Shown here in pieces: positions 1 to 20,000 of a stretch of DNA of 20,000 nucleotides. Source of the stretch: an uncultured virus (IMG/VR IMGVR_UViG_3300030339_000028). Taxonomy: Duplodnaviria; Heunggongvirae; Uroviricota; Caudoviricetes. The DNA is taken from IMG/VR virus record IMGVR_UViG_3300030339_000028, one strand, 5' to 3'. The notes beneath the pieces are model-generated. The model was not told the origin of the DNA. It ran no database searches and worked only from the letters and a program-made list of their open reading frames with translations. Each line of letters opens with the position of its first letter. Positions within the stretch are counted from its first letter, which is position 1. The translations under genes and the position numbers were made by a program.

Positions 1-6
1 GTGTCA

Positions 7-894
7 TTATAAATCCTCCTCTCTTAATTCTCGGGTTCTAAATTTAGGGTCTAATTCTCGTTCTTCGTAAGCATCTACCTCACCTTGTTTTTTCCTCTCA
101 TTAAAACTTCCCATGGTACTTGGAGTGTCTAACCATCCGTTATTATTTAACCAGGTAGCAGGGTACGGGATCCACTGTCCATTTTCTTTAATCCATTGTT
201 CTGTATTCTTTTGTAATCTTATTGCACGCTCTACAACTCTCCATTTTGGAGCATTTTTACCTTTCTTACAAAGTTTCTCCCAACTTGTTTTAGCCTTCCC
301 TTTATTTGTCTTTCTTGGATATAGTTCCCAAAAAGTATCAAACATACTATTATGGAGATTTCCATCCCAAGAAATATTTGTATCTTCTTCTCCGCTTCCT
401 GTGAAGGAAGCAAAGTTATTTTGTTCTTTAGTATTTTTACTATTAATATTATTAGTCGTTGGTTTCCCAGGACCTGGGATCCCAGGCTGTGGGTTCTCCG
501 GCTGTGGGATAATAACCTCCAAACCTTTAGACCTGAGAAGCTTTTTTGTAGATTTGATTTTAAACTTTAAAGGAGTGTCCGCATACGCCCAAAAAGAACC
601 TACCATCTGTTTGGTATTTATATCTCTATAACGGAATCTTTTTAAGTAACCTAAAGTTTCCAATTCTGTTAGACCTCCTTTTATAGAATGTAGCCCTTCC
701 TTCATCATACTGTTTAAGGTAGTCAAATAACTTTTCCAACCTTCTTTGTTTGATAAAAGTATTCCTAATATTTTTGTAGATACTGCAGATATTTTAGGAT
801 TGCGAAGTACCTCGTCTGGTATTTGAGTATATCCTTTTGTCTTACTGCAATTGATTGCATCGGGAATTGTAAATACGGTTCTAACTCTTTCCAT
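7..894 (-). CDS. Phage replication initiator protein (N-terminal HTH, Pro-rich linker, C-terminal FWxxYP/PATWLN domain)
   Basis: 295 aa. N-terminal YTQIPDEVLRNPKIS...LTELETLGYL wHTH-like region; PQPENPQPGIPGPGKP linker; C-terminal FDTFWELYPRK and WIPYPATWLN motifs typical of lambda O/DnaD-like phage initiators. Stop overlaps the next ATG (TAATG at 5-9). Confidence 0.8.
   Translation of the reverse strand: MERVRTVFTIPDAINCSKTKGYTQIPDEVLRNPKISAVSTKILGILLSNKEGWKSYLTTLNSMMKEGLHSIKGGLTELETLGYLKRFRYRDINTKQMVGSFWAYADTPLKFKIKSTKKLLRSKGLEVIIPQPENPQPGIPGPGKPTTNNINSKNTKEQNNFASFTGSGEEDTNISWDGNLHNSMFDTFWELYPRKTNKGKAKTSWEKLCKKGKNAPKWRVVERAIRLQKNTEQWIKENGQWIPYPATWLNNNGWLDTPSTMGSFNERKKQGEVDAYEERELDPKFRTRELREEDL
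415..510. repeat. Candidate replication origin: three 15-bp iteron-like repeats plus AT-rich tract inside the initiator gene
   Basis: Minus strand 507-463 reads CCACAGCCGGAGAAC / CCACAGCCTGGGATC / CCAGGTCCTGGGAAA, followed by ACTAATAATATTAATAGTAAAAATACTAAAG. Same layout as ori within lambda O. Confidence 0.55.
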
Positions 895-1024
895 AGTGCA
901 GATTAAAAAGCACTACCAGCCACAAAAATACCCCAAAAGGAACAACCACGACGAAGAACCTTTGAGGTATAATTTGAGCCGGTAGGGCTATATTGTAAAT
1001 ACGATTAGTCAAGTAAGTAAGCAT
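881..1024 (-). CDS. Putative 47-aa hydrophobic leader peptide (uORF) overlapping the initiator start
   Basis: Hand-translated as MLTYLTNRIYNIALPAQIIPQRFFVVVVPFGVFLWLVVLFNLHYGKS*. ATG at 1024, TAG at 883-881; overlaps the initiator ORF by 14 nt. Confidence 0.4.
   Translation of the reverse strand: MLTYLTNRIYNIALPAQIIPQRFFVVVVPFGVFLWLVVLFNLHYGKS
905..988 (-). terminator. Long attenuator/terminator-like hairpin in the initiator leader
   Basis: CTACCGGC..ATACCTCAAAGG / CCTTTTGGGGTAT..GCTGGTAG stem followed by TGCTTTTT, ending about 10 nt upstream of the initiator ATG. Confidence 0.55.
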
Positions 1025-1050
1025 GGCGTGGTTGTATTTAAAAGAGGATG

Positions 1051-1082
1051 CAAATATATGTTATATAAAACAGACAAACAAA
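1051..1082 (-). promoter_or_regulatory. Bacteroidota sigmaA promoter for the initiator operon
   Basis: TTTG (1082-1079) - N20 - TATATTTG (1058-1051), an exact match to the -33/-7 consensus. Confidence 0.7.
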
Positions 1083-1096
1083 TGTTTTATAACATG

Positions 1097-1315
1097 CTAT
1101 TTTTCTGCCGAATTCAGCCTTTGTGTACGTTTGCAATACTTTATACATATTTGTTTTATTCTGTTGTAGAAACGCAGATAAAACGGCTGCTTTTTGTTGA
1201 CTGTACTTATTTTAATAGCAGCCTTTTGTAAGTCAGCAAAAGCCTCACCTAATTTAACTAAGGCAGCTTGAAGTTCTGTTGTGTCTACTTTTAATTCAAA
1301 TTCTATTTTAGCCAT
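1097..1315 (-). CDS. Hypothetical phage protein (72 aa)
   Basis: Tightly packed ORF downstream of the primase, with an A-rich start context. Confidence 0.65.
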   Translation of the reverse strand: MAKIEFELKVDTTELQAALVKLGEAFADLQKAAIKISTVNKKQPFYLRFYNRIKQICIKYCKRTQRLNSAEK

Positions 1316-1319
1316 AATA

Positions 1320-2249
1320 CTAAAAATTTAAAAGTTCATTAACAATGTTTGAAGCTTGCTCCTGAGACATGCTCCCAGGATCATCAGTAATATCTACTCT
1401 AATAGCATCCTTACCCCGGAACTTTAAATCTGCGACTAATTCGTTAGCAGCAATTAAAGCCTGAGATTCCTGTCCATCAAAGCAGACAAAAATACGTTTA
1501 AAGAAACCTGCAATCAATCTTACCTGTTTGGGCTTATATTTAATCCCTGAGGTAGCACAACTTTGATCACCAAATCTCCATACATCGGTAGGTCCTTCAA
1601 CAATAATACCTTGATCACCCCATGCAGTTTGATCCCCATACAAGATGTCTTTGTGGGAAATCTTTTCTCTAGATTCTGGGCAAGCCATATACTTGTAAGG
1701 ACTTTTACCAGTAATGTCTCTAGAGTCAAAACTAACTATGTCATCATCCCAGATAAATGGAATGATAATCCTGTGTTTGTAATCTAGTTGTTTGCCTTCA
1801 GTCTTAAGTAAGCTAATAGGACCAGACCCTAACAGTTTCCATTTCTGTTCTAGCATAGCAGGATCATAACCTCTTTTCTTGAGATACTTAATATGATTAA
1901 AAGCCATCGGAGAACAGTTGCTTGGAAGTTTTAGTATTTTTTGCCCTACTTTAATTACCTTTTCAGACTTAGGTATAAATATAGAAGATCCGTATTGCTT
2001 TATAATTGCATAGACTTCTCGTTCTGATAGATTTAAAAGTTTCACTAAGGTTGAGGCTGTGGGATGAAATCCACACCGCCAACAAGTAAAGAAGTCTCCT
2101 TGTAGGTTATACCCTAAGTGATAACCATCGTGTCCAGAACCACTAGAGCACCAAGGGCAGGGTGAGTTGACCCATCCGTCCCTGGTGTGCTTGTGGCCCT
2201 CAGATTTATGATCTACACTATAATCATCATAAATTTGTTCGATGTCCAT
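1320..2249 (-). CDS. DNA primase-like protein (N-terminal Zn finger plus TOPRIM)
   Basis: CPWC...CWRC zinc ribbon, RIIIPF, IIVEGPTD TOPRIM glutamate motif and VCFDG. Likely start is MDIEQ at 2249 (TAATG overlap with the upstream stop) rather than 2276. Confidence 0.8.
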   Translation of the reverse strand: MDIEQIYDDYSVDHKSEGHKHTRDGWVNSPCPWCSSGSGHDGYHLGYNLQGDFFTCWRCGFHPTASTLVKLLNLSEREVYAIIKQYGSSIFIPKSEKVIKVGQKILKLPSNCSPMAFNHIKYLKKRGYDPAMLEQKWKLLGSGPISLLKTEGKQLDYKHRIIIPFIWDDDIVSFDSRDITGKSPYKYMACPESREKISHKDILYGDQTAWGDQGIIVEGPTDVWRFGDQSCATSGIKYKPKQVRLIAGFFKRIFVCFDGQESQALIAANELVADLKFRGKDAIRVDITDDPGSMSQEQASNIVNELLNF

Positions 2250-2449
2250 TAGGCAAGTGTGAACGATAATCCCCAACCAAACTCTTTAAGAATCTCTCTG
2301 TGTACATCAGTAATGGTAATTGCACCTAACTCCTTTAATTTTTTCAAGTTGTAGATTTTTGATCGGGTAATAAACATTGTCTTTGTCTTCCCGTCATAAC
2401 GAGTAACACAATAGAACTTTTTTACGAATTCTGATACTTTCTTTTTCAT
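2249..2449 (-). CDS. Hypothetical protein (66 aa)
   Basis: ORF abutting neighbours on both sides. Confidence 0.65.
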   Translation of the reverse strand: MKKKVSEFVKKFYCVTRYDGKTKTMFITRSKIYNLKKLKELGAITITDVHREILKEFGWGLSFTLA

Positions 2450-2450
2450 C

Positions 2451-2864
2451 TTATTCCTCCTTTACTTTTTTAGCTCTTGGTTTGCGAGGTTTTTTCGGCA
2501 TAACTACTTCAGGAACTCTTGTTTCAACTTCCTTGATACTTTTCTTTTTCAATTCTTCGTAGTACTGCAAAGTTTCCACAATACAATGCTCAACGAGGCC
2601 GTGGATGTAATCTCGTTCCCTTACTGAGAATTTTGACTCTTTGTTCTCAATCTTTAAAAACTCTACTGTCAATTTATCCCAATTAAGGAAACCTAATTCA
2701 CTTAAAGTGATGTAAGCATCTCGTCTTAAACGACTGCCAGCTTTAGAGTTCTGCAAAGTTTTGTCGTTTGCTTTTTTCTTACCAGCAAGCTCTCCGGATA
2801 ACTGAGCTTTAAACTTTTTGTCATTGAAGATATCTCCGATTGATTCAAATACAGGAATAATCAT
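2451..2864 (-). CDS. Hypothetical protein (137 aa) with basic C-terminal tail
   Basis: ORF in operon; KKPRKPRAKK tail. Confidence 0.7.
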   Translation of the reverse strand: MIIPVFESIGDIFNDKKFKAQLSGELAGKKKANDKTLQNSKAGSRLRRDAYITLSELGFLNWDKLTVEFLKIENKESKFSVRERDYIHGLVEHCIVETLQYYEELKKKSIKEVETRVPEVVMPKKPRKPRAKKVKEE

Positions 2865-2868
2865 AATT

Positions 2869-3042
2869 TTACTTTTTAGGTTTTTTATTTCGTTCTGCTG
2901 CTCTTCTTGCTAATCTTTGTCTTTTCTTTACTTCATCTTCTAATGGAGATAGATTAGGTTCCCCATTACGGTTCCAATACCATCCAGCTGTTTCTGGTTG
3001 ATTAGGAATGTGAATGTCTCTAGGCGGTGTCTTGCGGCTCAT
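2869..3042 (-). CDS. Hypothetical basic protein (57 aa; not in ORF track)
   Basis: Hand-translated as MSRKTPPRDIHIPNQPETAGWYWNRNGEPNLSPLEDEVKKRQRLARRAAERNKKPKK*. ATGA overlap with the upstream gene; stop lies 4 nt before the next ATG. Confidence 0.7.
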   Translation of the reverse strand: MSRKTPPRDIHIPNQPETAGWYWNRNGEPNLSPLEDEVKKRQRLARRAAERNKKPKK

Positions 3043-3215
3043 TTCTTAATGTTTATTTGGTTAATACAATATTCAATACCTGCACGAAAAGCCTTTTCTA
3101 ATTCCTCATTATAATTTTCCCAGGTTAATTCTACCCAGTCTGAGGAGGCTTCTACTAATAACGGCCTCAGATATTTTAAAGCTCTTTTTGGAAGTTTTTT
3201 TATACGTTTGCCCAT
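3039..3215 (-). CDS. Hypothetical protein (58 aa; not in ORF track)
   Basis: Hand-translated as MGKRIKKLPKRALKYLRPLLVEASSDWVELTWENYNEELEKAFRAGIEYCINQINIKK*. Translationally coupled to the next gene by an ATGA overlap. Confidence 0.7.
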   Translation of the reverse strand: MGKRIKKLPKRALKYLRPLLVEASSDWVELTWENYNEELEKAFRAGIEYCINQINIKK

Positions 3216-3253
3216 TGCGGATAGTTACAGTTTAAATTCAGTGTAAATACAAA

Positions 3254-3320
3254 GTGAATTCAGCATTAAAAATACAAAGTTGTGCAAATGTACACCTGTA
3301 AAATATAACGCTGAATTCAC
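3254..3320. promoter_or_regulatory. Perfect 11-bp inverted repeat flanking a -7 promoter element
   Basis: GTGAATTCAGC (3254-3264) ... GCTGAATTCAC (3310-3320), with TACATTTG on the minus strand at 3292-3285 between the arms. Confidence 0.5.
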
Positions 3321-3341
3321 GAGAAAAATAAGCTAGGATTT

Positions 3342-3551
3342 TTATCCCTTCATAAAAGGAAGTAATTCTTGATTTTCTTTAGACAACTGAAGTGTTTTGA
3401 TTTTTGTTGTCTGAGTTTTAAGCATCTTGTCAGCAGCATTAATGGCTACCTGAGCTTCTTTTAGATCAATTGTCTTATTCAAGACACCGTTAAATACTTC
3501 ACACATCTTGGAGTTTAAAGACTTCCAGTCAGTAACATTACTCTGTGCCAT
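3342..3551 (-). CDS. Hypothetical protein (69 aa, helical)
   Basis: ORF starting 2 nt after the stop of 3554..4126. Confidence 0.7.
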   Translation of the reverse strand: MAQSNVTDWKSLNSKMCEVFNGVLNKTIDLKEAQVAINAADKMLKTQTTKIKTLQLSKENQELLPFMKG

Positions 3552-3553
3552 AA

Positions 3554-4126
3554 TTAATTTGGTTTTTGATTTGTAATTTCTCTTTTTATGAGAATCATTT
3601 GTCTTTTTATTTCTATGAATTCTTTATAATTTTCTTTTAAAATAAAAGTAGGTATTTTATAAATAGATGCAATATAATTGTCTGGTAACAAGGCAACCCT
3701 TATTCTACTACGTTCTATAGATTTTTCAATATTAGAACTTCGATATATTGCACCTCTTATTTTGATTTTTTCAATATTTTTTCTTCTGTAATTTTTATTA
3801 TGGGAAGATATTTTCTCTGGATGAAGAATTCTATAATCTTTGGATTTTTTTAAATAAAAAGCAGGATCTTTATCATAGTTAACCCTCCAGGTGTCTCTTT
3901 TATGTTGTTTTTCTTTTTCTCTATATTCTTCATTTAAGAGGTACTTTTCCCTTTTTTTATTACCTATTTTTTCTTTATTAAAAAAACGATACTCCTTTGA
4001 CGCACAATTTTCACAAGATCTGCAATAAGAGTAGGTGCATGAATTACCTTTATTACCTTTTATTATTCTAAAATCAGATAAAGGTTTTTCAATAACACAC
4101 TTCTTACAAATCTTAGTCTCTTCCAT
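3554..4126 (-). CDS. Basic CxxC/CxxC zinc-ribbon phage protein resembling the N-terminus of HNH/EndoVII-type proteins; no nuclease motif seen
   Basis: KICKKC...YCRSC followed by K/R/Y-rich helical repeats; very AT-rich. Confidence 0.65.
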   Translation of the reverse strand: MEETKICKKCVIEKPLSDFRIIKGNKGNSCTYSYCRSCENCASKEYRFFNKEKIGNKKREKYLLNEEYREKEKQHKRDTWRVNYDKDPAFYLKKSKDYRILHPEKISSHNKNYRRKNIEKIKIRGAIYRSSNIEKSIERSRIRVALLPDNYIASIYKIPTFILKENYKEFIEIKRQMILIKREITNQKPN

Positions 4127-4129
4127 ATC

Positions 4130-4972
4130 CTAGGATAATTGCAGTTGGTTAAGAGCAAACCTGTATGCTTTCTTATTCAAGTTAGCAGTAGCACCAAACA
4201 AGTTGCCAAACACAGGTTCTTTCTGTTTCAATACATGTGTGGTATAATAGGTTACACCGTTAAACATACCCCAAAGGTTTTGTCCAACAGCATCCATTTC
4301 GGAACCCATAGCAAGGTACAATTGTTCTGCCTGATTCAATTTCTGTGTAGACACATTCCCGTCAAGCATTTCCTGTTGATCCAAGTCAAGCAGATAATTA
4401 ATAGCAAGTTCTTTGACTTCCTCATCTACTTTAACCTTAATCATCTTCTCAAAGTTCTTGTACATTGTATCCCTGTTCTGGAAATACACTTCCAAAGACC
4501 TCAATAACTCCTCAATTTTCTTTGGAGCAGATTTTGTGTGCCTTACTTTCTTAATTTTGGAAATATTTGAGAACTGATTTGTGCACCTTAGCAGTACGGT
4601 AGTCGTTCCAATAAAGAAAGCGTACTTCCCGTCACAAGAACTTCCGAGTATCAAATAATCCTGTATCGGATGACCCCCAATTTTAAGATCTTTAACAGTA
4701 TTCTTTAGATGAGAAATAACAATTGCTCCATTATTAATTTCAGAGTACCCTGTAATGTCAAATCCTGAGATCTTTTTCATTGTCTCAGTAGATTGCATAA
4801 AGTGAGCATTATAGGTAGGATAGTAACTGTTCTTCATTACAGACAGTTCTGTTCCGTTATCTGAACGAGACAGTACTTTGTGGTTTTTACTCGTCAGGAC
4901 ATTTCCGTTTATGTCATATAATACGGGAGATTCCTGGATCTCAAATGTTAATTTATCAACAAAAGTACTCAT
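4130..4972 (-). CDS. DUF932 family phage/plasmid protein
   Basis: YLILGSSCDG, LRCTNQF, VRHT and NLWGMFNGVTYYTTH motifs characteristic of DUF932. Confidence 0.8.
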   Translation of the reverse strand: MSTFVDKLTFEIQESPVLYDINGNVLTSKNHKVLSRSDNGTELSVMKNSYYPTYNAHFMQSTETMKKISGFDITGYSEINNGAIVISHLKNTVKDLKIGGHPIQDYLILGSSCDGKYAFFIGTTTVLLRCTNQFSNISKIKKVRHTKSAPKKIEELLRSLEVYFQNRDTMYKNFEKMIKVKVDEEVKELAINYLLDLDQQEMLDGNVSTQKLNQAEQLYLAMGSEMDAVGQNLWGMFNGVTYYTTHVLKQKEPVFGNLFGATANLNKKAYRFALNQLQLS

Positions 4973-5654
4973 TGTTATTTTGATTTAATTGTTTCCACTG
5001 TTCAATAGCTAAATTTAAAGACATTTCAATTAACTTGAATTTAGGAGTGCCTCTAGGAGTTTTTATTACTGCATTAATGTCAGCAAGCCAGTCAATCCAT
5101 TCTTGTATTGTCTTCCTAATACAGCCGTATTGTATGTGATTGTCTGTTAATGTTAAAAAGTAGACAAAATTTAAGGTAAAGCATCTTTTAGTACAAACGG
5201 CATCGCCATATACCTTGGCATCGCCAGATACCCAGGCATTGCCAGATACCTCGGCATCGCCAGATACCCAGGCATCGCCATATACCTTGGCATTGTCAGA
5301 TACCCAGGCATTGCCAGATACCTTGGCATCGCCATATACCTTGGCATCGCCAGATACCCAGGCATTGCCAGATACCCAGGCATTGCCAGATACCTTGGCA
5401 TCGCCATATACCTTGGCATCGCCAGATACCTCGGCATCGCCAGATACCCAGGCATCGCCATATACCTTGGCATCGCCAGATACCCTGGCATTGCCAGATA
5501 CCCAGGCATCGCCAGATAGGTTATTTTCTTTTTCTACCCACCCTCCTTTATCTCCTACAGAACCCCATTTGCAATCAACAATAAGTTCTATTCTAAACAA
5601 AGTAGTTCTTAAAAAATTTACTTTTGATTCTGTTGTTAATTTAAAATGTTTCAT
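4956..5654 (-). CDS. Hexapeptide-repeat (left-handed beta-helix-like) phage protein
   Basis: GDKGGWVEKENNL N-terminus followed by 18 [S/Y]G[D/N]AxV repeats; a well-known phage family. Confidence 0.85.
   Translation of the reverse strand: MKHFKLTTESKVNFLRTTLFRIELIVDCKWGSVGDKGGWVEKENNLSGDAWVSGNARVSGDAKVYGDAWVSGDAEVSGDAKVYGDAKVSGNAWVSGNAWVSGDAKVYGDAKVSGNAWVSDNAKVYGDAWVSGDAEVSGNAWVSGDAKVYGDAVCTKRCFTLNFVYFLTLTDNHIQYGCIRKTIQEWIDWLADINAVIKTPRGTPKFKLIEMSLNLAIEQWKQLNQNNNEYFC
5193..5516. repeat. 18 x 18-bp tandem coding repeat
   Basis: Units such as GCCAGATACCCAGGCATC and GCCATATACCTTGGCATC, encoding the hexapeptide repeats. Confidence 0.9.
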
Positions 5655-5659
5655 AATTT

Positions 5660-5959
5660 CTATTCATATAAAGTTACAAATGTTCCGAAATGTTTCTTAA
5701 ATACTTCTAAAAGATGTTCTCTATCAGAAGCAGTCATTTCCTCATAAATGAGGTTATAATTCAGTTGCAGTTGGATAGACCATTTCTTTGCTAAAGCAAG
5801 AAGATTGAAAGTATCCCCGTCAGAACTATTGATGTTTATCAATACTTTTCTAGGATGCAGTTCAGACTTTTTAATCTTTAATGGTTTACGCTTTCCTTTG
5901 GCAATCTTCTTTTCTTTTGCTATGGCTCTCTTTTCTATTTCTTTTCTAGATAAAGCCAT
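5660..5959 (-). CDS. Conserved-type phage hypothetical protein (99 aa)
   Basis: DGDTFNLL...EMTASDREHLL resembles the common phage DGNAFxI...MxGDYxHLL family. Confidence 0.65.
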   Translation of the reverse strand: MALSRKEIEKRAIAKEKKIAKGKRKPLKIKKSELHPRKVLININSSDGDTFNLLALAKKWSIQLQLNYNLIYEEMTASDREHLLEVFKKHFGTFVTLYE

Positions 5960-5962
5960 GGC

Positions 5963-6178
5963 TTATTCCTCCGTTACTTTTTCTTTTTTAGTTGCTACTC
6001 TTTGACAATAGTTCAATTCCTTTGTGTAATACTCCCTTTCGGTAGGATGGCAGTTTGCAAGCAGAATTTCATTATCTTGTTGTTCAAGATACTCTACAGA
6101 CAAACACCTGTTGACGCTGTGTACATGATTGATCATCAACTTCCTCAAATTCAATAAAGGATTTTCTACAGTTTCCAT
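5963..6178 (-). CDS. Hypothetical protein (71 aa)
   Basis: Packed ORF in operon. Confidence 0.65.
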   Translation of the reverse strand: METVENPLLNLRKLMINHVHSVNRCLSVEYLEQQDNEILLANCHPTEREYYTKELNYCQRVATKKEKVTEE

Positions 6179-6188
6179 AATGTAATTT

Positions 6189-6530
6189 TTAAAGGGTTTT
6201 TAATTCTTGTTTTGAATAATATTGAAACGTTCTGTGTTCTTTTACACGTTCTTTCTTTTCTGGTTTTAGAGATTCTATTTTCTCTTTCAGAGTAATAGCA
6301 TTCTCTTTTGGAGTAGCAACTTTTACCAGAGGAGTTACAACCAATGTCTTGTCTTTAACAAGATCGACTCTAACAATCCAAGAGCTACCAGGAGCAATAA
6401 AGCTTCTGTGATTGTCATTTAAAAAGGATACAATACCTTCTACTCTACAAATTGGACGTCCGCCTTTTTCATTCTTAATGAAGTCTACGGTAAACTCGTC
6501 TCCAGGAACAATAACTTTCTTGTCTTTCAT
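6189..6530 (-). CDS. Hypothetical protein (113 aa, beta-rich N-terminus)
   Basis: Packed ORF; start preceded by AAAAACTT, a short form of the early start motif. Confidence 0.7.
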   Translation of the reverse strand: MKDKKVIVPGDEFTVDFIKNEKGGRPICRVEGIVSFLNDNHRSFIAPGSSWIVRVDLVKDKTLVVTPLVKVATPKENAITLKEKIESLKPEKKERVKEHRTFQYYSKQELKTL

Positions 6531-6536
6531 AAGTTT

Positions 6537-9254
6537 TTATTTTTGGTAAGATTTAATAAGTTCCATTAGTAAGGATTCTGCAGGTGTACGTTTACCATCT
6601 AATATACCGTCTACAATTTGACGTTTCTTATCTAGTAAAGCTGCAATCTTTTCTTCAATTGTACCTGCTGCAATCAATTTATAATTGGTACAGGCATTCT
6701 TTTGTCCAATCCTGTGTATTCTGTCGTCTGCTTGATCATGTACACCTGGGGTGTATTGATATTCAATTGTTGCTGTGGACCAAGCTGCGGTTAATGTTAA
6801 ACCTACTCCTGCAGGATTTCCAGCAGCATCTAACATCCCAACAAATAATTTAATTCTAACGTCTGTCTGAAATGATGTTACTGCTTTGTCTCTGTTTGAT
6901 TGATTAACACCTCCATCATACCTAACAGATATCTTTGGAAATGCTGTCATTATAGCATCAATTGTCGCTGTATGAGTACAAAACAATACAAGCTTCTCAC
7001 CTGAGTCAATAAACTCTTCTATCCAAGATATAACATTAGCCATTTTACCTTTTACAGCCAATTGTTTTAAAGCATTAATCTGACCTAATGTTTCTGCATT
7101 GGAAGCTCTAATTGCTGCGGCAGTACCTTTCGTTTCACTTACCCATTTAATAAAGTTTCGTTCTGCATAAACATACTCAGCCCAATTGTCTAACTCAATA
7201 GGTACAAAAGCTGTCTGTTTGTCTGGCAAATCTTTTGCAACATTTACCTTCAGTCTTCTTAACATGACAGTACTTGTCAGTTTCCTGTGCAACTCTTCAA
7301 CATTAGAAGCACCTTGTACATTTGTACCCCATATAGATTTCTTAGCATCACAATAACGCTTCGTAAATACAAAATAAGAACCTAATACAGTAGGATCTAT
7401 CATTGATACAGCATTGTATATTTCAATCGGTCTGTTAAGTACAGGAGTACCAGATAAACCAATAATGTGTTCTACAACTTTACCTAATTTCTTAGCAGCC
7501 TTTGTTCTTTTAGCAGCACCGTTTTTAATACAATGTACCTCATCCATTATTAGGATCTTTGGCTTAATCTTAATCAAATAAGGTACCCAAGCTTCTAAAA
7601 TGTCATAATTAAGAATAAGAATCTTTCCAGTCGTTTTGTATGGAGTTCTTCCTGTTAATACTTCTGCCTGAGAATTAGGTATCCAATTAAATGTTTCTCT
7701 TAGCCAGTTAAGTTTTAAAGAAGCAGGAACGACAATGATTGCTGTCCGAAGTTCTTTATGCAGTTGTAGGTAAGCTAAAGCCTGGACAGTATTATGTGTC
7801 AATATACAATGTTCTGTGACATATAAATGATCCTTTGTGTCTACAGAAATGCAGAAACATAAATCTGTTTTTACATACTCTATTTTTGTGATAGCTCTTG
7901 CAGGACTGTATTTTACTTTCTCTTTACAAGAGGTTCTTTTTCTTATGCAAAAGAAAGGATTATTTCCTTTCGGCATCATTATTGTGAGTGAATGAGCTAT
8001 CTTTCCTATTTTCTTGTCTCCATTTGGACAAACTTGTATTCCAGGATAGGATTTCTTTCTTGCAATACCTCCAAAAGACTCAACTAAAAAAACAACATCG
8101 TCACATAATTGTTCCGAAACAGACGTAAATTGAATAACTCCAGATTTTAAACTTGCATAACCGTCTGTATCAAGAAGTCCTCTTAATAGTTCAGCTCTTT
8201 GTTCTATAGAACCAAATTTATAATCATCAGGAATATACTTGTATTCTGAAGTAACATTTAATCTATACTTTCTGATAATGTTTTTTATTTCATTAATTTT
8301 AGACTTGTCTTTTGGATTTGTATGCACTACATGGAAATCACAATTCTCACCTTTGTCTTTTTTCAATGTGTACCCCAATGGAAGCAGTTCGTTTCCAACT
8401 CTTTCAATAATATCAGAATCTGTGTTAGAAAAACAAACTCCTTTAGAAATACCTCCGTCACCTAATAAAGCACCCATTGTGTATGGAGGAATAATTAATT
8501 TCCTTTCTGGAAAGTCAATTGCATCAGAAAGCATAGGTATAAAGACTAAATTAGCCTTAGATTTCTTATCTGATTTTAATTGCATTTTCATAATTTCTTT
8601 TAATGGAAAAGTCTTACTAGGAAATCCCATCCATTTGTCTCTAGGAGAGTAAATCGTCCATAAATGGTCTTCACAACATTCTACAGAAGTTTTATCAGAA
8701 AATGTAACCTTATACACTTTCTTATTTCCTTTATTGTAGATTCCTTTTAACTTATGAGATATTCCATCAGATCCAAATACTTGATCTTTTAAAGAAAGAT
8801 TACCTATCTGCTTCCATCCAGAAGGTGTTAGTACTTTGGTGTACCAAGGTTGTGCTTTACCCAAGCCCATCTCATCTGCAATTAAACATCTACCATTCTT
8901 AGCATCAATAAAACTAACACCAATATTTTGAAACGGTCTTAACGTCCCTTTTAATCCTGGTATTTTAATTTCCTTGACATCTGTGATAGATACTTTTGAG
9001 CGATCTAGGATAGCTTGTAAATTAGAATCAAGTTTAAATCCCCATTCTGCTAGAAGTTCCAATGAAGGAACATCTACAGGACATGTCCAGTATTTACCTT
9101 CTGGATAGTATTTTCGTTCCCTTAAACCTCGTACCCTATTAAGGTCTTCTTGGTTGTAGGGAAACTCAATTCTACAAACAGGTGTACCGTTTTTAAGCTC
9201 TGCTAGTTTCACAGCTTTTTCAGCGTTACTTTTTGTAGGAGTACTGTTATACAT
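6537..9254 (-). CDS. SNF2-family (SMARCAL1/HARP-like) helicase precursor containing an intein
   Basis: LRPFQ Q-motif, IADEMGLGK|T Walker A split by the intein, VVPASLKLNW, MDEVH, LSGTP, GVGLTL and QADDRIHRIGQ; N-terminal HARP-like segment. Spliced product is about 550 aa. Confidence 0.92.
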   Translation of the reverse strand: MYNSTPTKSNAEKAVKLAELKNGTPVCRIEFPYNQEDLNRVRGLRERKYYPEGKYWTCPVDVPSLELLAEWGFKLDSNLQAILDRSKVSITDVKEIKIPGLKGTLRPFQNIGVSFIDAKNGRCLIADEMGLGKAQPWYTKVLTPSGWKQIGNLSLKDQVFGSDGISHKLKGIYNKGNKKVYKVTFSDKTSVECCEDHLWTIYSPRDKWMGFPSKTFPLKEIMKMQLKSDKKSKANLVFIPMLSDAIDFPERKLIIPPYTMGALLGDGGISKGVCFSNTDSDIIERVGNELLPLGYTLKKDKGENCDFHVVHTNPKDKSKINEIKNIIRKYRLNVTSEYKYIPDDYKFGSIEQRAELLRGLLDTDGYASLKSGVIQFTSVSEQLCDDVVFLVESFGGIARKKSYPGIQVCPNGDKKIGKIAHSLTIMMPKGNNPFFCIRKRTSCKEKVKYSPARAITKIEYVKTDLCFCISVDTKDHLYVTEHCILTHNTVQALAYLQLHKELRTAIIVVPASLKLNWLRETFNWIPNSQAEVLTGRTPYKTTGKILILNYDILEAWVPYLIKIKPKILIMDEVHCIKNGAAKRTKAAKKLGKVVEHIIGLSGTPVLNRPIEIYNAVSMIDPTVLGSYFVFTKRYCDAKKSIWGTNVQGASNVEELHRKLTSTVMLRRLKVNVAKDLPDKQTAFVPIELDNWAEYVYAERNFIKWVSETKGTAAAIRASNAETLGQINALKQLAVKGKMANVISWIEEFIDSGEKLVLFCTHTATIDAIMTAFPKISVRYDGGVNQSNRDKAVTSFQTDVRIKLFVGMLDAAGNPAGVGLTLTAAWSTATIEYQYTPGVHDQADDRIHRIGQKNACTNYKLIAAGTIEEKIAALLDKKRQIVDGILDGKRTPAESLLMELIKSYQK
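7791..8855 (-). mobile_element. Intein (355 aa, Ala1-type, probably class 3) with LAGLIDADG homing endonuclease
   Basis: Residues 134-488. Starts AQPWYTKVLTPSG and ends HCILTHN|T. Block B CCEDHLW, block F CFCISVD; LAGLIDADG motifs MGALLGDG and LRGLLDTDG. Confidence 0.92.
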
Positions 9255-9269
9255 TTTTATAAAATTAGT

Positions 9270-9304
9270 GTTGAATTCAGCAGAAAAACGTGCTGAAATT
9301 TAAC
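9270..9304. promoter_or_regulatory. Inverted repeat upstream of the helicase, with the same GAATTCAGC core as 3254-3320
   Basis: GTTGAATTCAGCA-N8-TGCTGAAATTTAAC, adjacent to three CTTGTTA repeats (9304-9329). Confidence 0.45.
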
Positions 9305-9344
9305 TTGTTATTCCTTGTTAAACTTGTTATTGTATTCTAACTTT

Positions 9345-9512
9345 CTACCATTTAAAATAATAGGTTCTATTACTTGCATTGTACCAGAAATAGTTAGTAT
9401 TCTTCATGGAAGGGTAATACCTTTGATATCTTCTTTTACCATTGTTGTAATCTTTACTTGAGACACAGGAAAAAAGAAACAAAAATAAAATCAAGATGAT
9501 ACATTTTTTCAT
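9345..9512 (-). CDS. Small putative lipoprotein (55 aa; not in ORF track)
   Basis: MKKCIILILFLFLFS-C-VSSKDYNNG...: basic N-terminus, hydrophobic stretch, lipobox LFSC; Tyr/Asn-rich mature part. Confidence 0.65.
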   Translation of the reverse strand: MKKCIILILFLFLFSCVSSKDYNNGKRRYQRYYPSMKNTNYFWYNASNRTYYFKW

Positions 9513-9526
9513 TTTCTAAATATTAA

Positions 9527-9787
9527 TTATTGAACACATATCGCAGGACGTATAAGTTTACCGCCGCGTATTAAAATATTCTCTTCAGTCAATTCATAAA
9601 CAAGTACAACACCTGAGATGTCATATACATTGCATGAACATTTCTCAAACAAATCAGAAACATACATTGCACCTGATAATGTCTGATTTCTATAGCATCC
9701 TTCATCTGCATATCTGATGCAGCAATGAGCAACAGGATTCTCTCCTGGAGTAGGATCCCATACTGTGGCAAATGTTTCTCTTGACAT
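9527..9787 (-). CDS. Hypothetical protein (86 aa)
   Basis: Packed ORF. Confidence 0.65.
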   Translation of the reverse strand: MSRETFATVWDPTPGENPVAHCCIRYADEGCYRNQTLSGAMYVSDLFEKCSCNVYDISGVVLVYELTEENILIRGGKLIRPAICVQ

Positions 9788-9789
9788 AA

Positions 9790-9921
9790 TCAGAATAGGT
9801 TAATGATAAATTTAACAACTAAAGGAATCAATGTCTCTCCTGCCATTATCACAAAAAGTACAACAATAGCCAAGAACATAATTCCTACATATTTCCAAAA
9901 TAATTTAATGTCGTTTCTCAT
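9790..9921 (-). CDS. Small membrane protein (43 aa; not in ORF track)
   Basis: MRNDIKLFWKYVGIMFLAIVVLFVIMAGETLIPLVVKFIINLF*; TAATG overlap with the upstream stop. Confidence 0.65.
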   Translation of the reverse strand: MRNDIKLFWKYVGIMFLAIVVLFVIMAGETLIPLVVKFIINLF

Positions 9922-10202
9922 TAGTCTTGAGTATATCGTAAAACACAAACTAAACCAACTTTTGCATCATGAGGACTGTTATCAAAATCTTCGTCTTCCT
10001 CATCTCTTTGAGAAGGCATTCCTAATCCTGATCTGCTGTAAGCTTCTTTGATAGGAATACATGTAACTACTTCTGCAATAGGAACTAATTGTTCAGTGTT
10101 ATGATAGTCTCCATAATTGGAACTAGACCAAACATCAATATCTCCAAAGTTTCTTCTGATGTCTTTTAACTCATCAATCAATTCTGTAATAGTTAGTGTC
10201 AT
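9921..10202 (-). CDS. Hypothetical acidic protein (93 aa)
   Basis: Likely start is MTLTITELIDELKD at 10202, which avoids overlap with 10213..10446. Confidence 0.7.
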   Translation of the reverse strand: MTLTITELIDELKDIRRNFGDIDVWSSSNYGDYHNTEQLVPIAEVVTCIPIKEAYSRSGLGMPSQRDEEDEDFDNSPHDAKVGLVCVLRYTQD

Positions 10203-10212
10203 AATATTAGTT

Positions 10213-10446
10213 TTAATTATGTTGATTAATACAGTTTTGAATTCTCTTTGTAAAAATAACATCTGAAGGATATGCTCCGTTAGAGTCAAGCACACCGATG
10301 TTCTTTAGATAAGTTTCAATTGAGGACTGCAAATGTAATTCATTCCAGTCTAATGTGTCTTTATTGTCTAACCAGTATAATGTATTTATCAAACAGCATA
10401 CAATGGTAGTGACACCTACGGAGAGAACTAATTTCTTTTTAGCCAT
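10213..10446 (-). CDS. Hypothetical protein (77 aa)
   Basis: Start preceded by the AAAAACTTACAAAA motif. Confidence 0.7.
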   Translation of the reverse strand: MAKKKLVLSVGVTTIVCCLINTLYWLDNKDTLDWNELHLQSSIETYLKNIGVLDSNGAYPSDVIFTKRIQNCINQHN

Positions 10447-10475
10447 TTTTGTAAGTTTTTATCAATTTATACCGA

Positions 10476-10505
10476 CAAAACCCCCTACCCTTTCGAGTAG
10501 GAGGC
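10476..10505 (-). terminator. Terminator/pause-like hairpin with GAAA tetraloop
   Basis: GCCTCCTACTC-GAAA-GGGTAGGGGGT followed by TTTG (short U tract). Confidence 0.55.
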
Positions 10506-10544
10506 AAACCATAAAGGAAAACTTACGGAAAACCGTTATGGTTT
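10506..10544 (-). ncRNA. Hairpin displaying a loop antisense to the early-gene start motif
   Basis: AAACCATAA-C-GG-[TTTTCCGTAAGTTTT]-CC-T-TTATGGTTT. Loop segment CGTAAGTTTT is the perfect complement of AAAACTTACG. Confidence 0.55.
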
Positions 10545-10733
10545 AATGTCTAATTTCTTTTCGTACAAGTAAATAATGTCTCCTATAGATACAAGTAAAT
10601 ACTCATAATCGTCAGCCATGTCGGCAATGTACTCTTCTGCTTCTTCAAAAGTCTCAAAAGCAGTCTCATCATTTAATGAGTCCCATACTTTTTTCCAACC
10701 TAAGTCATCTTCGAGAATTGTTATTTTGTTCAT
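10536..10733 (-). CDS. Small, strongly acidic hypothetical protein (65 aa)
   Basis: D/E-rich; FETFEEAEEYI motif. Confidence 0.7.
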   Translation of the reverse strand: MNKITILEDDLGWKKVWDSLNDETAFETFEEAEEYIADMADDYEYLLVSIGDIIYLYEKKLDIKP

Positions 10734-10999
10734 ACCTTTATTATTGAGGGTTTACAATCAAAGTAAATAGCAATACCTGGAGGTGTTCTAAATCCTCCGT
10801 CAGTGTATTCCACTTTAAGTACATGAGGTAATTTTTCAACCTTAGCTTCTCTCTTTTTGTGAGCTGTGCCGTAAGGAGTCAATTTTAACCTGTACCTGTC
10901 TGGATGTTTCTTTGTCGGACATTTGTCCACATACGAGGTAGAGAAATTAGTCTCTAGGAGACCTTCAATCGCTATTCTGATAGGATTAATGTTTGCCAT
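10730..10999 (-). CDS. Hypothetical protein (89 aa)
   Basis: ATGA overlap with the downstream gene. Confidence 0.7.
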   Translation of the reverse strand: MANINPIRIAIEGLLETNFSTSYVDKCPTKKHPDRYRLKLTPYGTAHKKREAKVEKLPHVLKVEYTDGGFRTPPGIAIYFDCKPSIIKV

Positions 11000-11001
11000 A
11001 A

Positions 11002-11193
11002 TTATTGAGGTTTTTCACAAATGATGTAATCAACGTCTAACTCCCCGCAAAGATCGTCTCCTGTTAGTTTTGCATCTGCATAAGATCCAAACCATGCAGT
11101 ATTACAATCATCTAGCATTAAAGGCTCTGCCTGAAATTGCTCGGGAGTTTCATTAAATTGGATAATAAAGTAAGATCTGCTCATAGTCACCAT
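11002..11193 (-). CDS. Small acidic hypothetical protein (60-63 aa)
   Basis: Packed ORF; start could be 11184. Confidence 0.65.
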   Translation of the reverse strand: MVTMSRSYFIIQFNETPEQFQAEPLMLDDCNTAWFGSYADAKLTGDDLCGELDVDYIICEKPQ

Positions 11194-11459
11194 CCTTTAT
11201 TTAAAATGTGTGTCTCAATAATTACTCTAGTCTTACATGGAGTTCCGTCTGTGCTGAGTAAGTCATAATCAAAATGATCGGGATTGTACACATCTGCAGT
11301 CCAATTCCATCCTTTGTTAATCTTAAATGATTGTTCGATAGCAAGTAAAGCAGTTTTTCGGGAAGAGAAGACACCGTATGTCTCCCACCACACAAACCCT
11401 TCTGTAGAAGAAGTTCTCCTCATGGAGGATTTCACAACATAGATTTTCTGTCGTTTCAT
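11187..11459 (-). CDS. Hypothetical protein (90 aa)
   Basis: KIYVV...YGVFSSRKTA motif common in small phage proteins; start preceded by AAACTTACTGAAT. Confidence 0.7.
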   Translation of the reverse strand: MKRQKIYVVKSSMRRTSSTEGFVWWETYGVFSSRKTALLAIEQSFKINKGWNWTADVYNPDHFDYDLLSTDGTPCKTRVIIETHILNKGW

Positions 11460-11481
11460 ATTCAGTAAGTTTATAAAAATA

Positions 11482-11512
11482 CAAAGTAATTAATAAGTTT
11501 TAGAACTCCAAA
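11482..11512 (-). promoter_or_regulatory. Probable Bacteroidota promoter
   Basis: TTTG (11512-11509) - N19 - TTACTTTG (11489-11482); one mismatch to TAnnTTTG. Confidence 0.45.
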
Positions 11513-11530
11513 CTGATTGCAAAAATAAAT

Positions 11531-11641
11531 TTAGAGTAAAGTGTCTACGTTATGGAACGCAAGAATAAAGAACACTCCAAAGATAAATACCGTAACAAGT
11601 GCGGCAATAACCAATTTACAATAAAAGTCTTTTGTTTTCAT
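11531..11641 (-). CDS. Small single-TM membrane protein (36 aa; not in ORF track)
   Basis: MKTKDFYCKLVIAALVTVFIFGVFFILAFHNVDTLL*. Confidence 0.6.
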   Translation of the reverse strand: MKTKDFYCKLVIAALVTVFIFGVFFILAFHNVDTLL

Positions 11642-11647
11642 AACGGT

Positions 11648-11884
11648 TTAGTTTTTCTTGATGTACACAACAGTCTCTTCAGACAAGCTGTAAGCATTCT
11701 CAAAAAATAGAGATACAGTATCTCCTTGATAAGTGCAATTTACCTGATGATCGTTCAGTACCTCAACTTTGTAAGGTCTTTCGAAGGTAGATTCTTTTTC
11801 TTGAGCAGGAGGTAGAGCCTCTTTTTTGCAGCATAACAAACCTGCAATTAGGATCAGAGTAAATAGTTTAGTTCCCATCATCAT
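11648..11884 (-). CDS. Putative lipoprotein (about 76-78 aa)
   Basis: MGTKLFTLILIAGLLC-CKKE resembles a Bacteroidota lipoprotein signal; start is one of three tandem ATGs (11884/11881/11878). Confidence 0.6.
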   Translation of the reverse strand: MMMGTKLFTLILIAGLLCCKKEALPPAQEKESTFERPYKVEVLNDHQVNCTYQGDTVSLFFENAYSLSEETVVYIKKN

Positions 11885-12086
11885 CCCTCCCAAACTCTTC
11901 TTCGTCTATCTCATCAAATGTCCTAACGATAGACATGATTTTGTCTGTAAACCCAATAATACCTTCCCATTGCAACCAAGCATCTAAAATTTCCTCGGTT
12001 GTCATGTTCTCAATAGTCTCATCGGAATGATTCTCTTGCAAGTCATCCAATATGCCTAAGCTAAAAGCCTTTTCAATGTTTGTCAT
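11868..12086 (-). CDS. Small acidic hypothetical protein (72 aa)
   Basis: D/E-rich, contains AWLQWEGIIG; start carries the full 21-bp motif. Confidence 0.75.
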   Translation of the reverse strand: MTNIEKAFSLGILDDLQENHSDETIENMTTEEILDAWLQWEGIIGFTDKIMSIVRTFDEIDEEEFGRDDDGN

Positions 12087-12101
12087 TTTCGTAAGTTTTA
12101 A
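12081..12101 (-). repeat. Early start motif copy TTAAAACTTACGAAAATGACA
   Basis: Identical 21-mer at 14045-14065 and 15232-15252. Confidence 0.9.
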
Positions 12102-12232
12102 AGATTAAATCGGTTTTGTCAGAACCTTTTAACTTATTTGTCCGTTTTCAGGTTTTTGTTTAATCGGTACTTCTCAAAAGCACAACTCCAAAATTCATCC
12201 GATAAAAGGATACTGAGACACCTTTCACCGCC

Positions 12233-12262
12233 AAACCCCCGTACCGTCTAGCAGTACGAGGG
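12233..12262 (-). terminator. Terminator/pause-like hairpin
   Basis: CCCTCGTACTG-CTAGA-CGGTACGGGGG followed by TTTGGCGGT. Confidence 0.5.
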
Positions 12263-12286
12263 ATCAGACATACAGTCTACAGAGAC

Positions 12287-12946
12287 CTATTTCTTTGATG
12301 TTTTTGCTTCAACCTTTTCTTCTTTCTTAACAGCTTGTTCTTTCTTGTCAAGTACGGCTGGAGTCTTTGCAGCACGTTTCCGAGCGATGTTCATATAAAT
12401 CGCAATTCTCGGGGTAATAAACTTCATGTCAGTAACACCTTTCAATCCGTATCCGGCAACGTAAGCAGCAATCGTTTCTTTGCTGTCCTCTTTCCAACCT
12501 TGTGCATGACAAAACTCACCGAGCTTTTCCATCGAAGTAATACTGTTGATGTATTTACCAGCATTATCAGCTTTCTTTGCTTTAACCGTCTTGCCTTCTT
12601 TCACAGCCTTGTCAGCCTTTGCAGCTTTAGCCTTAGCAATTGCAGCCATAACCCCTTTCGGTGTTTCTTTCGTAGCTTCTTTAGCCGAATTCACTTTGTC
12701 TTTTAACTCCGGATTAACCTTTGCAGCTTTTTCGCTTGTCTGTGCTACAATAACCCGTTTCCGCAGTTGTGAACCTGTTTCACCTTCTTTTGCGATAACA
12801 ACTTTGTGTTCAACTTCTGCTTTTGGAGCAGTAGTCACTTTCTTTGCTTGTTTTGCTTCCAATTCAATGGCAGCTTCGATAGCCCTTTGTTCAGCACTGA
12901 CGTTCAGAACCTTCTGAAGATTCTTTTTCGATTTCTTGTTTTTCAT
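12287..12946 (-). CDS. Lys/Ala-rich basic protein (219 aa), paralog of 14653..15237
   Basis: Histone H1-like K/A composition plus the shared domain AYVAGYGLKGVTDMKFITPRIAIYMNIA. Confidence 0.8.
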   Translation of the reverse strand: MKNKKSKKNLQKVLNVSAEQRAIEAAIELEAKQAKKVTTAPKAEVEHKVVIAKEGETGSQLRKRVIVAQTSEKAAKVNPELKDKVNSAKEATKETPKGVMAAIAKAKAAKADKAVKEGKTVKAKKADNAGKYINSITSMEKLGEFCHAQGWKEDSKETIAAYVAGYGLKGVTDMKFITPRIAIYMNIARKRAAKTPAVLDKKEQAVKKEEKVEAKTSKK

Positions 12947-12983
12947 TCTATAAGTTTTTTTTGATTACAGCAATATTGCTGAG

Positions 12984-13029
12984 TTCTGGAGGAGGGACTC
13001 GAACCCTCCCTAACTAGAACCGTTCCAGA
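12984..13029 (-). ncRNA. tRNA-like minihelix (acceptor stem plus T-arm, no anticodon arm)
   Basis: TCTGGA-ACGGTTCTAGTTAG-GGAGGG-TTCGAGT-CCCTCC-TCCAGA-A; canonical T-loop; 6+6 = 12 coaxial bp. Confidence 0.65.
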
Positions 13030-13030
13030 T

Positions 13031-13192
13031 TTAATTTGTACTAACTTGAGATTCTTTAATCAACTTCTTGTTTGTTTTGGTAGCAACCTCAGGGGTTATT
13101 TCCTGTACTGCTTTCTTGTCAGCCGCCTTGTTCAAATGTCCACAAACAATAGCAACCTTCTCATCCATAGTCAATTCTTTTTGTTTTACCAT
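13031..13192 (-). CDS. Hypothetical basic protein (53 aa)
   Basis: Likely start is MVKQKELT at 13192, downstream of the promoter at 13235-13266. Confidence 0.65.
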   Translation of the reverse strand: MVKQKELTMDEKVAIVCGHLNKAADKKAVQEITPEVATKTNKKLIKESQVSTN

Positions 13193-13234
13193 AATCTTGA
13201 TTTTAGTCAATGTGTACTGCTGCAATAATTACTG

Positions 13235-13266
13235 TAAATGTACGGTGGTGAAAAACAATATCCAAA
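13235..13266 (-). promoter_or_regulatory. Bacteroidota-type early promoter
   Basis: TTTG (13266-13263) - N20 - TACATTTA (13242-13235). Confidence 0.6.
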
Positions 13267-13338
13267 TGGTATCAAATATATTTTTGCTGTCACTCGTAGA
13301 TTCTTTTTTGAGCACTGGTTTGTCAGGAAATAATTAGA

Positions 13339-13614
13339 TTAAAACCAATCTTGGTATATTATTTGTCCTCCGTATCTGTTATTGACACTTTCAATAATCT
13401 TAAAACCTATAAAATGCTGAACATTTTCTAATTGGGCAGCTCTAAGCTCTATATCAACAACTTGATTAAATAGAGATTTTCTTGCATCTAATACAAATAC
13501 ACCGTCAGTGCCTAAAGCATCTATTGGGTATTTTTCTTCTTCACTAAATATTGGAGGAATAGAACCTTCCACATACCCAGTACTCATTTTTAAAAATTGA
13601 CAGTACCTTTTCAT
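13339..13614 (-). CDS. Hypothetical protein (91 aa)
   Basis: Contains LGTDGVFVLDAR; start preceded by AAAAAACTTACAAG; lies immediately downstream of the hammerhead. Confidence 0.75.
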   Translation of the reverse strand: MKRYCQFLKMSTGYVEGSIPPIFSEEEKYPIDALGTDGVFVLDARKSLFNQVVDIELRAAQLENVQHFIGFKIIESVNNRYGGQIIYQDWF

Positions 13615-13632
13615 CTTGTAAGTTTTTTAAAT

Positions 13633-13682
13633 GTCTAAGACGCTTCACAGCGTTTCTGTCACTAAGACGTCATCGGTTAGAC
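13633..13682 (-). ncRNA. Type I hammerhead ribozyme (variant core)
   Basis: GTCTAA [CCGATGA] C-GTC-TTAGT-GAC-A [GAA] ACGCT-GTGA-AGCGT C^ TTAGAC. Stem I is 6 bp, stem II 3 bp, stem III 5 bp with a GNRA loop; GUC cleavage triplet. Deviations are U4C and a C.A pair at 10.1/11.1. Confidence 0.75.
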
Positions 13683-13683
13683 T

Positions 13684-13860
13684 TCAAAGTATAGCTAGTA
13701 AATCTGTCCAAGTGACTTCCTCATCGGGTTCTATTCCGACGATTAGTTTCTGATTATCTAATCGCTTTAACAGCACGTCCATCCGTTCTTCGGATATCTT
13801 ACCTTCCTCAAATCTTTCGAGGATGATTTCCCTCTTGGCAATATATTCACTCCATTTCAT
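13684..13860 (-). CDS. Hypothetical protein (58 aa; not in ORF track)
   Basis: MKWSEYIAKREIILERFEEGKISEERMDVLLKRLDNQKLIVGIEPDEEVTWTDLLAIL*. Confidence 0.7.
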   Translation of the reverse strand: MKWSEYIAKREIILERFEEGKISEERMDVLLKRLDNQKLIVGIEPDEEVTWTDLLAIL

Positions 13861-13879
13861 GGTATCTGTTTTTAATAGT

Positions 13880-14050
13880 TTAATAACCTAACCATTCATA
13901 AAGACCTTTTTCTGTGATAATTGTAAGGTCTACTAATTCTACCTCCCACACATCGTGGATAGTATCGTACACAGGGCCTTCAACAAAATTACCGTTCACT
14001 ACAAATCCGTGATCTTGACAGATTTTCTTTAACTTTTCTATTGATGTCAT
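13880..14050 (-). CDS. Hypothetical protein (56 aa)
   Basis: Start is MTSIEKLKK at 14050, marked by the 21-bp motif; ends LYEWLGY. Confidence 0.75.
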   Translation of the reverse strand: MTSIEKLKKICQDHGFVVNGNFVEGPVYDTIHDVWEVELVDLTIITEKGLYEWLGY

Positions 14051-14065
14051 TTTCGTAAGTTTTAA
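14045..14065 (-). repeat. Early start motif copy TTAAAACTTACGAAAATGACA
   Basis: Identical to 12081-12101 and 15232-15252. Confidence 0.9.
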
Positions 14066-14100
14066 CCAGCCGCTGTATTGTGGATGCTGTATATTATACG

Positions 14101-14131
14101 CAAATGTAGAGTGATTGTTACACATATCAAA
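14101..14131 (-). promoter_or_regulatory. Bacteroidota sigmaA early promoter
   Basis: TTTG (14131-14128) - N19 - TACATTTG (14108-14101), an exact consensus match. Confidence 0.75.
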
Positions 14132-14360
14132 AGGTATCTGCAAAAGAATGCAAATTATCTTTAGGTAAACAAAACTCTGGTAGATTTGATTCTGAGCACT
14201 AGGATTAGGCCTAAAACGAGCAAAAAGGTTCTGCTAAAGAGCACAAAAAGTGCCTCAAAGCAGCATAACACGAATTCGCGCCTGTCATACACTATACTGT
14301 GAAGGCAGTAGTTAGTATTAAAACACTATTCTCCTGCTGAAAACAGCTTGTTTTAAAGCT

Positions 14361-14420
14361 AAAAAAGCTGATGGCATACATTGCCTTATTATTGCATGGG
14401 GCAATGCAATACACATCAGC
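14361..14420 (-). terminator. Terminator-like long hairpin (T3)
   Basis: GCTGATG...CATTGCC/GGCAATG...CATCAGC followed by TTTTTT. Confidence 0.5.
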
Positions 14421-14476
14421 AGTATAATCCACGTTCAAATAGCATCAAAACAGCCTATTCTAGCCGATAACCCCAT

Positions 14477-14538
14477 AAAAAAAGCCATACGTTACCGTAT
14501 AGCCATAAAAAAGCTGCAAAGTATAAACCTTGCAGCTT
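14477..14538 (-). terminator. Two tandem intrinsic terminators (T1, T2)
   Basis: AAGCTGCAA-loop-TTGCAGCTT-TTTT, then GCTATACG-GTAA-CGTATGGC-TTTTTTT. Confidence 0.75.
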
Positions 14539-14546
14539 GTGAGCAG

Positions 14547-14663
14547 TTAACCTAAATTGTTAAATATGGTGCAGCATATAAGCGCCGCAATGTAACAAAC
14601 ACCAGCAATAACAAAAATCGCATTCGCTATGCTGTCCTTTTGGGTAGTAGTGTTATTTTGCAT
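14547..14663 (-). CDS. Small single-TM membrane protein (38 aa)
   Basis: MQNNTTTQKDSIANAIFVIAGVCYIAALICCTIFNNLG*; start overlaps the end of the upstream gene. Confidence 0.6.
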   Translation of the reverse strand: MQNNTTTQKDSIANAIFVIAGVCYIAALICCTIFNNLG

Positions 14664-15237
14664 CGTCGGCAGTTTTAACAGCCTCAGCAGCCGGTTCGTT
14701 AATAACAGCAGGCACAACGGCAGCAGCTTGCAAGCCTTTAAGCAAATCCAGCGTCGTTGCATGCTTTAAGTAAATTGTAATACGCCCAGCAATAAAAGTC
14801 AAATCCGTTACATTTTTGTAACCATAAGCAGTAATAAACGCCTTCGCAATCTCAGCCTGTGTGGCTTTGTTTTTAAGCAGCATAGCAGCCAAAAGATGCA
14901 TATTTTTAACCCCTTCGTATATGCTACCGTATTTAGCAGCTTTCGTGGCATTAGTGGAGCTCTTTTTGTCCTTTTTTGCAGCTTTTTTAACCGCTGCCGT
15001 TTTCAGCATATTTGTTAATTTGCGTTCCGTAACCAACAAAGCAGCTTTTTTACTACGTTCAGGGGCGGCAGCTAATTTAGCCAATCTAGCCGTTTCGCGC
15101 TCCTCAGTAAGTTTTTTTAATACGTTGGCAGTTGCTACCGCACCAGCTTTGTTTGAACTTGCAATACCGTTAGAAACGTTTGCGTTATTAACTGTACCAA
15201 TAACCAAATTTTTAGCATTTTTTCTACTTTTTGTCAT
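14653..15237 (-). CDS. Lys/Ala-rich basic protein (194 aa), first gene of the early arm
   Basis: K/A-rich; domain AFITAYGYKNVTDLTFIAGRITIYLKHA is homologous to 12287..12946; start carries the 21-bp motif. Confidence 0.8.
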   Translation of the reverse strand: MTKSRKNAKNLVIGTVNNANVSNGIASSNKAGAVATANVLKKLTEERETARLAKLAAAPERSKKAALLVTERKLTNMLKTAAVKKAAKKDKKSSTNATKAAKYGSIYEGVKNMHLLAAMLLKNKATQAEIAKAFITAYGYKNVTDLTFIAGRITIYLKHATTLDLLKGLQAAAVVPAVINEPAAEAVKTADDAK

Positions 15238-15252
15238 TTTCGTAAGTTTTAA
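15232..15252 (-). repeat. Early start motif copy TTAAAACTTACGAAAATGACA
   Basis: Identical to 12081-12101 and 14045-14065. Confidence 0.9.
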
Positions 15253-15414
15253 TAAAAATTAATAAAATAATAACTAATTAAACACCATTTAAAGCACAAT
15301 TCTCGCCTTACTATTTATTAGCAGCACTACCCCATAACCTGTAAATGAATACTGGCTCTGTTGCCAGCTATGGGTACGACCCGCCTTTTCTAGTACTAGG
15401 ACTTTCCACCAACA

Positions 15415-15426
15415 TGTTAAAGAACA
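15415..15426 (-). promoter_or_regulatory. boxA antitermination element
   Basis: TGTTCTTTAACA matches the rrn boxA TGCTCTTTAACA at 11/12 positions; lies in the 5' leader of the first early gene. Confidence 0.7.
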
Positions 15427-15465
15427 CTGACCGCCTGCTACATCCCCTCCCCCCCGTCCGTCATG

Positions 15466-15473
15466 CAATTATA
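15466..15473 (-). promoter_or_regulatory. Possible -7 element of the first early promoter
   Basis: TATAATTG(CA), one mismatch to TAnnTTTG, about 40 nt upstream of boxA; no -33 TTTG at canonical spacing. Confidence 0.4.
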
Positions 15474-15499
15474 CGCAGAATGGTTGATATAGTTACACT

Positions 15500-16329
15500 C
15501 CAAATAAAATAAATGTAAAAAATAGTACTTTATGCTGATAGCTCTACAACATCTATATACCAATAACAGCTTAACAGTAAGAGCAGTTAAACCTCAGCAA
15601 ATAAAAAAACAACAAACGTACCATATAAACCTAATGTTAAACGAAAGTGAAACCATATAAAAATTTTAGCTTAACTTTACTGGGGACAAAATAAAAGTAA
15701 GAACACATACCAATAACAGCCTACAATACATGAACTAAACCCCGTATAAGATAGTACTATGCAGGCAATATACTTAATATATGTATGGTACTAGATATAG
15801 GGTGTAATACAGTATAACAGCATAGTAAAAAGGGTTATAAAAGACAATGGAGAATAATAAACGACGGCGCGGCCCTGCGACATACGCGGCAGATAGGAGG
15901 CAGCTGATTACACGGTTGTAGAAGGCATAGTGATAGCACAGGAGACAGGAGGTAGTGTATGACGGCTGACAATAGGGATACCTTGCTATAGACGGCACTA
16001 ACGACGATAAGATGATAGTTGACAGTAGACGAAGACAGATGACGGCGGAGAACGGCAGCGAAAGCAGGTGTTATGGAGCACCTCATTTGAATGCCCGAAA
16101 CCAGCAAAAAGCCCCCGAACGCCGCCGACAAATTTTTCAAATATATTCTCAATAGAATAACCGGTCTTTCATATTTCAAATATTTTTCTGATAGTAGAAC
16201 CCGGTTCGTCAACGATAAAGCACTCTGTACTACATTATATAAAGTTTGGGTGTCTTGCAACTGAGAAACAGCCTGATGACAGAAAACACACTCCCGTAAA
16301 ACGGCAATAAATACTAATAGATCGCAATC
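15500..16329. other. Non-coding strand-switch region, probably containing the packaging initiation site or genome end
   Basis: Lies between divergent early and late arms directly upstream of terS; strongly strand-asymmetric; 14-bp direct repeat ATACCAATAACAGC (15557, 15707); phased ACGGC motifs. Confidence 0.5.
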
Positions 16330-16962
16330 ATGGAACGTAAAAGAACGAGAACTAGGGAAGAAGGAAGCATCAAGATCGAGAAGATTGATGACATACTCGA
16401 GACTAGATCTATCCCAGAAGAAGAGGAGGTAGACTTCCTGTACGATAAGCCTAAGACGTTGATGGGCAGACCTGGGAAGTACCATCCTTATATGACGGAA
16501 GAAGTTGAGAAGATGGCGAAGTTCGGATTAAAGAATGAAGAGATTGCCGAGTTCTATGGTATGCACCCTAAGACGTTGACTAAATACATACACTTATATC
16601 CAGAGCTTGAGAGGGCGCTGTATGCTGGGAGAGATTTGAACGGACAAGAACTTGTTGCTAGTCTGAACAAACAAGCTGTTGGGTATGAGGTTGAAGAATT
16701 TGCTGAGGAACGTGGTGTGAAGAAGAATGGAGAAGAATACGTCAAGAACCGTAAGTACATACGGAAGAATATCCAGCCAAATGCCAATGCTGCTATATTT
16801 CTTCTTAAGACGAGATTTCCGAACCGCTTTGTTGAGAAATCTATCAGCGAGAATAATTCCACATTAAACGTCAACATTAACAGACTTGATTTGTCTGACA
16901 TGTCATTCGAGGAGTTAATGGTGATGAAGAAATTAGGATTGAAACAGTTACCTGAAGGATAG
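16330..16962 (+). CDS. terS: Terminase small subunit
   Basis: GRPGKY plus HTH (GLKNEEIAEFYGMHPKTLTKY), QPNANAAIFLLKTR and DLSDMSFEEL tail; directly upstream of terL. Confidence 0.85.
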   Translation: MERKRTRTREEGSIKIEKIDDILETRSIPEEEEVDFLYDKPKTLMGRPGKYHPYMTEEVEKMAKFGLKNEEIAEFYGMHPKTLTKYIHLYPELERALYAGRDLNGQELVASLNKQAVGYEVEEFAEERGVKKNGEEYVKNRKYIRKNIQPNANAAIFLLKTRFPNRFVEKSISENNSTLNVNINRLDLSDMSFEELMVMKKLGLKQLPEG

Positions 16963-16966
16963 GATT

Positions 16967-18496
16967 ATGGTTACCACAGACACAGCCATAGCAGATGTAC
17001 TTCCAAGAGAACAACGAGTTCAGATCGCTGTCAATAACCCTCTTGCAATTATAAGAGAACTCAATAACCGGTCTTTTGCTCACTTTGTACAGTATTTCTG
17101 GCCTGTTGTCTGTAATCAAAAGCTAGTATGGAACTGGCACATGGACGTGTTTTGTAACGAACTTTCTGAAATAGCTATTAACGTAGGAAACAGGGTTCAA
17201 AAAGATCACGATTTGATTATTAATGTACCTCCAGGAACGTCTAAGACGTTGATATGTTCAATTATGTTTCCAGCCTGGTGCTGGACACGGTGGTATTGGA
17301 TGAGATTCATTACAGCAAGTTATTCTTCAGCATTAAGTTTAGAGTCTGCAGAATATTCCAGGGATCTAATTCGTTCTGATCAATTTAAAGATGTGTATCC
17401 CGATTTGATGATTAAAGAAGACAAAGACACAAAATCAAACTTCAAGATCGTCAAATTAATAGAACATCCAAATGGGAAGATGCCCAGACAGGCTCAAGGT
17501 GGGAACAGATACAGTACATCAGTTGGTGGCACATTGATGGGATTCCATGCAGACATTATAATATGGGATGATCCGCTTAACCCGACACAGTCTGTATCAG
17601 ACAAAGAAAGAGAAACTGCAAATAACTGGATTGACAGAACACTTCCAACCAGAAAGACGGATAAAGGTATTTCCGTAGTTGTTGGAGTTATGCAGAGATT
17701 ACACCAGGACGATCCGACAGGACACATTTTAGAGAAGAAGAAAGAAAACGTTCGCAATATATGTTTACCTGGGGAAATCAGAAATTATGGACACAGAGTA
17801 AATCCTCCAGAGTTAAAGAAATTTTATATCGATGGATTACTGGACGCAAATCGCCTAAGTTGGAAAAACTTAAATGATCTTGAAGCTGACTTAGGACAAT
17901 ACGGATTTGCTGGACAAATTGGACAAGACCCGACACCCGCAGGTGGAGGTATGTTCAAGACAGATCATTTTAATTACACTTCCAGTATGCCTAAAGACAA
18001 TGAGATCCTTCAAAAGATCAGATATTGGGATAAGGCAGCAACGGCTGACGGAGGAGCATACACGGTAGGTGTTCACATGGCAAGATTAACAAATAACCGC
18101 TTTTTAGTTTTGGATGTTAAGCGGGGGCAATGGGGAACAAACGAACGGGAGCGAATTATCCTCGACACAGCCCGAAATGATGGAACGAGTACACTAATCT
18201 ACATCGAGCAGGAACCTGGCTCTGGAGGCAAAGAAAGTGCCGAATCAACAATACGCAATCTTCTAGGATATGCCTGCTATGCAGACCGTCCAACAGGAGA
18301 TAAAATATTTAGAGCGGATCCTTATAGTGTTCAGGTAAATGTTGGAGCACTAACTTTAATGAATGCTTCTTGGAATGCCTCTTATGTGGATGAACACAGA
18401 TTCTTTCCATTTGGGAAATTTAAAGATCAGGTAGATGCAAGTGCCGCAGCATTTAACCATTTGTCTGGCAGAAGATATGTTAGTAGAATCATTTAA
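16967..18496 (+). CDS. terL: Terminase large subunit
   Basis: Walker A INVPPGTSKT, Walker B ADIIIWDDP, MQRLHQDD, nuclease RYWDKA, IEQEPGSGGK and KDQVDA. Confidence 0.95.
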   Translation: MVTTDTAIADVLPREQRVQIAVNNPLAIIRELNNRSFAHFVQYFWPVVCNQKLVWNWHMDVFCNELSEIAINVGNRVQKDHDLIINVPPGTSKTLICSIMFPAWCWTRWYWMRFITASYSSALSLESAEYSRDLIRSDQFKDVYPDLMIKEDKDTKSNFKIVKLIEHPNGKMPRQAQGGNRYSTSVGGTLMGFHADIIIWDDPLNPTQSVSDKERETANNWIDRTLPTRKTDKGISVVVGVMQRLHQDDPTGHILEKKKENVRNICLPGEIRNYGHRVNPPELKKFYIDGLLDANRLSWKNLNDLEADLGQYGFAGQIGQDPTPAGGGMFKTDHFNYTSSMPKDNEILQKIRYWDKAATADGGAYTVGVHMARLTNNRFLVLDVKRGQWGTNERERIILDTARNDGTSTLIYIEQEPGSGGKESAESTIRNLLGYACYADRPTGDKIFRADPYSVQVNVGALTLMNASWNASYVDEHRFFPFGKFKDQVDASAAAFNHLSGRRYVSRII

Positions 18497-18507
18497 AAAA
18501 TAAAGAC

Positions 18508-18906
18508 ATGCCATCAATCATTCCAGGAGTTATACATTTTAATCAAGTGTACCAATTTGATGAATTTAATGAGTCTTTTGAAATACAAGGAATCTCATTA
18601 GATGGTAAAAGATTGACATGCCAAGTTAGAGAAACTCCAGACTCCGATGTTGTATTAGAATTTAGTGAGGATGATCAATCGTTGATGAAAACAGATACTG
18701 ACAGCTCATTGATTACAGGTATAACTTTGTATAAAGCATCAGAGGATATGAGTTTGCCGCCGTTATTTGAATTTGGACAGTCTTCTGTCAGGTATCATTT
18801 AACAATTATTATGTACACGGATGATGCAGACATAGAAGATGTTGTCACTATTGTAAAAGGAGATTTGGAAATAGTACATCAATTTACAAAACTTCCAGAA
18901 GTATGA
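18508..18906 (+). CDS. Putative virion structural protein (132 aa, acidic, beta-rich; possibly BppU-like)
   Basis: CQVRETPDS...IVKGDLEI pattern seen in phage baseplate/adaptor proteins. Confidence 0.5.
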   Translation: MPSIIPGVIHFNQVYQFDEFNESFEIQGISLDGKRLTCQVRETPDSDVVLEFSEDDQSLMKTDTDSSLITGITLYKASEDMSLPPLFEFGQSSVRYHLTIIMYTDDADIEDVVTIVKGDLEIVHQFTKLPEV

Positions 18907-19169
18907 CAGTCATAACAGTACAACAACAGACGGTTCAAAGAGTAACTACGTCACAGCAGACGCCAATTACTATTGTAGTTCGACCAACCGGACCACAAGG
19001 ACCTCCAGGACCAATGACAGTATTTGGAACTGTAGATAAGCGAACAGGAATTGATGGAGGATTCTTTGGAGAAATGTCCATTATGGATGATTATTTATAT
19101 GTATGTGTGAAAGCCGGCGGTGCTGGTGTTGCTATTTGGAAAAAGACACTTTTATTTACCACATTATAA
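18903..19169 (+). CDS. Short virion/fibre-associated protein with collagen-like triplets
   Basis: GPQGPPGP and a DDYLYVC...WKK fibre-type motif; ATGA overlap with the upstream gene. Confidence 0.6.
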   Translation: MTVITVQQQTVQRVTTSQQTPITIVVRPTGPQGPPGPMTVFGTVDKRTGIDGGFFGEMSIMDDYLYVCVKAGGAGVAIWKKTLLFTTL

Positions 19170-19176
19170 GTTTACA

Positions 19177-19443
19177 ATGGTACGAAAAATCAAAGAAATT
19201 AATCAAGAGCTTCTAAAAGCAAATAAAAAGCTAAGGGAAGTTCAAGCACTTAAGGAAGAGGCGGAAAAAGAAGAACAAGATCTGATTAATTCAGTTAATA
19301 CATTAATTGAAGAAACTTCTAAAGAAAAAAATGTTTGGGTTGGTGTTGTACTAACGAAAGCAGATTTGGTAAGTATTATCGGGATTGCCCTAGAAACAGG
19401 GGAGTCAATAAGAATAGCTTCTAAGGTGTACATTAACGAATAA
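19177..19443 (+). CDS. Hypothetical coiled-coil protein (88 aa), possibly a fibre chaperone
   Basis: Likely start is MVRKIKE at 19177; N-terminal coiled coil. Confidence 0.6.
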
Positions 19444-19454
19444 AACCTACAACT

Positions 19455-20000
19455 ATGGCACAATATGAGTTATGGCTCACGCAGAACGTCCACGCTACCG
19501 GAATTGAGTTTTCGGAAAAGCAGGTCAATATTTCAAAAGGAGGTCTTTTAACTGCAAATGCAGCTCAAGTTCCAGTCGTACTTCCTGTTGGTACAGATAC
19601 ATATGTGTTGACTGCAGATGCTTCGACTACAGAAGGTTTCAAATGGGCAGCACAAGCTGCCGGACATACACAGAACACAGACACAGGAACAACTTCTGCT
19701 GTCTTTGAATTAGATTCTGATGGATATAAAATTGAATTGACTGCAGAGTCTGCTTCTAAGTTAGGAGCAAAAGTAGACGGCGGTGCAACATATGCAGATT
19801 TTCAAGCTAAAGACGGAACATTCAATAAAGTAACTGTTGGTTCAGCTTCTCCATCTGGTGCATATGAGTTGGTTCATAAAACATATGTAGACGGATTGTT
19901 TGCTGCCAATGATGCTATGTTATACAAAGGAACCATTGGTGCTGGAGGAACTCATACAATCACTGCCTTTAATGCACTAACCACATACAATGCTGGTTGG
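19455..20000 (+). CDS. Putative tail fibre/structural protein, 5' part (runs off the window)
   Basis: Open for 182 codons, [12 protein letters not shown]...[22 protein letters not shown]...KTYVDG...YKGT; T/G/A-rich fibre-type motifs. Confidence 0.7.

Follow-up and report, generated by a model that had tools for sequence, protein, structure and literature searches.

The early mRNA strand of a phage that probably infects a member of the Bacteroidota encodes a small hairpin whose 15-nt loop is antisense to a leader found at the starts of the same phage's early genes. The hairpin lies at positions 10506-10544, minus strand, of the 20,000-nt stretch of DNA analyzed here (the window). Comparison across five phage records indicates that it is very probably a real, conserved, and strand-specific RNA element. 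It likely works, as a candidate riboregulator that we term an anti-leader, by pairing with an early leader, and it probably switches early-gene translation off via this base pairing. The reading we favor, with a probability of roughly 0.45, is that the loop acts primarily in cis, masking the next start and repressing translation from it; we infer both the pairing and the repression in vivo from the arrangement of the sequence.

The window is phage DNA and matches virus record G001 (30.8 kb), which is its own record. Read from about 16300 down to 1, the minus strand encodes a row of small ORFs followed by replication genes, specifically a SNF2 helicase (6537-9254), a primase (1320-2276), and a replication initiator (7-894). 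From 16330 onward, the plus strand encodes both terminase subunits, small and large. The majority of the genes in the window lack a Shine-Dalgarno sequence and have A-rich leaders. Relatives of the terminase in genome contigs fall in Bacteroidota MAGs in four of four cases, so the host is probably a member of this phylum. Bacteroidota do not rely on Shine-Dalgarno pairing for start selection, and to our knowledge the way in which their phages program early expression is poorly understood. Contigs from peat metagenomes contain the window stretch. A blastn search of positions 9000-12000 against phage GenBank records returned no match, and ARAGORN predicted no tRNA in the window.

Relatives were obtained via the helicase. 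A search with the single protein recovered only one relative, so alignment-based searches were required, and these provided 80 metagenome loci and 80 viral loci. The comparison rests on five records: G001 (the window), G002 (L308), G010 (L417), G011 (L463), and G012 (L467). Helicases across the phages that carry the element are only 44-61% identical. The helicase in the window is long (905 aa versus 531-713 aa in relatives), and the relatives align with residues 4-134 and 489-904 alone. The additional segment, approximately residues 135-488, contains a LAGLIDADG_3 domain (residues 351-401) and looks like an intein or homing-endonuclease insertion.

The early genes share a 15-nt start leader without a Shine-Dalgarno sequence, AAAACUUAC-R-AAAA-AUG. 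We identified AAAACTTAC 3-5 nt upstream of the ATG at five minus-strand starts (15237, 14050, 13614, 12086, and 10446), one-letter variants at 12946, 11459, and 6530, and a further exact copy inside an ORF (15107-15115). The sole copy on the plus strand of the window is the loop itself. The leader AAAACTTACGAAAATG, with a 10-nt complement in the loop, precedes ORF 15237..14653 (leader at 15235-15250), the ATG at 14050 (14048-14063), and ORF 12086..11868 (12084-12099). ORF 13614..13339 has the leader AAAACTTACAAGATG (13612-13626), with a 9-nt complement, and variant leaders precede ORF 12946..12287 (AAAACTTATAGAATG, 12944-12958) and ORF 11459..11187 (TAAACTTACTGAATATG, 11457-11473); all are on the minus strand. 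In a more distant relative, L334, the variant TAACTWAAAACYTTAYARAA-ATG occurs at nearly every short junction between successive early ORFs, with the upstream stop codon inside it, and this pattern argues that the leader motif is a signal that acts at the translation level rather than as a promoter. Pairing of the motif with 16S rRNA in the manner of a Shine-Dalgarno sequence was considered and dropped, as no part of the 16S rRNA from one related Bacteroidota MAG is complementary to the motif (best duplex, -8.6 kcal/mol).

Several other sequences resemble parts of the leader or lie close to it. Near position 968 of L409, the 16S rRNA of a Bacteroidota MAG, GGAACCUUACCUGG resembles the motif in the sense orientation rather than as its complement. 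The likeness is closest to the L334 variant AAAACCUUAU and to one arm of a palindrome in L249, and it may be a coincidence. That palindrome (L249, 50-100) is perfect, reads ACTTACCTCC-T-GGAGGTAAGT, and lies 14 nt upstream of a start with a leader. A leader-like copy makes up the 5' arm of the palindrome, and the complement GUAAGU is found in the 3' arm. The canonical element of L249 may sit past the end of the contig, because the contig stops 1.3 kb upstream of the helicase. In G002, a second GTAAGTTTT occurs on the early strand of the divergent region before the first early gene (L309, 2350-2385), beside a small AAGUUU/AAACUU hairpin and some 165 nt ahead of the first gene that has a leader. 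It is not the full loop, and its occurrence is roughly the chance expectation in 74 kb. A tRNA-like minihelix, with an acceptor-like stem and a 7-bp T arm with the loop GGUUCGAnUC, is found about 40 nt upstream of the leaders of homologous genes in the window (12975-13035, minus strand, preceding ORF 12946..12287) and in G002 (L308, 1650-1715, preceding ORF 1747..2385). ARAGORN calls no tRNA in it and Rfam gives just an 11.9-bit match to a tmRNA 3' end. T-arm-like pieces also occur upstream of leader-bearing starts in L274 and L350. The minihelix may be an RNA-processing signal or the remnant of an attachment site.

In the hairpin, the 5' arm AAACCAUAA (10544-10536) and the 3' arm UUAUGGUUU (10514-10506) belong to a stem of 9-10 bp plus 2 bp on the minus strand, that of the early mRNA. 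A C/U mismatch separates the 9-bp stem from the 2-bp part, in which GG (10534-10533) pairs with CC (10517-10516). The loop, UUUUCCGUAAGUUUU (10532-10518), is antisense to the early leader AAAACUUAC(G/A)AAAA: its UUUU complements the AAAA preceding the AUG, and its GUAAGUUUU pairs with AAAACUUAC. Within the loop, CGUAAGUUUU is perfectly complementary over 10 nt to AAAACUUACG, which is present at three starts (15237, 14050, and 12086), where the loop C pairs with the G after the motif, and GUAAGUUUU is the perfect 9-nt complement of the copy at 10459-10451. Overall, the loop can form 9-10 bp with five starts in the window. The structure described here has a predicted energy of -9.0 kcal/mol. The free fold (-9.2 kcal/mol) gains a 4-bp inner helix, ACGG/CCGU, which is specific to the window and ties up the CCGU of the loop.

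A preliminary description of this site, made from the letters and a list of ORFs, had proposed the stem, its 15-nt loop, their coordinates, and the minus (mRNA) strand, together with perfect pairing to three gene starts and to the copy at 10451-10459, and all of these proved correct on the sequence. It had also placed the stop codon of the upstream gene inside the 5' arm. The TAA of the upstream early ORF (10536..10733, minus strand; 65 aa, no Pfam or PHROG family) is indeed at 10538-10536, and the arrangement recurs: in five of five records the upstream stop codon ends 1-14 nt 5' of the loop, in the 5' arm or at its base. A further proposal, that the same stretch is complementary to the start region of the ORF beginning at 11641, holds as a match and fails as a signal. 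The 11-nt complementarity of CAUAACGGUUU with AAACCGUUAUG is real, but we treat it as chance because the 5' arm is not conserved in any relative and matches of such length are common here (53 positions in this AT-rich window match a single start region at k=10).

Directly 3' of the loop hairpin is a second, GC-rich hairpin with a GAAA tetraloop, CCUCCUACUC-GAAA-GGGUAGGGGG-UUUU (10505-10477, minus strand; -18.2 kcal/mol), as the preliminary description had it. Its stem (10505-10481) is the GC-rich stem-loop expected of an intrinsic (Rho-independent) terminator, and equivalent GC-rich hairpins with other stems lie 1-8 nt 3' of the loop hairpin in all five records. In each record only 3-4 U follow, and then G or other bases, versus a U tract of about 7-9 nt in intrinsic terminators; the hairpin at 10505-10477 is not among the 11 sites found by a consensus terminator scan of the window. 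The short U tract suggests that the terminator-like hairpin is probably weak or leaky, so that read-through RNA, and hence cis control, would be relevant. Beyond it, 58 nt past the loop, is the candidate cis target, namely the leader AAAACUUAC (10459-10451) with AAAA and the next ATG (10444-10459 in all, minus strand). This start opens a downstream early ORF of 77 aa (10213..10446, minus strand) for which no family was found.

The loop is present once per record in five of five records, within the leader cluster and on the same strand as the leaders. Strict copies of the leader signal, AAAACTTAC-N2-6-ATG, number 5, 7, 9, 5, and 6 in G001, G002, G010, G011, and G012, respectively, with none on the other strand. 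The preliminary description had named a lack of loop conservation in relatives as grounds for refuting it; the loop UUUUCCGUAAGUUUU turned out to be identical in four records (G001, G010, G011, and G012) and to differ in G002 by one inserted U. The five stems around it have almost no sequence in common, yet all pair: 9-10 bp plus 2 bp in the window, 9 bp including three G-U pairs in G002, 6 bp plus 6 bp in L417, 9 bp plus 2 bp plus 2 bp in L463, and 7 bp plus 4 bp in L467. Stems were assessed by constrained folds of each sequence, since MAFFT left the five stems out of register. When flanks were shuffled, 3, 204, 42, 0, and 0 per 1000 were equally stable (the first value is for the window), with a Fisher-combined p of 6e-7. 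In all five records a leader-bearing start, with the motif or a G-U-compatible variant, lies 58-76 nt 3' of the loop, and the loop can form 9-10 contiguous pairs with this adjacent downstream initiation region, in one case including G-U.

The genes on either side of the element show no homology between the window and G002. Conservation of the RNA element therefore does not depend on the neighboring genes, and its 5' arm has been rebuilt in different coding ends. Among the 160 helicase-related loci, four have at least four motif starts and exactly those four have the loop, while the other 156 have neither. Because the five records form one clade, this co-occurrence does not represent five independent events. 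An nhmmer profile built from the element and applied to 2.04 Mb of loci recovered the five known copies and terminator-only fragments, with nothing further, and a 27-base pattern searched over IMG/VR returned G010, G011, and G012 only. Exact scans of viral contigs yielded single matches at chance level, at least 119 for the 16-nt leader and at least 120 for the 15-nt loop; of 248 loci compared by blastn, none was related to the window except pieces of its own record. We also considered whether the loop tracks the commonest leader variant of each phage. This fits the window (G after ACUUAC) and G002 (A, with the inserted U) and fails in G010, G011, and G012; the base 5' of the core agrees with the commonest leader variant in the window and G002 only.

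Two more sequences have related features. One peat contig matches the window at 10495-10532 only; its loop letters are the same, its flanks are unlike those of the window, and its 3' arm has three inserted letters. The match tables suggest that this contig has a sixth stem enclosing the loop. L334 lends support to the pairing model in that it has a 15-of-16 complement of its own leader variant, predicted to fold onto the next start. There (3704-3870), a 25-codon hydrophobic ORF has its stop codon within the complement, and the predicted pairing spans two small hairpins, one with a GAAA loop and no U run. An opposite-strand ORF of 98 aa also begins at this place, and the reading of the L334 locus is not secure.

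The conserved geometry suggests how the element could act in cis. The loop would base-pair with the leader and ribosome access would be blocked. The best-supported target would be the start of the next gene, 58-76 nt downstream, on read-through transcripts; because the terminator lies between the loop and this target, cis regulation would be limited to read-through RNA. The stem would be melted by ribosomes completing the upstream ORF, with an effect on the pairing. In all five records, a ribosome positioned at that ORF's stop codon would cover the 5' arm, so upstream translation should, on this geometry, change the state of the element. Whole modules were folded from the 5' arm to just beyond the next ATG. 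In three of the five (G002, L417, and L463), the minimum-energy fold has the loop paired with the next start around the terminator. The window favors the local hairpin slightly (-36.0 versus -34.2 kcal/mol for the cis fold, a difference of +1.8). Evidence against the cis reading comes from L467, where the local hairpin is better by 6.7 kcal/mol (-41.5 versus -34.8), and from the weakness of the AU-rich loop:leader duplexes (-8.6 to -10.9 kcal/mol, where background 26-nt windows have their first percentile at -10.5). The core adjoins the 3' arm, with 0-3 nt between them. A stacked-helix pseudoknot that keeps both helices, with UUUUCC as the linker, is sterically conceivable.

A different possibility is that the terminated transcript, or a fragment of about 70-80 nt, acts in trans as an sRNA derived from the mRNA 3' end and silences the 5-9 early leaders. 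We regard trans action as the primary mode as possible but rather doubtful. Cis and trans action would account equally well for the layout, for the presence of one copy only, and for a loop and leader that do not vary. The preliminary description had already pointed to the layout of a 3'-UTR-derived sRNA (stop codon, hairpin, terminator), and this layout, with hairpin and terminator at the end of an ORF, recurs in five of five records. Both features of such sRNAs that can be assessed on the sequence are present: location at an mRNA 3' end with a shared terminator, and a conserved seed complementary to targets. The seed would be displayed in the loop, and each genome has a single copy of it for many candidate targets. 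Loop and leader are both invariant in phages whose helicases have diverged as far as noted above, and a network of one regulator and many targets would freeze both. The L417 loop even retains G despite a U in the adjacent leader variant, as if bound to the target consensus. However, the pairing comprises just 9-10 AU-rich bp with energies inside the background tail, the distant analogue in L334 has no U run past its anti-motif, and the next start is in every case motif-bearing and similarly spaced, a regularity that action purely in trans does not require. An unlikely but not negligible alternative is that the element is a structural or protein-binding feature of the mRNA 3' end, with a role in stability, processing, or termination and a loop kept constant by a protein that recognizes it, and that leader complementarity is a by-product, for example of an inverted leader cassette. 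The position of the hairpin directly against a terminator-like hairpin in all five records would suit this, as would the unremarkable duplex energies and the peat contigs in which terminator and leader cassettes form mosaic junctions similar to those described for PeSLs (PMC2839356). By-product status is harder to reconcile with a conserved 15-nt loop that contains the perfect complement of the genome's commonest start 9-mer, for which the chance is about 3e-5 to 8e-5, and whose remaining UUUU also complements the AAAA before the ATG. Pfam searches at E<=1 of 14 flanking early ORFs revealed nothing credible and no candidate binding protein.

The remaining explanations fare worse. Coincidence, in which an ordinary pre-terminator hairpin happens to have a loop that matches the leader, would account for the weak statistics within the window: a 9-mer complementary to three or more start regions turns up in 244 of 300 random 20-kb sequences generated under a Markov-1 model, so the antisense match in the window alone is not significant. 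The match is far beyond chance because it is conserved in four further phage records, and we give coincidence almost no credence given a single-copy loop that stays invariant while the stems change in five records and that is perfectly associated with leader-rich loci. The preliminary description had also offered a plus-strand alternative, in which the loop displays the motif itself as a decoy for an RNA-binding protein. Such an RNA decoy, or a DNA-level element in which the inverted leader copy is a protein site, is very improbable. The plus strand does read as the motif at 10518-10532, and the 9-bp stem of the window, being purely Watson-Crick, could form on either strand. In the relatives, however, the stems need G-U pairs (three of nine in the G002 stem, with others in L417 and L467) that become A/C mismatches on the opposite strand. 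The terminator stems also contain G-U pairs, and U runs occur on the early strand only; the decoy is rejected on these grounds. Furthermore, all 32 strict leader copies across the five records are on one strand, and the plus-strand motif copy is followed by no ORF in G002 or L463 and by nothing more than ATG-GTT-TAA in the window.

Database comparison did not place the element in a described family. No Rfam family reached its gathering threshold in the window. The match to ncr952 (RF02453) scored 30.3 bits against a threshold of 100 and did not recur in the loci of three relatives, which gave no Rfam match at E<=1. Among the matches listed by full-text searches of open-access papers and bioRxiv, none described the element.

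Known systems resemble it in parts. The c4 RNA is excised by RNase P, its loops pair with the ribosome-binding region of a downstream gene, and two loops acting on one target region set immunity. The account of the P1/P7 immI region in PMC8198154 (citing Citron & Schuster 1990) describes c4 as an antisense RNA that comes from the operon it controls and is needed for full ant repression. The candidate described here would likewise be a phage antisense RNA from the same operon as its target. In contrast to c4, which lies at the 5' end of its operon, the present element abuts a terminator where an ORF ends (3' end). It also has one 15-nt loop and a class-wide leader with 5-9 copies per genome, occurs in Shine-Dalgarno-poor phages linked to Bacteroidota, and has no sequence or Rfam relationship to c4. 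Bacterial sRNAs derived from 3' UTRs include CpxQ, SroC, and DapZ. As in these, the putative seed lies just past the stop codon and upstream of the mRNA's own intrinsic terminator, but it is in a hairpin loop rather than single stranded, and the targets would be the phage's own early leaders. At the replicase start of RNA phage MS2, long-range masking is combined with translational coupling. The present proposal is similar in that an upstream segment would pair with the next initiation region and ribosomes on the upstream ORF would change that pairing; it differs in that the masking segment is just past the stop codon, in a conserved hairpin of its own, with a terminator-like hairpin inside the long-range helix.

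Protein-based and cassette-based parallels come from T4-type phages. According to PMC3014915, T4 RegB cleaves early translation initiation regions at GGAG, and RegA is a repressor of many mRNAs. Here, too, an initiation signal shared by early mRNAs would be the basis for inactivation of a whole class, but RegB and RegA are proteins, whereas an RNA loop is the candidate factor in the present case and would act on a signal other than a Shine-Dalgarno sequence. The PeSLs of T4-type phages, as described in PMC2839356, are repeated stem-loop terminator cassettes that flank small early ORFans and form mosaic junctions. The peat contigs are similar in that they join the same terminator to other contexts. 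PeSLs, in that description, have sigma-70 promoters and no antisense loop, whereas no canonical promoter was recognized here and each genome has one anti-leader hairpin, not one per cassette. None of these systems (c4, 3'-UTR sRNAs, MS2, RegA/RegB, or PeSL) shares sequence or exact architecture with the element.

The significance of the arrangement is that a phage clade has a fixed 15-nt leader at its early genes together with exactly one conserved complement of that leader. Leader and loop thus provide a concrete sequence pair for mutational study of class-wide translation control by RNA, and the same pair can be used to ask what recognizes the leader. A broader view, which we put forward as speculation, is an RNA-only class switch: one invariant 15-nt loop would pair with the Shine-Dalgarno-less leader of all immediate-early genes. 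Such a many-target relationship would freeze regulator and leader together, and the loop would time the shut-off or the coupling of early translation in hosts where Shine-Dalgarno pairing is not used. If true, the leader AAAACUUAC-R-AAAA would be a new kind of translation signal, the element would be an RNA counterpart of T4 RegA/RegB, and the pair could be put to use in Bacteroidota genetics as a compact, portable switch of translation.

Terminators and leaders also occur together as cassettes with features of their own. In several of these, GGTATAAA or TATAAA follows the terminator U run, a few bases before the leader (window 10466-10473; L308 2445-2452 and 4391-4396; L249 705-712; L274 at about 8255). 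TATAAA may be a -10-like element for some polymerase of other specificity. As a conventional promoter it was rejected: it is missing in L417, L463, and L467, and a sigma-70 scan found 25 sites with 25.9 expected. The combined pattern of terminator tail, TATAAA, and motif occurs in 19 stretches, four of them in known relatives (three, overlapping, in G002 and one in the record behind L249). The other 15 were set aside; 12 come from a single unrelated coding cluster, and those in L310, L314, and L315 are not the element. Peat contigs place the terminator in other contexts, at window positions 10467-10512, 12101, and 9907-10218. One junction, seen in two metagenome runs, fuses 12101 to 10477 via 10 other letters, and another contig has 23 other letters in place of 9907-10218, so that the terminator-leader cassettes look like mosaic recombination junctions. 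On the minus strand at 14150-14650, about 400 nt have no convincing ORF and include two tandem terminator-like hairpins, at 14538-14511 and 14504-14483.

Follow-up and report, generated by a model that had tools for sequence, protein, structure and literature searches.

In prophages, hammerhead ribozymes have been described that flank short blocks of genes or just one gene, and for some of these copies cleavage is reported both in vitro and in vivo (Perreault et al. 2011, PMC3088659, in the passages available to us). According to the same passages, G10.1-C11.1 is the most conserved pair apart from A15.1-U16.1, a natural hammerhead with a U10.1-U11.1 mismatch is active, and a viroid variant carrying C in place of U4 (Ambros and Flores 1998, cited therein) has 'considerably' decreased activity in vitro and is still infective. 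For a C.A combination at 10.1-11.1, we found no statement in the accessible parts of that article or of the literature retrieved by a search on 10.1/11.1 mismatches. At a broader level, the available portion of a 2019 review (PMC6765202) describes the roles of ribozymes in bacteria and phages as largely elusive, with the processing of polycistronic messages as a suggestion.

Here, we examine an element at positions 13633..13682, minus strand, of a 20,000-nt window, by which we mean the whole stretch of DNA analysed, from an uncultured Caudoviricetes virus (IMG/VR record IMGVR_UViG_3300030339_000028). It shares with the intergenic phage hammerheads of Rfam RF00163 (clan CL00010) and of the available PMC3088659 passages the type I order of three stems, GAAA, a GUC triplet and the A15.1-U16.1 pair; like the latter, it is an intergenic element of a phage operon, with a single small gene on each side. 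Unlike RF00163 members, the window copy has C4 and a C.A combination for G10.1-C11.1, and it reaches no Rfam score. Its C4 is the same core substitution as in the viroid variant mentioned in those passages; that variant, however, belongs to a different hammerhead context, whereas C4 is a recurrent minority in the DNA phage hammerheads described here (5/72), and the window copy, unlike the viroid variant, combines C4 with a 10.1-11.1 mismatch. As in the U10.1-U11.1 hammerheads of PMC3088659, stem II opens with a non-standard pair, which is C.A in the window rather than U.U, and U.U occurs in the element's own family as well (L016_2535 and L170). The element is one more intergenic phage hammerhead, a kind known since 2011 (Perreault et al.), and it adds a rare double deviation.

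Architecture of the intergenic element

The initial annotation had placed a variant type I hammerhead between two genes that it took to be early, with all three stems and the GAAA and GUC core elements correctly positioned, and reading the minus strand from 13682 to 13633 confirms that arrangement. The element and its immediate surroundings comprise the following features:

13633..13682, minus strand: whole type I hammerhead-family element, 50 nt (read from the sequence; sole descriptor match; 62.3 bits with the family covariance model R1)
13677..13682, minus strand: stem I, 5′ strand GUCUAA, pairing with UUAGAC at 13633-13638
13670..13676, minus strand: core strand CCGAUGA (consensus CUGANGA), the C at position 4 being base 13675
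13657..13669, minus strand: stem II, C-GUC-UUAGU-GAC-A, with C.A at 10.1-11.1, three GUC/GAC pairs and loop UUAGU
13653..13656, minus strand: GAAA (G12 A13 A14 A15.1), read from the sequence
13640..13653, minus strand: stem III, ACGCU-GUGA-AGCGU, including the A15.1-U16.1 pair (A13653 with U13640)
13638..13639, minus strand: predicted cleavage site, after C17 (13639) of the GUC triplet, placed by hammerhead geometry
13633-13638, minus strand: stem I, 3′ strand UUAGAC, read from the sequence
13684..13860, minus strand: upstream 58-aa gene (ORF list; no PHROG or Pfam family)
13339..13614, minus strand: downstream 91-aa gene (ORF list; ATG at 13614-13612; no PHROG or Pfam family)
13615..13638, minus strand: 24-nt leader of the 91-aa gene after the predicted cut, A-rich, with AAAACUUAC at 13626-13618

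Along the minus strand, the order is stem I, CCGAUGA, stem II, GAAA, stem III, GUC and stem I again, which is that of type I, and the alignment to R1 covers this three-helix order from model position 1 to 52. GAAA is accompanied by the A15.1-U16.1 pair and by a cleavable NUH triplet, GUC. In the core strand, five of the six specified CUGANGA letters match, U4 being replaced by C, and C13669.A13657 stands where the G10.1-C11.1 closing pair is expected; both deviations noted at the outset (C for U4 at 13675, C.A at 13669/13657) are real. Apart from position 4, all core letters are intact, as are the three stems. The claims on placement also stood: the element starts 1 nt past the upstream gene's TGA (13686-13684), and a cut at the predicted site, between 13639 and 13638, would leave the 24-nt leader with AAAACUUAC at the coordinates given above.

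Homologs, covariation and chance

We used a relaxed type I descriptor, just loose enough to admit the candidate, which allows at most one core mismatch and a 10.1-11.1 mismatch and demands at least five pairs in stem I, at least three in stem II and at least four in stem III plus the A-U pair. On both strands of the window, it gave exactly one match, the 13633..13682 element; on 5,113 dinucleotide-preserving shuffles, it gave three (~6e-4 per window), one of which had stems as long as the element's. Since ~250,000 windows were scanned, this chance rate alone is unconvincing: the motif is simple enough for many false matches to arise over so large a scan, and the window copy has no Rfam match, both of which would suit a fortuitous resemblance to a hammerhead in an ordinary intergenic hairpin. 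It is homology that settles the matter against chance. The element scores 62.3 bits (E 3.4e-15) with R1, related phages carry syntenic hammerheads, and 31 of 43 contexts of its stem III 18-mer are full hammerheads; such homologs rule out chance resemblance provided that they are themselves hammerheads, and we regard it as scarcely credible.

Rfam gave no matches on the whole window at gathering score; on the 201-nt stretch 13560-13760 at E<=10, it returned three unrelated weak matches and no hammerhead, and RF00163 (Hammerhead_1) at E<=10 gave none in the 30.8-kb record G001, which contains the window. The initial annotation had anticipated that standard models may miss the element, as they did. 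This silence says little about the window copy, because RF00163 at gathering score recovers 2 of at least 37 parsed family copies from 20 loci; most of the parsed copies have consensus cores, and the two found both have a GUCC/GGAC stem II. Gathering score is reached by L006 and L008 at 34.2 bits (cut-off 34) and by L014 and L029 at 35.9 bits. Rfam's type I model is drawn too narrowly to take in the phage family to which the element belongs.

Searches of GenBank phages by blastn with 13300-13950 and with the 56-nt element returned no match, and the 5′ half of the element (25-mer) has no exact match in viral contigs. The 24-nt 3′ half occurs exactly in three viral loci: L007, which shares stems I and III with the window copy and has the consensus core CUGACGA and a G10.1-C11.1 stem II, and L006 and L008, which have C4 with a standard stem II (G10.1-C11.1 in L006). 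An 18-mer pattern comprising GAAA, stem III and GUC only, and leaving the core, stem I and stem II unconstrained, gave 68 matches at 66 loci in viral contigs, in 43 distinct contexts. The 31 contexts with full type I architecture comprise 24 with a consensus core, 4 with an extra U after A9, 2 with C4 and 1 with C4 and A.A; the other 12 are not type I by the parse used. A second pattern, consisting of the stem I end, the core with Y at position 4 and GAAACG, matched at least 114 loci. Among the matches listed, 96 were distinct, of which 32 had a proper 3′ half (30 with U4, 2 with C4) and 64 had none; a recurrent group within these 64 was rejected as a conserved protein-coding gene, marked by third-position variation, rather than a ribozyme. 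Altogether, at least 72 distinct type I hammerhead sequences were parsed from viral contigs, window copy included, and loop UUAGU recurs in 4 of 72.

Three further observations concern the make-up of these matches. A sub-family with an extra U between A9 and G10.1 is represented by L010, L011, L013, L030 (about 1474-1545) and L021:265-321. On the minus strand of L015, at ~1501-1518, the same 18-mer stands in a different permutation, with a closed stem I hairpin followed by CTGATGAG, and has the appearance of a type II hammerhead whose stem III is that of the type I family. At L023 (~1455-1524), the hammerhead directly follows a stretch resembling a tRNA T-arm and 3′ end (gggttcaaacccccactca), which suggests a tRNA-hammerhead junction.

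The family alignment A4 contains 71 sequences and leaves out the window copy. Both-sided changes occur in 11 of its 14 pairs, namely all six of stem I and three of four in stem II, and the covariation score is 0.636, against 0.140 for shuffles and 0.026-0.089 for slid partners. Stem covariation in homologs, which had been named beforehand as a test of the reading, is thus found in stems I and II. Because pairing was a requirement of the descriptor, the paired fraction of 98.4% in A4 is inflated; no such inflation applies to the variety of pair types. Likewise, the GAAA columns are invariant in A4, and both the search patterns and the descriptor required GAAA. R1, the covariance model built from A4 and hence without the window copy, scores the element within the range of family members (38.4-73.4 bits), and the next best match in the window has 11.2 bits; part of the element's score arises by construction, because the homologs were retrieved with window-derived patterns and then filtered by the pairing-demanding descriptor. 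Covarying homologs, the family-model score and the hammerheads in the operon of related phages together support the original reading as a variant type I hammerhead. By homology, the element is a real member, by descent, of a phage type I hammerhead family.

Core deviations, folding and possible decay

The parsed family resolves into the following combinations of position 4 and the 10.1-11.1 pair:

Consensus core, G-C at 10.1-11.1: 62/72 parsed sequences
C4, G-C: 3/72 (L006, L062, L123_1479)
U4, U.U: 2/72 (L016_2535, L170)
U4, C.A: 2/72 (L108_1481, L116)
U4, A.A: 1/72 (L172)
C4, A.A: 1/72 (L071)
C4, C.A: 1/72 (window copy)

A 10.1-11.1 mismatch occurs in 7 of 72 sequences, and among the 71 homologs, 65 have G-C and 6 are mismatched. 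U4C is the sole core substitution among the 72, even though a single mismatch at any of the six core positions would have passed the descriptor. In the five C4 copies, the rest of the core is unchanged, the stem II sequences differ, and stem I pair 2.5-1.5 is U-A, A-U, G-C, C-G and, in one case, C.A; since these copies may share ancestry, they do not amount to five independent events. Both deviations occur together in two sequences, the window copy and L071, which have in common C4, the GUC/GAC stem II and A11.1. The stem I of L071 differs from that of the window copy by two compensatory pairs, a pattern that suggests that the fold was kept after both deviations arose; common ancestry of, or exchange between, the copies could weaken this argument.

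Folding calculations are less favorable to the window copy than to most of its family. For the 50-mer, the hammerhead fold has -11.2 kcal/mol against a minimum of -12.6, and within 66 nt of context, -12.7 against -16.4 kcal/mol. In contexts of 121 and 201 nt, stem I has a pair probability of ~0.01, its strands having other partners; of the three stems, the minimum-energy folds keep the stem III hairpin alone. Within the family, the hammerhead-fold energy is among the weakest (median -15.35), the gap to the minimum is the sixth largest of 72, and the minimum fold is the hammerhead fold in 51 of 72 copies. We also looked for a tertiary partner of loop II. Over the 16 nt that follow stem I, its complementarity does not exceed that of permuted pairings (933/1000 at least as high), and for the 5′ flank, 93/1000 permutations are at least as high, so that a contact of loop II with either flank is not supported; as no loop-loop or pseudoknot contact was found for loop II, the family here may differ in this respect from the hammerheads of PMC3088659 and RF00163.

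These results bear on whether the element is an inactive relic, in which U4C and C.A have abolished useful cleavage and which persists as a 3′-end or intergenic hairpin or has simply not yet decayed. Both deviations fall at positions that the available passages of PMC3088659 describe as highly conserved, U4C lowers activity in vitro according to the same passages, stem II is weak, the hammerhead fold is not the minimum-energy one, Rfam has no match on the window copy and the double deviation occurs in only two of 72 sequences, all as would be expected of a relic. Random decay, however, is not expected to leave U4C as the sole core substitution in the 72 parsed sequences, nor does it fit with the intact remaining core letters and three stems, with the two compensatory stem I changes of L071 beside the same double deviation, or with an 81-bp cassette kept at 1-3 differences in a second context with diverged flanks. 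On balance, we consider decay to a relic unlikely, though it retains appreciable weight.

Our preferred reading, to which we assign a probability of about 60%, is that cleavage of the operon transcript after C13639 persists in this element, at a slower pace than consensus copies would reach. A rate below theirs is probable because U4C, the C.A at 10.1-11.1 and a three-pair stem II coincide, and the energy gap to the minimum also counts against efficient cleavage.

Operon context, leader and gene starts

The 58-aa and 91-aa genes on either side of the element belong to a replication-gene operon, in which 4.4 kb, with further small genes, separate the element from the helicase downstream, and a scan for promoters and terminators gave nothing notable at the element. 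The 91-aa protein has a single homolog, P0002, at 60% identity, and its N-terminal half resembles hypothetical proteins from two cultured phages. With the 91-aa protein and P0002 as queries, no loci were recovered from viral contigs and none from genome contigs; the metagenome contigs L003 and L004 are identical copies, with no variation across the spacer, and L005, a partial metagenome match to the protein query, was set aside as unrelated.

Two relatives of the window's phage are L002, the one recovered with the helicase as query, with a helicase 59% and a primase 53% identical, and L062, with a helicase 45-55% identical. Both carry a single hammerhead in the same operon, on the upstream side of the helicase, and the same AAAACTTAC leader and an ATG come after it. 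The L002 hammerhead, at the very end of that contig, combines a consensus core with a GUA triplet and a stem III that differs, and that of L062 has C4 with a standard stem II. R1 gives exactly one match in each of records G001-G005.

Placement ahead of a gene start is a family trait. The leader measures 24 nt at the element against a family median of 25 nt, and an ATG-opened frame lies at most 60 nt downstream, on the coding strand, in 69 of 72 parsed copies. This fixed spacing of ~25 nt before ATG sets the family apart from the hammerheads in the available passages of PMC3088659, in which no such statement was found, and it would suit a function in producing a leader that is short, defined and free of structure.

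The leader motif is not confined to the hammerhead. Across the minus-strand operon, AAAACTTAC, often longer as AAAACTTACGAAAATG, stands 3-5 nt before the ATG of many genes, at the following sites:

15250-15242, 14063-14055, 13626-13618, 12958-12950, 12099-12091, 11473-11465, 10459-10451 and 6190-6182, minus strand: AAAACTTAC gene-start motif

The genes bearing it mostly have no Shine-Dalgarno sequence, and at one mismatch or fewer, the motif has 28 matches in the window against 12.8 +/- 3.4 in shuffles. AAAACTTAC is a phage-specific gene-start signal, its possible reader being, e.g., the ribosome, a regulator or a nuclease.

Several neighboring features are described here in their own right. 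The next intergenic slot contains a tRNA-like minihelix (12988-13029, minus strand), directly after the TAA of a 52-aa ORF and before the AAAACTTAT leader of a 219-aa gene. It consists of a six-pair acceptor-like stem (TCTGGA/TCCAGA) around a T-arm (GGAGG-GTTCGAGTC-CCTCC), with a second hairpin, CAGCAATATTGCTG, next after it. Its fold has -22.7 kcal/mol (z -2.2), ARAGORN called no tRNA there, and Rfam gave weak matches confined to the T-arm portion of its tmRNA and mascRNA models. It may be a processing signal for RNase P or RNase Z that serves here as the hammerhead does in its own slot, one upstream.

Within 10447-10536, the exact antisense of the leader motif, GTAAGTTTT, occurs at 10526-10518 on the minus strand, ~60 nt upstream of the AAAACTTAC (10459-10451) that precedes a 77-aa gene. 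In the minimum-energy fold (-32 kcal/mol, z -3.9, with 0/200 shuffles as stable), GTAAGTTTT and AAAACTTAC pair with each other and enclose a G+C-rich hairpin, followed by UUUU. According to this model, the fold could be a leader-sequestering structure.

Contigs from the RNA-labelled runs X22 and X24, which come from other habitats, match the window at 13033-13326 and 14162-14464 with ~85-97% identity and cover nothing else of 12900-14500, so that none lies on the element. Because they match there, the region of the 52-aa ORF and that around 14300 may be conserved beyond the window's phage, as the sequence matches suggest.

Membership of the family by descent, the architecture, a conserved position and the repeated occurrence of each core change are shown here, and the self-cutting reading can be set out from there as a sequence of predicted steps. 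The element is a descendant of a widespread phage type I hammerhead and lies within the transcript of the replication-gene operon. During transcription, stems II and III would fold locally and stem I would close, and the RNA would then cut itself after C13639. The upstream message, that of the 58-aa gene, would be left with a 2′,3′-cyclic phosphate end and the folded ribozyme body on its 3′ end, and the downstream message, that of the 91-aa gene, with a 5′-OH and a 24-nt A-rich leader carrying the AAAACUUAC gene-start motif. Such a cut would therefore uncouple the two cistrons in stability and translation. Cleavage itself, its rate and these consequences for expression are predicted from the sequence.

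The same unit can also be viewed at the level of DNA. It recurs outside the window as follows:

13608..13688, strand not specified: 81-bp cassette retained in a second genomic context (contigs of peat runs X7 and X14)

The X7 and X14 contigs match the window only there, differing at 1-3 letters, and beyond either end their sequence is unlike the window's; the intergenic unit is therefore present in a second gene context. A hammerhead-leader-ATG cassette of this kind might act as a recombination boundary for the swapping of small early genes, with cleavage secondary or irrelevant. Promoter-stem-loop cassettes of T4-type phages have been proposed as such boundaries. Besides the X7 and X14 contigs, two observations point the same way: L006 and L007 carry the identical 24-nt 3′ half, and by blastp none of the ORFs beside it in these two loci matches any ORF of the window, and the genes between hammerhead and helicase differ among the window, L002 and L062. 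Recombination nevertheless leaves unexplained the compensatory stem changes and the invariant catalytic letters across 71 sequences. Such a role is also compatible with either a ribozyme or a relic, and is an addition to the ribozyme reading more than a replacement; taken as the explanation of the element, we hold it to be very improbable.

A more speculative extension, which we regard as improbable, would join the two levels: the hammerhead-leader-ATG unit might be a portable gene-start cassette that both cuts the transcript and, as DNA, provides the site of crossover when phages of soil and peat exchange small early genes. The copies with C4 and a mismatch would then be deliberately slow or condition-dependent cutters (responding, e.g., to pH through a protonated A.C pair, or to a metal ion) that set how far the downstream gene is uncoupled.

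Returning to the reading of the element as a slow self-cutting ribozyme, its wider meaning lies with the family. A large ribozyme family, mostly invisible to the Rfam type I model, stands at a fixed distance before gene starts of uncultured phages. Within it, U4C and a non-standard 10.1-11.1 pair are naturally joined in the window copy and in L071, which makes these two a test case for the combination. If the double-deviation copies cleave, the core consensus used in searches would be too strict; if they do not, they would be an example of ribozyme decay in place. The constant ATG spacing and the common leader motif, in turn, give a concrete handle on the idea that such phage ribozymes process mRNA.
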